From: a virus
Direction: 5' to 3' (one strand)
DNA length: 64,000 bases
Virus record (IMG/VR): IMGVR_UViG_3300021141_000706
A program made the position numbers and the translations under genes. Of the stretch, positions 1 through 64,000 are shown one piece after another; positions within the stretch are counted from its first letter, which is position 1, and the number at the start of each line of letters is the position of its first letter. The notes beneath the pieces were generated by a model. The model was given only the letters and a program-made list of their open reading frames with translations. It did no database searches and had not been told where the DNA came from.

Positions 1-622
1 AGCTAAAAGAAAAGCCATTGAAGAAGCATCTGAATTAGGTACTTATAAAATGACCTTAAAAGGTCGTGGTGATATTAAATTCACTGGTGATTTCTATGTT
101 TATTTTTACTGGAATAATGATAATTTTGATGAAAGCTATGGAGATTGGAAATCATTTGATAGCAGTTCTCTTTGGTTACAATTTGACTTTTCTGTTTTAC
201 CAGCATCTGAAGAATCTAAAGAATTTACTCAAAATGTTCTTAATAAAGAAATAGGTCTTAATTATGACGGTAAATGTTATTTAGGTTCATTTGGTCTTAA
301 TCTAACACAAGGTGGTGCCTCTTATGATGAAAATGATAAACCAACATATGTTCTAAAACCTAATGGTGGATTCTATTTTGAGGAGTATGATAGTATAGCA
401 TGGTATATGGCTGATAGAGGATCTGCTCAGAAATTTAAGAAGATGCTTTATGATGTATTTGAGGGTAATATTGTTTGGAGAGAAACTCCACAATTACCTG
501 GTGGTGTGAAAGAACAAATCTTAGACTTCCTTTGTTCAGATATGGATCATACCTTAGAAGAGTTTGAAGAATTTATAGAATCTCTAAAACGAATAAGTGT
601 AAATAAACTTTATAAAGACTAG
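1..622 (+). CDS. Hypothetical phage protein, 5'-truncated by the window
   Basis: The frame of the 50..622 ORF is open back to position 2 (AKRKAIEEASELGTYKM...). No family recognised. Confidence 0.7.
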   Translation, partial: AKRKAIEEASELGTYKMTLKGRGDIKFTGDFYVYFYWNNDNFDESYGDWKSFDSSSLWLQFDFSVLPASEESKEFTQNVLNKEIGLNYDGKCYLGSFGLNLTQGGASYDENDKPTYVLKPNGGFYFEEYDSIAWYMADRGSAQKFKKMLYDVFEGNIVWRETPQLPGGVKEQILDFLCSDMDHTLEEFEEFIESLKRISVNKLYKD

Positions 623-990
623 TGAAATATCTAAAAAGATTTAATGAATCCTCTGACTTTACTCCAGAAGAAATAATGAAAGAATTAACTCTTGGATTAT
701 TAGATGCTGGTTTACAAGTTAATGTTTATTCTGGTGAATATAAAAAATCAAATCACCCAAGATTTGAAGGTGAGTTACATGTTGAGATAACTGATAATAA
801 TAAAGTATTTTGTAAAAACTATCCTGAAGATGATATGGATTGGTTATATGGTAAACCTGTTATTATGGATTTCTTTGATGAGCTAACAGACTTTGGTTTA
901 ATAAGAGATAAAGATTACAAAGTATATGGTGGTGGATTAAATGTTAATTTAGTCTTCCAAAAAGAAGGACTTAATAAAGTTAAACTATAA
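622..990 (+). CDS. Hypothetical protein with capsid-targeting-like leader (MKYLKRFNES)
   Basis: GTG start overlaps the upstream TAG. N-terminal leader motif. Shares an E-I-x-E-x-x-L-x-x-x-D-x-G block with ORFs 16504, 17335 (C-half) and 23784. Confidence 0.75.
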   Translation: MKYLKRFNESSDFTPEEIMKELTLGLLDAGLQVNVYSGEYKKSNHPRFEGELHVEITDNNKVFCKNYPEDDMDWLYGKPVIMDFFDELTDFGLIRDKDYKVYGGGLNVNLVFQKEGLNKVKL

Positions 991-1014
991 CCTGAAACTC
1001 TTTCAGGTTTTTTT
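989..1014 (+). terminator. Intrinsic terminator
   Basis: aacctgaaa-ctc-tttcaggtt hairpin followed by a T-run. Confidence 0.65.
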
Positions 1015-1016
1015 AT

Positions 1017-1035
1017 TATATTTGTAGAATATATA
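1017..1035 (+). promoter_or_regulatory. Adjacent host-type -7 element (TATATTTG) and AATATATA late-type element upstream of cca
   Basis: TATATTTG at 1017-1024 and AATATATA at 1028-1035, just before the ATG at 1041. No clear -33 TTTG seen. Confidence 0.5.
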
Positions 1036-1040
1036 CACAT

Positions 1041-2210
1041 ATGAAATTAAAAAGATATAATCAATTTTTAGAATCTAAATCTGATATGTGGGATATCATT
1101 CCACAATCAGTGAAAGAGTTACACGAACTATTTCAATCAGCAGGTAAGAAACTTTACTTAGTTGGTGGTTCAGTGCGTGACTTCTTAACTGGTGATAAAC
1201 CAAAAGATTTTGACTTAGCAACCGATGCTCTTCCAGATGAAGTTTTGGAAATTGTCGGAGATAAATTTAGAACTAACCTTCAAGGTAAAGCCTTCGGAGT
1301 TGTTGTAGTTTACACTAAAGAAGTTCCAGAAGGAATGGAAATTGCTACATTCAGAGAAGATGTTTCAAAAGGTCGTAACCCAGAAGTTAAATTGGGTGTT
1401 ACTATTGAAGATGATGTTAAGCGTAGAGACTTAACTTACAACTCTCTTTTCTATGATTTAGATACAAGACAAATCGTTGACTTAGTTGGTGGTAAAGAAG
1501 ATTTACAATCTGGTATTACGAGAATGGTTGGTGATCCTATTGAAAGATTTGATGAAGATTCATTAAGAATTTTAAGAGCATTTAGATTTGCTTCAAGATA
1601 TGAACATCCTTTACATAAAGATACTGAAAGTGCTATTGAGAAAAGAAAACAACTTCAAAACATTGATCCAGAGACTGGTGAAATGAAAAGAATTTCTCAA
1701 GAAAGAGTTTGGGAAGAAATGAAGAAAGCTTGGAAACAAGCCAAAGATTACAGATACTACTTATCATTCTTTACTAAGTTTGATATGTGGGATGAAGTAT
1801 TTCCTGTTGCTAACATCAATACTAATTTAGTTGATTCAAAAGACTTTATAGTTGTTGTTGCTAACTTATTTAAGAACGAATCCACTTTAGGTTTGACTGA
1901 TAGACTAGCTCAAGAATATAAGATTGAATTAGAAACAGCTACTAAAGTAACTTTCTTACTTTCGTTATTAAATTTCAAAGTAGAAGATGTATTTGATATT
2001 TACAAGAAAAGACAACAATGTGCTATCACTGATGCTACTATTTTAGAGTGGTTAAAAGTCGAAGGTATTGATACTGATACTTTAGTTAAGTTTGTTGAAT
2101 ACAAACCAAGTGTATCTGCTCAAGAACTTATGTCTCAAGGATTCAAGGGTAAAGATCTTGGTGATGAAATCAAAAGATTAGAGATAGAAAAATTTAAACA
2201 AATGCTATGA
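1041..2210 (+). CDS. cca: CCA-adding tRNA nucleotidyltransferase (class II)
   Basis: Motifs LVGGSVRD..PKDFDLAT, EIATFR, DVKRRDLTYN, RFDEDSLRILRAFRF, RISQERVWEE, and C-terminal GFKGKDLG. Preceded by an MKLKRYNQFLES leader. Confidence 0.9.
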   Translation: MKLKRYNQFLESKSDMWDIIPQSVKELHELFQSAGKKLYLVGGSVRDFLTGDKPKDFDLATDALPDEVLEIVGDKFRTNLQGKAFGVVVVYTKEVPEGMEIATFREDVSKGRNPEVKLGVTIEDDVKRRDLTYNSLFYDLDTRQIVDLVGGKEDLQSGITRMVGDPIERFDEDSLRILRAFRFASRYEHPLHKDTESAIEKRKQLQNIDPETGEMKRISQERVWEEMKKAWKQAKDYRYYLSFFTKFDMWDEVFPVANINTNLVDSKDFIVVVANLFKNESTLGLTDRLAQEYKIELETATKVTFLLSLLNFKVEDVFDIYKKRQQCAITDATILEWLKVEGIDTDTLVKFVEYKPSVSAQELMSQGFKGKDLGDEIKRLEIEKFKQML

Positions 2211-2671
2211 CACATAAATTAACTTATTTAAAAGATGCGGTTGGGAATAATTATGTTGGAATTAATATTCCAAATGAAGTTGTCGAACCACATTTAGAAA
2301 AACTAAAAGAAATTTTAGGTGAAGAAGATTTTGAAATCTTTACACAAAATCAAAAGACGAGAGATCACGGACACTATCACATTACTGTTATTAATGTAAT
2401 GGATTGTAACCGACTTTCTAAAGAAATGGGAATGGCTAACTTTGTTAAATCAGTTGAATTAGCATTTGATTATACTGTAGAAGATTTAGAACTATTAGGT
2501 GTTGGCATGGCTTCTAAGAATGCCAATACCGCTTACTTTATAGTTTGCTCATCTGATAGTTTAGATGCCGTTAGAACTCGTTTTAACTTACCTAAACAAG
2601 ACTTTCATGTTACACTTGGTTTCAATACTAAAGATGTGTTTGGTGTTCCAAAAAATTTGGTAATAAATTAA
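2207..2671 (+). CDS. 2H phosphoesterase (2',3'-cyclic phosphodiesterase / 2'-5' RNA ligase-like)
   Basis: Two HxT motifs (YHITV, FHVTLG) about 75 aa apart. ATGA overlap with cca. Confidence 0.8.
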   Translation: MTHKLTYLKDAVGNNYVGINIPNEVVEPHLEKLKEILGEEDFEIFTQNQKTRDHGHYHITVINVMDCNRLSKEMGMANFVKSVELAFDYTVEDLELLGVGMASKNANTAYFIVCSSDSLDAVRTRFNLPKQDFHVTLGFNTKDVFGVPKNLVIN

Positions 2672-2722
2672 AACTTTTTTTAATTTCTAAATAAGAAAGA
2701 AACAATTATAAATAAATTTAAA

Positions 2723-2998
2723 ATGGAACTATTTAATTATTACAGCATGGACGAGTGTCCAGAAAGAAAAGTGATCAAAAAAAGACTTACTCAATTAGAA
2801 GAAGAAGGCAAAATCGATTTTGATATCGATGGAGACATTCTTAAAATATCAGACTTAGATTTAGATGAAGATGAGGTTGCTGAGTTAGTAGAAATGTTTG
2901 ATAAATATGATGTCTTTCCTTATCCTGATTATGAAGAAGGAATAGATGATGAAGAAGATGATTACTATGATGGTTTTGACGAAGAAGACGATTATTAA
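2723..2998 (+). CDS. Small, highly acidic hypothetical protein
   Basis: 91 aa, D/E-rich throughout, with an acidic/aromatic tail. Confidence 0.7.
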   Translation: MELFNYYSMDECPERKVIKKRLTQLEEEGKIDFDIDGDILKISDLDLDEDEVAELVEMFDKYDVFPYPDYEEGIDDEEDDYYDGFDEEDDY

Positions 2999-3024
2999 TA
3001 TCAAATTGAATCAATAAGACCTAA

Positions 3025-3057
3025 TAAAAAAACCCAATCATTTGATTGGGTTTTTTA
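3025..3057. terminator. Bidirectional intrinsic terminator
   Basis: A-run, acccaatca-tt-tgattgggt, T-run, between convergent genes. Confidence 0.8.
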
Positions 3058-3058
3058 T

Positions 3059-5872
3059 TTAGAATGTATATTTAACTGAGGCTGATATTGTTTGACCAAA
3101 GTTTATGTTTTGCCAATTGTTATCACCTTTATCATACTTTTGATTACCGTTCAAGTCTTGGAAGTAAACTAAGTCTTGAGCTAAGATATCTTTTATATTA
3201 AGTTTTGTTTCAAAGTGTTTACCAAACTTTTTAGATACTTGAAAGTCTATAACATTTCTTCCATTTTCCCAAACTGAAGGCTCTTGAATATTACCTACAA
3301 TGTAAATTCTTTGACCAATTACATTATAAGATAAAGTTACTGTCATATCTTTCTTAGGTGTATTATAGAATATACCAGAGTTTATAATGTAAGGTGACTG
3401 ACCTTGTAGTGGTCTGTTCTCACCAGAACCAATGAAGTGACTCATATCAACTGTTGACTTTATTAAAGACAGGTTTGAATAAACTGTTATGTTATCCCAT
3501 ACTTTACTTTCTTTCTTACAGAATGTTCCTAAGTTATATCTAATTTCAAATTCAGCACCGATATTTGTTACTTTATTTACATTAGCGTAGTAAAGTTCAG
3601 GTGCTCCTGATGTACCAGTTCTATTGATTAACTCAATTGGATTCTCAAATGTTTTATAGAAACCAGATACAGATATGATTTGACCTTTACCAGGATACAT
3701 TTCCCATCTAACATCAAAGTTATCTATGGTAGCTCTTTTCAAATTAGGGTTACCACTTACTATATTATCAATAACAAAGTTATAGAAACTAAATGGTGCT
3801 AACTCTCTAAACTCTGGACGAGAAACTGTTCTATAATAAGAACCTCTTACTTTCATCTTTTTGTTTAACGAATAAACTATATTAACTGATGGTAAGAAAT
3901 CAACAACTGTTGTATCAATATGTTTATTTTCGTTAGAACCAAACTCAATATAATTAAATTGTTGATTATATGACTCTATTCTTAAACCACCAATGATTCT
4001 AAACTTCTCACCAATCTTTGTATCTGTCATTGCGAAAGCCGCATTTAGAAAAGAGTTGGCTTGATAACTATCATCAACATTTGTAGCTTCATCTAATTTG
4101 AAACCTCCTTGACCATTTGATAAAAGACCCATATTTTCTTGAGAGAATATCTCATCTGGTCCTAATAGTAGTAAGTTACTATTGAATGTGCTACCTGTTG
4201 GTTTGTATTGAGAGAACCCTAAGTTTCTTGATGAGAAATCACGAGTTCTGTATTGATGCCATCCACCTATCTTAAATTCATTTTCTATTTTATTAAAAGT
4301 AAAAGGAATAGACCAATCATAATTAGCACTGTAGATTTTCTCAGATGATTTAGACCAAAACATATTACCAGCCGCAGTTGGAATAGTTCCATTTTGTTGA
4401 ATAATAGCTGTCCATTGTTGAGTTGTATCATCTTCAAGTAATGAATACTTACGATAAACTAATCTTCTAAGATTTGGAATATCTCTTTTAACATCACTGA
4501 ATCCTAAATTCCAGTTCAATTTAGTTTTCTTAATCTCATGTTTACCATATAGTTGTTGAGTTAATAAATTGTTTTGTGTATACCAGAAGTTTGTTGATCT
4601 TTCCCATTGACGAGGATCATTATCCATCTCTCTAACACCGTTTCTAATATTTACTTTATCTTCTGAATTGATAGAATAAAGATTTTTGAATCTAATTATG
4701 TTCTTATCATTAATCTGATAAGCAAAGTTTAACATAGCACTATTCAAAATAGTTTGAGTAAATACAGAATCTTTCAATTCCATTTTTTGAACAACACCTG
4801 CTGATTGTTCTTCAAAGTCTCTTCTTACTGAGTTATTCATAGTAGAAGCACTTTGATAACTATAAGCGAAAGTTATACCAAGTGAGTTATCTTTTTTGAA
4901 TTTGATATATCTACCAATCGAGTATTGTAAACTACCAATTGGTAAAGCCAATCTTGATTTAGTTGACCAAGAAGTGTTAATCATTTTTGATAAATCCGCC
5001 TTATCTGACTTATTTAGAGTAGAAAAGTCTAAAGTACTTGGCATTGATTCAGGTAAACTTCTATAGTTAGAACCAAACCCTAAGAAGTCAGTAGAACTTC
5101 CTTGATAAGTTTTGAAGTTTTGAAATGTAGATATCGCATTGAATCCTAAACCATACTGAATACTTTGAAACTTAGAATCTTTTGGTTCAGATGTGCTGAT
5201 ATTAATAACACCACCAGCAAACTCACCTGGCATATCTGGTGAACCAGACTTCATAACAATTAGATTATCTAACATATTAGAAGGAAAGATATCAAATGAG
5301 AAAGCTTTTCTATCTGATTCTGAACTTGGTAGTGGAGAACCATTTATTAGAGCGAAGTTGTATCTATCATTTAGACCACGAATAACTACAAACTTATTAT
5401 CTTGTACAGAAGCACCACTCACTCTTTTGAATACATCTGATACTTTCGTATCTGGTGTTTTCTTAAAAGTTTCAGCATTAACACCATCTTGAACGACAGC
5501 ACTGTTGCTTTGTTGTTTAACTAAATCAACTGTTGATTCTTTATTAGCTTTAGCTTTAACTGTAACAGTTCCTATGTCTAAAGTTTTTTCCTTTAACTTT
5601 ATATTTAAAGTGTCTTTTGATGTCGCTTTAATGAATTGTGAATGATAACCCATGTATCTAAATTCTAAAGAGTAAGTAGGTTTATCTAAACCTTTCAATT
5701 CAAATTTACCATTTATGTCAGTTGTGGTTCCTTTTCCGGACTCACCTTGAATTAGTATCAACACGCCAATGACTGGCTCGTTTGAAATCGAGTCAGTCAC
5801 TGTGCCTGATATTTGTGAAAATGCTGTAAGTGTCGATATTAAGAATGTAAATATCAGTAAGAGTTTTTTCAT
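3059..5872 (-). CDS. TonB-dependent outer-membrane receptor, Bacteroidota type (CarboxypepD_reg-like N-domain, plug, beta-barrel)
   Basis: Signal peptide, ISGTVTDS..GTTTDINGKFEL, plug motifs IRGLNDRY and PGEFAGG, barrel motifs SRPEFRELAPF and GNPNLK, C-terminal YTF. Confidence 0.92.
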   Translation of the reverse strand: MKKLLLIFTFLISTLTAFSQISGTVTDSISNEPVIGVLILIQGESGKGTTTDINGKFELKGLDKPTYSLEFRYMGYHSQFIKATSKDTLNIKLKEKTLDIGTVTVKAKANKESTVDLVKQQSNSAVVQDGVNAETFKKTPDTKVSDVFKRVSGASVQDNKFVVIRGLNDRYNFALINGSPLPSSESDRKAFSFDIFPSNMLDNLIVMKSGSPDMPGEFAGGVINISTSEPKDSKFQSIQYGLGFNAISTFQNFKTYQGSSTDFLGFGSNYRSLPESMPSTLDFSTLNKSDKADLSKMINTSWSTKSRLALPIGSLQYSIGRYIKFKKDNSLGITFAYSYQSASTMNNSVRRDFEEQSAGVVQKMELKDSVFTQTILNSAMLNFAYQINDKNIIRFKNLYSINSEDKVNIRNGVREMDNDPRQWERSTNFWYTQNNLLTQQLYGKHEIKKTKLNWNLGFSDVKRDIPNLRRLVYRKYSLLEDDTTQQWTAIIQQNGTIPTAAGNMFWSKSSEKIYSANYDWSIPFTFNKIENEFKIGGWHQYRTRDFSSRNLGFSQYKPTGSTFNSNLLLLGPDEIFSQENMGLLSNGQGGFKLDEATNVDDSYQANSFLNAAFAMTDTKIGEKFRIIGGLRIESYNQQFNYIEFGSNENKHIDTTVVDFLPSVNIVYSLNKKMKVRGSYYRTVSRPEFRELAPFSFYNFVIDNIVSGNPNLKRATIDNFDVRWEMYPGKGQIISVSGFYKTFENPIELINRTGTSGAPELYYANVNKVTNIGAEFEIRYNLGTFCKKESKVWDNITVYSNLSLIKSTVDMSHFIGSGENRPLQGQSPYIINSGIFYNTPKKDMTVTLSYNVIGQRIYIVGNIQEPSVWENGRNVIDFQVSKKFGKHFETKLNIKDILAQDLVYFQDLNGNQKYDKGDNNWQNINFGQTISASVKYTF

Positions 5873-5878
5873 ATAGAA

Positions 5879-7462
5879 TTATTTTCTAACTATAATCTTT
5901 TTTGTTGTATTATCAACTTGTAAGAAATAGATACCATTCGTAAGTGTACTAACATCTAAACTAAGATTTCCTGATACTGTTTGAGTATTAATTACTCTAC
6001 CCATACCATCGATTAAAGTTACTTGTACTAATCTATCAGTTGTGATGTTTACATTGTTTGTAGCAGGGTTAGGGTAGATAGATACGTTTGTAGTTTTAGT
6101 AATCTCATTTACACTAACAAATCCACCAACAAATTTAGAGTTTGTGAAATCAGCTCCTGTTGCTACTAATGAAGTAGAATCTAATCTACAGTCAGGTGTA
6201 GTTCCTAATGTTGGAAAAGCATTGACCCAATTGATTTGAGATACTGAAGTTGTTGTATCATTTACTGAAGCAACTGTTGTAAAGAAAGTTGGTGTGGCAG
6301 TTACATAACTAGCACCTAAAGGTAGTTCAGTTAAAACATTGTTTGAGAAAACTAATGTTCCAGATGTTACGTTATTCTCACAAGAAGGACCTTCGATTGA
6401 TAATCCTTTTTCCCAACCAACTACTAAAGAGTTGAATACTGAGATAGAAGAGTTTCTTCTAATTCTAAAAGCTTTTTCAAATTTTTCACCAACTGGTAAA
6501 GATAAAGAACCATTTCCTTTAGCTCCAATAATTGTTAAGTTTGAGAATATTGCTGCTGTTTGTGGTGTGTTAGCTGAACCAGCCGCATCGTTATCTGATT
6601 CTAAACCGTTTGAGTCACCAGCCGCATCATACATAGTATTATCACGAATGATTAAACCAAATTGAATTCTACCTCTGTAACCAAAATCAGTATCGAAGTC
6701 ATCATCAATTCCTCTGTAAGCGATTAGATGTTTACAATCAACTGTGCCACCAAACCATTCGTAAGAGTCATCACCTGAGAAAGAAACTTGTATAAAGTCT
6801 ACTTGAGTTCCTCTACCAACTGAACCAAAAGTAATACCGTTGATTTCTTTGTTTGGTTCTAAAGCGATACCAGCAAATTCAATTCTTACATATTTTAATG
6901 AACCTGAGTTATCATTGTCATCTGATCCACCATATTGTGTATTAGCAGTTGGTACAATACCTTCAATGTTAGCAACACCACCTGGTTGATTATTTGTAGC
7001 TTGACCTAAGATAACTAAACCACCCCAGTCACCTTCAGCTCTATTACCAACTGATTCATTTGAAGTGAAAACGATTGGTAAGTTTTGTGTACCTTCAGCT
7101 ATTATTTTACAACCTTTAGTAACGATTAAAGTTGCTTGTGTTGCTTTGTCACCTCTGATAATTGTACCAGGTAAGATAGTTAATGTAGCTCCGTTAGTTA
7201 CATAGATTTTATTTTGTAATAAAACATTACCACCGATTGTTGTGTTTGTTGTAATGTCTGAGTTAAGTGTAGAAGTAGTTGAAGGATAGTTAGTGTTTTC
7301 TGGGTCGAAATTTGACCATCCATATGTCCAGTTTGTACCTGGTGTTCCATCAGTTACAGGGAATGCTCCTTTGTAAGATGTTGCTGTCCAAAATGTAGAC
7401 TGTGCGTTTAGACTAAGATTAAGACCAAGTCCGATTAAAATAAGAGTAAATAATTTTCTCAT
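5879..7462 (-). CDS. Secreted beta-helix-like protein with T9SS type A C-terminal sorting domain
   Basis: Signal peptide, GDWGGLVILG, SGSLKYVRIEFAG, DDSYEWFGG, DDDFDTD. CTD motifs IYPNPA..GIYFLQV..KKIIV. Confidence 0.88.
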   Translation of the reverse strand: MRKLFTLILIGLGLNLSLNAQSTFWTATSYKGAFPVTDGTPGTNWTYGWSNFDPENTNYPSTTSTLNSDITTNTTIGGNVLLQNKIYVTNGATLTILPGTIIRGDKATQATLIVTKGCKIIAEGTQNLPIVFTSNESVGNRAEGDWGGLVILGQATNNQPGGVANIEGIVPTANTQYGGSDDNDNSGSLKYVRIEFAGIALEPNKEINGITFGSVGRGTQVDFIQVSFSGDDSYEWFGGTVDCKHLIAYRGIDDDFDTDFGYRGRIQFGLIIRDNTMYDAAGDSNGLESDNDAAGSANTPQTAAIFSNLTIIGAKGNGSLSLPVGEKFEKAFRIRRNSSISVFNSLVVGWEKGLSIEGPSCENNVTSGTLVFSNNVLTELPLGASYVTATPTFFTTVASVNDTTTSVSQINWVNAFPTLGTTPDCRLDSTSLVATGADFTNSKFVGGFVSVNEITKTTNVSIYPNPATNNVNITTDRLVQVTLIDGMGRVINTQTVSGNLSLDVSTLTNGIYFLQVDNTTKKIIVRK

Positions 7463-7570
7463 GTTTGTTTTTTGTTGTTTTTTGTTTGTTTTAATGTATA
7501 TATGAATGGAGTCTGAATTGGAAAGTGTCTAAAAAAATTAAAAAATCCTACAACATAGAGCCAGTCTAAT

Positions 7571-7619
7571 GTTCTGTCTTTATTAACTAATTGTTAATTT
7601 TTGGTTGATCTATTGTAAA
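7571..7619 (-). promoter_or_regulatory. 11-bp-periodic direct repeats (candidate OmpR/PhoB-family operator) upstream of the T9SS/TBDR operon
   Basis: Plus-strand pentamers gttct 7571, attaa 7582, gttaa 7593, gttga 7604, gtaaa 7615. Confidence 0.35.
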
Positions 7620-7624
7620 TTTAA

Positions 7625-7656
7625 TTTGGTGTAATATAAAATCTTCCGTATCTTTG
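7625..7656 (+). promoter_or_regulatory. Bacteroidota primary-sigma promoter
   Basis: TTTG (7625), 20-nt spacer, TATCTTTG (7649). Confidence 0.75.
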
Positions 7657-7716
7657 TATTCACAAAGGAAGAGAAAGATTAAGAGATAAAAAAAAATAAA
7701 AAAATCTCTAAAAAAG

Positions 7717-7748
7717 TTTGACAAAACGAAAAAGTCTCCTTATCTTTG
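7717..7748 (+). promoter_or_regulatory. Bacteroidota primary-sigma promoter (second of a tandem pair)
   Basis: TTTG (7717), 20-nt spacer, TATCTTTG (7741), 40 nt before the ATG at 7789. Confidence 0.8.
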
Positions 7749-7788
7749 TAAAACAAATAAGATAAATCACTACTTAAAAAAAGAAAAT

Positions 7789-8409
7789 ATGGCAAATCTA
7801 TTCGCAAAAGCAAAGAAATCAGCACCAGCTAAAACAACTAAAGCTAAAGACGAGAAAGTTCGTATAGCTATTGAAGACAAAACCTTCTTCGATAAAATCG
7901 AAAAGTTAGAAGTACTACAAGACCAAATGAAAGTTGCGAAAGCGAAAGCAGATATGATTTCTGACGAGCTTCGTGACCTTGGTAAATCAGAGTGGGCTAA
8001 ACTTTATGACCAAACAGGTAAAAATCCTGGCTCTGTAATGTTAGAGCAAGTTAATGCTGAAGATGTTGCTCAATTGATGTTTATCCCTACTGATAAATAC
8101 ATCACAATCACTCCAGAAAGAGCTGAAGAATTACAAGAAACATACGGTGCTGAAATCGTTGAAGAAGAAACTACTTTCTCTTTTGACTCTGCTATGATTG
8201 AGAAATATGGTGAAATCCTTTCTCGTCTTATCGAAGAGTCTGATGAAATCAAAGACACTGATAAAGAAAAAATCATCAAAGCTACTACTAAGTACTCTGT
8301 AGCTAAAGGTACAATCGACAAGTTTGCTACCTACGGTGATGTAAACGAAGTGATGGATGCTGTAAAGCCAGTAGTAGCACTTAAAAACGTAGAAATTATC
8401 AAAGGATAA
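7789..8409 (+). CDS. Hypothetical early protein (basic N-terminus, coiled coil)
   Basis: 206 aa ORF behind two host-type promoters. No family recognised. Confidence 0.8.
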   Translation: MANLFAKAKKSAPAKTTKAKDEKVRIAIEDKTFFDKIEKLEVLQDQMKVAKAKADMISDELRDLGKSEWAKLYDQTGKNPGSVMLEQVNAEDVAQLMFIPTDKYITITPERAEELQETYGAEIVEEETTFSFDSAMIEKYGEILSRLIEESDEIKDTDKEKIIKATTKYSVAKGTIDKFATYGDVNEVMDAVKPVVALKNVEIIKG

Positions 8410-8420
8410 TATAAACTTTC

Positions 8421-8455
8421 TGAAAGTGAGTACATATATAATGAACTCACTTTCA
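8421..8455. other. 11-bp perfect hairpin with a CATATATA element in the loop, directly 5' of tRNA-Leu
   Basis: tgaaagtgagt (8421-8431) and actcactttca (8445-8455) flank the loop acatatataatga. Confidence 0.6.
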
Positions 8456-8458
8456 CTT

Positions 8459-8543
8459 GGTCGGGTGGTGGAATAGGTAGACACGAGGGACTTAAAATCC
8501 CTTGCCCCTAAAGGGCGTGCGGGTTCGATTCCCGCCTCGACTA
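8459..8543 (+). tRNA. tRNA-Leu (anticodon TAA), CCA not encoded
   Basis: Acceptor GGTCGGG/CTCGACT, anticodon arm AGGGA-CTTAAAA-TCCCT, long variable arm, T-arm GCGGG-TTCGATT-CCCGC. Confidence 0.93.
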
Positions 8544-8551
8544 CAAATATT

Positions 8552-8625
8552 GGTTGCGTAGCTCAGCTGGATAGAGCAACTCACTTCTAATGAGTAGGTC
8601 ACAGGTTCGAATCCTGTCGCGATCA
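8552..8625 (+). tRNA. tRNA-Arg (anticodon TCT), CCA not encoded
   Basis: Acceptor GGTTGCG/CGCGATC, D-arm GCTC/GAGC, ACTCA-CTTCTAA-TGAGT, T-arm ACAGG-TTCGAAT-CCTGT. Confidence 0.93.
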
Positions 8626-8638
8626 CAAATCAAATAAA

Positions 8639-8896
8639 ATGAGAACATCAATACTATCAGTGGCTGCTTTAGGAATTCTATCAATTGGTTTTATGTTTGG
8701 TTCAGTTGTATCAAACGGTAAACGTGAGAAGATAGAACAGTCTTATCAAAGTAAAATTGACTCACTAGGTCTTATAATTGAAGATAAAGACTGGCAAATT
8801 GAAGAATTAGAAAAAGAAATCTCTTTTAGAGAATCAGAAATTAGCTACTGGGGTCAAAAGTACGATTCGCTTCGATTCGAAGAAAATTGGCCCTAA
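8639..8896 (+). CDS. Small membrane-anchored coiled-coil protein
   Basis: N-terminal hydrophobic helix followed by a heptad-rich segment. Confidence 0.7.
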   Translation: MRTSILSVAALGILSIGFMFGSVVSNGKREKIEQSYQSKIDSLGLIIEDKDWQIEELEKEISFRESEISYWGQKYDSLRFEENWP

Positions 8897-8903
8897 TAAA
8901 GTA

Positions 8904-8980
8904 GCCCTTGGGCCTCGTTAAGCCTCTTACCCTAGTGGTAACGTAACGAGTGGGAGTAGGGTAACACCGACGCCTCCCAA
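8904..8980 (+). ncRNA. Candidate structured RNA within the tRNA cluster
   Basis: GC-rich island. Pairings ctcgtta/taacgag, ttacc/ggtaa and tgggag/ctccca, plus an alternative ttacccta/tagggtaa. Class not recognised. Confidence 0.45.
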
Positions 8981-8984
8981 ATTT

Positions 8985-9058
8985 GGTCCTGTAGCTCAGT
9001 TGGTTAGAGCAACTGACTCATAATCAGTAGGTCCACGGTTCGAGCCCGTGCGGGACCA
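8985..9058 (+). tRNA. tRNA with CAT anticodon, probably tRNA-Ile2 (lysidine type, reads AUA); elongator Met not excluded. CCA not encoded.
   Basis: Acceptor GGTCCTG/CGGGACC with C4-G69 and C5-G68 (TilS-type determinants), ACTGA-CTCATAA-TCAGT. No initiator features. Confidence 0.88.
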
Positions 9059-9075
9059 CTAAAAAAGAAAAGAAT

Positions 9076-9258
9076 ATGAATATGAATTTTATAAATGAAA
9101 ACATCGAAGTTCTAACTCAGTTAGAAAAAGAATTTCCAAATAATATGGAGTTTGGAAATGCTATTAGAAGTAGATTTATGGATGAAGAGTTCGTAAGAAG
9201 TCTACCCAATGACCAAGAGTTTGGTAAAGAAGTTAGAAAAATAATTAAAAATATCTAA
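9076..9258 (+). CDS. Small hypothetical protein with an internal duplication
   Basis: FPNNMEFGNAIR and LPNDQEFGKEVR repeats. Confidence 0.7.
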   Translation: MNMNFINENIEVLTQLEKEFPNNMEFGNAIRSRFMDEEFVRSLPNDQEFGKEVRKIIKNI

Positions 9259-9265
9259 AATAAAT

Positions 9266-9296
9266 TTTGTCGGTTCGAAAAAAGTTCCTACATTTG
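9266..9296 (+). promoter_or_regulatory. Bacteroidota primary-sigma promoter
   Basis: TTTG, 19-nt spacer, TACATTTG. Confidence 0.75.
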
Positions 9297-9328
9297 TATA
9301 AATAATTAAAAAACATAAAAAATAAGAT

Positions 9329-10468
9329 ATGGCTGAAATGACACAAAAATCCACAATGCCTCAATCAGTGATTGAGAATCTTTCAAAGTTAACCGAGAAA
9401 GAGCGTAAATACTTTGCCGTGATGTGGGCAAAATATGGTGTATTGAATATTACATCTAAACCAGGCGTTGCGAAGTCTGCTATTGGTAAATCAATTGCCG
9501 ATAAAATGAACTTCCGATATATGGATATTCGTTTGTCAATGGTTGACGAAACTGACGTGGGTTTGTATCCATCTATCAACGAAATTGAAGTTGATGGTAA
9601 GATGGTTAAGTGTTTGGACTTCGTTGTTCCTCGTTGGGCAGTTGAAGCTAACAAGCAACCAACGATTATCCACTTTGAAGAGTTGAACCGTGCTTCTCAG
9701 CAAGTTCGTAATGCCGCTCTTCAAATCCTACTTGAGCGTCAGATTGGTACTGACTTCAAATTCAACGATAGCGTACTTATGATGTCTTCTGGTAACTTAG
9801 GTGACGAAGACGGAACAGACGTTGAAGAGTTTGACTCTGCCTTGAACAACCGTTTGGTTCACATCAACCATACATTGTCAGTTGACGAGTGGATTAAAGA
9901 CTTCGCGATGGATAACTGTCACAAGTTAATCACCTCTTTCATCAAAGCTCACCCAGAGCAAATGTACAAAGGTGCCACTGAGAACACAAAGGCTTACGCT
10001 ACTCCACGTTCTTGGACTATGATGTCTAAGTTCATCACCGAAAACTTCGGTCAAGATGCTTCACCTCGTGAGTTCTTGCCTTTGTTGAAAGAGGTGGCAA
10101 GTGGTTACTTAGGTAACTCTGCTGTGAAGTTCGTTCAATACTGCGAAGATATGTTGAATATTTCTATCAACGATGTAATCAACAACTACGACGGTATCAA
10201 GAAAGACCTTGAGAAGTACAACCGTGATAAGAACTCTGAATTGATTCAATCATTGAAAGAGATCGATATCACCAAGTTGAATAAGAAACAACTTGACAAC
10301 GTTGTAAAGTTCTTGAACAACGTGGGTGATGATGAGAAAACCGCTTACTTGCTTTACATCTTAGATAACATCGCCGATGTAACGAACCCAACCTTGAAGA
10401 CTTTCTTGCTTCAGTTCGAAGACCTTCTTCGTACTATCAAGAAAATCAACAAGCCTGGTAGTAAGTAA
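9329..10468 (+). CDS. MoxR-like AAA+ ATPase (phage type) with variant Walker motifs
   Basis: SKPGVAKS (Walker A variant), IRLS..DETDVGL, IIHFEELNRA (Walker B), SSGN, ALNNRL, TPRSW. Confidence 0.82.
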   Translation: MAEMTQKSTMPQSVIENLSKLTEKERKYFAVMWAKYGVLNITSKPGVAKSAIGKSIADKMNFRYMDIRLSMVDETDVGLYPSINEIEVDGKMVKCLDFVVPRWAVEANKQPTIIHFEELNRASQQVRNAALQILLERQIGTDFKFNDSVLMMSSGNLGDEDGTDVEEFDSALNNRLVHINHTLSVDEWIKDFAMDNCHKLITSFIKAHPEQMYKGATENTKAYATPRSWTMMSKFITENFGQDASPREFLPLLKEVASGYLGNSAVKFVQYCEDMLNISINDVINNYDGIKKDLEKYNRDKNSELIQSLKEIDITKLNKKQLDNVVKFLNNVGDDEKTAYLLYILDNIADVTNPTLKTFLLQFEDLLRTIKKINKPGSK

Positions 10469-10489
10469 TCAGAACCAGCCAATCTGATT

Positions 10490-10525
10490 AAAAAGGGGAT
10501 GTCAGTATTGATATCCCCTTTTTTT
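10490..10525 (+). terminator. Intrinsic terminator
   Basis: aaggggatgtca-gtat-tgatatcccctt plus T-run. Confidence 0.8.
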
Positions 10526-10560
10526 CTAAACAAATTATTCATAAATAGATATAATCTACA

Positions 10561-10827
10561 ATGGAAACATATCAAGTACAACTGGTTCTAATAAATAAAT
10601 TCGGTGAGTTCAAAGGAAAACCAGCGGATATTGACGAAGAAAAATATGACAATTTAATTAAAATGTCTAGAACATTTTATGCCAGTGGTGGATTTGAATT
10701 AACATGTGAAGATGATTCATATGCTATATTTCCACCAAACATTGTAGAAGAATCTATATTAATAATAAATAAAAAAATCATAACTGATATAACATCAGAA
10801 GAAGGAGAAGAAAATGTACAAGAGTAA
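10561..10827 (+). CDS. Hypothetical protein
   Basis: 88 aa ORF, first of an overlapping gene run. Confidence 0.7.
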   Translation: METYQVQLVLINKFGEFKGKPADIDEEKYDNLIKMSRTFYASGGFELTCEDDSYAIFPPNIVEESILIINKKIITDITSEEGEENVQE

Positions 10828-11464
10828 GTTTAAACGTTTTGGAGGTGAATATATTCCAGACATAATAGAATACCTAAAGGACTATCTAAAAGATGATCCT
10901 ACTGCTACGATTACAGTTGGTTGCGACTCTATTCAAAAGAGACGTAGAACTGTTTATGCTGTTACGATTATGATGTATAATACAGATTTAAGAAATGGTG
11001 CTCACGTTATTTTCTTCCGTGAATCTTGTGATAAGATTAGAGATAATCAAGAAAGACTTTATAAAGAAGCTCAATATCTTCATGATGTTGGTGTTTATCT
11101 TGATGAAGAATTATCTAATTTTTATGAAAGAAAAGACTTAACTGAAATAGAAAGAAAAAGATATAAGTTTCACTTAGCCAAGTGTAATCACGAATATTCT
11201 CATGTACCACTACATCTTGAAGAAGGTGTAATGAATGCTATGAACTTAGTACCTGCTGATAGAATGTACTTTAGATTAGTTGATATTCATATTGACTTTA
11301 ATCCAAATGAAGGAACTAAGAATGAAAGAGGTGTTAGTAAGAATAAGTCTTATGCTGCCTATAAAGCTTATGTGCCTTGGTTAAGAGGTATGGGATTCAG
11401 AACTTGGGCTAAGCCGCTTGCCTTTGGAGCCACAACAGCGGCAGATCTTTTACTTCAAGACTAA
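10814..11464 (+). CDS. RNase H-like YkuK (DUF458) family protein
   Basis: ITVGCDSIQ, RLYKEA, DIHIDFN, KPLAFGATTAAD. Confidence 0.78.
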   Translation: MYKSKFKRFGGEYIPDIIEYLKDYLKDDPTATITVGCDSIQKRRRTVYAVTIMMYNTDLRNGAHVIFFRESCDKIRDNQERLYKEAQYLHDVGVYLDEELSNFYERKDLTEIERKRYKFHLAKCNHEYSHVPLHLEEGVMNAMNLVPADRMYFRLVDIHIDFNPNEGTKNERGVSKNKSYAAYKAYVPWLRGMGFRTWAKPLAFGATTAADLLLQD

Positions 11465-11465
11465 T

Positions 11466-11777
11466 ATGTTTCAAATAAATTCAATGCTATTAAGAAAAAT
11501 GGGGTGGACTGATCACAGTTCACCTACATTTAATAGTCCTAGATTTGATGATAATGACTTGGTTAGATTTTATATCAGACCAGAAACAATTTATTTTTTT
11601 ATAAAAGAACTTTCAGAAGAAGAAAAACAAATATCAAAAAATTCATATAAATTTGTAATTGGTAAAAGAGAAATTCAATTTGATTCTAATATAGAATTAA
11701 TTAGATTAATAATTGAAAATGAAGCTTGTAACGAAGATTATAAAAGGCACTTTAAATTAAATAAAATATTAAGATGA
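11466..11777 (+). CDS. Hypothetical protein with C-terminal tag (KRHFKLNKIL)
   Basis: ATG at 11466, right after the upstream stop, preferred over the track start at 11418. Confidence 0.65.
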   Translation: MFQINSMLLRKMGWTDHSSPTFNSPRFDDNDLVRFYIRPETIYFFIKELSEEEKQISKNSYKFVIGKREIQFDSNIELIRLIIENEACNEDYKRHFKLNKILR

Positions 11778-12376
11778 AAAAAGAAGTAAAAGTATTAGGT
11801 TTATCCTACAGTCAATCACAGTCAGGATCTTATGTTGTTGTTCTTTCTGAAAAGAAAGGCAAACGTAAATTACCTATCGTAATTAAACCATCAGACGCGC
11901 AACAAATCGCTTTGAAGATTGAAGGAGTTAAATCACCTAGACCTTTGACTCACGACTTGTTCAAAACAATCACAGATTCCTATCAAATTGATATTCAAGA
12001 AGTTTATATCTATGCTATCTTAGAAGGTATCTTCTATACTAAATTAATCACTTCAAATGGAGTTGAAGAAGCTGAGATTGATTGTACAGCGGGTGATGGT
12101 ATTGCTTTATCTATTGTTTATGGTTGTCCTTTATATGCTTCTAAGGAAGTTTTAGATTTATCTGGTGTTTACATCAATGACGATGGAAGTACTCTGGATA
12201 ATTCAAATATCGAAGACATTGATGATTACGAAGAAGACATTGAAGAAACTCCAAAAAGAGTTGTTTCTATTGAAGACTTAGAACATATGATTGAAGATGC
12301 TATCAGAAATGAAGAGTATGAAATTGCGGCTGAAATTCGTGATAGAATTGAAAAATTAAAAAAAGAAGGTAACTAA
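11774..12376 (+). CDS. Bifunctional nuclease family protein (DUF151/BFN) with C-terminal UVR domain
   Basis: LPIVI..AQQIA, PRPLTHDLF, EGIFY, DGIALS. UVR motif EEYEIAAEIRDRI. Bacteroidota-like N-terminus GLSYSQSQSGSY. Confidence 0.88.
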   Translation: MKKEVKVLGLSYSQSQSGSYVVVLSEKKGKRKLPIVIKPSDAQQIALKIEGVKSPRPLTHDLFKTITDSYQIDIQEVYIYAILEGIFYTKLITSNGVEEAEIDCTAGDGIALSIVYGCPLYASKEVLDLSGVYINDDGSTLDNSNIEDIDDYEEDIEETPKRVVSIEDLEHMIEDAIRNEEYEIAAEIRDRIEKLKKEGN

Positions 12377-12377
12377 T

Positions 12378-13214
12378 ATGGCATTATCGTATATCGGTGG
12401 TAAATCGAAAATCGGAACTTGGATTAGAAATTACATTCCAAACAATATTGAAACTTATGTAGAACCATTCTCAGGGATGTTCTGGGTATTCTTTAAGTTG
12501 AATACACCAAGTTTCAAAAATCTTAAAACTGTTGTTTACAATGACGTAAACCCGTTAAATGTAAACTTATATCTTTGTCTTAAAGATTATAAGAAGTTTT
12601 GGGATATGACTCAAAACACACCAATTGAAAACAAAGAGTTATTCAATAAATGTAAATCAGATTTATTTGATACTGAGTTTGTATTAGATATGAATAACCC
12701 TAACTTTGATATTGCTATCAAGTATGCTTATGTTTTAAGTCAAGTTTGGTCTGGTACCGATCCTAAAAAAGGTAACCTAATCTTAAAAGGTGGTTATGAA
12801 GGTAAAGATGGTGTTTATAAATCTAAGTTTGAAATCTTTAGAAGTAAACTAATTGATCCTAAATGGCACAGATACTTTGATGCTATTACGAACATTGAGA
12901 ATCTTGATTTTGAAGAAGTTATTAAGAAATATGATTCACCTACAACTTACTTCTATTGTGATCCACCATACTTCAAAACCGAAGACTATTATATCAATCA
13001 TGACTTTGGTATTCAAACACACGAAAGATTGGCTAATGCTTTGAAGGCTATGGAAGGTAGATTCTCATTAAGTTACTATCATTTTGATTTATTAGATGAT
13101 TGGTTTCCAAGAGAAGAATACACTTGGAAAGATAAAGAGTTTGCTAAGACCGCAATGGCTGTTCCTGGTAAGGCACAGACTAAAGGTACCGAGATTCTAA
13201 TAATGAACTACTAA
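12378..13214 (+). CDS. DNA adenine methyltransferase (Dam/D12 class)
   Basis: YIGGKS, YVEPFSG, YNDVN, FYCDPPY, EILIMNY. Confidence 0.9.
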   Translation: MALSYIGGKSKIGTWIRNYIPNNIETYVEPFSGMFWVFFKLNTPSFKNLKTVVYNDVNPLNVNLYLCLKDYKKFWDMTQNTPIENKELFNKCKSDLFDTEFVLDMNNPNFDIAIKYAYVLSQVWSGTDPKKGNLILKGGYEGKDGVYKSKFEIFRSKLIDPKWHRYFDAITNIENLDFEEVIKKYDSPTTYFYCDPPYFKTEDYYINHDFGIQTHERLANALKAMEGRFSLSYYHFDLLDDWFPREEYTWKDKEFAKTAMAVPGKAQTKGTEILIMNY

Positions 13215-13215
13215 G

Positions 13216-13554
13216 ATGATTATACTTACTTGTCAGTTAATCTTTGATAAAGGCGGTGAAAGAATACTTACCTCAGTTGTTTATGATGATATTACTGATA
13301 GATTTGTTAGAACGGCTCAAAAAATATCACCTGAATTAGTACAGGATTTAAATTCTAACAACCCTATGGTTGATATTAATGATGTTGTTAGTTTAGATTA
13401 TATTGATTATGTATTAGATGATGAAGAGTTAGAAGAAGTTATTGAAATGGTTGAAGATGGACCTGACAATGATATAATTAAAAAAGCAAAAGAATTTATT
13501 GTCTTCTATAAAAGAGATAAAAAAATAAAAAATATAATAGATGAAAAAGATTAA
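13216..13554 (+). CDS. Hypothetical protein with C-terminal tag (KRDKKIKNII)
   Basis: ORF in operon. Confidence 0.7.
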   Translation: MIILTCQLIFDKGGERILTSVVYDDITDRFVRTAQKISPELVQDLNSNNPMVDINDVVSLDYIDYVLDDEELEEVIEMVEDGPDNDIIKKAKEFIVFYKRDKKIKNIIDEKD

Positions 13555-14131
13555 GTCAGTTTTAATATCAGTTTTTGATAAAGAAGGATTAGAACCATTA
13601 GTTAGAATATTAAATGATAATGGTGTAAGAATTTACTCAACCGGTGGTACAGAAAAATTTATTAATGACTTAGGGGTTAATGTTATTTCTGTTGAAACAG
13701 TTACTGACTATCCATCTATCTTAGGTGGTAGAGTTAAAACTTTACATCCAAAAGTATTTGGTGGTATCTTAAATCGTAGAGAAAATGAAAAAGACCAATT
13801 AGAAATTTCAGCATTTGGAATTCCAGAAATTGATATGGTAATTGTTGATCTTTATCCTTTCTCAGAAACAGTTAAGAATGAATCATCAACACATCAAGAT
13901 ATAATTGAGAAGATTGATATTGGTGGTGTTTCTTTAATCAGAGCCGCTGGTAAAAACTATAAAGATGTTCTTATTGTTTCAAATAAGGACCAATATTCTG
14001 ATGTTTGTGAAATTTTAAGTACCCAAGAAGTCTCAACGTCATTAGAACAAAGAATGAAGTTTGCTGGTAAGTCATTTGAGTTAACTACTAAATATGATTC
14101 TGAAATAGCAGAATATTTTTATGAAATATAA
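13541..14131 (+). CDS. purH: Stand-alone IMP cyclohydrolase domain (N-terminal half of PurH only)
   Basis: LISVFDK, STGGT, GGRVKTLHP, VDLYPF, IDIGGVSLIRAAGKN. Ends at YDSEIAEY with no AICAR transformylase domain. Confidence 0.88.
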   Translation: MKKIKSVLISVFDKEGLEPLVRILNDNGVRIYSTGGTEKFINDLGVNVISVETVTDYPSILGGRVKTLHPKVFGGILNRRENEKDQLEISAFGIPEIDMVIVDLYPFSETVKNESSTHQDIIEKIDIGGVSLIRAAGKNYKDVLIVSNKDQYSDVCEILSTQEVSTSLEQRMKFAGKSFELTTKYDSEIAEYFYEI

Positions 14132-14438
14132 GAAGATAATTAAAGAGTGGAAAGAAGCAACACCACAAGAAGTCTGGGAAGGAGTTAAAGATAACTTTCT
14201 TTTTGGATTTATTGGAGCTACTTTAGTTGTCTTCATTGCCACAAAAACAGACTTAGCTGTTTTGATTGGTTATATGGCTTACTATATGTTTATGGGTAAG
14301 ATTGTTAATAGACCTAAGTATGTAACTGATTTAGGTAGAATGATTGTATTCCCTATCCCGTCTGCGTTAGGTGCTTTCACTGGTTATAAACTATCATATT
14401 TAATGATAGAACTTTTAAATCAATTGATGGGAAGTTAA
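14121..14438 (+). CDS. Small membrane protein
   Basis: About three hydrophobic segments. Confidence 0.7.
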   Translation: MKYKKIIKEWKEATPQEVWEGVKDNFLFGFIGATLVVFIATKTDLAVLIGYMAYYMFMGKIVNRPKYVTDLGRMIVFPIPSALGAFTGYKLSYLMIELLNQLMGS

Positions 14439-14475
14439 AAACTTTAATAAATAAGATATAAAAATATCTTTATTA

Positions 14476-14706
14476 ATGAAGTATAAACCCGGAGATGTCG
14501 TAATAAAAACCACTGGTGGAAATAAAATGACTGTCTTTGATAAAGTTAATGATAGTTATAAATGTCTTTGGTTTGTTGAAAGTTCAATGAATGAATCTGA
14601 GTTCAAAGAAGAAGAGATAGTCTCTCTAAATGAATATAAACGATTTCTAAAGACAGAAGAAAGAGAAGATAAGATTAACCAACTTCTTAATTCTTTTACC
14701 AATTAA
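14476..14706 (+). CDS. YodC/DUF2158-like small protein with C-terminal tag (EREDKINQLL)
   Basis: KPGDVV.KTTGGNKMTV...CLWF....F.EEE. Confidence 0.65.
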   Translation: MKYKPGDVVIKTTGGNKMTVFDKVNDSYKCLWFVESSMNESEFKEEEIVSLNEYKRFLKTEEREDKINQLLNSFTN

Positions 14707-15457
14707 TATTTACTACTTCTGGATTTGAATAAAGTGATTTAGAATAATAGTTATCAAATATATTTCTATACTTTTGTTGCCAAATCTCTACATCTGGAAT
14801 ATTCATTTCAGTCATTTTTCTACCTAAACCAGTTGACATATAAGCTTGTAACTCATCTGGTAAAACGTGGTCAGCATAACCATATTCAGTAATACACTTA
14901 TACATCATATCTTTTACCGTAGGATCACACTCATCATTCATTTTAGACATTTCTGCCTTATATTCAGGTAAAGTAAACCACATAGCGTGAGCAAATTCGT
15001 GTTCAAGTAAGCTATTTGATAACTCATCAACACCTAAAAGATAGTAGTTATGATCACCTTCTATTTCTTTAATTGTATTAATAGTTGATAACATTAATTT
15101 ATCCCAGTTGTTTATTTCATCTTCTGGTATATTAAACATACACTCTTCTAATATATTTGAAGGAATGTTAAATCCAGACCAATCAGAACCATATGTAAAC
15201 TGTTGTTTACCATAGTGTTGTTTGTAGATATTTACAAAGTCTGTTACCTTAAATTGTTTACCAATAATTTCTTCAAATGAAGATTCATAAAACTCTTGAG
15301 GTCTCATAAACATTAATGCTCTAGTGTGAGAGTCTGGAGCCTTTATTGCCCAAATATGATCACCACAATGATACAATTCAATTTGAGCTGAAAAAAGATC
15401 TATCTCAGGTCTCATATTTAATTCTTCTAAGAACAGTTTATACTTTTTAATAATCAT
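14696..15457 (-). CDS. HExxH zinc-metallopeptidase-like protein with capsid-targeting-like leader
   Basis: LLEHEFAHA, downstream DELQAY, leader MIIKKYKLFLEE. Confidence 0.65.
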   Translation of the reverse strand: MIIKKYKLFLEELNMRPEIDLFSAQIELYHCGDHIWAIKAPDSHTRALMFMRPQEFYESSFEEIIGKQFKVTDFVNIYKQHYGKQQFTYGSDWSGFNIPSNILEECMFNIPEDEINNWDKLMLSTINTIKEIEGDHNYYLLGVDELSNSLLEHEFAHAMWFTLPEYKAEMSKMNDECDPTVKDMMYKCITEYGYADHVLPDELQAYMSTGLGRKMTEMNIPDVEIWQQKYRNIFDNYYSKSLYSNPEVVNINW

Positions 15458-15461
15458 AGTA

Positions 15462-16499
15462 TTATTTAATTTTTAACGAGTAAAGTTTTAGTATATTTCT
15501 TTGTATTCTATTACCAGCTCTATTGATTCTCTTTTGAATGAATGCTAAAAACTTATCAACTGACATAGCTTTAACAGATTCACCCGATAAAGTAGGTTTG
15601 TCTTCTTCTCTACTAATAGAGCCCTCTCTATTTTTTATTAACTCATTAGCAAATCCATTTTTAACTCTTCTCAACATCATTTCAACATCAGCATCTGGAT
15701 AAACACTTAGTATCTTATCAGTCATTTTTTGTTTGAACTGATTAGCATCAAACTCTATCATCTTTGTAGCAAACTTCCAAGATGGTGCTTTTTCTTTTAC
15801 TTCTTCTATATCATATCTTTTAACATAAGGATAAGCATCTTGAGTCATTGCGTTAATTTCATGAAGTTCACTCCAGTAAACATAAAACCCAATCTCATCA
15901 TACCAAATCTTCCAAATATCTTTTCTAATCTTAGCTCTATTAGCATCTAAAGCCCAAGTAACATCAGTTGATACTTGACCTTTACCTTTTCTCATTCTAT
16001 TCCAACCCTCATAACCGTGATTTAATTCGTGTGTTATAGAAGATTCAATCTCAAGAGATAATCCTTCTCTATCATTAAGAACATCGCTTACAATAGCACC
16101 AATCTCAAGTACTAAATGAAGAGTAGCATCTGATCTATCATCAATTGCTGGTTTGATTGCTGAACCACCTTCTTCACCAATATTATAACAAGCACCAGTA
16201 CCAATATATTTCTTTTTTGATGTTGGAAATCTTTTAATAAAATCTTCATCAGTCATTGTTTTAAGTGTGTAATTAACAGACATTGATGAGATAGGATATT
16301 TGGACCAAATATCATTTTGAATAAATTGAGTTAAATCTTCTTGACTATATTCTTGAATGTGTGAATAATCTTTTTCACCGGATTCTAAAGCGATATCACA
16401 ATACTTATTGAACTCATCTAATAAGAACTGATTGTAGATAAGAGTAGCTTCTGCTACACCGTGTGCTTCAAATAATTGATATGATTTTAAGTGTTTCAT
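15462..16499 (-). CDS. HExxH zinc-metallopeptidase-like protein with capsid-targeting-like leader
   Basis: ITHELNHGY, downstream HEINA, leader MKHLKSYQLFEA, AATATATA at 16505-16512. Confidence 0.65.
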   Translation of the reverse strand: MKHLKSYQLFEAHGVAEATLIYNQFLLDEFNKYCDIALESGEKDYSHIQEYSQEDLTQFIQNDIWSKYPISSMSVNYTLKTMTDEDFIKRFPTSKKKYIGTGACYNIGEEGGSAIKPAIDDRSDATLHLVLEIGAIVSDVLNDREGLSLEIESSITHELNHGYEGWNRMRKGKGQVSTDVTWALDANRAKIRKDIWKIWYDEIGFYVYWSELHEINAMTQDAYPYVKRYDIEEVKEKAPSWKFATKMIEFDANQFKQKMTDKILSVYPDADVEMMLRRVKNGFANELIKNREGSISREEDKPTLSGESVKAMSVDKFLAFIQKRINRAGNRIQRNILKLYSLKIK

Positions 16500-16503
16500 T
16501 TCG

Positions 16504-16977
16504 TTATATATTAAAATAGACTAAGAACTTAACAGGTTTGTATTGTCCGTGACTAGCATTCAAATCCATTTTAACATCATATCCGGATTCTATTAGTCTT
16601 GAATTAGCGGTTAACATATCATCAAATAATCTAATACCTTCATTACCAATTACAGTAGAACCAAATTCATTTGATTCACCAGGTAGTTTAATATCAACGA
16701 TGATACAAACTTTATCTAACTTCTTTGACTTAGTTCCTAATTCAGAAGTTGATATAATTACTGGTAATTGATAATCTAAAAATCTATTTACATCACCTCT
16801 TTTTGGATCGAAACTAATATATCCACCTCTTTCAAATCCAGGAGATACCATAGAGTATGATATAATACCCATATCTTCAAAATCTAAAAATACTTCTCTC
16901 ACTTCAAGAAACTTACTTGAAATAATTTCTTTAGAATTACTTGTATTTTCATTAAAAGTAGACCAACGTTTAATCAT
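16504..16977 (-). CDS. Hypothetical protein with capsid-targeting-like leader (MIKRWSTFNEN)
   Basis: Start moved to the ATG at 16977, just downstream of the minus-strand AATATATA (16982-16989). Confidence 0.7.
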   Translation of the reverse strand: MIKRWSTFNENTSNSKEIISSKFLEVREVFLDFEDMGIISYSMVSPGFERGGYISFDPKRGDVNRFLDYQLPVIISTSELGTKSKKLDKVCIIVDIKLPGESNEFGSTVIGNEGIRLFDDMLTANSRLIESGYDVKMDLNASHGQYKPVKFLVYFNI

Positions 16978-16993
16978 ATAATATATATTAAAT

Positions 16994-17338
16994 ATGAAAC
17001 TCGATATCAATGAAGTTTACCACAATTATATAGTTAGAATAGTAATATTTGCTCTTTTTACTTTCAAAAGACAGATAAGACAACCAAATATTTATAAGAT
17101 TTCTGTTATAACTTTCACTATTAAAAGATTGCCTTGGAAAATTAATTTAGTAATTGATACTGGATTGAAATTAAATAAAGAAGATGAAAGAGAAATACTA
17201 CTTAATGAATTATTAGAGGGTATTGAAACAGATTATTTATCAACAGTTGTTGTTACATTTGTGACACCATTAAAAGAAGTTACGATGAGTATTGATTTAA
17301 GTGATGAAGAAAAGTATGAACACTATCTTTATTCTTAA
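16994..17338 (+). CDS. Hypothetical protein with an internal copy of the tag (EREILLNELL)
   Basis: 114 aa ORF divergent from 16977. Confidence 0.55.
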   Translation: MKLDINEVYHNYIVRIVIFALFTFKRQIRQPNIYKISVITFTIKRLPWKINLVIDTGLKLNKEDEREILLNELLEGIETDYLSTVVVTFVTPLKEVTMSIDLSDEEKYEHYLYS

Positions 17339-18627
17339 TATTCAAATATTACTTCAGCTCTTCTGTAGTTTAAGTCATATGAACTAAATCCAAAGATATC
17401 ACAGATTCTTTCAAATTTATCATCACAACTTTCTTCAGATGGTAATTCACCATCATAAGCATAAGAACTAAATTCTAATTTTGTTTCATAATCACCTATT
17501 CTTATACTTTCAACTCTGAATCCTAACTTTTCAACTTCTTCTCTTAACTCATCTTCATCAGGCAATTCGAATTTATCATTTTCAATATCTGTCTTACTAA
17601 ATTCAAAAAATACCCAATCAATTTTAACTTCTTTACCTTTTCCACTAGTTTCACTACGCCAAGCACCATCAGATCCTGCTCTAAAAGTAGAAAGAACCCA
17701 ACCATCTTCACCTAATCTACCAATTGTGGATTGCATGTTATCAAGCACTACCATTAAGTTATTATAACTACCATCTTTAGGTGAATAAACAATAGTAAAT
17801 TTACTAACCGTTTTATTTTTAGATACAAGAACTGGTTTGAAGTTTTGATACCTTGTATTCTTCTCAAGATAATCTGTATAAGTCATTTCACCAGTAGATG
17901 ATTTGAATGTTATCTTTTCACCTTCATCAATAAAGTCTAACATAGTATCAACTATCTTATCAACTTCATTTTCAATACCGTGTGATTCTCTTAAAAAAGA
18001 AACATACTTATCTACTTTTCTTTTCTTTAACTCACCATTATCAAATTTATAGTATTTATAATTACCATCTTTATTAAGAACAACATAGAAAGCATCTGGT
18101 TTAACATATTTCAAATAACTTTTTGTAGTTTGTAGTTGAGTTGAGTAGACATGGTCGATATAATCATCATCTGCCGTATGACCACCCGTCATTCCTCTTT
18201 TTTTGTTTTGTGACTTAGCAGTCTCAACATCAATTAAAATTAAGATAAACATTATCTTATATCCTAATTTTTGAGCGTCTTTTGTAATTTCAAAAACATT
18301 TATATCATTTGAGCCAGTTGTGTCATAGATAAAGTTTTGACCGCTTTTCATATAATGTTTTAATGAAGTAATATTTAATTCAGAAGCTCCTTTGTAATAG
18401 TCAGACTTGTCTTTAGTAAACAAATAAGAAACATCATCTGTTGAAAATGTTTTGATATTTGAATTATGAGGAACAATGAATCTATTGGCAAATGTAGACT
18501 TACCAGAACCAGGTAGACCTAAAAGAACAATGCCAAGTTTTTCTTTCATCCTATTGATTTCAGGAATAGGATCATTCTTAGAATACTCTTCATTTACAAA
18601 ACCACTGAAATTGTTAATAACTTTCAT
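17335..18627 (-). CDS. Zeta-toxin/AAA_33-like P-loop kinase fused to a second domain; capsid-targeting-like leader
   Basis: GLPGSGKST, FIYDTTG, RGMTGGH, leader MKVINNFSGFVNEE, internal KYVSFLRES. Confidence 0.75.
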   Translation of the reverse strand: MKVINNFSGFVNEEYSKNDPIPEINRMKEKLGIVLLGLPGSGKSTFANRFIVPHNSNIKTFSTDDVSYLFTKDKSDYYKGASELNITSLKHYMKSGQNFIYDTTGSNDINVFEITKDAQKLGYKIMFILILIDVETAKSQNKKRGMTGGHTADDDYIDHVYSTQLQTTKSYLKYVKPDAFYVVLNKDGNYKYYKFDNGELKKRKVDKYVSFLRESHGIENEVDKIVDTMLDFIDEGEKITFKSSTGEMTYTDYLEKNTRYQNFKPVLVSKNKTVSKFTIVYSPKDGSYNNLMVVLDNMQSTIGRLGEDGWVLSTFRAGSDGAWRSETSGKGKEVKIDWVFFEFSKTDIENDKFELPDEDELREEVEKLGFRVESIRIGDYETKLEFSSYAYDGELPSEESCDDKFERICDIFGFSSYDLNYRRAEVIFEY

Positions 18628-18658
18628 ATTTTTTATATATTAAATTTTCAATAATCAT

Positions 18659-18689
18659 TTTGTTTATCAAGAAAAGTTTCCTATATTTG
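18659..18689 (+). promoter_or_regulatory. Bacteroidota primary-sigma promoter
   Basis: TTTG, 19-nt spacer, TATATTTG. Confidence 0.75.
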
Positions 18690-18706
18690 TAGAAACAATT
18701 TTATAT

Positions 18707-19561
18707 ATGAAAGGCTTTAGAAACTACAACAAAACAGAACTCTTCAACACAATCGATAAAATTTCCATTGAAAAGGTTGGAAGTCAGGTTGTCACTAAAT
18801 TTGACAATCGTGTTATAAACACATCAAATGTCTCTAATCGTTATGAGATTTTTGATATTGTTAAGTATCTAAAAGACAAGATTGAACTTATTGAGAAAAA
18901 CTTTACCATCACTAAATATAATTTTAGATTGACAAGAGGTCAACAATCACTTACACTTGTTTCCGATAGTGTTGAGATTGGTGGTGTTGAATTCCATAAA
19001 TCATTTTACATACTAAACTCAACTGATAAATCAAGACGTTTGAGTTTCAATGCTGGTCTGAAATCAGATAACTTCTATACCATCGGTATGAACAATGTTG
19101 GAATGAATAAGAAACACCTTACTGGTGTTACACAAGCCGCAGAAGATGCTTCAGTTGGTTTGAACGGTGAAACATTTGACGAACAAATTGAATCTTTACA
19201 ATCTTTAGTAGGACATCGTATACATTTTTCTAAACTTCGTCAGATTATTCTTGGTGATAAAGAAGAAATTCCACAAATCAATCACCGTAAGTTTGATGCG
19301 TTTAAGAACACAGTTCGTTATGCTAGTTCTGACCGTAAAATTAACTTAACATCTGAGCAACATAAGCAATTGTTTCAAAATTCTGAAGCAATGAAAGAAG
19401 TTGAGCACGATTTTTACTTAGATGCTTTCTGGTCTTTTCAAATGTATTTGAGATTGTTTAATAAGCAAGATTCTCACATTATTAAGAATGAGACAGAACG
19501 AATTATGAAAATGACTCAGTGGGCTGTTCGTAATTCAGTTTTGGAAGCTTTAGGAATTTAA
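18707..19561 (+). CDS. Early protein, possibly DUF932-like; C-terminal tag (VRNSVLEALGI)
   Basis: VSNRYEIFD and ILNSTDKSRRLSFNAG resemble the DUF932 S..Y and NSHDGS blocks (weak). Confidence 0.6.
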   Translation: MKGFRNYNKTELFNTIDKISIEKVGSQVVTKFDNRVINTSNVSNRYEIFDIVKYLKDKIELIEKNFTITKYNFRLTRGQQSLTLVSDSVEIGGVEFHKSFYILNSTDKSRRLSFNAGLKSDNFYTIGMNNVGMNKKHLTGVTQAAEDASVGLNGETFDEQIESLQSLVGHRIHFSKLRQIILGDKEEIPQINHRKFDAFKNTVRYASSDRKINLTSEQHKQLFQNSEAMKEVEHDFYLDAFWSFQMYLRLFNKQDSHIIKNETERIMKMTQWAVRNSVLEALGI

Positions 19562-19583
19562 TTATATTTGTAAAAAGAAAAAT

Positions 19584-20090
19584 ATGTTAAGAGAAGATAA
19601 TTCAGGATTTGTTAATTTTCCTATACCAGGTAAAGTTTTCAATCGTTTAGAGACTGGTAAGACATTTGTATATCTTGTTGCGTTTGATTCTGAGGATGTA
19701 TCAAACAAAGCATATGAGTTATCTAATCTTAGATTAATATCTACTGGTACTTTCATTGCTGATGATATCAGTATGAGAGCCAGACCAAAGACATCTGGTA
19801 AAATGTCTATTGATGAACTTATTAAGAATAAGTTAAAAGATGATGAATATGATAATCTTTATTTTCCAAACTCTGGTGATAAAGACGATCTTAAAAAGTT
19901 AATGTCTATTCCTTTAACAACTTGTATTTGTATGGGTTGGTCTGATTATACTTTTGATGTAAAAGATGATTTAGGATTTTGGAATGCTTCGTTCAGAGAC
20001 TTAACAAATGAAGGTAGAAAACTTTACTACTCAATAAAAAAGTTACACAATAATAAAGAAGTTAGAATTTTAACTTTTAACAATATTTAA
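19584..20090 (+). CDS. Hypothetical protein
   Basis: 168 aa, preceded by TTTG (19540), 19-nt spacer, TATATTTG (19563). Confidence 0.7.
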   Translation: MLREDNSGFVNFPIPGKVFNRLETGKTFVYLVAFDSEDVSNKAYELSNLRLISTGTFIADDISMRARPKTSGKMSIDELIKNKLKDDEYDNLYFPNSGDKDDLKKLMSIPLTTCICMGWSDYTFDVKDDLGFWNASFRDLTNEGRKLYYSIKKLHNNKEVRILTFNNI

Positions 20091-20122
20091 TTTGTGTTAG
20101 TCAAAAATAAAAACTAAATTTG
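20091..20122 (+). promoter_or_regulatory. Bacteroidota primary-sigma promoter
   Basis: TTTG, 20-nt spacer, TAAATTTG. Confidence 0.7.
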
Positions 20123-20138
20123 TATAAAAAATAACCAT

Positions 20139-21524
20139 ATGGCATACGAAAGAAAAACATTTGATTTAATCATATCAGAAGAGTTAAAAGCCGTGTTATC
20201 AGAAATTGAATCTGATTCACAGGTAGCAAGATTGTTACTAAAGAAAAGACATGATAAAGAAGACTTGGTTGATGATCCAATCAATTTCATTTCTGTTGCT
20301 CAAGATAAAACTAAAGTTTCTTATCTAACTACAGATAGGATTGCTAAAATTGAAGACCCTTCTTTATACTGGTCTTCTTCTCGTAGATTTGCCGTAAAAC
20401 CGGGTGGATTTATTTCTAAATTATTCAAAGACATTCCGGCTAAAGAGGTAGAGAAATTCTCTAACCTTTATCGTGCTCAGTCTAACAAGGCTAAGTTCAC
20501 ATTCAAAATAGTTGATGGTGATTATATCAAAACTTACTACCATATCAACTCATATGCTCAAGAGCGTGGTACGCTTGGTGCTTCTTGTATGAAGTATGAC
20601 AACTGCCAAGATTATTTTGGTATCTATACAGAGAACACTGACAAAGTAAAATTGTTAGTTATGTTAAACGAAGATGGTGGTCTTATGGGTCGTGCTCTTC
20701 TATGGGACTTTGATACTAATAAGATTATGGATCGTATTTATACGATTGTTGATGAAGAGTTTGTATTCCAATTCAAAAAATGGGCAACTGATAACGGTTA
20801 CCTTTATAAATCAGAGCAAAACTGGTATAATACTTTGTTCTTTGAAAACCTTTCAACTGAAAAGAAAGAGTTAAAACTTTCTATCAAGTTAGATAACTCA
20901 AAGTTTAGACGTTATCCTTATGTTGATACATTCAAATTCTTCGATGAAGAAAAAGGATTGTTATTGAACTATATGGAGGGTCATGAGTTCAGAACACTTT
21001 GTGCTTCTGATGGTGGTAAATACGGCTCAGACTATTTAGCATTTGATGATATTGACCGTGTTCTTCGTCATAGAGGTGATTCAGTTTATGTTCGTTACTT
21101 AGACATCAGAACTTCTCATAATAATGTTAACTACTCTGAAATTCATGATCAATACATTCTTTGTAGAGACGCTAGATATGATGAAGAAATTGGTGAATAT
21201 CTTTTCAATGAAGAGAATGATAGATTCAACAACACTGAGAGAATCAATGAGAGAAGAGAATATCTTAGAAAGAGAAGAGAAGAAAAAGAAAAAACTCCTC
21301 GTAAAAAGAAATCTACATCTTCTTGGATTGAATCTCTTATGGGTAGCTCTGGTTTAACTGAAGATACTATTAACGAAGTGTATCAAAGAATAACTCAACA
21401 AACTGGTATTCCTCAAGGTTACTTTAGTTTGGATTATGATTATGCTAATACTGTAGCGAGAGACAACTACACTGTTGTTCCACAAGATGAAGAACCTGTT
21501 CCAGTACCAGAACCTGAACAATAA
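20139..21524 (+). CDS. Conserved phage-type protein (SCM / GRALLW / MDRIY / PYVDTF motifs), function unknown
   Basis: 461 aa. I recall this motif set from phage hypothetical proteins. Confidence 0.7.
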   Translation: MAYERKTFDLIISEELKAVLSEIESDSQVARLLLKKRHDKEDLVDDPINFISVAQDKTKVSYLTTDRIAKIEDPSLYWSSSRRFAVKPGGFISKLFKDIPAKEVEKFSNLYRAQSNKAKFTFKIVDGDYIKTYYHINSYAQERGTLGASCMKYDNCQDYFGIYTENTDKVKLLVMLNEDGGLMGRALLWDFDTNKIMDRIYTIVDEEFVFQFKKWATDNGYLYKSEQNWYNTLFFENLSTEKKELKLSIKLDNSKFRRYPYVDTFKFFDEEKGLLLNYMEGHEFRTLCASDGGKYGSDYLAFDDIDRVLRHRGDSVYVRYLDIRTSHNNVNYSEIHDQYILCRDARYDEEIGEYLFNEENDRFNNTERINERREYLRKRREEKEKTPRKKKSTSSWIESLMGSSGLTEDTINEVYQRITQQTGIPQGYFSLDYDYANTVARDNYTVVPQDEEPVPVPEPEQ

Positions 21525-21528
21525 TACA

Positions 21529-21553
21529 CAAACCCTCGTCAAGAGGGTTTTTT
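21529..21553 (+). terminator. Intrinsic terminator
   Basis: aaaccctc-gtcaa-gagggttt plus T-run. Confidence 0.75.
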
Positions 21554-21607
21554 ATTTTAAACTTTATCACTATTTCCGTATAAAACATAAAAATATAGTG
21601 ATGATAG

Positions 21608-22360
21608 ATGATAGAATTGCTTCGCAATCAACTAGACTGTTTTGAGGATATTAAATTTGAATTTGACCCGGTAGCTCACCGATACACATATGAAGGTGAA
21701 CCTTTTATTTCTGTAACAAGATTCATACAACAATTTCATAAACCGTTTGAACAAGACTACTGGTCTAAAAAGAAAGCCGAACAAGCCGGAGTTCCACAAG
21801 ATTGGATTTTAGCCGAGTGGAAAAAATTAAATGATTATGCCAACGAAGTTGGTACAGATACTCACCAATGGATTGAAGATTACTTTAATCAAATATGGAA
21901 ACCACTTCCAAATAACTTAGATGTTATACATCGCATAAATAAATTCAATAAGATTTATGCTAAACAATTATTCAAGTTAGAACCATTGAAGTTCGAGGTA
22001 AGAGTATTCTCACCAAAGTGGAAAATAGCTGGAATGATTGACTCTTTATTTTTATATAGAGGTAAGATTTACATTCTTGACTGGAAAACTAATAAAGATT
22101 TTACAGATGATAATCATCCTAAAGGAATCTATGAGAAATTACTTGCTCCTTTTCAAGACCATTTCAAAAATCATCTTAATGAATACTCAATACAACTTTC
22201 ACTTTACTCACTTATCTTAGAAGAGTGGGGCTTTCAAGTAGGTGGTGCTTACATTGTTCACATTGGACCAGGAGATGAAGATGCTGAATTATATAAAGTA
22301 GTTGATATGAGAGACAATCTAAAATTATTCTTAAATGGATCTATACAAGAGTCTAATTAA
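21608..22360 (+). CDS. PD-(D/E)XK RecB/Cas4-like exonuclease
   Basis: SVT, GTDTH, FEV, AGMID, ILDWKT, YSIQLSLY. Confidence 0.85.
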   Translation: MIELLRNQLDCFEDIKFEFDPVAHRYTYEGEPFISVTRFIQQFHKPFEQDYWSKKKAEQAGVPQDWILAEWKKLNDYANEVGTDTHQWIEDYFNQIWKPLPNNLDVIHRINKFNKIYAKQLFKLEPLKFEVRVFSPKWKIAGMIDSLFLYRGKIYILDWKTNKDFTDDNHPKGIYEKLLAPFQDHFKNHLNEYSIQLSLYSLILEEWGFQVGGAYIVHIGPGDEDAELYKVVDMRDNLKLFLNGSIQESN

Positions 22361-22640
22361 TGACGATGAATTCTTAGATTACTTCTGTGATGTCTTAGAG
22401 GATAACATTTCCGAAAAAGCAAAATATAAAGTTAGTATTGGTTTTAAGAAACATGACATGTCTATATTCTTTTTTATAGATGGTTCATCTATATTACAGG
22501 TTATGCCTGATAAGGATTTACAATACACATATGCTAATGTTCCTTCTTATGAAGATGAAATACAACATTCGATTAATATTATTGAGAAACAATATAAACG
22601 AGATAAAACGATAGAAGATATCATAAAAAAAGAGAGTTAA
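22335..22640 (+). CDS. Hypothetical protein with C-terminal tag (KRDKTIEDII)
   Basis: ORF overlaps the nuclease gene. Confidence 0.65.
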   Translation: MDLYKSLINDDEFLDYFCDVLEDNISEKAKYKVSIGFKKHDMSIFFFIDGSSILQVMPDKDLQYTYANVPSYEDEIQHSINIIEKQYKRDKTIEDIIKKES

Positions 22641-22658
22641 ATATTTAACTCTCTTTTT
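22625..22658. terminator. Bidirectional terminator
   Basis: aaaaagagagttaaa-ta-tttaactctcttttt between convergent genes. Confidence 0.75.
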
Positions 22659-22678
22659 GTTTATAGATATTTTACAGA

Positions 22679-23167
22679 TTAGATTTGTGGACCTACAGCT
22701 TCACCTGAAACAGTTTCAACTTCAGTGTAGTACACACCTTTTTCTTTAATAACTTCTAAGATTTGCTCAGTAGCATCGATGTTATCTGTATTAAAAATAA
22801 CTTCCATTTTACCCATAACCAAATTGATTGAATTAGCAGTAGCCCATTCTTCAACAATAACTGCTAGTTGTTCAAAAACATTTGTATTTAATTCATCAGA
22901 CATTTCTTTAAGTTTTCTTTTAAAGTCTTGGTCTAATTTCATTAATTTGTCTTGGATTTGTCTAAATGCTTCCATATCTCTTTTTTGAGATGCTTCATCC
23001 AGTACTAAATCTGATTGAGATCTTTTAATGATAGTTTCCATTTCCTTTTTATCAGGATCTATACTTTCTAACATTTTTCTTTTTTCAGATTCGATTTGTT
23101 TGTAACCTTCAACATATGGTTGAAAGTTTCTTGTTAAAACTTCAAAGTCTATTACTCTTAATTCCAT
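22679..23167 (-). CDS. Skp/OmpH-family chaperone lacking a signal peptide
   Basis: RVIDFEVL..FQPY start, long coiled coil, A..NSINLVM, IDATEQILEVI end. Confidence 0.7.
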   Translation of the reverse strand: MELRVIDFEVLTRNFQPYVEGYKQIESEKRKMLESIDPDKKEMETIIKRSQSDLVLDEASQKRDMEAFRQIQDKLMKLDQDFKRKLKEMSDELNTNVFEQLAVIVEEWATANSINLVMGKMEVIFNTDNIDATEQILEVIKEKGVYYTEVETVSGEAVGPQI

Positions 23168-23221
23168 TTAAAATATTTTTTCTTATTATAGATTAAATAG
23201 GTAAAAATGTTTAATGATTAT

Positions 23222-23773
23222 TTAAGAAAGAAGATAGTCAATAGCCACTTTATATCTATTAACTAGATTAGTTTCCTCTGATGCTTGAGGATTTTCAATA
23301 TTTACTATTACACTTGATGTTGCTCCAAGCTTAGTAACTTCTAAATAAGTAACTCTTGTACCAATCAATTTAGCGTATTGTTTATTTTGTAAATAATATT
23401 TAGCGTCTTCTGAGAGTTGATCCATTTCTAGAATCTTACCAAGATTCTGATTATTATTATCTCTGAAAATATTAAATCCCATTTGATAAACACCCTTTGT
23501 ATCTAAAGCTTTTTTAATTTTTTTAGAAACGGGTGTGTTTGTTTGAAATAATATCTCTTCCCAAGTTTTATTTTTAACATCTGCTATACTAGAATAATCT
23601 TTTATGTCAATTTGATAACTATAAAATAAAGTTAATTCAAGGTAATTATAATCACCTTTAGAGATTAAATCATCTATTATTTTATGATACTCATAGATTT
23701 GTTCTCTACCTTTTGTAGCTAACTTATCTATTTGATTAAATATCTTTTGAATTTTCTTTTTATCTGGACTCAT
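23222..23773 (-). CDS. Hypothetical late protein
   Basis: 183 aa, AATATATA at 23778-23785. Confidence 0.7.
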   Translation of the reverse strand: MSPDKKKIQKIFNQIDKLATKGREQIYEYHKIIDDLISKGDYNYLELTLFYSYQIDIKDYSSIADVKNKTWEEILFQTNTPVSKKIKKALDTKGVYQMGFNIFRDNNNQNLGKILEMDQLSEDAKYYLQNKQYAKLIGTRVTYLEVTKLGATSSVIVNIENPQASEETNLVNRYKVAIDYLLS

Positions 23774-23783
23774 AATTTATATA

Positions 23784-24224
23784 TTAATCTTCTACTCCGT
23801 CTTCATCATGACTAGAGTGTTGTATATGACAAACGATAGAAAACATAGAAGATTCAGCAAATGAAAACTCTGGTTCAAATCCTACTGTATATCCCATTGA
23901 GTTTAGTCTTTCTTTAATATCATCTAGTAATGAAAATAAATTAGTCATCTCTTTACTCATTGCTAGTAAATCGGTACAACCCCAAGTATTACCAGCGTCA
24001 ATCCAACCAAATGAATTTTGAGATTCTTTCTTTAAATCAAAGTGGTATTTACCATAGTTACCCAAAGTGTTTGAGCCGTTGCTATAAAACTTATCAATAT
24101 ATCCTAGGTCAAAAACTTCAATAAATATTTCCTTTATATCTTCTACACTTAGATATTCAACTTTAGATTCAAATGTTTTGAAGTCTAATATATTACGCTC
24201 CTGCTGCTGCTTCACCGCCACCAA
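23784..24224 (-). CDS. Hypothetical protein with leader-like ILDFKTFES (start uncertain)
   Basis: No ATG near the leader; the TTG/GTG starts overlap the upstream gene. Confidence 0.6.
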   Translation of the reverse strand: MVAVKQQQERNILDFKTFESKVEYLSVEDIKEIFIEVFDLGYIDKFYSNGSNTLGNYGKYHFDLKKESQNSFGWIDAGNTWGCTDLLAMSKEMTNLFSLLDDIKERLNSMGYTVGFEPEFSFAESSMFSIVCHIQHSSHDEDGVED

Positions 24225-25317
24225 TTATTTTATCAATCTCGGCAACTTTGTCTTTGTTAGCTTCATCGGAAATAAAGTCAACGAAAGTTCCTACTTTCTT
24301 TATGTTTTCCGGGTTCTTGGTTTTTAAATCACCTAGTTTTTTAACTAAGTCTTCTTGACCTTCTGCTTTTACTTCTTCAGTCTTCATAAGTATATCACCC
24401 ATTGTCTTAGTAAAATCAGCTCCTTCAAATGATACTTTATCTCCTTCTATTTTAGAAATCTTTTTAATACCAATTGCTTCAGCCTGAAGTTCTTTCATCT
24501 TACCTTCATTTGGTTTCTTCTTATCATCATCTGTTAAGGCATCCCATTTAGCTTGGTCAAACTTCTCTCTTTTATAAACTACATTATCTCCTACTTTATA
24601 TCCACCTTCTGGACCAGCCTCAGGTACCGGTATTTTTCTAGATTCTAAATTTTTATTAACCTCTTCCTCTGTAATAGCATCTGCGAATTTATCAAGTTGA
24701 GGAAAAAGTGTTTTCTCACACCAGTTAACAATAGCATCTTTTTTCTTTTTACCATCAGTAGCAGCAGTTAATAACTTTTTAACATCTGGTAAGTGAGTCA
24801 TATCTTTCAAATCAATATTAATTTTCTTAGGATCTACTTTACCATCTGTTGATGCTCCGAATTTATATTGAACAATAGCCTTGGTTCTAATTGTGTTAAA
24901 GAAATATTCAAATGTTGCGTACTGAGAGCTTGCTGGTTCACCTTCTTGTGGTGGATAAGCTTTCTTCAAAGTTTCGTAAAGTGGAGCTAATCCTTGTTTA
25001 CCTAAAACTCCAGTTTCTGGATTTAAGATACTATCAACTAATGTTAATGCGTCTTGATCATTTGCCTCTGGTTTCTTTTTGAACTCATCCATAACATTCT
25101 TGAATAAGTAGTTATTATCGGCTGGGTTAAACGGATTATCAGCAATCCAATCTTTAACCTCTGTTGTATCAGGATCTTCTCCTAATTTTTTCAACTCCTC
25201 CATTGCTTTAGTCCACAAACCTTTAAAAAAGTTTATAACACCACCTAACAACTCTTCATTAATAGGTTCTAAATTTTTAGATGTTCTGTGTGATTCAAAT
25301 GTTTTTACATATTTCAT
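24193..25317 (-). CDS. Putative internal virion protein (MKYVKTFES leader)
   Basis: Leader, second site INEE followed by an amphipathic helix, AATATATA at 25342-25349. Confidence 0.7.
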   Translation of the reverse strand: MKYVKTFESHRTSKNLEPINEELLGGVINFFKGLWTKAMEELKKLGEDPDTTEVKDWIADNPFNPADNNYLFKNVMDEFKKKPEANDQDALTLVDSILNPETGVLGKQGLAPLYETLKKAYPPQEGEPASSQYATFEYFFNTIRTKAIVQYKFGASTDGKVDPKKINIDLKDMTHLPDVKKLLTAATDGKKKKDAIVNWCEKTLFPQLDKFADAITEEEVNKNLESRKIPVPEAGPEGGYKVGDNVVYKREKFDQAKWDALTDDDKKKPNEGKMKELQAEAIGIKKISKIEGDKVSFEGADFTKTMGDILMKTEEVKAEGQEDLVKKLGDLKTKNPENIKKVGTFVDFISDEANKDKVAEIDKIIGGGEAAAGA

Positions 25318-25419
25318 AATATACAATTTATTTCTATGATTTATATATTATTTTTTCATTTTCATTTTATTAAACCAAATACCTAAATTTTCATATAAAC
25401 TTCAAATAATTAAATTATA

Positions 25420-25896
25420 ATGGAAAAAATCGATTCACTCAATCAAGTTGCTGAATTTCACAGAACTTTTAACGCACCAATCTTAGACACACCTCAAATC
25501 CCATCTGAACAAAGATGTCAACTTCGTGTATCTCTTTTACAAGAAGAGTTAGACGAATTAGCTCAAGCTCTTAAAGACAAAGATATTGTTGAAGTTGCTG
25601 ATGCTCTTTGTGATATTCAATATGTACTTTCTGGTGCTGTATTGGAATTTGGCTTAGGAGATAAATTCGTAGACTTATTCAATGAGGTTCAAAGAAGTAA
25701 TATGTCTAAAGCTTGTTCAACTGAAGAAGAAGCTCAAAAAACTTTAGAACATTACAAACAAAAAGATGGTACAGAAGGCTACTATAAAGAAATAAATGGT
25801 AAGTGGTTAGTTTACAGAACATCAGATGATAAAGTTCTTAAATCTATCAACTACTCACCAGCTGACTTGATTTGGCAATTAAAAAAATATATTTAA
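25420..25896 (+). CDS. MazG-like all-alpha NTP pyrophosphohydrolase (dUTPase-like)
   Basis: VAEFHRTF, LLQEELDEL, EVADALCDIQYV, EVQRSNMSK, KVLKS..YSP. Confidence 0.88.
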   Translation: MEKIDSLNQVAEFHRTFNAPILDTPQIPSEQRCQLRVSLLQEELDELAQALKDKDIVEVADALCDIQYVLSGAVLEFGLGDKFVDLFNEVQRSNMSKACSTEEEAQKTLEHYKQKDGTEGYYKEINGKWLVYRTSDDKVLKSINYSPADLIWQLKKYI

Positions 25897-25897
25897 A

Positions 25898-26920
25898 ATG
25901 AAAACAATTTTAATAACAGGAGGAGCAGGGTATATTGGATCACACACAGTTGTAGAACTGCTAAAAAATCCTGAGTATGATGTTATTATAATTGATAACT
26001 TTTCAAACTCAAATCCTGAAATCATTAATCGACTTTATGACTTAGTAAAAAGACCAATTAAAATCTATCATAGAGATTGTAGAGATCAGATGGATGATAT
26101 TTTATCTGAACACAAAGTAGATTCTATTATTCACTTTGCTGCTTATAAAGCTGTTGGTGAATCAGTTGAAAGTCCTATTCAATACTATGATAATAATATC
26201 AATTCTTTATTGAATATGTTAGATACGGCTAAACATTTCGGTATTAAAAACTTTGTATTCTCTTCTTCTTGTTCACTTTATGGTAATCTAAAAGAACTAC
26301 CCGCAACTGAAGAATCTTCTTTATCTGAACCAGAATCACCTTATGCTTATACTAAATTAATAGGTGAACAAATTCTTAAAGACTTCTCAAAAGTTAATCC
26401 TGACTTTAAGATTGTTTCTTTAAGATACTTTAATCCAGTTGGTGCTCACGAATCTGGTTTGATTGGTGAATCACCGATTAACAAACCAAATAACATCTTG
26501 CCTGTAATTTGTAACTCTGCTGAAACTGGTGAAGAGATGATGGTATTTGGTAGTGATTATGAAACAAGAGATGGTTCTTGTATTAGAGATTATGTTCATG
26601 TTTCTGATATCGCTGAAGCTCATGTTAAAGCATTTGAATATTTAATAAGTGATAACTCTTTAAGTTATGATGTTTATAACTTAGGATTAGGAATAGGTAA
26701 TAGATTTGAATCTAATGGATTGTCTGTACTTGAAGTTATTAATGCCTTTGAAAGAGTTAATAATGTTAAAGTTAATTATAAAATAGGTGATAGAAGAAGT
26801 GGTGATGTTGTTGAAATATACTCTAACTCAACTAAAGCCAGAAAAATAGGATGGAAGCCAGTAAGAACAGTTGATGATATGGTATCAAGTGCTTGGAAGT
26901 GGCATAAAAATAAAATATAA
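25898..26920 (+). CDS. galE: UDP-glucose 4-epimerase
   Basis: TGGAGYIGSH, HFAAYKAVGES, FSSS, YAYTK, LRYFNPVGAH, DGSCIRDYVHV. Confidence 0.95.
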   Translation: MKTILITGGAGYIGSHTVVELLKNPEYDVIIIDNFSNSNPEIINRLYDLVKRPIKIYHRDCRDQMDDILSEHKVDSIIHFAAYKAVGESVESPIQYYDNNINSLLNMLDTAKHFGIKNFVFSSSCSLYGNLKELPATEESSLSEPESPYAYTKLIGEQILKDFSKVNPDFKIVSLRYFNPVGAHESGLIGESPINKPNNILPVICNSAETGEEMMVFGSDYETRDGSCIRDYVHVSDIAEAHVKAFEYLISDNSLSYDVYNLGLGIGNRFESNGLSVLEVINAFERVNNVKVNYKIGDRRSGDVVEIYSNSTKARKIGWKPVRTVDDMVSSAWKWHKNKI

Positions 26921-26923
26921 AAT

Positions 26924-27769
26924 ATGAATATTGGAATTATAGGACAAGGATTTGTCGGTAGTGCTGTATATGAAGGAATGAAAAATTACTTTGAAACTTA
27001 CACATTTGATTTAAATGGAAAATGTACAGAACAATCATTGTTTAGTTTAATAGAAAAATCTGATATGACTTTTCTTTGTTTACCAACACCAATGAGAAAA
27101 ACAGGAGAATGTGATTTATCAATTGTTAGAAATTGTCTCTCTCAAATAGATTTGATTGTTAAATCATTAGATAAAAAAGATTTTATTGTTATTATAAAAT
27201 CAACAGTTCCACCTGGGACAACAGAATTACTAAATAAGGAAAATGAAAACATACATATTGTTTTCAATCCAGAATTCTTAACAGAAGCTAATGCGGTTGA
27301 GGATTATAAGAATCAAAATAGAATTATTGTTGGTGGTGATAGACCATATACATCTAAAGTAAAAAATGTATTTGAGAAAGCTTTTCCACAAGTTACAATT
27401 GTTAAAACAAGTTCTACAATTGCTGAGATGATTAAGTATGTAACAAATACTTTCTTAGCAACTAAAGTTTCTTTTGCTAATGAGATGTATCAAATTTGTC
27501 AAGGATTGGATATTGATTATGATAAAGTAATTGAATATGCTCGTTATGATAACCGATTAGGAAATTCACATTGGTCAGTACCAGGACCAGATGGTGACTT
27601 TGGATATGGTGGTCATTGTTTCCCTAAAGACATTGCGGCTTTACAATATGTAGCTAAAGAAATGAATGTTTCTACTACTGTGTTAAATGCTTCAATTGAA
27701 AAGAATAAAGAAGTTAGAACTGATAAAGATTGGGAAAAACAAATCGGAAGAGCTGTCTCAGAAGATTAA
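26924..27769 (+). CDS. ugd: UDP-glucose/GDP-mannose 6-dehydrogenase (short form lacking the C-terminal domain)
   Basis: GQGFVG, CLPTP, IKSTVPPG, NPEFL, AEMIKY..NTFLATKVSFANE, GYGGHCFPKD. Confidence 0.88.
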   Translation: MNIGIIGQGFVGSAVYEGMKNYFETYTFDLNGKCTEQSLFSLIEKSDMTFLCLPTPMRKTGECDLSIVRNCLSQIDLIVKSLDKKDFIVIIKSTVPPGTTELLNKENENIHIVFNPEFLTEANAVEDYKNQNRIIVGGDRPYTSKVKNVFEKAFPQVTIVKTSSTIAEMIKYVTNTFLATKVSFANEMYQICQGLDIDYDKVIEYARYDNRLGNSHWSVPGPDGDFGYGGHCFPKDIAALQYVAKEMNVSTTVLNASIEKNKEVRTDKDWEKQIGRAVSED

Positions 27770-27770
27770 T

Positions 27771-27802
27771 TTTGGCTAAAATAAAAATTGTTTGTATATT
27801 TG
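27771..27802 (+). promoter_or_regulatory. Bacteroidota primary-sigma promoter
   Basis: TTTG, 20-nt spacer, TATATTTG. Confidence 0.7.
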
Positions 27803-27806
27803 TAAC

Positions 27807-28169
27807 ATGAACATTTCCAACCACGAGAAGAAAAGACGACAACATGAGAAAGAGTTGAAGTCTTTTAGAAATAAAATGGGTAAACATATTGTTTGGTTTG
27901 ATTCTTTATCAAAGACCAAGCAATATGATTTGCTATTTGGTTGGAAAAGAGAGAAGAATTCTAACAAGTTACAAGCACCGGAAGAGAAAACAATCCTGAG
28001 ACCTGCTTATGTTGGTTATAGAAGAAAGATGGTAAAACAAAAAATTACTTCTTATCCATCATCACTTAAACACTTTATAGTTAAGTGTAGAGTGAATCCT
28101 CAATTTCAACCACATAGAACAAGAGTTAGGGATGCGGCTATTGATATACTTTTAAATAGTAAAAAATAA
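27807..28169 (+). CDS. Basic hypothetical protein with C-terminal tag (VRDAAIDILL)
   Basis: ATG at 27807 lies downstream of the promoter. Confidence 0.65.
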   Translation: MNISNHEKKRRQHEKELKSFRNKMGKHIVWFDSLSKTKQYDLLFGWKREKNSNKLQAPEEKTILRPAYVGYRRKMVKQKITSYPSSLKHFIVKCRVNPQFQPHRTRVRDAAIDILLNSKK

Positions 28170-28184
28170 TAAAAAACAACATAT

Positions 28185-29147
28185 ATGAAAATTTTCAGCG
28201 GATCATCAAGTCAAGAATTAACAAACCAGATTTGTCAAATTCTAAACAAAGAACAACAACGTTTCTCTTCAATGGGTATTGTTGAACAAGAAATTATCCC
28301 AGGTAAATTAAAAATTGATAAATTCTCAGATGGTGAAATTCTACCATTATTTCAAGAATCTGTCAGAGACGAAGATGTCTTCCTTGTACAAACAACAAAC
28401 AGTTCAGATAACATAATGGAAACATTATTAGTTATTGATGCTGCTAAAAGAGCTGGTTGTAAATCATTTACATTAGTTGCTCCTTTTCAAGCTTACTCTC
28501 GTCAAGATAAAACAGACCATCTTCGTTCTTCAATTGGCTCTAAAGTATTAGCCGATATTTTAACCACGGCTGGTATGACACGAGTAATGACTATTGACTT
28601 ACACGCTTCTGCTATTCAAGGTTTTTATAATGTGCCTGTTATTCACTTGAATGGTAACAAAATCTTTATTGATTACATCAAAGAACATCAAATTGAAGAC
28701 CTAACAATTGTTGCTCCCGACCAAGGTGCTGTTAAAAGAGCTTCTGACTTCTGTAAAGCTTTCCCAGATGCTTCATTCGCAATGATTAATAAGAAAAGAA
28801 TTAAACCAAATGAGATTCATTCAATGGAACTTGTTGGTGATGTCACTGGTCGTAATGTTATCATTGTTGATGATATGGCTGATACCTTAGGAACTATGTG
28901 TAAAGCCGCTGAACTTCTTATGGAGAAAGGTGCGAAGTCTGTTAGAGCGATTGCTACTCACGGTATTCTAAGTGGTAAGGCTTATACAAACTTAGAGTCT
29001 TCAGTTTTAACTGAGTTATTAGTATCTGATTCTATTCCAGCAAAATTGTCACCTAAGTTGAAAGTTATTTCTTGTGATAACATTATTGCTAGGTCTATCT
29101 GGGGTTTAGTTAACAAGAAAAGTATCCACGAATTAAACTCAATCTAA
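28185..29147 (+). CDS. prs: Ribose-phosphate pyrophosphokinase
   Basis: FSDGE, AYSRQDK, IDLHA..IQGF, VAPDQGA, IVDDMADTLGT, ATHG. Confidence 0.95.
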   Translation: MKIFSGSSSQELTNQICQILNKEQQRFSSMGIVEQEIIPGKLKIDKFSDGEILPLFQESVRDEDVFLVQTTNSSDNIMETLLVIDAAKRAGCKSFTLVAPFQAYSRQDKTDHLRSSIGSKVLADILTTAGMTRVMTIDLHASAIQGFYNVPVIHLNGNKIFIDYIKEHQIEDLTIVAPDQGAVKRASDFCKAFPDASFAMINKKRIKPNEIHSMELVGDVTGRNVIIVDDMADTLGTMCKAAELLMEKGAKSVRAIATHGILSGKAYTNLESSVLTELLVSDSIPAKLSPKLKVISCDNIIARSIWGLVNKKSIHELNSI

Positions 29148-29476
29148 TGTTAGACGATACAGATAATTATATAAAAGATAATCTTCAAAATATCATTGAT
29201 GGTAAGTTTGATGATAAGTTTTCAAAAGAACAATTAAAGATGATGTTAGAAATGTCATTTTTATATAATCATATTAGTGTTGAAAATGATTCAGTTATAT
29301 TTGAGTATGATAGTCAGGAATTAAAAATCTCAGGTATTAATGACCTTGTACATTCAATACCAACCGGTATAGATTATAAAAATCAAATATTTTCAACGAT
29401 TAAAAGTGATGTAGTTTTCAAATCGGCTCTTACTCAATTTTTGAGAGATAAAAAAATTAATGAAATATTAGAATGA
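29147..29476 (+). CDS. Hypothetical protein with C-terminal tag (LRDKKINEILE)
   Basis: ORF in operon. Confidence 0.65.
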   Translation: MLDDTDNYIKDNLQNIIDGKFDDKFSKEQLKMMLEMSFLYNHISVENDSVIFEYDSQELKISGINDLVHSIPTGIDYKNQIFSTIKSDVVFKSALTQFLRDKKINEILE

Positions 29477-29841
29477 AAGTATTTTTAATAGACATAGACG
29501 GAACTTGTTGTGATGATATAATGAACGAAGATGCTCATTTATATCCAACAGCTAAAGTGATTGAAGGATCACTTGAACAAATTAATAAGTGGTATGAAGA
29601 AGGTAATCATATCACTTTCTTTACTGCTCGAGAATCAAAAGATAGAGAAGTTACAATCAAATGGTTAGATGATAACGGTTTTAAGTACCATGGTTTGGTA
29701 ACTGATAAACCAAGATGTATAAACCCAGAAGATGAATATGTTTGGGTTGATAATAGAAAAGTAAGAGGTATTACATATAATTCAGTTTGGGGCGATCTCA
29801 AAGAAGTGAATAAAAAAATTTTAACATTTGGAGATGAATGA
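29473..29841 (+). CDS. Small cap-less HAD-superfamily phosphatase
   Basis: LIDIDGT, FFTAR, KP, WVDN. Confidence 0.8.
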   Translation: MKVFLIDIDGTCCDDIMNEDAHLYPTAKVIEGSLEQINKWYEEGNHITFFTARESKDREVTIKWLDDNGFKYHGLVTDKPRCINPEDEYVWVDNRKVRGITYNSVWGDLKEVNKKILTFGDE

Positions 29842-30487
29842 TTTTAAAAATTTAGGAATTAAATACGGTACAGATAAAGTAAATCCGCATGGTTATAACT
29901 TTTTCTACCCTAGATACTTAGAGCCTTTTAGAGGTGATGAATTTAACATGCTTGAAATTGGATATCTAAAAGGTCATTCTTGTAGAATGTGGCAAGAATA
30001 TTTTCCTAAAGCAAATATATTCGCAATGGACATAAATATAGAAGGTAGATTTGAAAATCATACAGTATTTAAAGGTGACCAATCAAATATAAATGACTTA
30101 AATAGAGTCTCTAATGAAATAGGTTCAGCTAAATTTATTATTGATGATGGTAGCCATCAACCCACACATCAAATAGAAACCTTTAATTTTTTATTTAAGA
30201 ATCTATTAGAACCAGGTGGTGTTTATATAATCGAGGATATTGAGTGTAACTATTGGGATGAGGAATCTTCAATATATGGATATAAAATAGGTTTATTCAA
30301 TGCCATCGATTATACAAAAAAACTAATAGATTATGTGAATAGTGAGTTTTCAAAAAAAGAAAATAAACTAAAAATATCGTCAATTACTTATGCTCAAAAT
30401 TGTATAATAATCACAAAACAAACCAAAGAAGAAGAAATCTATTTCAATAGAAATTATAGATTCTCAAACTGTCTAAAATATAACTAA
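29834..30487 (+). CDS. Class I SAM-dependent methyltransferase (sugar O-methyltransferase-like)
   Basis: KYGTDK..HGY, MLEIG, GDQS, IIDDGSH, PGGVYIIED. Confidence 0.82.
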   Translation: MNDFKNLGIKYGTDKVNPHGYNFFYPRYLEPFRGDEFNMLEIGYLKGHSCRMWQEYFPKANIFAMDINIEGRFENHTVFKGDQSNINDLNRVSNEIGSAKFIIDDGSHQPTHQIETFNFLFKNLLEPGGVYIIEDIECNYWDEESSIYGYKIGLFNAIDYTKKLIDYVNSEFSKKENKLKISSITYAQNCIIITKQTKEEEIYFNRNYRFSNCLKYN

Positions 30488-31128
30488 TGAGTTACTTAAA
30501 TGAAATAAAAGCTTATATGAGAGATATCAATCTTGACATCCTAATGAATTGTCCGGATGTCAAGATTGATATTTCCAAAAGATACTATAATAAGTTTAGA
30601 CTTTTTTACCCAAGTCGTAAGCTTATTAAATACACTACCGAAATTGGTGGTGTCTTGGTTGGATCAAGAGCAATTCGTTGCTTTACAATTGATGGTAAGC
30701 CAATTCTTGAGAGAAGAGTAAATGATTGGGATTTTATTGTTACTCTTGATATGGCATTTAAGATTTGTGATGATATGGGAATTGAAGAAATTCCACAAAT
30801 TGATGGTGTGATAAGTGTTAAGAATCAAAGAAGATGGGCTCACCCAGACTATCAAAGTGCTTACAGAGTTGGACCAGTTGATGTTCAGTTGATTGTAAAA
30901 GAAGAACTGCCTGATTATACAGAGGTTGATGGGGTTAGAATTGCTAACTTTGGTTATTCTGTTTCACAAAAGATTGGATTGACTACTGATTTACAAAGTA
31001 AATTGAGTGGTAAAACTCCAAACCATAGAGTACCTGAAAGTATAGATGAGCAATATCACAAACACATTTCTGATATGAAAGAAATGATTATAAAATTTAA
31101 TAGTTTAAAATGGAAACAACCAGCTTAG
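30487..31128 (+). CDS. Putative nucleotidyltransferase (pol-beta fold); tag-like MRDINLDIL near the N-terminus
   Basis: LVGSRAI...NDWDF (GS plus DxD), later VDV. Confidence 0.55.
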   Translation: MSYLNEIKAYMRDINLDILMNCPDVKIDISKRYYNKFRLFYPSRKLIKYTTEIGGVLVGSRAIRCFTIDGKPILERRVNDWDFIVTLDMAFKICDDMGIEEIPQIDGVISVKNQRRWAHPDYQSAYRVGPVDVQLIVKEELPDYTEVDGVRIANFGYSVSQKIGLTTDLQSKLSGKTPNHRVPESIDEQYHKHISDMKEMIIKFNSLKWKQPA

Positions 31129-32021
31129 CAAATATATTAGACGGTAAATTAGTATCTAATCACATACTCACAGGAGTTAAAGAAAAGATAGATAAACACG
31201 TTGATGAATCTAAAGAAAGATTAGGATATACAATTGCTAAACCAAGTATGGCTATTGTTCTTGTTGGTAATAATCCTGCTTCTGAATCTTATGTCAAAGG
31301 TAAATTAAAAGCCTGTGAGAAAGCCGGTATCAATCATCATTTAATTAGATTTGACGAATCTATATCTGCGTTTGATTTATTAACAGAAGTTAAGAATCTA
31401 AACAAATCTTCTTATGATGGTTTTATAGTTCAACTTCCTTTACCTGCTCATATTAAACCTGATCCTATTATCAATGAGATCAGTGCTTACAAAGATATTG
31501 ATGGGTTTCATCCACTTAACTTTGGTAAGATGGCTTTAGGTCAAAAGGCTATGAGACCAGCAACTGCTTATGGTATTCTAAAGTTGTTAGAGTATTATCA
31601 AATTGAAACAAAAGGCAAACATGTAGTTGTGATTGGTCGTTCAAATATTGTCGGTAAACCTATTTCTATTATGCTAGGTAATGACTTTAACATCGGACGA
31701 GCTACTGTTACCTCATGTGATATTAACACTCCCAAATCGCTCCTAAATGAAGAATGTCAAAAAGCAGATATCGTTATTGTTGCTGTTGGTAAACCTTGTT
31801 TAGTAACTGCTGATATGATTAAAGAAGGCGCGGTTGTTATTGATGTGGGTATTAATAAATTAGATACTGGTAAGTTAGTTGGTGACTGTGACTTTGGTGC
31901 TATTGCTGAGAAAGCAAGTTGGGTTACTCCTGTACCAGGTGGTGTTGGACCAATGACTATATCTGGTTTGATTCTAAATACTTATGAGGCTTGGAAGATG
32001 AAAAACTTTATTCAGGAATGA
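31110..32021 (+). CDS. folD: Methylene-THF dehydrogenase/cyclohydrolase
   Basis: YVKGK, VQLPLP, KDIDGFHP, GRSNIVGKP, IDVGIN, TPVPGGVGPMT. Confidence 0.96.
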   Translation: METTSLANILDGKLVSNHILTGVKEKIDKHVDESKERLGYTIAKPSMAIVLVGNNPASESYVKGKLKACEKAGINHHLIRFDESISAFDLLTEVKNLNKSSYDGFIVQLPLPAHIKPDPIINEISAYKDIDGFHPLNFGKMALGQKAMRPATAYGILKLLEYYQIETKGKHVVVIGRSNIVGKPISIMLGNDFNIGRATVTSCDINTPKSLLNEECQKADIVIVAVGKPCLVTADMIKEGAVVIDVGINKLDTGKLVGDCDFGAIAEKASWVTPVPGGVGPMTISGLILNTYEAWKMKNFIQE

Positions 32022-32278
32022 AAGTAAAGTGTTTGAATATCAGTAAATACAATCAATATGATAGACTACCTCTAACAGTAGGTAAAGTATATGATGTGAT
32101 AGAGGTTACACATATTCCTTTCAATTCCAGGAGGTATGATGATTATACAGGACCTTTCTATAAACTAGTTAATGATAATGGTGAATTATCAGGTTACACA
32201 GATGAATGTGTTAGAGTTCTTACTTTAGATGAAAAGAGAGAATTAAAAATTGAAGATTTACTTAATGGAGTTCTATAA
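32018..32278 (+). CDS. Small beta-barrel-like phage protein with C-terminal tag (KRELKIEDLL)
   Basis: MKVKC..LTVGKVYDV, ATGA overlap with folD. Confidence 0.7.
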   Translation: MKVKCLNISKYNQYDRLPLTVGKVYDVIEVTHIPFNSRRYDDYTGPFYKLVNDNGELSGYTDECVRVLTLDEKRELKIEDLLNGVL

Positions 32279-32558
32279 CTTATTTAAGATAGTATTTTCA
32301 ATTGTAATTTACATTATACTATCACCAGTCATTATTCCTATTTTATTAATCAATGAAGTAAGATGGAATAAAGGTGTTTGTAGAAAGTGTAACTCTGATA
32401 GATATTATTTAGATTTCAGACCAGATAAGTTTATTAATCATCACTATGTTTGTAAGAAGTGTGGATATAGATTCTTATCATCAAGACATAGAATTCAACC
32501 AAGTGATAACCAATTAAAAACTCTTATAAGAGGTAATAAGATAAATAAAATATTATAA
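32265..32558 (+). CDS. Membrane-anchored Zn-ribbon protein with C-terminal tag (IRGNKINKIL)
   Basis: TM helix, CRKC...CKKC. Confidence 0.65.
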   Translation: MEFYNLFKIVFSIVIYIILSPVIIPILLINEVRWNKGVCRKCNSDRYYLDFRPDKFINHHYVCKKCGYRFLSSRHRIQPSDNQLKTLIRGNKINKIL

Positions 32559-32559
32559 A

Positions 32560-32847
32560 ATGATTTATCCATCAAGAATAAAAGGTCAGGAATATCCTCT
32601 TAGTAAGGGGGATATTGTTGTTTGTATAACTGAGAGTTTTCAAGAGTTCACTTATGGTAAGCAATATCAACTTTATTGTGATTTCGATTTAAACGTTTCG
32701 GTGACACACCGTTATTCAACTCTTCCAATTAACTCTGACTTAGGAAATCAACCTTTACCTGCTTATTACTCACCAACTGGTTATTACTTTCTACCTCTTC
32801 ATATTTGGAGAGAATTGAAAATAAACAAAGTATTGGAAAATGAATAG
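32560..32847 (+). CDS. Small phage protein with C-terminal tag (WRELKINKVL)
   Basis: KGDIVVC..FTYGKQY, similar to ORF 32018. Confidence 0.68.
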   Translation: MIYPSRIKGQEYPLSKGDIVVCITESFQEFTYGKQYQLYCDFDLNVSVTHRYSTLPINSDLGNQPLPAYYSPTGYYFLPLHIWRELKINKVLENE

Positions 32848-33094
32848 AATATTGAAAATTGGAGACAGAGTTAGGAATGTAAGAGTAGGTGTTTATAAAG
32901 ATGAACCTATTGTTATAGTTGGTGAATCTGACAATAACAATTCACTTAAAATTAAATTTAACAGATATCATATTAAATATCTAAATGTTTTTACTGTTAG
33001 TGGTGATAATATGATGTCTTGGGTAGATGAAAGTGATATAGTTTTAGATATAGAATATTATAGAAACGAAAAATTAAATAAGATATTAGAATGA
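32840..33094 (+). CDS. Small SH3/KOW-like protein with C-terminal tag (YRNEKLNKIL)
   Basis: KIGDRV...WVDESDI. Confidence 0.68.
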   Translation: MNRILKIGDRVRNVRVGVYKDEPIVIVGESDNNNSLKIKFNRYHIKYLNVFTVSGDNMMSWVDESDIVLDIEYYRNEKLNKILE

Positions 33095-33960
33095 TTGCTA
33101 TATGTTCATTAGTTAGAAAACCTTTTAATTTTGATACCTGGGTTAATTATCATATAAGTATAGGCGTTTCTAAATTTCTTTTAAGTGTTGAAGACACACC
33201 AGAACTTAAAGAGGTGATTGATAGTTATGGTGAATTGATAGAAGCTGAATACATTTCAATGGATTCTAAGGATAAGTTTTATGATAGAAACTATTGGACT
33301 CTAATGGATAGACAAAAGACTTTTGTTACCAAATCAATAGAAAGATGTAAAGAGTTATCAATTGAATGGTTGATACATGTTGACACTGATGAACTTTTAT
33401 GGTGTGGTGATTCTGTATTAGATTTAGTAAATAATGTAAGTAAAGATGTTGATTATATAACTGTCAAAAATTATGAAGCTGTTTATACATCAGATGATTT
33501 AGAAAATCCTTTTCTACAAACTAATACATTTATCAGCTCAAATATGACCGCATATGATAGTGGTAAAAGTATAGGTAGAATTTCACCAAATTTAGAATTC
33601 AGAGGAGCTCATGCTTTCACTGGACAACACCAAAATATAGAAACTAAAAAGGCAGTTGTTTTACATTTTGAATCTGCTACATTTGAAAAATGGTTTGAGA
33701 AATTCAACAATATAACTAATTCATATAATTTTTCAGATACTCAAGGGATGGGAGAGTATATGATAGATGATATGAAAAATGAAATAAAAGAAGTTCCTAT
33801 AACTTTTTATCGAGATTCATCAAGACTTGTACGATCAGGTGACATAAAAAAGTGTAGAGAGTATTATAACAAAATGAAAGTTTCTAGATATAACCCTCAT
33901 ACTTGGAAGTTATACTGGACACCATTACTACCAGAAAAAAATAGCCACTGGTTAAGATAA
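33091..33960 (+). CDS. GT-A fold glycosyltransferase (GT2/GT92-like)
   Basis: WVNYH..IG, RQ, WLIHVDTDE, GKS, VLHFE...WFEKF. Confidence 0.78.
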   Translation: MIAICSLVRKPFNFDTWVNYHISIGVSKFLLSVEDTPELKEVIDSYGELIEAEYISMDSKDKFYDRNYWTLMDRQKTFVTKSIERCKELSIEWLIHVDTDELLWCGDSVLDLVNNVSKDVDYITVKNYEAVYTSDDLENPFLQTNTFISSNMTAYDSGKSIGRISPNLEFRGAHAFTGQHQNIETKKAVVLHFESATFEKWFEKFNNITNSYNFSDTQGMGEYMIDDMKNEIKEVPITFYRDSSRLVRSGDIKKCREYYNKMKVSRYNPHTWKLYWTPLLPEKNSHWLR

Positions 33961-33970
33961 ATAATAAATT

Positions 33971-34315
33971 ATGACAAAAATATATTTAGCAATTCCGTAT
34001 TCAAGATACGAAGAAAAAAGTTTTAAGTTAGCCAATGAAATTGCGGCTCAATTAATTAATATGGGCCACGTTGTGTTCTCACCAATCAGTATGTCACATC
34101 CAATTGCGGTTCACGGTAATCTAAAAGGTGACTGGGAAACTTGGAAAAGAATTGATTTTGAATTCATTAAATGGTGCGATGAGGTAGTAGTTGTAAACTT
34201 TGATGAAGAAGCTGTTGCTAACTCAACAGGTGTTCAAGGTGAATTAGAATTTGCTACAGAACTTGGTAAAAATATCAGATATTACTATGACAAGTCACGA
34301 GTGGAGAATAACTGA
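33971..34315 (+). CDS. DUF1937 / nucleoside 2-deoxyribosyltransferase-like protein
   Basis: IYLAIPYS, VFSPISMSH, W..ID..FI..CD, STGVQGELEFA..LGK. Confidence 0.75.
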   Translation: MTKIYLAIPYSRYEEKSFKLANEIAAQLINMGHVVFSPISMSHPIAVHGNLKGDWETWKRIDFEFIKWCDEVVVVNFDEEAVANSTGVQGELEFATELGKNIRYYYDKSRVENN

Positions 34316-34574
34316 TATGATTGAAAAGGGATTAGTCAGCTATGTCAAAGGTGAAAAGGTTGTACTATTCCGTAGAAAATCAAATGGTTATCCAAAAGGA
34401 ATTAAAGACGGTGTTGAATATACTATAAGAGGAATCTATGGTGAAGGTATTGAAGTTGCCTTAAATTCTTCTAATGGTATTGGTTTGTTACAATCAATAA
34501 AAGTACACAGAAGTTATATGATTCCAAAATATGCTCTACGAGATATCAATCTTAAAAAACTTCTTAATAGTTAA
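34287..34574 (+). CDS. Small protein with C-terminal tag (LRDINLKKLL)
   Basis: ORF in operon; start uncertain. Confidence 0.6.
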   Translation: MTSHEWRITDMIEKGLVSYVKGEKVVLFRRKSNGYPKGIKDGVEYTIRGIYGEGIEVALNSSNGIGLLQSIKVHRSYMIPKYALRDINLKKLLNS

Positions 34575-34603
34575 ATACTATAATAAAAAACAAAAAAGAA
34601 TAA

Positions 34604-35782
34604 ATGGGAAAATTAGCCTTAAACTTTATCTGTAAAGATGAATCACATGTAATTGGTAAAATGCTTGAAAGTTGTAAAACTATCACTGACTTAATCGTAG
34701 TTAATGATACTGGATCAACTGACGGTACACAAGATATAATCAGAAAATTCGGTGAAGAAAATAACATACCAACGTATGTTTTTGAAAGACCTTTCGATGA
34801 CTTTGAAAAAAGTAGAACTCACGCAATGGAAAAACTTCGTGATGTTGTTAAAGAATTAGGTTGGGATCCAAACAAAGTTCATGGATATTGGTTTGACTGT
34901 GATGAGACTTTAATAATTGATCCTAAGTTTAGTAAAGACCAATTTGTTAATGACCTTTATATGATCAACACTTTCATTGGTCAGATGAAATACACTCGTA
35001 ATACTTTCTTCAAAGTTTCTAAACCTTTTAGATGGTATGGTCCAATTCACGAATTTATTGTTTGTGATGAACAAAATATCACATCTGGTTTAGCTGAAAA
35101 TATTCACGTTGATGTTAAGATGACTGGTGCTTCTTGGCAAGGTGATATCCCAACTAAATATAAGAATCACGCTTTTGTATTAGAAAAATATATTGATGCT
35201 AATCGTCAAGATCCTCGTTGGATTTTTTATACAGCTCAATCATATCATGATTCTGCTTCTATGCCTGATAATAAAGAAGAAAATGAAGAAAGATTGCGTA
35301 GAGCACTGAAGTACTATAAAGAAAGAGTTAATAGAACTGACGGATATGCTGAAGAGATTTATTATTCTCAGTTTCGTATTGGAACTATTATGAGAAGTTT
35401 AGAAGAACCTTGGAACCTAACACATCAAGAGTTATTAAAAGCTTACAATATGGATCCGACGAGAGGCGAATCTATTAAAATCATCATTGATTACTATCTA
35501 CAAATGAATGAGTGGAATATGGCTTATCTTTACTCTAAGTTTGCTAAAGTAAATTTTCACGGTAAGAATCCTTATCCTAATAGATTATTATTCGTTGATG
35601 AAGCACTTTATATCTGGAAGTTTGCTGAAGCTCATGCTGCCACTTGTTTCTACACAGGTAGAATGGACGAGGCTAAGGCTACATACCAAGAGATAGTTAA
35701 TATTTCTAAAACATCACCACAATACTTTACTCCAGAAGACTTTGCTAAACTACAACAAAATGCTCAATTCTTCAATAGATAA
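34604..35782 (+). CDS. GT2 glycosyltransferase with C-terminal TPR-like helices
   Basis: ICKDE, NDTGSTDGT, DFEKSR, FDCDE, WYGPIHE, RWIFYTAQSY, PTRGE. Confidence 0.85.
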   Translation: MGKLALNFICKDESHVIGKMLESCKTITDLIVVNDTGSTDGTQDIIRKFGEENNIPTYVFERPFDDFEKSRTHAMEKLRDVVKELGWDPNKVHGYWFDCDETLIIDPKFSKDQFVNDLYMINTFIGQMKYTRNTFFKVSKPFRWYGPIHEFIVCDEQNITSGLAENIHVDVKMTGASWQGDIPTKYKNHAFVLEKYIDANRQDPRWIFYTAQSYHDSASMPDNKEENEERLRRALKYYKERVNRTDGYAEEIYYSQFRIGTIMRSLEEPWNLTHQELLKAYNMDPTRGESIKIIIDYYLQMNEWNMAYLYSKFAKVNFHGKNPYPNRLLFVDEALYIWKFAEAHAATCFYTGRMDEAKATYQEIVNISKTSPQYFTPEDFAKLQQNAQFFNR

Positions 35783-35784
35783 AG

Positions 35785-36264
35785 ATGATAAAGATAATAG
35801 TAGCAACATCAAAGAATAAAGTTATTGGTAACAATAATGAATTGATATGGAAACTATCATCTGATCTTAAACGATTCAAAGAATTAACTACTGGTCATCC
35901 AGTTGTGATGGGTAGAAAAACTTATGAATCAATTGGTAAACCTCTTCCTAATAGAAGAAACATAATCATAACGAGAAACTTAGAATACGAAGTTAATGGT
36001 TGTGAGGTAGTTTCTTCTTTAGAAGAGGCTTTACTTTTAACAAACAATGATTGTTTTATTATCGGTGGTGGTGAAATCTACAAACAATCATTAGAAGTAG
36101 CTGATAAAATTTATCTAACACTTGTTCATAAAGACTTTGAAGGTGATACAACATTCCCTGAATTAGGTAAAGAGTGGGCTACAATTGATACTAAAGACTT
36201 TGACGCTGATGAAAAAAACGAATATAACTATTCATTTATAGAATATGACAGATATGAATTCTAA
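35785..36264 (+). CDS. folA: Dihydrofolate reductase
   Basis: VIG..NELIW..SDLKRFK, MGRKTYESI..PLPNR, IIGGGEIY, GDTTFP. Confidence 0.96.
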   Translation: MIKIIVATSKNKVIGNNNELIWKLSSDLKRFKELTTGHPVVMGRKTYESIGKPLPNRRNIIITRNLEYEVNGCEVVSSLEEALLLTNNDCFIIGGGEIYKQSLEVADKIYLTLVHKDFEGDTTFPELGKEWATIDTKDFDADEKNEYNYSFIEYDRYEF

Positions 36265-36820
36265 GAAAGGTAAATTAATTATGGTAATGGGTCCACCTGC
36301 TAGTGGTAAAAGTACATTAGCCGCTGAAGTTCATACAGAACTAAAGAAGAAAGGAATCAATTCTGCTTTCGTTAGTGAAGCAGCAACCGATTATATTGCT
36401 GAGTATGGAGTTCCTAACTCACCGTCAGATCAGATGGTGATTTTCTATAAACAGTTAAACAGAGAGAAGATGTTTTTAGAGTCAAAAGATTATATTATCT
36501 GCGACTCTAGTTCTATTCTTAATTACTTTTACTTTAGATCTTTATTTTCAACAGAACTTACTAATAAAGATATTGCTTCTATCAATCATATTCAAAAGGA
36601 AATTCTAAAACATATCAATACAATCGATATGGTGTTCTATGTACCACCGATCGATACAGATACTAATGATGGTATCAGATTTCACCAGGGAGATGAAATA
36701 AAGAGACTTGGTGTCTTAATTAAGTCTTACTTAGAGATGGAGAATATTACTCACCAAGATTTAACAACGGTTGATATGAAAGACCGTGTTGATTACATAA
36801 TCAAATCTATTTTAAAATAA
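36245..36820 (+). CDS. P-loop nucleotide kinase (AAA_28/NadR-like)
   Basis: GPPASGKST, VSEAA, IICDS, DGIRF. Confidence 0.78.
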   Translation: MTDMNSKKGKLIMVMGPPASGKSTLAAEVHTELKKKGINSAFVSEAATDYIAEYGVPNSPSDQMVIFYKQLNREKMFLESKDYIICDSSSILNYFYFRSLFSTELTNKDIASINHIQKEILKHINTIDMVFYVPPIDTDTNDGIRFHQGDEIKRLGVLIKSYLEMENITHQDLTTVDMKDRVDYIIKSILK

Positions 36821-36823
36821 GAA

Positions 36824-36876
36824 ACCCATTCATTTCTGAATGGGTCTGTCAAGGGATGCTATCCCAAGAGGGGTTC
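36824..36876. other. Two tandem hairpins between convergent genes (terminator plus an extra stem)
   Basis: acccattca-tttc-tgaatgggt and gggat-gct-atccc. Confidence 0.5.
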
Positions 36877-37920
36877 TTATTTATATGATTTTATAATAGA
36901 AGAAATCTCAGCTTTAATTTTACCTAACTCTTCATATCCAAATTCTTTAGGGAATTTATTACCTACTTTCTTAACACCAACATAGTCAGATCTAAACATT
37001 ACCTGACCGATATGTTCATCACAACAATGAATTTCAAAGTCATCTCCTGTTTGTTTTACTTTACAATCTTTTTGAGATGTAACTAAATCTTTAACTTTCT
37101 TTCTGAAAGAATCTTTCTTATCAGCTTTTACTTCTGTGTGTTTGTCTTTAGTTCTTACTGATTTCTCAGCAACACCTTCACCTAACCAACTTGGTTTACC
37201 CATACCATCTTGCCAACCGCCTTCTGATCCAGAGTCATCATATCTTTCATCATCTCTTGGGTACATTCCATCTGGATCTTCTTTTTGAGATCTTCTTATT
37301 CTCTTTTCTCTTTTCTCAGCATCTTCTTTAGCTTTATGTGGAAAATTAGAGATTTCTGTTTTTTCTGATGGAGATAATTCCTCATCAGATTCATTAAGAG
37401 ATTCAACAATTAAATCATCTAATTCATCTAATTTATATTTACCTATTGATTTAGAAATTTTATAATCAGATATCTTTTTCAATAACCATTCTAAATCTTC
37501 TTTCTTCTTTTCATCAGTTGCTTTGGCAAAACTTTTTTCAACACTTTCAATTAATTTATTTTTAACCTCACTGAACTTAAATCCATTAGGATATTCTTTT
37601 TTGAACTTTTCAACTTTCTTTTCTAATTCTCTTCTTTCATTTGGTGTTAAATCCGAATTCTCTTTAGCTAGTTTCTTTTTAACTTCTTCAATATCTAATG
37701 CTAACTTAACAACATTATCTAAAACAGCTTTAACAACCCTCCATTTATTCTCAATTGAAATAGTTTTACCAATTACTTTTAATAAAAGTGGAACTAATGG
37801 CTTCAATAAGAAACCAACTATTTTGAATGGTAGTTTAAGTATATCACCAATTAGTCCTTCGTTAATCATTTCTTGATTATAAGACTCATTAAATTTTTCC
37901 CAGTTTTGGATATTTTTCAT
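36877..37920 (-). CDS. Putative internal virion protein (MKNIQNWEKFNES leader, several xNE sites)
   Basis: Leader, INEG followed by a hydrophobic helix, internal LNES. Confidence 0.7.
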   Translation of the reverse strand: MKNIQNWEKFNESYNQEMINEGLIGDILKLPFKIVGFLLKPLVPLLLKVIGKTISIENKWRVVKAVLDNVVKLALDIEEVKKKLAKENSDLTPNERRELEKKVEKFKKEYPNGFKFSEVKNKLIESVEKSFAKATDEKKKEDLEWLLKKISDYKISKSIGKYKLDELDDLIVESLNESDEELSPSEKTEISNFPHKAKEDAEKREKRIRRSQKEDPDGMYPRDDERYDDSGSEGGWQDGMGKPSWLGEGVAEKSVRTKDKHTEVKADKKDSFRKKVKDLVTSQKDCKVKQTGDDFEIHCCDEHIGQVMFRSDYVGVKKVGNKFPKEFGYEELGKIKAEISSIIKSYK

Positions 37921-37962
37921 AAATAGATTTTATTTTATAGTGTATATATAAAATTATAAGCA

Positions 37963-37989
37963 CAAAAAAAACTCACCGAAGTGAGTTTC
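37963..37989 (-). terminator. Intrinsic terminator
   Basis: aaactcac-cgaa-gtgagttt with a long A-run on the plus strand. Confidence 0.72.
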
Positions 37990-38006
37990 TTAAATATTAT
38001 TTGAAA

Positions 38007-38660
38007 TTATTTACTTAATAATCTGATTAAGTCTTCAGTGATTTTAGTAATCATCTTCTTACCTTCAACTTCTACTAATGGAATATTTTTAACCATTGAA
38101 TATTTATCATTACCATCTACACTAATTTTAGAAATAGCTTCAATAAACTTAGCATCTTTACCATATTTCTTAGTGTAATATCCTTTTAACTCATTAACGA
38201 ATTTAGACAAATCAACACCTTCTTTAACGTTATATTTAACCATTTGAAGTTCGTTGTCTTGTTTTTCAACCATAATATACCAAATAGACTTCTTAGAAAC
38301 TTTAACATTCTCAAGAAAGTTATAAGCTTTAGATGCTTTAGTGTTTTTAGGGAATTTAGCAACTTTACCAAAAGTTTCTACTTTACCTTCATGAGTTTTA
38401 TCACCAGTTTCATCAATATCATTTTCAAATTCATCTTCGTCAGAAGGTAAATCTACTGTTTGGTCTTGAGGTATCAAGTTTTTTCTTGAAGCTGGTTTTT
38501 CAATTTTCTTAGAATCTCTAGACAAATTAGGATTTGCCGGCAAATCTGAATCAGTCATAGGTTTAACATCCAATGAAGGATTAACCTCTTCTATCTTTGA
38601 TTTACCTTTGATATCAGAGAATTTCTTGAACCCAACAATCTTTTTATTTTCTTCTGCCAT
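38007..38660 (-). CDS. Hypothetical late protein (disordered N-half)
   Basis: 217 aa, AATATATA at 38685-38692. Confidence 0.72.
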   Translation of the reverse strand: MAEENKKIVGFKKFSDIKGKSKIEEVNPSLDVKPMTDSDLPANPNLSRDSKKIEKPASRKNLIPQDQTVDLPSDEDEFENDIDETGDKTHEGKVETFGKVAKFPKNTKASKAYNFLENVKVSKKSIWYIMVEKQDNELQMVKYNVKEGVDLSKFVNELKGYYTKKYGKDAKFIEAISKISVDGNDKYSMVKNIPLVEVEGKKMITKITEDLIRLLSK

Positions 38661-38724
38661 TTGATTTTATTACGTTTTGTCTATTATATATTAAATAATT
38701 TATTTAGTTTTTCGATTTTTGAAA

Positions 38725-38979
38725 TTATCTTTGTTTCCAATGATATTTATCTACCATATAGTTCTTAAAGTTCTTTATAATATTCATTTGGTCAAACATT
38801 ATAGAAACTAAGGGTTGCATTCTTTTCAACCAAGTATTCATTACATCATTCTCAAACATATGAGGCGATAAAGTTTTATCAAGTATTGTCTCATCATATC
38901 TAATATACTTATCATTATCATCATCGTGTAGATGCTTCATATGAATCATTTCAGGTAACTGTCTTTCTTCGTATAACAT
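38725..38979 (-). CDS. Small hypothetical protein downstream of the baseplate gene
   Basis: 84 aa, starts 2 nt after the stop of the baseplate gene. Confidence 0.65.
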   Translation of the reverse strand: MLYEERQLPEMIHMKHLHDDDNDKYIRYDETILDKTLSPHMFENDVMNTWLKRMQPLVSIMFDQMNIIKNFKNYMVDKYHWKQR

Positions 38980-38981
38980 AA

Positions 38982-40703
38982 TTAAATTGGTCTATTTTTT
39001 CCGTCAACTGAGCCTTTTTTGATAATATTAACAGATTTTAAACCGTTACCATCAATATCATCTGAGTAATAAAGACCATTTCTATCAAACCAACCACCTC
39101 TAATAATAGGAATTTCATTTGGCTCAAATACAATATCACCTAAAATAGAATCTAATCCTTTAGTTTCTGTTGGAATATAGTCAGGATTTATTGTTGATAC
39201 TGATATATCATTTTGATAACTTGAATTATATTTATTCAATTTATTTTGAGCATCAGTCATTGCGCTCTTGTGATAGTCTTCGTTCTTTTTTGCTACAAAT
39301 TGAACATCAACTGAGTGTATATCTTTAATAGTTGAAAGATTTCTAATAATATCTAATTTAGGTATTCTATCAATTCTCGATAAGTCTAAGAAATAGTTAG
39401 AAATAACTTCTAAAATTTGAGAGTTAACTGAATCATCTAAAGCATCTGCGTATGGTATAACATAAACATTCATAACATAATAAGATAAGTCTGGTGATTT
39501 GATTCTATACTTTTTAGTTAATTGTAAATTACCACCAGTCTTCAAATACTTATCAATTTTTGATATCTCATAAGAATCTAAGCTAAATGCTTTAATATCA
39601 ATTGTAAAGTAATCAGAATCTGAACTTTTGAATAATTTAATATTTGGTGTTGCCATTATGAAAATAGTACCACTTCTTTCATAAGCGTTAACGTGCGAAA
39701 ATACACCTAACTTTTTAATTTCATAAGCATATTGTTGAGGTAAACCTAATACAAAGTTATTAGAAGCAATAGGAAGAATGTTTTTAGTAAACATTAAATC
39801 TTCTTTATCAGCACCAAAATTAATATCTGTATAAATATCAATATCAAATACTTTTGTTATATCTAAAGTATCTCCATTTCCGTCGAATACATCATCTAAG
39901 AATTTCCAATCATTTCTAGTTCTTCTGTAAATATTTCCATTAGCACCATCAGTTTTTATATAACTTATAAATATTCTTGAACTAATTTCAGGAATAGCAC
40001 CAAAACCACCGTTTCCGAATATAACATCAATACCACCATTAAATCCTGTTCTAACTACACAAGCTTTTTCCTCTGGTATCATTTCCCAAATGTGTTTTTT
40101 AATTGACCAGTATTCACCATTAACTAAAACTTCTACATTAAAGTTTTCAACATCTTTAACTGAACTTTCCGAAAAGTTAAATGTTTGTAATTGAGTACCA
40201 TCACCTGTTCTTGAGTTTTCATTCCATTCACCTTGAATGATAGGTATAAAAAATTGATAGTTAGGAGTTATTTTATGACTAACTCTCTCAACACCTGTAT
40301 TAAGCATGTAGTATAAACTATTTGTTTCATTTTTTATTTTAGTTCTATTGACAATTAAAATTCTACCACCAGGTATTTCTTTATCTAAATCAATATTACT
40401 TTTTAATGTAAATCTTAATGTACCTGTAGCACTTATGCCTCTACCTGGATTATGACCAGCAAATATAGCAGCATTTCTTATAATTCTTTCATTTAGTGAG
40501 TTGTTATCACCTAAATCAAATTGATTAATAGCATTTTTCAAATATAAAAAAGACATTTGGTGTAGATTCTCTAATACTGAAAGAATCTGACCATAAGGTG
40601 AAGCAGGGCTGAAAAGAATCTGACCTTTATTATGTTGTTCTCTCAGATAAACCTCAATCTGATATTTGATATTTGTATAAGTAATCTCTATAAAATTTGC
40701 CAT
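38982..40703 (-). CDS. Baseplate wedge protein (T4 gp6 / baseplate J-like)
   Basis: N-terminal SPYGQIL..L, AAIFAGHNPGRGISATG, IIQGE, DVIFGNG.FG.IP, ISYIKTDG..GN, FGAD.E: pattern of gp6-like wedges. Confidence 0.75.
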   Translation of the reverse strand: MANFIEITYTNIKYQIEVYLREQHNKGQILFSPASPYGQILSVLENLHQMSFLYLKNAINQFDLGDNNSLNERIIRNAAIFAGHNPGRGISATGTLRFTLKSNIDLDKEIPGGRILIVNRTKIKNETNSLYYMLNTGVERVSHKITPNYQFFIPIIQGEWNENSRTGDGTQLQTFNFSESSVKDVENFNVEVLVNGEYWSIKKHIWEMIPEEKACVVRTGFNGGIDVIFGNGGFGAIPEISSRIFISYIKTDGANGNIYRRTRNDWKFLDDVFDGNGDTLDITKVFDIDIYTDINFGADKEDLMFTKNILPIASNNFVLGLPQQYAYEIKKLGVFSHVNAYERSGTIFIMATPNIKLFKSSDSDYFTIDIKAFSLDSYEISKIDKYLKTGGNLQLTKKYRIKSPDLSYYVMNVYVIPYADALDDSVNSQILEVISNYFLDLSRIDRIPKLDIIRNLSTIKDIHSVDVQFVAKKNEDYHKSAMTDAQNKLNKYNSSYQNDISVSTINPDYIPTETKGLDSILGDIVFEPNEIPIIRGGWFDRNGLYYSDDIDGNGLKSVNIIKKGSVDGKNRPI

Positions 40704-40714
40704 ATAGCTATTTA

Positions 40715-41047
40715 TTATTTATTTAATTCGTTTAAGTACTCTTCAGAGAATCTATTTTTTTCAAAAATCTCTTTAACATCAGATGTTAAATCATCTATGC
40801 TTGAAAATCTATCAACAAAATCAGCACTTTCATTAAGTGGATTTTCTGAATAAGACCAATTGAAACTATAGTTTTCCAATTCTTTTTTAGATACTACCAT
40901 CTTAACTTCTTTACCTTCATTGATAATAGAAACTTCAATGTAGTTACCAAGTTTTAAATTTGATTTTTCTTCTATTTTAATCTCTGAATTTAGAAACTGT
41001 GAAAGAAGGTCACCGTGAATCTTATTGATATTATATTTAAAGTCCAT
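40715..41047 (-). CDS. Hypothetical late protein
   Basis: AATATATA at 41068-41075. Confidence 0.68.
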   Translation of the reverse strand: MDFKYNINKIHGDLLSQFLNSEIKIEEKSNLKLGNYIEVSIINEGKEVKMVVSKKELENYSFNWSYSENPLNESADFVDRFSSIDDLTSDVKEIFEKNRFSEEYLNELNK

Positions 41048-41168
41048 TTTTTTGAATTTATTTTATTTATATATTAAATTAGACCTACTACTTATCATAT
41101 TTTTAGACAAAATTAAAATTGGTAGTTTTTATAATAAATATATACCTTATAAAATATAGAAAATAGAA

Positions 41169-41888
41169 ATGGGTTTAACAGACATAGCATCAATTATGGA
41201 GAAATATGGTTTCAAAGGATCCATATTTGTTATATTTGTGTTTTTGATAATATCAATGCTTAAAAGTAGTTGGTTTAGTGGCGTTTTGAGTAAACTATCT
41301 GATAGTTTTGTCGAAAAATTTATGAGAAGTAAAGTAAAAGATGTTAACTCTCATGTTAAAGCAATTGCTGACTCTGATATTACTAATCACGATATCTTTA
41401 ACTATATTGACTTCTGGACCTACTCTAAAGTTCCTACAATTCAATTCTCAACTGAATACAGAACTGCTGTATTTAGAAAATACCTAACAATTTATCTTAA
41501 ATCTTATAAAAGAAAAATATCTGAGTTTGTTAATTCCAAAGAGTATCAAGAGATGGATGATGCTAAAGTTTGGAAAGCACTTCTTAACTTAATTAATAGC
41601 ATAGTTTATGATTATGAAAAAGAAATGATTGAGTCTGGTTTACCTAAGATTGTTGTTGATAAGATGAAAGCTAAAAACAATGATACAATCACTTTAACGA
41701 TTGATTTGATTGAAGGTATTTGTAATTCTCAATTTTATGATTCAGAAAAGAACTTCTTAAAAGTTTATTCTATTCTTAATATCTTATTATCTGTATTGGA
41801 AAATACAATCTCTAATTCAGAGAATGTTTGTAACTCTATTAATGGTCAATTGAAAGGTCTAAAATTTGACGGTAAGGTAGAACCTTAA
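41169..41888 (+). CDS. Late membrane protein with N-terminal TM and large soluble domain (holin candidate)
   Basis: One strong TM helix (SIFVIFVFLIISML), AATATATA at 41137-41144. Holin role is inference only. Confidence 0.55.
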   Translation: MGLTDIASIMEKYGFKGSIFVIFVFLIISMLKSSWFSGVLSKLSDSFVEKFMRSKVKDVNSHVKAIADSDITNHDIFNYIDFWTYSKVPTIQFSTEYRTAVFRKYLTIYLKSYKRKISEFVNSKEYQEMDDAKVWKALLNLINSIVYDYEKEMIESGLPKIVVDKMKAKNNDTITLTIDLIEGICNSQFYDSEKNFLKVYSILNILLSVLENTISNSENVCNSINGQLKGLKFDGKVEP

Positions 41889-42430
41889 TCCATTAAATCA
41901 TAAACATCATCTGAAGAAAATTCATGATCAGTAATCTTCAAGTCATAATCTTTATATTCTTGAAAATCAATATCATCAGCATCTAATCTTCTGCTTATTG
42001 AATCATTTTTATCTTGTCTACCTAAAAGTCTTGATTCTCTTACTCGTCTATCAATATCTAAGTAAACTACAAAACATCCTTTTCTCATTTCAGGTGTTAG
42101 ATTATTAAACTCACCTGGTGTCATTATAAATACCTGTGATTCATTGAACTCTTGTAAAGTTACTCCGTAGTACCAAGTCTCTGGTTCTCTACCTTCTGGA
42201 GTAACATTAAATGTTTGATAAGTTAAAAATTTATTTTCGTTGATTGATTCTGTGAATTGTTCATCGCTAACAAAGTTATAAGTAATACCTTGTTGTTCGT
42301 GCTTTCTTTGAGGTCTTGTTGTCCATTTTAGACATCCTTTTAATCCTCTTTCTACAAGTTTTCTCATTAAGTAATCTTTTCCACTTCCGGATTTTCCTAA
42401 GATAATTACTTTTTCATTCTTAACAATCAT
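41885..42430 (-). CDS. gmk: Guanylate kinase-like protein
   Basis: GKSGSGKD, TTRPQR..E..G..YNFVS, WYYG, RRL..D..DF. Confidence 0.85.
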   Translation of the reverse strand: MIVKNEKVIILGKSGSGKDYLMRKLVERGLKGCLKWTTRPQRKHEQQGITYNFVSDEQFTESINENKFLTYQTFNVTPEGREPETWYYGVTLQEFNESQVFIMTPGEFNNLTPEMRKGCFVVYLDIDRRVRESRLLGRQDKNDSISRRLDADDIDFQEYKDYDLKITDHEFSSDDVYDLMD

Positions 42431-42522
42431 TTAGTTAATAAATTTATTAGTTATAATTTGGAATTATTAAAAAGTTTAAGTATAGTTATTTTAATATATA
42501 ACCAAAATAGAAATATAATAAT

Positions 42523-43605
42523 ATGTCGGGGAAATATCTTACTGCTTTCACTAATGGTGTTCCAATACCAGGATTTGAAAATATAGGAAAAATAGCGGTT
42601 GATACTGAACCAGGATCAGGTGACTACTCACTTGGTAATTTTGTTGGTGGTGTTTCAAACTCTTATGATACCAATGGATATATTATTATATCAGATACAA
42701 CTACAGCTGGTATAGCCGGAAGATCAACTGGTGGTAATACAACAGGAACAGCATCTGCTAACCAACCAACCTTTTGGGTATCTACTCAAAAAACAGATAG
42801 TAGCTTTTTAGATTTAGTTAATAATTTACCAGCAAGATCAGGACAATCAGCTTTTGATAATGCTACAAGTGGTGCGGTTGAGGCGAGTACTTGGTTATCA
42901 TCAAATGGTTACTGGACTTCATATGTAGCTCCTGTTCTATCTTTAGATGCTGGTAATACAGCAAGTTATCCAGGAACTGGAACAGTTTGGACAGATTTGG
43001 TAGATGGTAAAGAATTTAATTTACTTGGAGCGCCAAGCTCAGGAGTACCAACATATCAATCGGGAGATGGTGGTAAAATTCTTTTCTATGCGGCTGGTGG
43101 TCACTATGCTGTTTGTAATACAAGTTTACCATCAATGACTAAATTCACATTATCAATTTGGCATTATTGGAATGGTGGTAATAGTGGTGGTCTTCCTTGT
43201 ATAATATCAGAAATCTATCCGGGTACTAATGGAAAAATTAATTATTTCTTAGGTAATTTACAAGGTAATGGTTTAAGAGGTGGGTATTTTAATGGAGGAT
43301 TTCAAATGTCTTCTGTAATTCCTGAAGCCGTTAACATAACTACTAATAATTGGTATCATATAGTTGTTACCTGTGACTCAAGCCAAGTTGTTAAAATTTA
43401 TTTAAATAATACGTTAATTTCTCAAAATCAAACATCGGGAGATCAACCAACATCAAGTAATGGTGGAATACATTTAATGAGAAGATGGGATAATGCTGAG
43501 TTTTGGGATGGTTACCTGGCTAAAGTTGATATCTATAATAAAGATCTTAGTCAAGCACAAATTACTGAAATTTGGGATTCAAACAGATCAAGATTTGGAT
43601 TGTAA
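42523..43605 (+). CDS. LamG/concanavalin-A-like domain virion protein
   Basis: LDAGNTASYPGTGTVWTDL, WYHIVVT, KIYLN, IYNKDLS..I; AATATATA at 42493-42500. Confidence 0.8.
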   Translation: MSGKYLTAFTNGVPIPGFENIGKIAVDTEPGSGDYSLGNFVGGVSNSYDTNGYIIISDTTTAGIAGRSTGGNTTGTASANQPTFWVSTQKTDSSFLDLVNNLPARSGQSAFDNATSGAVEASTWLSSNGYWTSYVAPVLSLDAGNTASYPGTGTVWTDLVDGKEFNLLGAPSSGVPTYQSGDGGKILFYAAGGHYAVCNTSLPSMTKFTLSIWHYWNGGNSGGLPCIISEIYPGTNGKINYFLGNLQGNGLRGGYFNGGFQMSSVIPEAVNITTNNWYHIVVTCDSSQVVKIYLNNTLISQNQTSGDQPTSSNGGIHLMRRWDNAEFWDGYLAKVDIYNKDLSQAQITEIWDSNRSRFGL

Positions 43606-43851
43606 TTATCTAATTGGTTTGTAATTAGGAATAGCACCTTTGTAATTGTTGTTACTTTTTCTGATTTCTTCGTGTTCAGCTTCTGCTGCCGCTTGATATT
43701 CAGGATCATTCTTTTCGTCTTGTTTACAAGTCATACAGATGACATCTTCGTTAAACATAGACATTGTAGTAACACCATTAGTCGGTTCACCACATCTATC
43801 ACAGATAGATTTATTCATTCCAAAAGATTCGTATGTTTTTAAGTGTTTCAT
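43606..43851 (-). CDS. Small Zn-finger protein with capsid-targeting-like leader (MKHLKTYESF)
   Basis: CDRC...MSMFNEDVICMTC. Confidence 0.75.
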   Translation of the reverse strand: MKHLKTYESFGMNKSICDRCGEPTNGVTTMSMFNEDVICMTCKQDEKNDPEYQAAAEAEHEEIRKSNNNYKGAIPNYKPIR

Positions 43852-43852
43852 A

Positions 43853-44356
43853 TTATTTCTTAATAGTGTTTACATCAGTCTTTTGGAAGTTATCAAAGTT
43901 CATAACTTTCTTTTCACCGTTCTTAGTTTGACCTGCGGTAAAGTCTTGTCTTTTAGCAAAAACATTTTTAAGAGCCTTCAAATCTAATTTCTTTTCTCTG
44001 GACTTTTTACCAGTTCTAGCACCATGATTAGAACCCATCACAGGAATCTTTTGAAACATTCTATTAGATCCACCTGGGTTATAAGGAACAGAGACATCAC
44101 CTGATCCAGCCTTACCACCACCTGATGCCCAACTTGTACCAATTGTTTGTCCTGCTAAACCTGAAGGTTGAGCATTAACAACAGCACCCATACCACCCAC
44201 TGAACCAGCAGGTCCGCCGGTAGCTGAAGTATTTTCAATTAATAATTCTCTTTGGGATATTTTCTCACAAAGTTTCAAATATCCTTCTTCAGAAGAAAGA
44301 TTTTCTTGTTCCATTTTCTCTTTTAAGAGATATAATTGATGTAATGACATTTTCAT
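43853..44356 (-). CDS. Gly-rich late protein
   Basis: LIE followed by a Gly-rich tract, AATATATA at 44361-44368. Confidence 0.7.
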   Translation of the reverse strand: MKMSLHQLYLLKEKMEQENLSSEEGYLKLCEKISQRELLIENTSATGGPAGSVGGMGAVVNAQPSGLAGQTIGTSWASGGGKAGSGDVSVPYNPGGSNRMFQKIPVMGSNHGARTGKKSREKKLDLKALKNVFAKRQDFTAGQTKNGEKKVMNFDNFQKTDVNTIKK

Positions 44357-44370
44357 ATTGTATATATTAA

Positions 44371-44673
44371 TTAGTGATTTCTATTTAAATCGAATGTTAT
44401 TTCATACCCGTTTTTTTCAGACCATTCTCTAACAACATCTATCTTATCACCTAATTTAAATGGAAGATTAAGTTCTTCTAATTTTATTTCAGAATAAATC
44501 TTCATATCAGTGATGACATTTTTAACTTGTGTATAATAAATATGTAATTCAAACTTCTTAGACTTTCCTAAGAACCAACTTTTATGATAGCCTTCTATAG
44601 CTAAATGATTCATAAATCTTCTTATGTTTGAACCACCCATAAATTCATTAAAATTTTTTATTTTATTACTCAT
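44371..44673 (-). CDS. Hypothetical protein with leader (MSNKIKNFNEF)
   Basis: 100 aa ORF. Confidence 0.68.
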   Translation of the reverse strand: MSNKIKNFNEFMGGSNIRRFMNHLAIEGYHKSWFLGKSKKFELHIYYTQVKNVITDMKIYSEIKLEELNLPFKLGDKIDVVREWSEKNGYEITFDLNRNH

Positions 44674-44735
44674 AAATATCCGAACAAATAACTGTTTGTA
44701 TTATATATAATTTATCAAATTCGGAAAAACAATCA

Positions 44736-45368
44736 ATGAATAAATTAAAGCAACTTGAAATAAAAAAATTAATGAAGGAATTAGACTTCGTTGAGTCCGA
44801 TTTTACATATAAAAACGAGATAGTACATGAAGCTGATAGTAACTTTATAAAAAGTGTTAATGATTTATTAGAACAACATCCTTTATTGAAAGACGTATTT
44901 GATAAAAAGATTAATAATAAAATAGATAATATCTTTCAAAGAAGAACTGAAGAGTTAAAAGATAAAATAGAAACTATAAATGAATCATATCAAGAGGATT
45001 CAATTGAGGAAGAAGTTATAGTTGAAAAGATTATTGATAAAAAAGTTAGAAAGTTATACAGAGAAATAGCCAAAATAACACATCCAGATAGAATTGATAA
45101 TAGAAAATTAAATGACCTTTATATTAAGGCAACTATTTATTATAACAATAATGATATTGCTGGTACTTATTCAATATGTAACGAATTAGATATAGAGTAT
45201 GAGCCAGATGATTCTGATAATCAATTAATATCTGGTAAAATAAATGGTCTTAAAAGTAGAATATCATTTATGGAATCAACATTAACTTGGGTTTGGTATC
45301 ACTCAACAGATGATAAGGAAAAAGAACAAATGATTTTAGGATATATTAAGAATCAATTAGATAATTGA
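44736..45368 (+). CDS. J-domain-like (HPD) protein
   Basis: KVRKLYREIAKITHPDR, flanked by coiled coils. Confidence 0.7.
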   Translation: MNKLKQLEIKKLMKELDFVESDFTYKNEIVHEADSNFIKSVNDLLEQHPLLKDVFDKKINNKIDNIFQRRTEELKDKIETINESYQEDSIEEEVIVEKIIDKKVRKLYREIAKITHPDRIDNRKLNDLYIKATIYYNNNDIAGTYSICNELDIEYEPDDSDNQLISGKINGLKSRISFMESTLTWVWYHSTDDKEKEQMILGYIKNQLDN

Positions 45369-45989
45369 TACTGTGACTTTTCTGTCGTTTAATAAAGATT
45401 GAAGTTCATCTTTTCTAAAGAATCTTTTGTAGACATCATTTTCTTTATCAAGATTCTGAAGCTCCCAAGTATTACCATCAGATGTAACATAGATATAGTT
45501 CCCATCACCATCAGTTACTTCAATTGTTTTAGATGATAGTTTATCATAGAACTTTTTAACATCACCATTTATCTTAAAAAACTTAACATCTTCCCATTCT
45601 TTATTAGTTTCATTCCAAACTTGAAAAGTAATGTAAAGAGGATTTTCTAACTCATTTGAGCTAATATCATAAATAAACATCCATTTACAAGGTTTGTTAA
45701 CAAATGTTTGATACTCTTCTGTGTTTTGAACTGGTGATTTCTTTAGACCTAAAGAAGATAATGAGTTAATGAATTCAATATTATCTGATAAGAAGTCTAA
45801 ACTTAATCGTCCATCATAAAAATCTTTAGGTAGTTTCAAAGTATCAAAGATATCTTTCTCTTCTGCTGAAATTGCTGATAGAAGTACATCATGCCATATA
45901 TTCATTGATTCTAATATATCAACTGACATAACCATAAGGTCAATCACCAATGACTCTTTGAACTTATTATATGATTTTATTACTCTCAT
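45357..45989 (-). CDS. Hypothetical protein with leader (MRVIKSYNKFKES)
   Basis: 210 aa, shares a palindromic promoter with 46047. Confidence 0.72.
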   Translation of the reverse strand: MRVIKSYNKFKESLVIDLMVMSVDILESMNIWHDVLLSAISAEEKDIFDTLKLPKDFYDGRLSLDFLSDNIEFINSLSSLGLKKSPVQNTEEYQTFVNKPCKWMFIYDISSNELENPLYITFQVWNETNKEWEDVKFFKINGDVKKFYDKLSSKTIEVTDGDGNYIYVTSDGNTWELQNLDKENDVYKRFFRKDELQSLLNDRKVTVSII

Positions 45990-46010
45990 TTCAAAAAAGA
46001 ATTAATTAAT

Positions 46011-46026
46011 TTAATATATATATTAA
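46011..46026. promoter_or_regulatory. Palindromic bidirectional late-type promoter TTAATATATATATTAA
   Basis: AATATATA on both strands, centred between two divergent leader-bearing genes. Confidence 0.65.
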
Positions 46027-46046
46027 AATACTACAACACAAATCTA

Positions 46047-47426
46047 ATGAAATGGCTAAGAGATTATAAATTATTCAAGGAAGCAAGACAAGAGAAGGTT
46101 TCTTATAAGAACCTAGTTGGAGAAATCTGTACTGCGATGGTTTTGTTAAACAACGAATTCCTTGATAATATATTAGATAGAGGTTTGAAAGCTAGATATT
46201 CTGAAAATTCAGAAATATTTATCACAGACTTAAAGAATCTTCTTCTAGCTAAGAACAGATTAAACTTAGGTAGATTTGAAGGTGATACTTGTGTTACTGA
46301 TGATGAGATATCTAAAGCTAGCCTATTATTTGATTCAATTGAATTTGACATTGAAAAAGATTGGGATAAATTAGTTGCTGCTAGAACAACTGCTAGAAAT
46401 ATTATTGATAAATTATTATTAGATTCTAAATTAAAACCTGAGATGATTAAAAACATTTTCTGGATTGGTCCTAATAAAGATTCTGATCATCAAGAGGATA
46501 TAGTTGTTGAAGATAAAGATGGTAATCAATATAGTTTTTACTTAAACAAAAACTTAGCAACTCAAAAGTCTGCTTCATTTAATTTATTTGCGGATGAGTT
46601 AATTGGTGCTGATATTGATAGATTATACAAAGAAGATTATTTATCTAAATGGGATAAACTAACTCAAGAGTGGATTAGATTAATTTATGAAAATGCTAAT
46701 AAAAATATTCAACAGTTGATTGAGAAGTTTATTGATGCTAAAAGAATTGATACTATTGGTTATTTTGAATACTTTGATATAAGACACAAAGATCCTAAGT
46801 TCAAACATTTAGGTGAATTCATACAAGAATATGATAAAAACATTCTTAAATTCTCTGACTTAATGAATGAGATTTGGAAAAGTAAAGAAAATAGCTTTAT
46901 GGATTCTGAAAGAGTTACCAAAGAGTGGATGGAAATTAAAATAGTTATTCTTAACTCTAAAATTCTTGAAAATCTTTTAACATCAAGTCTTAAATCAAAT
47001 CACACAGATGATATCCAAAAAGCTGAAGATGGTTGGAAACTTGCTGGTGGTACAGTTAAGATGAAATTATTTAAGACTTTAGTTGAGAAGATGGGTTGTT
47101 TAGAAAGACCTATTTACTTCTTAGGTAAAAATGGTGATATCTTTAATTTAGTTCCTTCAAGAGAATTCTTTAGAGAACATTATGATGACTTAAAAATCAA
47201 ATTTGATTATCATGTTAATTTTGAAGTTAGTGAAGAAGAAGAGAATAATGATTTTACAATAAAAATAAAATTAGAGTTAGACGATACTACTTTAATTGAT
47301 ATGTTTATTATTGTTAAGTTCTCTGGTGGTGAGATGTCTGGTAAGTTATCTGCTAAATATAAATTTGATATTGCCGACAACTTCAACTATTTAATTTCAA
47401 AAAAACAGTCTAATCAGTCAGAATAA
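46047..47426 (+). CDS. Hypothetical protein with leader (MKWLRDYKLFKEA)
   Basis: 459 aa. WIGP...EDIVV faintly recalls a degenerate PD-(D/E)XK fold. Confidence 0.72.
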   Translation: MKWLRDYKLFKEARQEKVSYKNLVGEICTAMVLLNNEFLDNILDRGLKARYSENSEIFITDLKNLLLAKNRLNLGRFEGDTCVTDDEISKASLLFDSIEFDIEKDWDKLVAARTTARNIIDKLLLDSKLKPEMIKNIFWIGPNKDSDHQEDIVVEDKDGNQYSFYLNKNLATQKSASFNLFADELIGADIDRLYKEDYLSKWDKLTQEWIRLIYENANKNIQQLIEKFIDAKRIDTIGYFEYFDIRHKDPKFKHLGEFIQEYDKNILKFSDLMNEIWKSKENSFMDSERVTKEWMEIKIVILNSKILENLLTSSLKSNHTDDIQKAEDGWKLAGGTVKMKLFKTLVEKMGCLERPIYFLGKNGDIFNLVPSREFFREHYDDLKIKFDYHVNFEVSEEEENNDFTIKIKLELDDTTLIDMFIIVKFSGGEMSGKLSAKYKFDIADNFNYLISKKQSNQSE

Positions 47427-47477
47427 CTTTTAGGAATACATGATATAAAAATATATATCTAAAATCTTAAAAATTAA

Positions 47478-50400
47478 ATGGCTTTACCAGGATTATTTCC
47501 AATTTACCCAGATCCAGTTCCAATGTTGTATCAGGTTTCGCTATCATTGCCGATGCCTGAACCAAGTAAGATAGCCTTATCTGTTGGTGTAACATCATCT
47601 AATCCATTTTTAGTTCCAAATGTAGATTTCCTACAAAGTTTCATCAAAGGTGATATTGGTATCAGTGATAAGATGATGAAAGAAGCAATGTTTAAGAATT
47701 TTAATAGTCCTATTGCTCAGAAAGATGAAAAAGTATTCAAACAATTTGCTAAAGTAACAAATTTTGATATACCAGATGTTAATAAATATAAAAAAGATGG
47801 TAAGATTAAACTTCCAAAAGAAGATGTTAATTTACCACCAATGGATGGTATTGGTTTTAAAGGTTTTGAAAAAACAATGCTAACATCAATGTTTGAAACT
47901 CAAAAGCCTTACTTTGAAGTTGCTAAATTAGTAATTGGTAATATTGCTAAGATAGAAGACATTATTGCTAGAGTTATGCCTTTATTGGGTGTTCCATTAT
48001 CAACAAAGTCGTTAAAACCTGTTGGTAATATTGGAGTTAATGATGGTAGACCAAAAGCAATTGGATATCAAAATGCTAAAGAAATAAAAGTTGCTCTTGC
48101 TAAGTTACAAGAGTTCTCTAAAAGTGGTTCTAGAGTAAAGATTGATAAGTATGGTAATGCTGAAAGAATTAAAGATCCAATTGGACCAACTGCTAGTGCT
48201 GCCGGCCCTGGTTCAAATCAAGATGCTAGCGGTAATAAAACTTGGGAAATAGTATCAACTGTTTATTCAACTGGTGTTTTCAAGCCAGATATTGAGTACA
48301 AATATATTTATGTTGACTTACCACCTGAAAAAGAAAAGCCAGAAGAAGTAACTGATTTAAATTTAGAAGATGATGACCCATACAACAAATATAAACCTGA
48401 AAGAATTATCTTAGGTATATTTAGAGCTGATGGTACACCACTTAATCCTAATGAAATACTTAAAACTGTTGGATTAGATTCAAACTTTAATTTAACCTAT
48501 GTTAATACACCATTCAAAAGAGCTGATTGGATGTTAAGATCACCAAAGTGGCAAATGGATAATCTTTATCCAAATAATGAAATAACACTAGCAGAGCCTG
48601 TCAGAAATGCTTGGCCCTCTTTAGGTTCTCCAACATTTACTTGGGAAAGATATGCTGGTGTAGATAAACAAAATAGTAAAACTAAACCAAATCATAATAA
48701 TCCTGGTCAAGAGTGGCAATTGAAAAAGTATAAAAAGGGTGACAAGAATTTAATAAACAATGAAGACGCTATTGAAGGTTCTCCAGTTATTGTTAGTTTT
48801 GATTTAACTGATACTGATTCACATAAGTCATTTTTTACTGATATTGTTAAGTATAAAATGTATCAACAAGAAGAGGTTGCTGATTTTTCAGTAGAACCTA
48901 AATTACACACAGAAAGAATTGAAAAGGATAAAGTAGCTAGTGTTATAATTAATAATTTTAATGTTCCGGCCCACGTTCAGAATGTTTATTTATATGGACA
49001 AGCTAAAGCTTCTGTTTATAAAGAAGTTAACGGTAAACCAGCTTTTCCAGACTTAATGAGAATGTCATTTAAACCATTTAGATTTTATTCAAATGATGCC
49101 AAGTATGATGGTAAAATAACAGAATATAATAAAACACAAAATATACCAGCTGGTTATATTTGGATTGACCCAGAAGCTGACTATGAGACAAAAATAATTA
49201 GAATTGATCCAAGTACAAATATTGAGTTTGAAGAAGCTAAAGGTGAAGCAGAGATTAAATCTAATATTAAATCATTTGTTAAAAACAAAGTTATATTCAA
49301 AGTTTCTAATAATCAAAATTTCAATATTGATATAAGAAAGAATAATTTAAATGTAGAATCATTTACCAATGTTAATGAATATGTTTTAGAAAATTGGAAT
49401 TATAAGTCAGATGTTTCACTTGCTCCTGAAAAAAGAATTGAAAACGGTAATACTTATGTAGCTTCTATTTGGTCTGAAAATTCAATAAAAGAATATGCTG
49501 ATAAATCAGGCACAATCATTCTACGCAGAGAATTAGGCGCTTTGAGTCTATCGGACTTATTAAATGGAAGTAATAACTTACTAAATGTTTATCAATTAGT
49601 TAAGAGTAATCGTATATGGCAGTATCAAAAGTATAAATGGATAATGTCAACTAAACAAATAGCTATATTAAGTATGGTAGGAATGACATCACCTGCTTTA
49701 TTAATCTCATTAGTTTCTATTTATGAGAATGATCCAAATGCTAATTATACTATTAATTTAAATGTAGGTGACTTTATAGATAATTTGGATGATTTGTTAA
49801 TCAATGCCTCTGATGAATTCAATAAAAAAGTTAACTTTGATTTTGACTTTGTTGGTACAACTTATCGTTTTAATTTACCAATAGGTGATATTCTTAAAGC
49901 AATAAACAATATATTACCAGATGGTGATATAAAAAATGGTATTGTTTCTAGTTTGAAAAGTATAGGTTTCTCATATACTTTTAGATTGAGAGATTTATTT
50001 CCACGCAAAGAATTTGTTAAGTTAGATGATGGTATAACTTTGTTACCAGATAAACAAAAAACTAGAATACTACTAGAAAATGGAGTAATTAAAAAATGGT
50101 ATTATACTTATAATAAATTATTTATTGGTAAACTACCAAATTTCCCAGAAAATTATGAGACTTTACCGACTTTTGGTAAAGAGAAAACACTTTTATTAGA
50201 CTATGATAAATCATTAGATGAGAATTCTAACTTATTAATAACATCAACCTCAAAAGATATTCCTCTTTATAAAATAAAAGCAGAGAATACTAACTTTCCT
50301 TATGGTAAGATAATTGATCCATCAAAGATTACAAATGATGCTTTAACTAAAGATGAATTATTTTCTACTGGTAAATACGGTGCTGGTGGTCCTGAGAATC

Positions 50401-52271
50401 CTCAAGAAATTGAAGTTATTAAAAGATATATGCTTACTGACTTAGATACTGAGTCTTACTATGTTATAGAAGGTGTCTTAGTTGATAAAAATAAACAAAC
50501 TGAAGATGTTAAAGTAGGTGCCGGTGCGGGAGGACCAGGTGGTGGATATTATAAACTACCACACGCTATTGGCGCGGCTAAAGTATTTTTATCATTTGTA
50601 GTTGATATTGTAACAAAACTTATTCCACAAATAGTAAAACTCATTTCTTTATTTACCAACCCAGCAAAATTTGTTGTTGAGATATTAAAAGAAAAAATGG
50701 GTGAAGGTTTTTCTATCTTTTCAAAAGATTCTTTTAAAGCATTTGAATCTGCTAAGAAAGAAAAAGATAAAATGAAAGATAAGAAACCATCGGAAAGATC
50801 TAGAAATGTAAAAGATATATTTAAGAATTCACCTATTTCAAATCACGTTTTTGTTAATAAAAAAGGCGATTATAAATTTCTTTTAGATGGATTAGCTTTG
50901 TTACCGTTTTCTATTTTTGGAAAAGATTTACCATTTGGAATGGATATGAACTTTGATAAACTACCTGATGGTGTTCCAATAAATTTAATATTCAAAGAAA
51001 GTTTAGATAAAGCAAAAGTAAAAAACATTCAAGATTTCTTAAAACCAAAAATAAAAGATTTCAAAGGAACAGGTGCTAATGGCTTAGCAGGTGGTTTGAA
51101 CTTGTCAGAGTTAAAGTCATTTAAGGATGATCCTCTTTATAAATCAACTAAAGATAAAGGTAAAATTAATCCAAATGATAACTTTGATATTCTAGATATC
51201 AAATACTCAACCGGTTCATTTATAAATGGTGTTAACTATAATTATGTTTATGTAAGTGAAGATACTGAGAAATTATTAAATGAATCTAATAATATATTAC
51301 AGACACCTGATGAATCTGTTAACTTAGAAAATGCTCAAAAGAAATTAGATGAGTTAGATAATGCTTTGAAAAAAGATCCTACTAACAAAGCTCTGAAAGA
51401 TATGATTGGTAAACTTAAAGCTAAGTTTAGAGGGTTAAATGATAACTCACAACCTCTTCTAAAAATGTTATTAGGTTTTGTAACACTACCTATAAAAATA
51501 ATAGGTGGTATAATTAAATGGTTAATGGATTTCTTCAAAGGTCTAACAAATCCTCTTACACTTCCATCGAAAATAGTTGAGTTGTTATCTTTTAGTTGGC
51601 TAATGAAATTTCTCACACCATTAGGTATATTAGAATTGGCTGGTGTTAAATTTGAGCCTAAAAAATTGGCTGAGTGGTGTGCTTTAGTTAAAGTTCCAAA
51701 CCCAAAACCACCAAATGTCGCTCCTAAAATTCCAGATGGTTTTAATCTACCAACTGATCTTCCTTATAAAGATGCTTCACCAAAAGGTAAGTTTTTGATA
51801 CCGGATGACTATGAGTTAGTAGATTTGAATCAAGTTATTAGTATGCCGTTTATGCCTAAGTTACCAACTTATACCGCTAGACAATATAGAGAAAACTGTG
51901 TTAGACCTGTTAAATTAATAGTTCCATTCCTTTGTTTATTTGAAAAAGTAATCAATGGTATTATTGATTTTATTTGGTCAACATTAGGACTTGAGGCTTT
52001 AATACCAGCACCTCATATTAAATTATGTAGCAAATCACCTGATCCAGATATAAGTGATTTGGTGAAAATTAAAAAAGATTTAGAAAAAGACAGTAGTGAA
52101 CCTACAAAAGATACTGGTGATACTAATAAAGATAATGTTATACCAACAGATGCTGGATTTTTATATGATATTACACTTGATGATGGTACTGTTATCAAAG
52201 GTTTAGACTATGATGGTCTTCAAAAATACGTCAAAGACCACGAAGATATTGGATATGATTTTAAATTCTAA
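47478..52271 (+). CDS. Large (1597 aa) late protein, probably virion-associated
   Basis: AATATATA at 47450-47457, Pro-rich ends, amphipathic helices in the C-terminal third. No family recognised. Confidence 0.7.
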   Translation: MALPGLFPIYPDPVPMLYQVSLSLPMPEPSKIALSVGVTSSNPFLVPNVDFLQSFIKGDIGISDKMMKEAMFKNFNSPIAQKDEKVFKQFAKVTNFDIPDVNKYKKDGKIKLPKEDVNLPPMDGIGFKGFEKTMLTSMFETQKPYFEVAKLVIGNIAKIEDIIARVMPLLGVPLSTKSLKPVGNIGVNDGRPKAIGYQNAKEIKVALAKLQEFSKSGSRVKIDKYGNAERIKDPIGPTASAAGPGSNQDASGNKTWEIVSTVYSTGVFKPDIEYKYIYVDLPPEKEKPEEVTDLNLEDDDPYNKYKPERIILGIFRADGTPLNPNEILKTVGLDSNFNLTYVNTPFKRADWMLRSPKWQMDNLYPNNEITLAEPVRNAWPSLGSPTFTWERYAGVDKQNSKTKPNHNNPGQEWQLKKYKKGDKNLINNEDAIEGSPVIVSFDLTDTDSHKSFFTDIVKYKMYQQEEVADFSVEPKLHTERIEKDKVASVIINNFNVPAHVQNVYLYGQAKASVYKEVNGKPAFPDLMRMSFKPFRFYSNDAKYDGKITEYNKTQNIPAGYIWIDPEADYETKIIRIDPSTNIEFEEAKGEAEIKSNIKSFVKNKVIFKVSNNQNFNIDIRKNNLNVESFTNVNEYVLENWNYKSDVSLAPEKRIENGNTYVASIWSENSIKEYADKSGTIILRRELGALSLSDLLNGSNNLLNVYQLVKSNRIWQYQKYKWIMSTKQIAILSMVGMTSPALLISLVSIYENDPNANYTINLNVGDFIDNLDDLLINASDEFNKKVNFDFDFVGTTYRFNLPIGDILKAINNILPDGDIKNGIVSSLKSIGFSYTFRLRDLFPRKEFVKLDDGITLLPDKQKTRILLENGVIKKWYYTYNKLFIGKLPNFPENYETLPTFGKEKTLLLDYDKSLDENSNLLITSTSKDIPLYKIKAENTNFPYGKIIDPSKITNDALTKDELFSTGKYGAGGPENPQEIEVIKRYMLTDLDTESYYVIEGVLVDKNKQTEDVKVGAGAGGPGGGYYKLPHAIGAAKVFLSFVVDIVTKLIPQIVKLISLFTNPAKFVVEILKEKMGEGFSIFSKDSFKAFESAKKEKDKMKDKKPSERSRNVKDIFKNSPISNHVFVNKKGDYKFLLDGLALLPFSIFGKDLPFGMDMNFDKLPDGVPINLIFKESLDKAKVKNIQDFLKPKIKDFKGTGANGLAGGLNLSELKSFKDDPLYKSTKDKGKINPNDNFDILDIKYSTGSFINGVNYNYVYVSEDTEKLLNESNNILQTPDESVNLENAQKKLDELDNALKKDPTNKALKDMIGKLKAKFRGLNDNSQPLLKMLLGFVTLPIKIIGGIIKWLMDFFKGLTNPLTLPSKIVELLSFSWLMKFLTPLGILELAGVKFEPKKLAEWCALVKVPNPKPPNVAPKIPDGFNLPTDLPYKDASPKGKFLIPDDYELVDLNQVISMPFMPKLPTYTARQYRENCVRPVKLIVPFLCLFEKVINGIIDFIWSTLGLEALIPAPHIKLCSKSPDPDISDLVKIKKDLEKDSSEPTKDTGDTNKDNVIPTDAGFLYDITLDDGTVIKGLDYDGLQKYVKDHEDIGYDFKF

Positions 52272-52322
52272 TAAACATTTTAATTAACTTTAGATATAAC
52301 TAAAAACATAAAAATAATTCAT

Positions 52323-52538
52323 ATGGGAAAAGCAGCAAAAGAACATCGTAGAAAAGTTCAAGCAAGAAACAACAAATTAAAGCAAGAAAAAGACAAGGTT
52401 CAAAAGTTTCAAAGAGAGTTTATCATGAATATGATTAAACAAGAACAAGAAAAAGGAATGTTTGAAAATAATCAAACTATCAACCCAGTCATTGACGGAC
52501 CAGCTATCGATACAACAATTGAAGGACCTTCAATTTAA
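52323..52538 (+). CDS. Small basic protein
   Basis: MGKAAKEHRRKVQARN, 71 aa. Confidence 0.72.
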   Translation: MGKAAKEHRRKVQARNNKLKQEKDKVQKFQREFIMNMIKQEQEKGMFENNQTINPVIDGPAIDTTIEGPSI

Positions 52539-52549
52539 TATTATTTAAA

Positions 52550-52726
52550 CTAGATAAGGCTTTGTTTGATTGAACTAGATAATTTAGTTCTTTCAAACAA
52601 AGCCTTATTTATTTTAGCAACCAGATACTTTCTAGCTAGTTCCGTCTTAGGGCAAGATGGTTTTTCCATCTTACACTTAATTAAGTACCAATTTGCTAAA
52701 AGAATTGAATCTACGTCTTGTTTCAT
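52550..52726 (-). CDS. Possible 58-aa basic ORF not in the track (MKQDVDSILLANWYLIKCKMEK...)
   Basis: Translated by hand from ATG 52726 to TAG 52550. A TATATATA element lies about 25 nt upstream. Confidence 0.45.
   Translation of the reverse strand: MKQDVDSILLANWYLIKCKMEKPSCPKTELARKYLVAKINKALFERTKLSSSIKQSLI
52554..52608. repeat. Long inverted repeat (16-bp perfect outer arms plus inner stem)
   Basis: ataaggctttgtttga / tcaaacaaagccttat, inner gaacta/tagttc. Confidence 0.8.
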
Positions 52727-52784
52727 TTATTAAATAAACTTTTAATGACATTATATATAAAAAAATAAAACTAATTTTCTTATT

Positions 52785-53870
52785 TTGAAAAATAAATCTA
52801 AATACATCGGTCCAACTCTAAATCTTAATGTAAATAAAGATGATGCTGAGTTAAATGACTTTTTATATTGTTGGGAGCAATTTGAATCTCGACCTAATAA
52901 AATAGTTATACATAATACATATTCAACAAAATTATTTGTTGATGTATTAAACACATACATAATTGAAAGAAACTTCTTTACTGAGGTTTTACCAGATGAA
53001 GAAAAATTCATCATCAATGATAAAATGTTTGTTAAATTAAGTGAAGATACTTATTGTTCTTATATCATAATTGATAGAAAACATGAAAACTCTATGGTTA
53101 ATGAAGTAACCTTCTTTTATAAATCAGAAGATAACTTTGAAACTATACAAGAAATAGTTGAAAAATTAAATGATTGTATTGTTAATTTTGAAGAAGATGA
53201 ATCTAATAAGTTAAGCACCATAGCTCTCAGTTCTACAAGTGGTTTAGAAATTGAACCAATTGATATGTCTGAGTTTGATATTGATAACTTCTCACTTTAC
53301 TATGCTAAACAAACTGGAAAAGATATTAATAAACTTATAAAAGAAATTAAGAAGTCTAATAAAGGTTTAAGTATTCTTCACGGTGAAAGAGGTACTGGTA
53401 AAACATCTGTTATCAACTACATAGCTTCTAAATTAGACAGAACTGTTATCTTCATACCTAACAATATGATCGAACACACTATAAACAATCCAGAGTTCAG
53501 AAAGTTCTTAAAAAGATATAGTAAGCCAGTTATTATTATAGATGATTGTGAAATGCTTTTTCACGAATACTTTACTAAATCTAATATGTTCGCAAATAAT
53601 CTTTTACAAATGGTTGATGGTTTTTTATCAGATTCAATGGAAGTTAATATAATTGCTATATTTAATGTTGAAGATGAAGATGAAATAGATCATTCACTCT
53701 TAGAATCAAATAACTTAATCAGAGTAATTGACTTTGAATATTTATCACCAATTGAATCGGTAGAGTTATCTGAATATCTAGGTAATAATAAACAATATAA
53801 AAACAAAACTACGGTTTTAGATATAATAAGGAATAAGAAACCTAAAGAACGTAAAGAGTTTGGTTTCTAA
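52785..53870 (+). CDS. AAA+ ATPase
   Basis: HGERGTGKT, IIIDDCE, NLLQMVDGFL; TTG start. Confidence 0.82.
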   Translation: MKNKSKYIGPTLNLNVNKDDAELNDFLYCWEQFESRPNKIVIHNTYSTKLFVDVLNTYIIERNFFTEVLPDEEKFIINDKMFVKLSEDTYCSYIIIDRKHENSMVNEVTFFYKSEDNFETIQEIVEKLNDCIVNFEEDESNKLSTIALSSTSGLEIEPIDMSEFDIDNFSLYYAKQTGKDINKLIKEIKKSNKGLSILHGERGTGKTSVINYIASKLDRTVIFIPNNMIEHTINNPEFRKFLKRYSKPVIIIDDCEMLFHEYFTKSNMFANNLLQMVDGFLSDSMEVNIIAIFNVEDEDEIDHSLLESNNLIRVIDFEYLSPIESVELSEYLGNNKQYKNKTTVLDIIRNKKPKERKEFGF

Positions 53871-53886
53871 AAAAAATATATATACT

Positions 53887-54219
53887 ATGATTTCGGAACT
53901 AAAAGACGATGAGATACTTGAATTTCTAATGACTTCAGAGTTTGAGGATGATTATTCTCCAACTGAGTTAAAGTATTTATTAATTAAATGGAGATATTTT
54001 TATAGACTTAAACAAGGAAACTTAGAAAGAAAAACAGTTGACTTTGAAGGTCAAATACAAAATTTGGAAAATAAAATTAAAGGTCAAGAAAAAGAAAAAT
54101 TGAATTTACAAGTTCAATTAGCTGATAAGCAAAACGTCATTGATAGTATGAAAAACAGAAATCTTACACTCAAGGAAAGATGGTCTGGAAAAATTATTCT
54201 TAAAGAAAATGAAAATTAA
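53887..54219 (+). CDS. Coiled-coil hypothetical protein
   Basis: ATG at 53887 just after AATATATA (53875-53882). Confidence 0.68.
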   Translation: MISELKDDEILEFLMTSEFEDDYSPTELKYLLIKWRYFYRLKQGNLERKTVDFEGQIQNLENKIKGQEKEKLNLQVQLADKQNVIDSMKNRNLTLKERWSGKIILKENEN

Positions 54220-55333
54220 TGAATTTAAAAAATTAGAAGAAAAAATAAATGGTCAGAATTTTAACCAAGGATATAAAAATATCAATGTGGTTATGTTATT
54301 ACTTTCTATTTTTGGACACTTTGCTTCTATATTTTTAGCTTACTTTGCTTTATCAAAAGTATTAGGTGGTGTTATTGAAAATAATCCTGTTGCTGTATTT
54401 ATAGCTTCTATTGTTATGTTAAGTGGTCTTGAATTACTTAAAAGAGATATCTTTGATAAATTTAGTATTCAATATTTAAAGGTCAAAGCATTCACAAAAG
54501 ATGTTTTACCTTTATTTATATTAAGTTTAGCAATTATTGGTACATCATTTTATGCTTCTATTAATGGTGCTAAAGAATTCTCTTCTAAAGAAGCTGTAAT
54601 TGAACAAACTCAAAAAGAAAATGTTAATCAATTCTCTGATAGTTTAACTAAAGTTTATAATGTTAAAATTACTGATATTGAGGCTGAGATTAAAGTAAAC
54701 AAAGATAAGCTTGATGCTAAAGATAAAGAACAAACTGAACTTGAAGCAATTCAACCACCAACTCGTTCTCAAAAAAGTAGAATAAAAGACTTAAAAGATG
54801 AGAAAACAACTTTAAGATCAGATATTACTAAATTAGAAGCAGATGAGACTACTGTTAAGACTGAACTTGCTACTAAAATTAAAGAACACGAAACAACTGT
54901 TGGAGCTGAGACAGAAGATAAAAAGAAAGATAATAGTTCAAACTCATTGGCTTTTATCTTAATCTCAACTTTAATTGAGTTAGTTATCTTAGCTGGTGTT
55001 TATTTTAACGAATACTATAAATTCCGTTCTTATAAAGAATTTAGAGATAGACTTGAAAAAGATCCTAACTATCAAAAATGGATGCTTTACGATCAGATGC
55101 TAAATATTATTTACACAGAAGATACTAAAATGAATCAAAAGTTACCTGCTAATAAAGGTATTGCTGATATGTGTAAAGTAAATGATATTATTGTTATGCC
55201 TAAAGATGTAACAGACTTCTTAAAAGTTATGAATGGGTTAGGTATTATCAAAACATCAGGCTCAAGTAGATATGTTAACAAACAAAGAGATTTAGCTTTT
55301 GAGATTCTAAGAAAACAATTTAATATTCAATAA
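54209..55333 (+). CDS. Multi-pass membrane protein with a long coiled coil
   Basis: Three N-terminal TMs, ~120-aa coiled coil, fourth TM, soluble tail. Confidence 0.75.
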   Translation: MKINEFKKLEEKINGQNFNQGYKNINVVMLLLSIFGHFASIFLAYFALSKVLGGVIENNPVAVFIASIVMLSGLELLKRDIFDKFSIQYLKVKAFTKDVLPLFILSLAIIGTSFYASINGAKEFSSKEAVIEQTQKENVNQFSDSLTKVYNVKITDIEAEIKVNKDKLDAKDKEQTELEAIQPPTRSQKSRIKDLKDEKTTLRSDITKLEADETTVKTELATKIKEHETTVGAETEDKKKDNSSNSLAFILISTLIELVILAGVYFNEYYKFRSYKEFRDRLEKDPNYQKWMLYDQMLNIIYTEDTKMNQKLPANKGIADMCKVNDIIVMPKDVTDFLKVMNGLGIIKTSGSSRYVNKQRDLAFEILRKQFNIQ

Positions 55334-55362
55334 TAAAAAAGCCACTCTATGAGTGGCTTTTT
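55334..55362 (+). terminator. Intrinsic terminator
   Basis: aaaagccactc-tat-gagtggcttttt. Confidence 0.8.
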
Positions 55363-55435
55363 TATTTGTACTAAAGAATAAAATCCAAAGAAAGTGTCAT
55401 TTTTAATATATAAACCATAAAAAATAAAAATATTT

Positions 55436-55651
55436 ATGGAATACTTAGACAAATATGACAAATTAGTTAAGTTACTTACTGAGGATTTTGAAATCGAAGG
55501 AAAGAATTTTAACTTGAAAGAAGACTTTGAAAAGTTTTTTGTTAAAGGAAACAAAACAGCAGGTACTCGTATCAGAAGAGCCATGCAAGAGTTAAAAAAG
55601 ATATCTCAAGAAGTTAGAAATGATGTTCAAGAGTACAAAGGTAAAATATAA
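55436..55651 (+). CDS. Hc1-like (histone H1-like) small DNA-binding protein
   Basis: KFFVKGNKTAGTRIRRAMQELK...R signature; AATATATA at 55405-55412. Confidence 0.8.
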   Translation: MEYLDKYDKLVKLLTEDFEIEGKNFNLKEDFEKFFVKGNKTAGTRIRRAMQELKKISQEVRNDVQEYKGKI

Positions 55652-55669
55652 ATTACTTAAATCATTAAT

Positions 55670-55697
55670 AAAAGTCGAACAAATGTTCGACTTTTTT
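55670..55697 (+). terminator. Intrinsic terminator
   Basis: aaaagtcgaaca-aa-tgttcgactttt. Confidence 0.75.
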
Positions 55698-55719
55698 CAT
55701 TTAGAAAAATATAAATAAA

Positions 55720-56595
55720 ATGATAACCATAATCGCTCATAACAATAATTCTGGACTAACAAAAGATATAATTATACTCACTGATATTTTAAGTAAGATA
55801 GGTAAAGTTGAATTTAGAGATAATTCTGATAAGTTAGAACCACTTAGTGACGATAATGAAATTTGTATATTCTTAGAATCACTTGACAGAAGATACTATG
55901 GTAAATACAATATATTAATTCCCAATCAAGAATGGTTTTTTAGAGAATGGATTCAAGAGTTAGTAAATTTCCAATCAATTTTTGTTAAAACAAAAATAGC
56001 ATATCAAATATTTAGTAATGTACACAATAACGTTCACTACATAGGATTCACATCATTTGATATGTATAAAGATGTCGAGAAAGTAAAAGAATGTTTTCAT
56101 ACTCAAGGTAAATCGATTAATAAAGGAACAGAAATTTTAACTAATTGGAATATAAGTATGCCAAAACTTAATATAATATCGAAGAGTCAAATAATAAAAC
56201 CCAATGTTAACTTTATAGGAAATAGGTTAGATGATTCTGAATTTATAGATATGGCTAACCGAAACCTAATACACATTTGTCCATCAACTGTTGAAGGGTG
56301 GGGTCATTATATAAATGAAGCTAAATCAATGGCAAATGTTGTTGTTACAACCAACGCAAGACCAATGAGTGAATTAATAACAGACTCAAGATTTCTTTGT
56401 GAAGTAGTTGATGTTGAAAAGAGGTTCAATAAATTAGGTAAATGGTCAATAACAAACATTCAGAAAATAGAATCTGTATTATCTAACATAATAGATTTAG
56501 ACTTAATCGAAATAGGAAAACAAAATAGAATTGAATTCTTAGAGAATGATAAAGAGTTCAAGGAGAGACTTATAAACTCGATGAAGACTATTTAA
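55720..56595 (+). CDS. GT-B (GT4-like) glycosyltransferase
   Basis: GLTKD, LIPNQEWF, H..GKS..KGT, HICPS..EGWGHYINEA, TTNARPMSE. Confidence 0.78.
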   Translation: MITIIAHNNNSGLTKDIIILTDILSKIGKVEFRDNSDKLEPLSDDNEICIFLESLDRRYYGKYNILIPNQEWFFREWIQELVNFQSIFVKTKIAYQIFSNVHNNVHYIGFTSFDMYKDVEKVKECFHTQGKSINKGTEILTNWNISMPKLNIISKSQIIKPNVNFIGNRLDDSEFIDMANRNLIHICPSTVEGWGHYINEAKSMANVVVTTNARPMSELITDSRFLCEVVDVEKRFNKLGKWSITNIQKIESVLSNIIDLDLIEIGKQNRIEFLENDKEFKERLINSMKTI

Positions 56596-57052
56596 CAACT
56601 TCTATTATTACTTTGACTCTACCGGAAGATAAATTAGCAATTGAATCAAAAGCACAGATACTCAAATCAATTCTATTTGGTGACTTATTACCCATTCGGT
56701 CGATTACTTTAACAATAATAGATTCATTATTACTTAAATTAGTTACTTTCAAATAAGTTCCAAATTCTGCGTGATTATATGCTGCTGTTAAAGAATCTTT
56801 ATGAAATCTCTCACCAGATGCTGTATAGTGATTGTGTAAATTATACCAAGTAGCACTATGAATCTCGTCAAAAGATGTTTTAATTTCTTCAGGTCTAATA
56901 ATCTTAATAGAAGATTTAATGATTTTAGTTGTAGTCTTAGTATCAATGATAACAGACTTGTCGATTTTATTTACAACACTTTCTTTATCACTTTTTTGAA
57001 ATATAAACGTGATAAAAAGAGTAAGTAAAATTATTTTAATTTTTTTATTCAT
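56588..57052 (-). CDS. rlpA: RlpA-like double-psi beta-barrel lytic transglycosylase
   Basis: N-terminal anchor, ATWY..TASGERF..LTAA, FGT.LKVTN, VKVIDR, RIDLS..AF..IA. Confidence 0.88.
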   Translation of the reverse strand: MNKKIKIILLTLFITFIFQKSDKESVVNKIDKSVIIDTKTTTKIIKSSIKIIRPEEIKTSFDEIHSATWYNLHNHYTASGERFHKDSLTAAYNHAEFGTYLKVTNLSNNESIIVKVIDRMGNKSPNRIDLSICAFDSIANLSSGRVKVIIEVVK

Positions 57053-57115
57053 AATTGTTTTATAGGAAAAGCAGATTGTTGTTTTAATATATATAGTACA
57101 AATTGAGATTTATAT

Positions 57116-57700
57116 ATGAAAAAATTCAGTAACATATCAAACGTAAAGGTTTCAGAAGAACCTAAAGTAGAAGTTAAACAGTTAAACGAAGAAGAAATGT
57201 TTAAGGTTAAAGTTATGAACTTGATGGAACAACTTCTTTCTATTAGAACATATGGTCCAATTGATAGATATTTAAGAGCTGGTAGTATCAAAGTTGCTGG
57301 TAAAGAAATGTTCTTAGAAGCTTTAATGGATTTGTTAAAAGATAAATCTTCAAAAGAAGAAAAGAAAATATTAGAATCATTAAAATCCTCAGTATCTGAT
57401 TGGGAAACAATCGATTCTAAAATTGATGAGGTAAATCAAAAGATCGCTGAAGGTCAAGAAAAAGATAAAATGATTCCACATAGAAATAAACTTAAATCTC
57501 TTTATAATAATTACGGCCAAGACGAAGAAATGTTTATGAATATGGTTCAAGAGTCTTGTAGTAAAATTACAAATGCTGAATCAGCTTACCTAAGAGGTTT
57601 AACTGCTGAATATATGGCAAATGAAGGTAAATATCCAAAAGAAGTATTTACTAAAGTATCTGAGTTATTTAAGGAAAAGTCTAAACAATTAAGTAATTAA
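57116..57700 (+). CDS. Hypothetical late protein
   Basis: AATATATA at 57086-57093, weak leader MKKFSNI. Confidence 0.72.
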   Translation: MKKFSNISNVKVSEEPKVEVKQLNEEEMFKVKVMNLMEQLLSIRTYGPIDRYLRAGSIKVAGKEMFLEALMDLLKDKSSKEEKKILESLKSSVSDWETIDSKIDEVNQKIAEGQEKDKMIPHRNKLKSLYNNYGQDEEMFMNMVQESCSKITNAESAYLRGLTAEYMANEGKYPKEVFTKVSELFKEKSKQLSN

Positions 57701-57714
57701 TTCATAAAATCTTT

Positions 57715-58383
57715 ATGAATGATCTTAATATAGATTACATAAATGATATCCTATCTACTTCTGTTATATCACACAAAAATTTAATTGGTGAAACACTATT
57801 TGTTAATAGCAATCCTGCTAAGGTAGAATCTGTTGAAGTTAAAAAAGTTAATAATAGTATTGTTACTAGTAGAACAAGTAATGATTATAAACTAGATTCA
57901 ACTACAACTGAAATCAAGAATCTTGATACGCCTTCTTTGATGTGTTCAATATCATTATTACTTGATAATCAATTTATTAAATCATTAGAAATATTTGGTA
58001 CAGATGAATTAGAGTTCTATAAGAAAGGAATTATGAAGTTACTCAGTAAGCCAAATCCACAAGTTATAGTTGATGAGATAGGTGAATACTACGACTGGGT
58101 TATAACATCACCTAAAATTTTCAATTACTTATCAAAACATAAAAACTTTGAATCTTTAACAGATGAGAAAGTAACTTCAATAAAGTTAAGAGGTAAGATA
58201 AATCAACTAAGTTTATTTGTAACAGATAATGTTGATAACGATACTTTATTCAAAGGAAGTTGTAAAGATAGTTCAAGTGTTATGTTAGATAGATTAAATA
58301 TATCTAAAGAATCAAATATATATAATGTTAAGGTTGATTATTTATTTATCAATCGAGGCGTTAGAAAATTGATTTTAGAATGA
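57715..58383 (+). CDS. Hypothetical protein, possibly a degenerate gp23/gp24-like capsid-fold paralog
   Basis: LLDNQFIKSL...DWVITSPKIFNYL...RGKI..LSLFV...LFKG recalls the C-half of T4-like capsid proteins (weak). Confidence 0.5.
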   Translation: MNDLNIDYINDILSTSVISHKNLIGETLFVNSNPAKVESVEVKKVNNSIVTSRTSNDYKLDSTTTEIKNLDTPSLMCSISLLLDNQFIKSLEIFGTDELEFYKKGIMKLLSKPNPQVIVDEIGEYYDWVITSPKIFNYLSKHKNFESLTDEKVTSIKLRGKINQLSLFVTDNVDNDTLFKGSCKDSSSVMLDRLNISKESNIYNVKVDYLFINRGVRKLILE

Positions 58384-58616
58384 GTGAACTAACAGATAAT
58401 CAACTTGATAAACTTTATGAAATGTCTGAGATACATTTCAAATGGTTTCAAATATACTGTCCTGATACTAAATACGAAGAAGTGTTACAACTTAATCATA
58501 TTAAGATGATGAGTATAATGAGCGGGTGTTCAGATTGCTCAGAAGATATGTTAGACTTTATCTTTGATGCTATCATTAGAGATTACAAAGAAATGTTAAA
58601 AGATTATAGTAAATAA
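58380..58616 (+). CDS. Small hypothetical protein
   Basis: ATGA overlap, CSDC. Confidence 0.62.
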   Translation: MSELTDNQLDKLYEMSEIHFKWFQIYCPDTKYEEVLQLNHIKMMSIMSGCSDCSEDMLDFIFDAIIRDYKEMLKDYSK

Positions 58617-58673
58617 TTAAAAAAAACAATTTTTAAAATAAATATATACATTATTAAAAAAATAATTAAAACT

Positions 58674-59204
58674 ATGAAATACGTTAAAACCTTTGAAAAC
58701 TTTTCTCAGGAAATGAGCTCTGAGATGGCACAAAGAGAACAAGAATTAGATATTAATTCACCCGAATATAAAGAGATGTTATTAAAAATAGCAGATGAAA
58801 AGGGAATTGATAATGCTGAGGTTCTTAAAATTCATGATGAAATAAAAGATTTACCAGTTGAGACAAACGAAGAGGTTGGTCCTATCGCTCTTCTTCTTGT
58901 TATTCCTATGTGTGTGACTTTATTTCTTACTAGTATGGGATTAAATGCTCTTACCGCACGCAAAGGTCTTAAAACATATATAACCGATTTAGCTAAGGGT
59001 AAAGTTACTGAATTAATCAAGAAAGATCCGAATCTTGCTGACAATTATGAGAATTTAGTAAGTAAAGCATATGACGAAATGATGAATGACAAAGAATTCA
59101 TAGCGAAAGTAAAAAAAGAGCAAGGTGATGGTTTATTCGTCCGTGGTCAAGAAAAATGGAAGGGATCGGGTGGTGTTACATTCGGTACAGCTGGTCGTTT
59201 TTAA
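58674..59204 (+). CDS. Putative internal virion/membrane protein (MKYVKTFENF leader)
   Basis: Leader, TNEE followed by a TM helix, AATATATA at 58641-58648. Confidence 0.72.
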   Translation: MKYVKTFENFSQEMSSEMAQREQELDINSPEYKEMLLKIADEKGIDNAEVLKIHDEIKDLPVETNEEVGPIALLLVIPMCVTLFLTSMGLNALTARKGLKTYITDLAKGKVTELIKKDPNLADNYENLVSKAYDEMMNDKEFIAKVKKEQGDGLFVRGQEKWKGSGGVTFGTAGRF

Positions 59205-59221
59205 TAGAATACTTTATAAAT

Positions 59222-59255
59222 AAAAAAAGAGTCCATAATAGGACTCTTTTTTTTT
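59222..59255. terminator. Bidirectional terminator
   Basis: aaaaaaagagtcc-ataata-ggactctttttttt. Confidence 0.8.
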
Positions 59256-59571
59256 ACATATTCTTTTGTAAATATTCTATGACAGACTTATACTTGAATG
59301 AGATTTTATATTTTTTGTAAAAAATAACAAACACACCGAGTGATAGTAAAGTGTTGGTTGATACTACTAAAATATTAGGTAATATAGAAATGCAAATTAC
59401 AGTTGATAATACTGAGAAAGCAAGTAAGTACTTAAAGTATCTTAGTGATTTATCCGAAATTGACTTAAATAATCTAAGATCATTAATAAGTTCTCTTTTA
59501 TCGAACACGTCTAAAGTTTGAAAGTATTCAACTAAGCTTGAGTTATCTGGTTTTTTAGAAATGAGAGTCAT
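59254..59571 (-). CDS. Two-TM membrane protein
   Basis: Two hydrophobic helices, host-type TATATTTG on the minus strand at 59600-59607. Confidence 0.65.
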   Translation of the reverse strand: MTLISKKPDNSSLVEYFQTLDVFDKRELINDLRLFKSISDKSLRYFKYLLAFSVLSTVICISILPNILVVSTNTLLSLGVFVIFYKKYKISFKYKSVIEYLQKNM

Positions 59572-59643
59572 TTAATAAATTTTTTAGTGATTATTTATAC
59601 AAATATATTAAATTATTTTTAATACCAAAATTATTAAGCTCCT

Positions 59644-59671
59644 AAAAAGAGTTCTTATTGAACTCTTTTTT
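59644..59671 (-). terminator. Intrinsic terminator
   Basis: aaaaagagttc-ttatt-gaactcttttt. Confidence 0.72.
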
Positions 59672-59674
59672 ATT

Positions 59675-60064
59675 TTAAATAAGTTTATCTAAAGAATTTC
59701 TTCTACGATATTTTTGTTTAGACTTTTCTACTTCATCTTCAATCATGTTGTTACCATATCCCATGTAGTTTCCATAATAAAGAAGTGTTGCGTCTCCTAA
59801 ATTCTCTTTAATACAATCATCACAGATAGCAATAATAAATTGGTCACCATCGTGTGTTGATCCATAACCGGCATCAATGATATGAATAATACCATTATCA
59901 ATCATTTCATTATTAACATTAACTAAACTACCATCTGGTCTTTTAGAATCTTTCCAAAGAATATCTTCTTCGTGTTGAGGTGGTGAATCTTCGGTTGAGA
60001 TTTTAGAACTAACAGGTGGTGTGTTAGGAATTACATTATTTTTCTTACAACAAATACAATACAT
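59675..60064 (-). CDS. Zn-binding hypothetical protein with C-terminal tag (RRNSLDKLI)
   Basis: CICC...GYGSTHDG...ICDDC. Confidence 0.72.
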   Translation of the reverse strand: MYCICCKKNNVIPNTPPVSSKISTEDSPPQHEEDILWKDSKRPDGSLVNVNNEMIDNGIIHIIDAGYGSTHDGDQFIIAICDDCIKENLGDATLLYYGNYMGYGNNMIEDEVEKSKQKYRRRNSLDKLI

Positions 60065-60210
60065 TATAAATTAAATATTTTTTTAATTTTCATTTTTCTT
60101 ATGAGTGCCTTTCTAATATTAACTCCAATATTATATGCTAATTGAGTTCTTGGATATAAACTAGCAAAGTCTAAATTTACTATAATCGGTGAAGTCTCTA
60201 TAGGTTCCAT
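60064..60210 (-). CDS. 48-aa micro-ORF not in the track: PolB motif-A-like peptide plus C-terminal tag
   Basis: MEPIETSPIIVNLDFASLYPRTQLAYNIGVNIRKALIRKMKIKKIFNL; TAATG coupling to the next gene. Confidence 0.65.
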   Translation of the reverse strand: MEPIETSPIIVNLDFASLYPRTQLAYNIGVNIRKALIRKMKIKKIFNL

Positions 60211-60323
60211 ATTCTTTTAATTTTTTCTTTTCTTTTTTCTTTTCTTTCCAATCTTTTAGCAAGTTGTAGTATTAAAGTAGTTTGATAACTCATAGACTCA
60301 CCACCTTTTATCATTGAATTCAT
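60198..60323 (-). CDS. 41-aa micro-ORF not in the track, essentially a helix plus the C-terminal tag
   Basis: MNSMIKGGESMSYQTTLILQLAKRLERKEKRKEKIKRIWNL; ATGA coupling to the upstream NTase gene (alternative starts 60314, 60293). Confidence 0.6.
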   Translation of the reverse strand: MNSMIKGGESMSYQTTLILQLAKRLERKEKRKEKIKRIWNL

Positions 60324-60925
60324 TTCTCAGCTACTTTTCTAAAGTCTGTTAAAATTTCATTTCTAAGTTCTCTGAATTCAGTATCTAATTCTTCCCAAGT
60401 CCATCTTTTACTTTTAATTTTATTCCAGATAAAGTTGGCACAAGAGAAGTCAGTAATTCTACCAGAGGTTGCCACTTGAGTAGCAAACATAGGAATTCTT
60501 AAAGAGTGAAATAAAGATTTAACTCCAATGTAATAATCATCTTGTTCTAACTTTTTCTTCGACTTCACCCAACTATTAGAACTAATATGTGATGTAGCGT
60601 GTCTCAGTTTAGCCAGGTTCAACTTTAAATCGTATTTGATAGTCTCTTTCAACTTAGCCCAATCAGGTGCCCAAATACACTCTAAATTGTTTATACGATG
60701 CCATTCTAAGTCAGCCTTAAACTTATCTGGAGTATAAACGTGAATGTTATATAAACCATTCTTAATTTCAATTACCTCAACAGAGTTATTAGCAACCATA
60801 ATGATATCCCAATCTGAGTCAGAGTTGGAAGTGGAATAAATTTGACTACCAAAAATATAAACATTGAACACACGACTTGTGTGTATTCCAGATGCTTTAA
60901 TTATTGTTTCTAATGTTGGTATCAT
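60320..60925 (-). CDS. Pol-beta superfamily nucleotidyltransferase with a helical C-domain
   Basis: YIFGSQIY.T...SDWDII, SWVKSKKKL, KSLFHSLRI. Confidence 0.8.
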   Translation of the reverse strand: MIPTLETIIKASGIHTSRVFNVYIFGSQIYSTSNSDSDWDIIMVANNSVEVIEIKNGLYNIHVYTPDKFKADLEWHRINNLECIWAPDWAKLKETIKYDLKLNLAKLRHATSHISSNSWVKSKKKLEQDDYYIGVKSLFHSLRIPMFATQVATSGRITDFSCANFIWNKIKSKRWTWEELDTEFRELRNEILTDFRKVAEK

Positions 60926-61143
60926 ATTCCTAACTCTTTTAATTTCTCTTTTCTAATTTTATCTAAACTGATTAAGTTTGATTCATGAACTCCAATTTTA
61001 GAACCTAAATCATTTATCAATTCAATGTAAACACCGTCAGAAGAGTAAACCACTAGACCATTCCAATCTCCTTCATATACTTTATTTTCAGTCATGTCAG
61101 ATCTTTTATGCCAATCACTTCTTGGTTTATATACCCATTTCAT
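60922..61143 (-). CDS. Small protein with C-terminal tag (IRKEKLKELGI)
   Basis: Coupled ORF; MTENKVY..LINDLG similar to 32018. Confidence 0.7.
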   Translation of the reverse strand: MKWVYKPRSDWHKRSDMTENKVYEGDWNGLVVYSSDGVYIELINDLGSKIGVHESNLISLDKIRKEKLKELGI

Positions 61144-61406
61144 ATTCCTAATTGTTCTAAAGTGTTATCTAATTTCAATTCTTTATTCCATTCTTCTAAA
61201 TCTTTCAAAGAATACTCACGACTAATCCATTTACCACCATATCCACTACTATCATACACTGCCTTTTCGGTACTATACCACACAACGGCTTTAGCTCTAT
61301 CATATTCAACATACAATCCATTAAACGGTGTTTCTACACTGATGAGTAAACCTCTACCATCTTTTGTATTTACTTCTTGAAATATTCTTAAAAAACTTGG
61401 TTTCAT
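61140..61406 (-). CDS. Small protein with tag variant (KLDNTLEQLGI)
   Basis: Coupled ORF. Confidence 0.68.
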   Translation of the reverse strand: MKPSFLRIFQEVNTKDGRGLLISVETPFNGLYVEYDRAKAVVWYSTEKAVYDSSGYGGKWISREYSLKDLEEWNKELKLDNTLEQLGI

Positions 61407-61942
61407 ATTCCTATCTTACTTAATATCTTACTTCTAATGTTTGCCTTTGTGTCCCAATAATCTTTCGTATCAAGATAATATAAATTCATACTACCTTTTG
61501 TTTGTGAGTTAAATGTTGGTTCTATAAATCTTATCTTCCAATCACCATCATCTTCATCTACATTTAGAATAACTAACTCTGTTCCTTTCGGAACTTTCCA
61601 CCAGTTTGGTTTCTGACTTTGGTCAGAAGTGTTAATGAACTTCCTAAACTGACCATCATAGTAAAAGTCTTTCTTAACAATAACAATCTCACCAGCCTCA
61701 GGAACATCATACTTACTTCTATCAAACTTAACTTTATCATTCATTATATTCATTCTAAAGATAACAAATAAACAAACAATAGTTATTGCTGATATACTCA
61801 CGAAAAGACCTGTAACGCCACCAAAATGTAAAGGTAGTGTAAATAAAAGAACAGATAACAACAATAAACTAAGTTTAATCATTTCATTATTATCTAACCA
61901 ACGATTGAATCTATAAAAACTATTTTTTAACATACTAACCAT
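61403..61942 (-). CDS. Two-TM membrane protein with C-terminal tag (IRSKILSKIGI)
   Basis: Two TMs followed by a beta-rich domain. Confidence 0.7.
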   Translation of the reverse strand: MVSMLKNSFYRFNRWLDNNEMIKLSLLLLSVLLFTLPLHFGGVTGLFVSISAITIVCLFVIFRMNIMNDKVKFDRSKYDVPEAGEIVIVKKDFYYDGQFRKFINTSDQSQKPNWWKVPKGTELVILNVDEDDGDWKIRFIEPTFNSQTKGSMNLYYLDTKDYWDTKANIRSKILSKIGI

Positions 61943-62268
61943 ACACTTTCTTTTGGTGTTTTATCTAAAACTTCATTAATTTTAATTTCTCTTTTGTAAG
62001 CAATCATCTTACTTAAAGTTTCTCTCAAGAAACTTAAAGTCTTTTGCTTTCTCATATCACTTCTATAGTGAGTGTGTTCAATTTCATCAATATGATAATT
62101 CATCATTACAATATCCACCGTCATGTCTTGGTAATAGTTATTAGAATGCCTCCAATAAATAATCTCACCATCTTTTAAGATGATATAATCTTTCTTCTCA
62201 TTGAAAGGACATTGAAGTTCTTCAATGATATGATAATATTCTCCGTTACTATTTACTACAAATCTCAT
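61927..62268 (-). CDS. Hypothetical protein with C-terminal tag (KREIKINEVL)
   Basis: Coupled ORF. Confidence 0.68.
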   Translation of the reverse strand: MRFVVNSNGEYYHIIEELQCPFNEKKDYIILKDGEIIYWRHSNNYYQDMTVDIVMMNYHIDEIEHTHYRSDMRKQKTLSFLRETLSKMIAYKREIKINEVLDKTPKESVWLVC

Positions 62269-63212
62269 GAGCCAAACAAACTATTTAATAAATCATCACG
62301 ATGAAAAGCCATATCCTCAAAATGTGAATAAGGGAAATAATTACTACGATTTAATTCATCAGTAATGTAAACCTGTAAATATCCGTTTGAGTTCAAACTA
62401 CTACTTCTAACCTCATATGATTTGTTAGCAACTAAAGCAATTTTATTACCATAAGGAACATCTTTCAAACACTTTAACATAGTTCCGTTAGGAACATTCA
62501 TTGAGCTTTTAATTTTATTTGAAATAGATGAAATAATATACTCTGAATTTAATTTACGAAAGTCAATTTTAGTTTCTTCCATAATCTCTACAAAACTACC
62601 TAATAGTTTCCTAGTAATATCAATCTCACGCTTAGGAACACTATCAAAGTTTAATTCTTGAACCGTATACCACCTAATACTATTAAATAGTTGTGATTGG
62701 TTAACAAATTTCTCATAGAAATATTGTTTTGAATCATCATAAACCTCAACATTGTTTTGAATAATGTAATTCAAAAGAGGAATAATACAAGATTTCAAAC
62801 CATCAATACTTTCACCACCTCTGCGACCGTAACTCATACGACCTCTTCTTGTTAAAGCGGGTTTAGAAACCCAACGACCATTTAATAAACGATCGAATTG
62901 AGGACCATCCATTAGAATCTCATTGAATTGTCTTTGGGTTCTATTCATAAAAAACTTTTTCAATCTAACATTTTGAGTAGACTCAGCAATCAATGCCTTC
63001 GATTTTCGCCAAGTCATTCCTTCTATAACAGGATTAAATTTATCATTATATTTCATGAAATCCCAAAACTCAGCAAAGTATTGAAGTCCAATATTTCTCA
63101 TAACATTGGAATTAACCTCACCTCTCTCATATTCGGAGATAATTGGAAACAATTCTTTAGCTTCTGCGTAAGTTGCTAAGTTTTTTTTAATTAGATCGTA
63201 GTTTAACTTCAT
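62265..63212 (-). CDS. Hypothetical protein; C-terminal small barrel plus tag (HRDDLLNSLF)
   Basis: 315 aa; last ~70 aa (LKC..LVANKSYEV..ITDE..FPYSHFE) resemble ORFs 32018 and 32560. Confidence 0.72.
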   Translation of the reverse strand: MKLNYDLIKKNLATYAEAKELFPIISEYERGEVNSNVMRNIGLQYFAEFWDFMKYNDKFNPVIEGMTWRKSKALIAESTQNVRLKKFFMNRTQRQFNEILMDGPQFDRLLNGRWVSKPALTRRGRMSYGRRGGESIDGLKSCIIPLLNYIIQNNVEVYDDSKQYFYEKFVNQSQLFNSIRWYTVQELNFDSVPKREIDITRKLLGSFVEIMEETKIDFRKLNSEYIISSISNKIKSSMNVPNGTMLKCLKDVPYGNKIALVANKSYEVRSSSLNSNGYLQVYITDELNRSNYFPYSHFEDMAFHRDDLLNSLFGS

Positions 63213-63517
63213 ATTTTATTTAAGAGTTTAGTGATACTTTCTTTCATATCAGATAATTCAGGAACACCGGCTCCAATATAAACAATAGCAATGTTTTTCT
63301 TAGGAGCAATTAACCCTCTGACAGATTCCTTCATATATCTTTTGATTTTGTTTCTATCAACAGCTCTTTTGAACTTCTTAGATGAAACAGCGAATAAGAA
63401 TTTTGTAGAATCAGAGTCTAAGAATTTAATCAAAACAAATCCATCTGAAAGGTACTTGCCCTTTTCAAATAGATTGTCGATCTCAGACTTTCCTCTCATT
63501 ATAAAATCTTTTTTCAT
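63209..63517 (-). CDS. rnpA: Ribonuclease P protein subunit
   Basis: EIDNLFEKG, FAVSSKKFKRAVDRNKIKRYMKESVR (RNR-type motif, Bacteroidota-like). Confidence 0.85.
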   Translation of the reverse strand: MKKDFIMRGKSEIDNLFEKGKYLSDGFVLIKFLDSDSTKFLFAVSSKKFKRAVDRNKIKRYMKESVRGLIAPKKNIAIVYIGAGVPELSDMKESITKLLNKI

Positions 63518-63522
63518 AAGTA

Positions 63523-63553
63523 CAAAGATAATAAATAAATTCTAATAAACAAA
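63523..63553 (-). promoter_or_regulatory. Bacteroidota primary-sigma promoter for the rnpA operon
   Basis: Minus strand TTTG, 19-nt spacer, TATCTTTG. Confidence 0.75.
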
Positions 63554-63581
63554 AAAACCCACCAATTACTTGGTGGGTTTT
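63551..63581 (-). terminator. Intrinsic terminator after clpP
   Basis: aaaacccaccaa-ttac-ttggtgggtttt. Confidence 0.78.
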
Positions 63582-63598
63582 AACTCTTACGAAAATAA

Positions 63599-64000
63599 TT
63601 ACTTCTTTGGAGTTCTCTTAGTAGGAGTTACTTTAGTAGTTATACTTGGAGTAGTCTTACTTGATAACTCAGGCATATGTAAGATTTCCTTTTGATAGTA
63701 ATCTTCAAAACCATCCATCAAAGTTGTAATTGAAGATGTTTTATCACTAATGATAATTTCATCAATAAATCCAAAGTCTAATGCTTCTTGTGAATTCAAC
63801 CACTTGTCTCTACGAGCACTTTCTAAAACTTCATCAAATGATCTACCAGAGTTCTCAGCCAACATCTTAAACAAGATGTAGTTGTACTTTTCAGACTCCA
63901 TTTGTGAGATACGATTATCTTGAACGTGTCCTTGAGCACCTGAACTAACTTGGTGAATCATTACTTTAGAAAAGTTCAATGAAGAACGTTTTCCTTTTGT
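63599..64000 (-). CDS. clpP: ClpP protease (C-terminal part; gene runs off the window) with a T/K/P-rich tail
   Basis: KGKR....SKVMIHQVSSGAQG (catalytic His), RDKWL (Asp), EALDFGFIDEI; frame open to 64000. Confidence 0.9.
   Translation of the reverse strand, partial: TKGKRSSLNFSKVMIHQVSSGAQGHVQDNRISQMESEKYNYILFKMLAENSGRSFDEVLESARRDKWLNSQEALDFGFIDEIIISDKTSSITTLMDGFEDYYQKEILHMPELSSKTTPSITTKVTPTKRTPKK

Follow-up and report, generated by a model that had tools for sequence, protein, structure and literature searches.

A tagged micro-protein family related to motif A of family B DNA polymerases in a clade of huge phages

Introduction

What is a 48-aa open reading frame (ORF) that reads as the motif A of a family B DNA polymerase (PolB) joined to a basic C-terminal tail, and what could such a peptide do for the phage that encodes it? 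The ORF lies on the minus strand of a 64-kb stretch of viral DNA (IMG/VR record IMGVR_UViG_3300021141_000706; hereafter, the window), which has 30% G+C, is ~96% coding under the standard bacterial code, and has uncultured huge phages of 635–642 kb as its nearest DNA relatives. The original prediction for this locus offered two readings, namely a captured polB fragment that is being turned into a new gene by the addition of a tag found on other proteins, or a decoy of the polymerase, for example for a host sensor. In the literature, we found no description of motif A micro-proteins or of the tag.

Genomic setting of the micro-protein gene

The 48-aa translation that had been read by hand from the minus strand was recovered exactly (Table 1), and so were both the overlap with the upstream 41-aa micro-ORF, which amounts to 13 nt, and the TAATG coupling to the next gene, in which the TAA stop of the micro-ORF and the ATG of the 129-aa gene have one base in common. 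The encoded micro-protein (P0001) consists of a short N-terminus, a PolB motif A segment, a variable linker, and the shared C-terminal tag.

Table 1. Features of the micro-protein locus in the window and of the split polymerase in the relative LR745206.1
Feature	Location	Strand	Basis or content
48-aa micro-protein gene (P0001)	60064..60210	minus	stop TAA at 60064-60066
Segment derived from PolB motif A (by alignment), residues 9-29	60124..60186	minus	Pfam, PHROGs, PDB, and hhalign alignments
Invariant core NLDFASLYP, residues 12-20	60151..60177	minus	translation, omega, cluster conservation
Shared C-terminal tag RKMKIKKIF, residues 38-46	60073..60099	minus	translation, tag pattern; predicted helical
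Upstream 41-aa micro-ORF, tail ..KIKRIWNL (tag variant)	60198..60323	minus	ORF list, tag scan
Downstream 129-aa gene, CxxC...CxxC, tag-like C-terminus	59675..60064	minus	TAATG-coupled to the 48-aa ORF
Pol-beta-superfamily nucleotidyltransferase, 201 aa	60320..60925	minus	Pfam Polbeta/NTP_transf_2; PHROG 388 E 3e-8
PolB N-half, 513 aa, LR745206.1	L004:385-1926		exonuclease domain, motif A, first finger helix
PolB C-half, 474 aa, LR745206.1	L003:442-1866	minus	second finger helix, motifs B and C, thumb

The most consistent neighbor of the micro-ORF is the downstream CxxC gene, a virus-only orphan, a homolog of which directly follows the micro-ORF in the relative LR756502.1. A 128-aa gene occupies the matching position in L001 and L146/L147, its homology being presumed from size and position. 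The nucleotidyltransferase is the usual upstream operon neighbor, with synteny in L001, L002, L007, and L146, and the upstream 41-aa micro-ORF has a 43-aa counterpart in an 816-kb relative. We discarded the idea that a programmed frameshift fuses the 41-aa ORF to the 48-aa ORF, since no slippery site was found by eye in the overlap, each of the two ORFs has its own tag, and LR745206.1 has a 41-aa ORF together with a separate long form of the micro-protein.

Two side observations can be added here. On a 590-bp metagenome contig, P0019 is a chimera of the N-terminal half of the micro-ORF and the C-terminal part of the nucleotidyltransferase, with a junction at a shared T-Q-V-A (12-nt microhomology), which could have arisen through misassembly or mark the junction of a duplication. 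In the window, a GC-rich stem at positions 8504-8536 with the T-arm-like sequence GGTTCGATTCC is probably a tRNA gene.

Relationship to the polymerase motif A

Three independent libraries (Pfam, PHROGs, and PDB) place residues 10–31 of the 48-mer on PolB motif A. The Pfam DNA_pol_B model matched the 48-mer with an E-value of 0.022 (residues 10–29 on HMM positions 60–79) and PHROG 262, annotated as 'DNA polymerase', with an E-value of 0.0029, and the profile of the micro-protein family retrieved from PDB almost only family B polymerases, all of them at motif A, with residues 402–426 of RB69 gp43 as the best match (E 8e-4). By alignment, residues 9–29 of the 48-mer correspond to the strand on which the catalytic Asp lies, plus the first part of the helix with the steric-gate Tyr. 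When compared with the PolB of the clade itself, the 48-mer matched the N-half with an E-value of 5e-5 by BLASTP, and hhalign of the micro-protein family against the clade PolB family gave a probability of 92.7% (E 4.3e-7). Individually, 47 of 102 members of the micro-protein family match PF00136. The window ORF is, besides, identical to some of the clade PolBs over ten residues (DFASLYPRTQ), a stretch that includes a Gln three residues past SLYP which canonical PolBs do not have. On sequence grounds, the core of the 48-mer is homologous to motif A of family B polymerases and the match is beyond chance, which bears out the original assignment.

Other polymerase motifs were not found. Motifs B and C were absent from all six frames of the 64-kb window, exonuclease motifs were absent from every frame near the micro-ORF, and when the six frames of the window were searched with the clade PolB HMM, the micro-ORF was the sole piece returned at E<1 (0.011), in agreement with the earlier remark that no other polymerase motif lies nearby. 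The 48-mer has the motif A pattern (D-x-x-S-L-Y-P-S, with the catalytic Asp), it has neither motif B (K-x3-N-S-x-Y-G) nor motif C (Y-G-D-T-D-S), and at 48 aa it does not contain a 3'-5' exonuclease domain with palm, fingers, and thumb. P0001 cannot be a polymerase, motif A being the sole family B polymerase feature that it has. It resembles PF00136 in the strand-turn-helix around the catalytic Asp and SLYP, but it differs from it in covering only ~20–25 residues (~40 in the long forms described below) and in having no predicted autonomous fold; it derives from a segment of a larger protein, the functional domains of which are gone.

Age of the family and selection

About 20 close homologs of the 48-mer were found, with lengths of 35–74 aa, and no longer or fused forms of the micro-protein occurred among the homologs searched. 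An exhaustive profile search extended the family to 107 clusters at 50% identity, nearly all of 37–94 aa and nearly all aligned over both core and tail. We define the family by a length of 37–94 aa and a core h-h-N-[FML]-D-[FY]-x-S-L-Y-P, followed by 12–17 residues and a tail of the type R-K-x-K-I-K-K-I-F, and the 48-mer of the window falls within this definition. Even divergent members are found at one locus, beside the nucleotidyltransferase, the 128/129-aa CxxC gene, or in a NAMPT context, which indicates that they are orthologs within one clade of huge phages. No relatives of the family were found in a genome collection that covers 185,579 bacterial and archaeal species with one genome apiece.

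The pattern of substitutions points to purifying selection on the peptide. The start and stop of the ORF are kept in all relatives, and the indels among them are in frame. Tree-based counts gave an omega of 0.48 for the 48-aa ORF (p 2e-5), with values of 0.66–1.29 for the other five frames. The core NLDFASLYP had an omega of 0.09 (13 synonymous vs 5 nonsynonymous changes, p 2e-6) and the tail one of 0.27 (p 3e-4), while the value for the linker between core and tail was 0.92. Synonymous changes were in excess in the sense frame alone, apart from a fainter signal of the same kind in one of the antisense frames (omega 0.66, p 0.013). Three residues, namely the catalytic Asp and the SLYP Leu and Tyr, are invariant (100%) across 102 clusters, and the key positions of the tail (R, K, I, and I) are conserved at 87–96%. 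In those cases where the PolB of the same genome could be compared, the shared peptide is written in different codons (e.g., Ser as TCG vs AGC/AGT), which indicates conservation at the level of the protein and rules out a recent copy of polB or recent gene conversion from it.

These results bear directly on the possibility that the ORF is a decayed remnant of polB or a functionless ORF that arose by chance. A single motif in a tiny ORF is what such an origin would leave behind, but the 64-kb window holds no collinear or flanking polB remnants, in this or in other frames, and neither the conserved ends and in-frame indels, nor the low omega of the whole ORF and in particular of its core, nor the presence of more than 100 clusters fit with relaxed selection; we consider this explanation extremely improbable. 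Over a hundred related forms under selection argue for a working gene, and, as far as comparative sequence data can tell, the 48-aa ORF is a real gene, old and selected, that belongs to an established micro-protein family.

The age of the family is also apparent from its long forms (>57 aa), which comprise 30 members. Those with at least 28 residues before the motif (23 long forms) have an extra N-terminal helix and a linker, and their profile aligns further upstream on PolB, reaching the VK-x-P strand located ahead of motif A (95.3% by hhalign, E 2.2e-8). This N-terminal extension of the homology appears only at the profile level with many long forms, is not significant by BLASTP in the 80-aa form of L007, and is of low confidence outside the core. 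By alignment with these forms, the 48-mer of the window is a trimmed version of the long form. Many members also keep the canonical Asn-Ile-x-Pro continuation of motif A that most of the clade PolBs have lost. Considering these traits, the original prediction is upheld in part: homology, synteny, and purifying selection support a captured PolB fragment that, with the shared tag, forms a gene of its own, but the proposed 'gene birth in progress' does not agree with a family of more than 100 clusters at 50% identity that sits at one locus across a diverse clade of huge phages.

Variation on the basic architecture was observed in a few members. P0205 has two motif A copies in tandem, in P0162 the tail occurs once more after the motif A unit, and two 71-aa genes on one short contig (L151/L152) are possibly paralogous copies.

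The shared C-terminal tag

The tail of the micro-protein is found on other proteins of the window as well. We searched the last 16 residues of the window proteins for the pattern R-x-x-[KR]-[ILV]-x-x-[ILVM]-[hydrophobic] and detected it at the C-terminus of 10 of the 95 predicted proteins, all of them of 200 aa or less. The same pattern had one match in 18,785 interior positions and a mean of 0.15 in shuffled C-termini, which corresponds to a ~250-fold C-terminal enrichment. The 48-mer (RKMKIKKIF) belongs to this set and the upstream 41-mer fits it too; the other tagged proteins are unrelated small domains, i.e., a DUF2158 protein, a zinc ribbon, and orphans. In the relatives, the tail of the family profile by itself finds many other tiny ORFs. 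Judging from this distribution, the tail is a real C-terminal tag common to many unrelated small proteins of these phages. Its retention where no gene comes after, together with its omega, shows that it is a feature of the protein and not a coupling signal.

The same data speak to the idea that selection acts on a DNA- or RNA-level element, such as a coupling signal or a duplicated target site of a homing endonuclease, and that the ORF is incidental. Polymerase motifs are common homing sites, and the ends of the ORF overlap the neighboring genes. Such an element would, however, not be expected to keep the peptide while the codons vary, to show a synonymous excess in the sense frame, or to hold on to the tag where no gene comes after, and its likelihood is therefore close to negligible.

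An exaptation of the peptide, in which a PolB-derived segment now has an unrelated binding or structural role within the set of tagged small proteins, would agree with the unrelated nature of the other tagged proteins and with the fact that the micro-ORF is always coupled to small orphan genes and not to replication genes. However, the invariance of the catalytic Asp and of the SLYP Leu-Tyr over more than 100 diverged clusters would then be a coincidence, and we regard this role as unlikely.

Short C-terminal docking motifs are known from several systems, among them the PIP-box, the clamp-binding tails of T4-type polymerases, the MuA-type recognition by ClpX, and the membrane helices of the MinD type. 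As a tentative parallel, the micro-protein tag resembles these in being a predicted helix of basic and hydrophobic residues that lies right at the C-terminal end or close to it, and its spacing, [D/E/N]-x-x-[I/L]-x-x-[I/L]-[L/I/F], is similar to that of a degenerate PIP-box. It differs from them in often having up to five residues after the motif, and in that clamp genes were not detected: the Pfam models for gp45 N and C, the beta-clamp, and PCNA had no match in the three complete relatives, which is a weak negative.

A possible second flavor of the tag was observed directly upstream of the nucleotidyltransferase, where three minus-strand genes (60922-61942) end in the variant tails ..K-L-K-E-L-G-I, ..L-E-Q-L-G-I, and ..L-S-K-I-G-I, the last codons of which overlap the next ATG as ATGA.

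A polymerase encoded in two genes

In the complete relative LR745206.1, PolB is encoded by two genes (Table 1), and the split is found clade-wide: IMG/VR has 66 loci of the N-half and 46 of the C-half (L020-L131), and the protein collection has over 1400 C-halves that stand alone. Where both halves are on one contig, they lie 95–115 kb apart. Because of this split, a free subunit without motif A exists in these phages. PolBs that are split at the fingertip have been shown to be functional and to reassemble from their fragments (PMC3061061), and the Asp residues of motifs A and C belong, in PhiKZ, to different subunits that meet in an interdigitated hydrophobic interface (PMC13648687).

The PolB of the clade, which is split at the fingertip, is comparable to the naturally split PolBs, i.e., the T4-like gp43 split at the fingertip, the N and C subunits of the PhiKZ DNAP, and the PolB of Methanothermobacter, in building its active site from separately encoded polypeptides, with motifs A and C on separate pieces (PMC3061061, PMC13648687). 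The distance between the halves is far beyond the 2 bp–3 kb described for the T4-like phages. The micro-protein, unlike the pieces of these split enzymes, comes as a tiny third polypeptide with a motif that the N-half already has, is accessory, and carries a tag that is unrelated to PolB. Its accessory nature follows from its absence in LR756504.1, a complete relative in which no micro-ORF was found despite a split PolB. In LR756502.1, moreover, the motif of the micro-ORF does not track the variant of the phage's own PolB, which argues against a tight co-evolution with the own polymerase.

The existence of a separate C-half raises the possibility of an alternative mini-subunit, in which the micro-protein would supply the motif A Asp and Tyr to the C-terminal subunit and so form an exonuclease-free, possibly low-fidelity polymerase. 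Both residues are invariant, as this would demand, and the reassembly of fingertip-split PolBs (PMC3061061) offers a precedent for it. Nevertheless, of the ~130 palm and finger residues that the N-half provides, the micro-protein has only ~25, its tail is the generic tag, no fold is predicted by AF2, and one relative does without the micro-ORF, all of which makes such an enzyme very unlikely.

The C-half gene itself showed two types of interruption. A GC-rich hairpin of 38–42 nt (-17 to -20 kcal/mol), with compensatory changes in the stem, was seen within the gene at L086 (~1600-1640), L108, L110, L115, L116, L118, L123, L124, and L129. The insert always comes after GCT CTT (CTT coding for Leu) and ends with CTA before the Lys AAA of motif B; a stop usually occurs within two codons, the length varies modulo 3, and uninterrupted alleles exist (e.g., L090). 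It is a candidate for a translational bypass of the T4 gene-60 type or for an RNA excision. Polymerases are not mentioned in a survey of gene-60 homologs, and we found no description of such an element for polymerase genes. The second type is an insertion of ~185 aa inside motif C (Y-G-D-S...) in L123-L125 (about 1750-3480). It is probably an intein, inserted where polymerase inteins classically occur.

Predicted structure and possible mode of action

The structure prediction of the 48-mer by AF2 has an unstructured N-terminal stretch of 14 residues, followed by one long helix that runs from SLYP through the tag (residues 20–45, pLDDT 82.5). In the long form, two terminal helices are predicted with confidence and the motif segment with low confidence (pTM 0.29). 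The lack of an autonomous fold for the motif segment in these models suggests a displayed linear peptide that needs a partner. In the active site of PolB, the motif A Asp binds metal and the Tyr is the steric gate. As it is in a PolB active site that the invariant Asp and Tyr matter, the simplest inference is that the peptide still sits in a palm of the PolB type.

Based on these considerations, the micro-protein probably acts as a molecular mimic, this being the most plausible reading of its features. As to what it mimics, we tentatively favor the interface of the PolB palm, with the separately encoded C-terminal subunit as the most likely docking partner, a proposal that we regard as quite possible while falling somewhat short of an even chance. 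According to this scheme, the motif A segment would be unstructured alone and would dock, by strand addition and helix packing, in the place that motif A normally takes in the PolB palm. The docking site would be on the separate C-terminal subunit, which carries motifs B and C and the thumb and is the obvious candidate partner. There, the micro-protein could cap, hold, or compete for the subunit in place of the N-terminal one, and the tag would add a second, generic docking function. That protein fragments can inhibit by occupying native interfaces has been demonstrated previously (PMC11831152). The micro-protein can be compared in this respect with the microProteins of plants and animals and with the FragFold fragments (PMC11831152), which are likewise parts of larger proteins with the functional domains gone. 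MicroProteins keep an interaction element, and by analogy the phage micro-protein may act in the same way; it differs from them in its phage context, in having a buried catalytic motif instead of a dimerisation domain, and in the shared tag that is appended to it.

A complex prediction for the micro-protein family with the PolB C-half scored 0.45, and one control with an unrelated peptide scored 0.43, a result that speaks neither in favor of binding nor against it. Several observations do not fit well with a mimic of the palm. The split-PolB relative that has no micro-ORF and the mismatch between motif and own PolB in LR756502.1 count against this proposal. In addition, since the tail is the generic tag and has no recognisable remnant of a finger helix, only ~20 residues would be left to provide specificity.

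Capsid fragments and wider implications

A search of the three complete relatives with the model of the T4-type capsid protein (Gp23) retrieved, besides the capsid genes, several ORFs of 67–79 aa. One of these, a micro-ORF of ~75 aa on the minus strand of LR745206.1 (255082-255243; L156), ends in the shared tag, and its body corresponds to residues 494–539 of the phage's own major capsid protein (BLASTP E 1e-7). Further tiny ORFs matching Gp23 are located at 440206 in LR745206.1, at 466252 in LR756502.1, and at 415907 in LR756504.1. The similarity between the capsid and the PolB micro-ORFs suggests a common logic, in which a segment of an essential phage protein is joined to the tag, and this capsid fragment in a relative makes the PolB micro-protein appear as one case of a wider pattern.

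The capsid analogue would be just as compatible with a target other than the polymerase, for example a sensor of the host or a competing phage, which also weighs against the palm mimic. The micro-protein might be a decoy or adaptor consisting of bait and tag, directed at a host defense sensor or at the replication protein of a competing phage, with the tag either sequestering the target or delivering it to a common hub such as the phage-encoded Clp protease or some other docking partner. The occurrence of the tag on many unrelated small proteins and on the capsid-fragment micro-ORF of LR745206.1 would be expected for such an adaptor, and a ClpP gene is present within the same region. Most members, moreover, keep a motif A of canonical appearance and not the variant of the clade, as would be expected if the target recognises PolBs in general. 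On the other hand, motif A is buried in the folded polymerase and is thus an unlikely surface epitope for a sensor, and with a portal HMM the three complete relatives yielded no additional small ORFs; a decoy or adaptor is a serious alternative but, in our view, an unlikely one.

More broadly, we speculate that these phages have a set of bait-and-dock proteins in which segments of their own essential proteins (PolB motif A, capsid) are combined with one common docking tag, an idea that we put forward as a rather unlikely one. Within such a set, the fragment would capture a partner subunit, the homolog of a rival phage, or a host immune sensor, and the tag would route the captured complex to a shared hub. 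A sharper variant would have the PolB micro-protein turn the free C-terminal subunit into an exonuclease-free enzyme.

A stand-alone peptide with a polymerase catalytic motif under strong selection is not recognised by current phage annotation or by Pfam, and such ORFs are skipped by gene callers or labelled as 'DNA polymerase elongation subunit'. The family described here provides a concrete case of a fragment-derived micro-protein in phages, occurring beside a naturally split polymerase, and the tag and the capsid analogue point to a modular use of core-gene pieces in building small regulators or counter-measures. Should the target be a polymerase subunit, the micro-protein would add a new level to the control of the replisome; with a host sensor or a rival phage as the target, it would represent a new principle of anti-defense or of an inter-phage weapon.

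A further similarity to a capsid protein was observed within the window, where a 167-aa ORF on the minus strand (43853-44356) has a stretch of 26 residues (44132-44209) that matches residues 50–75 of the major capsid protein of the relatives with ~60% identity (E 6e-4); this stretch may be a shared propeptide or targeting segment.
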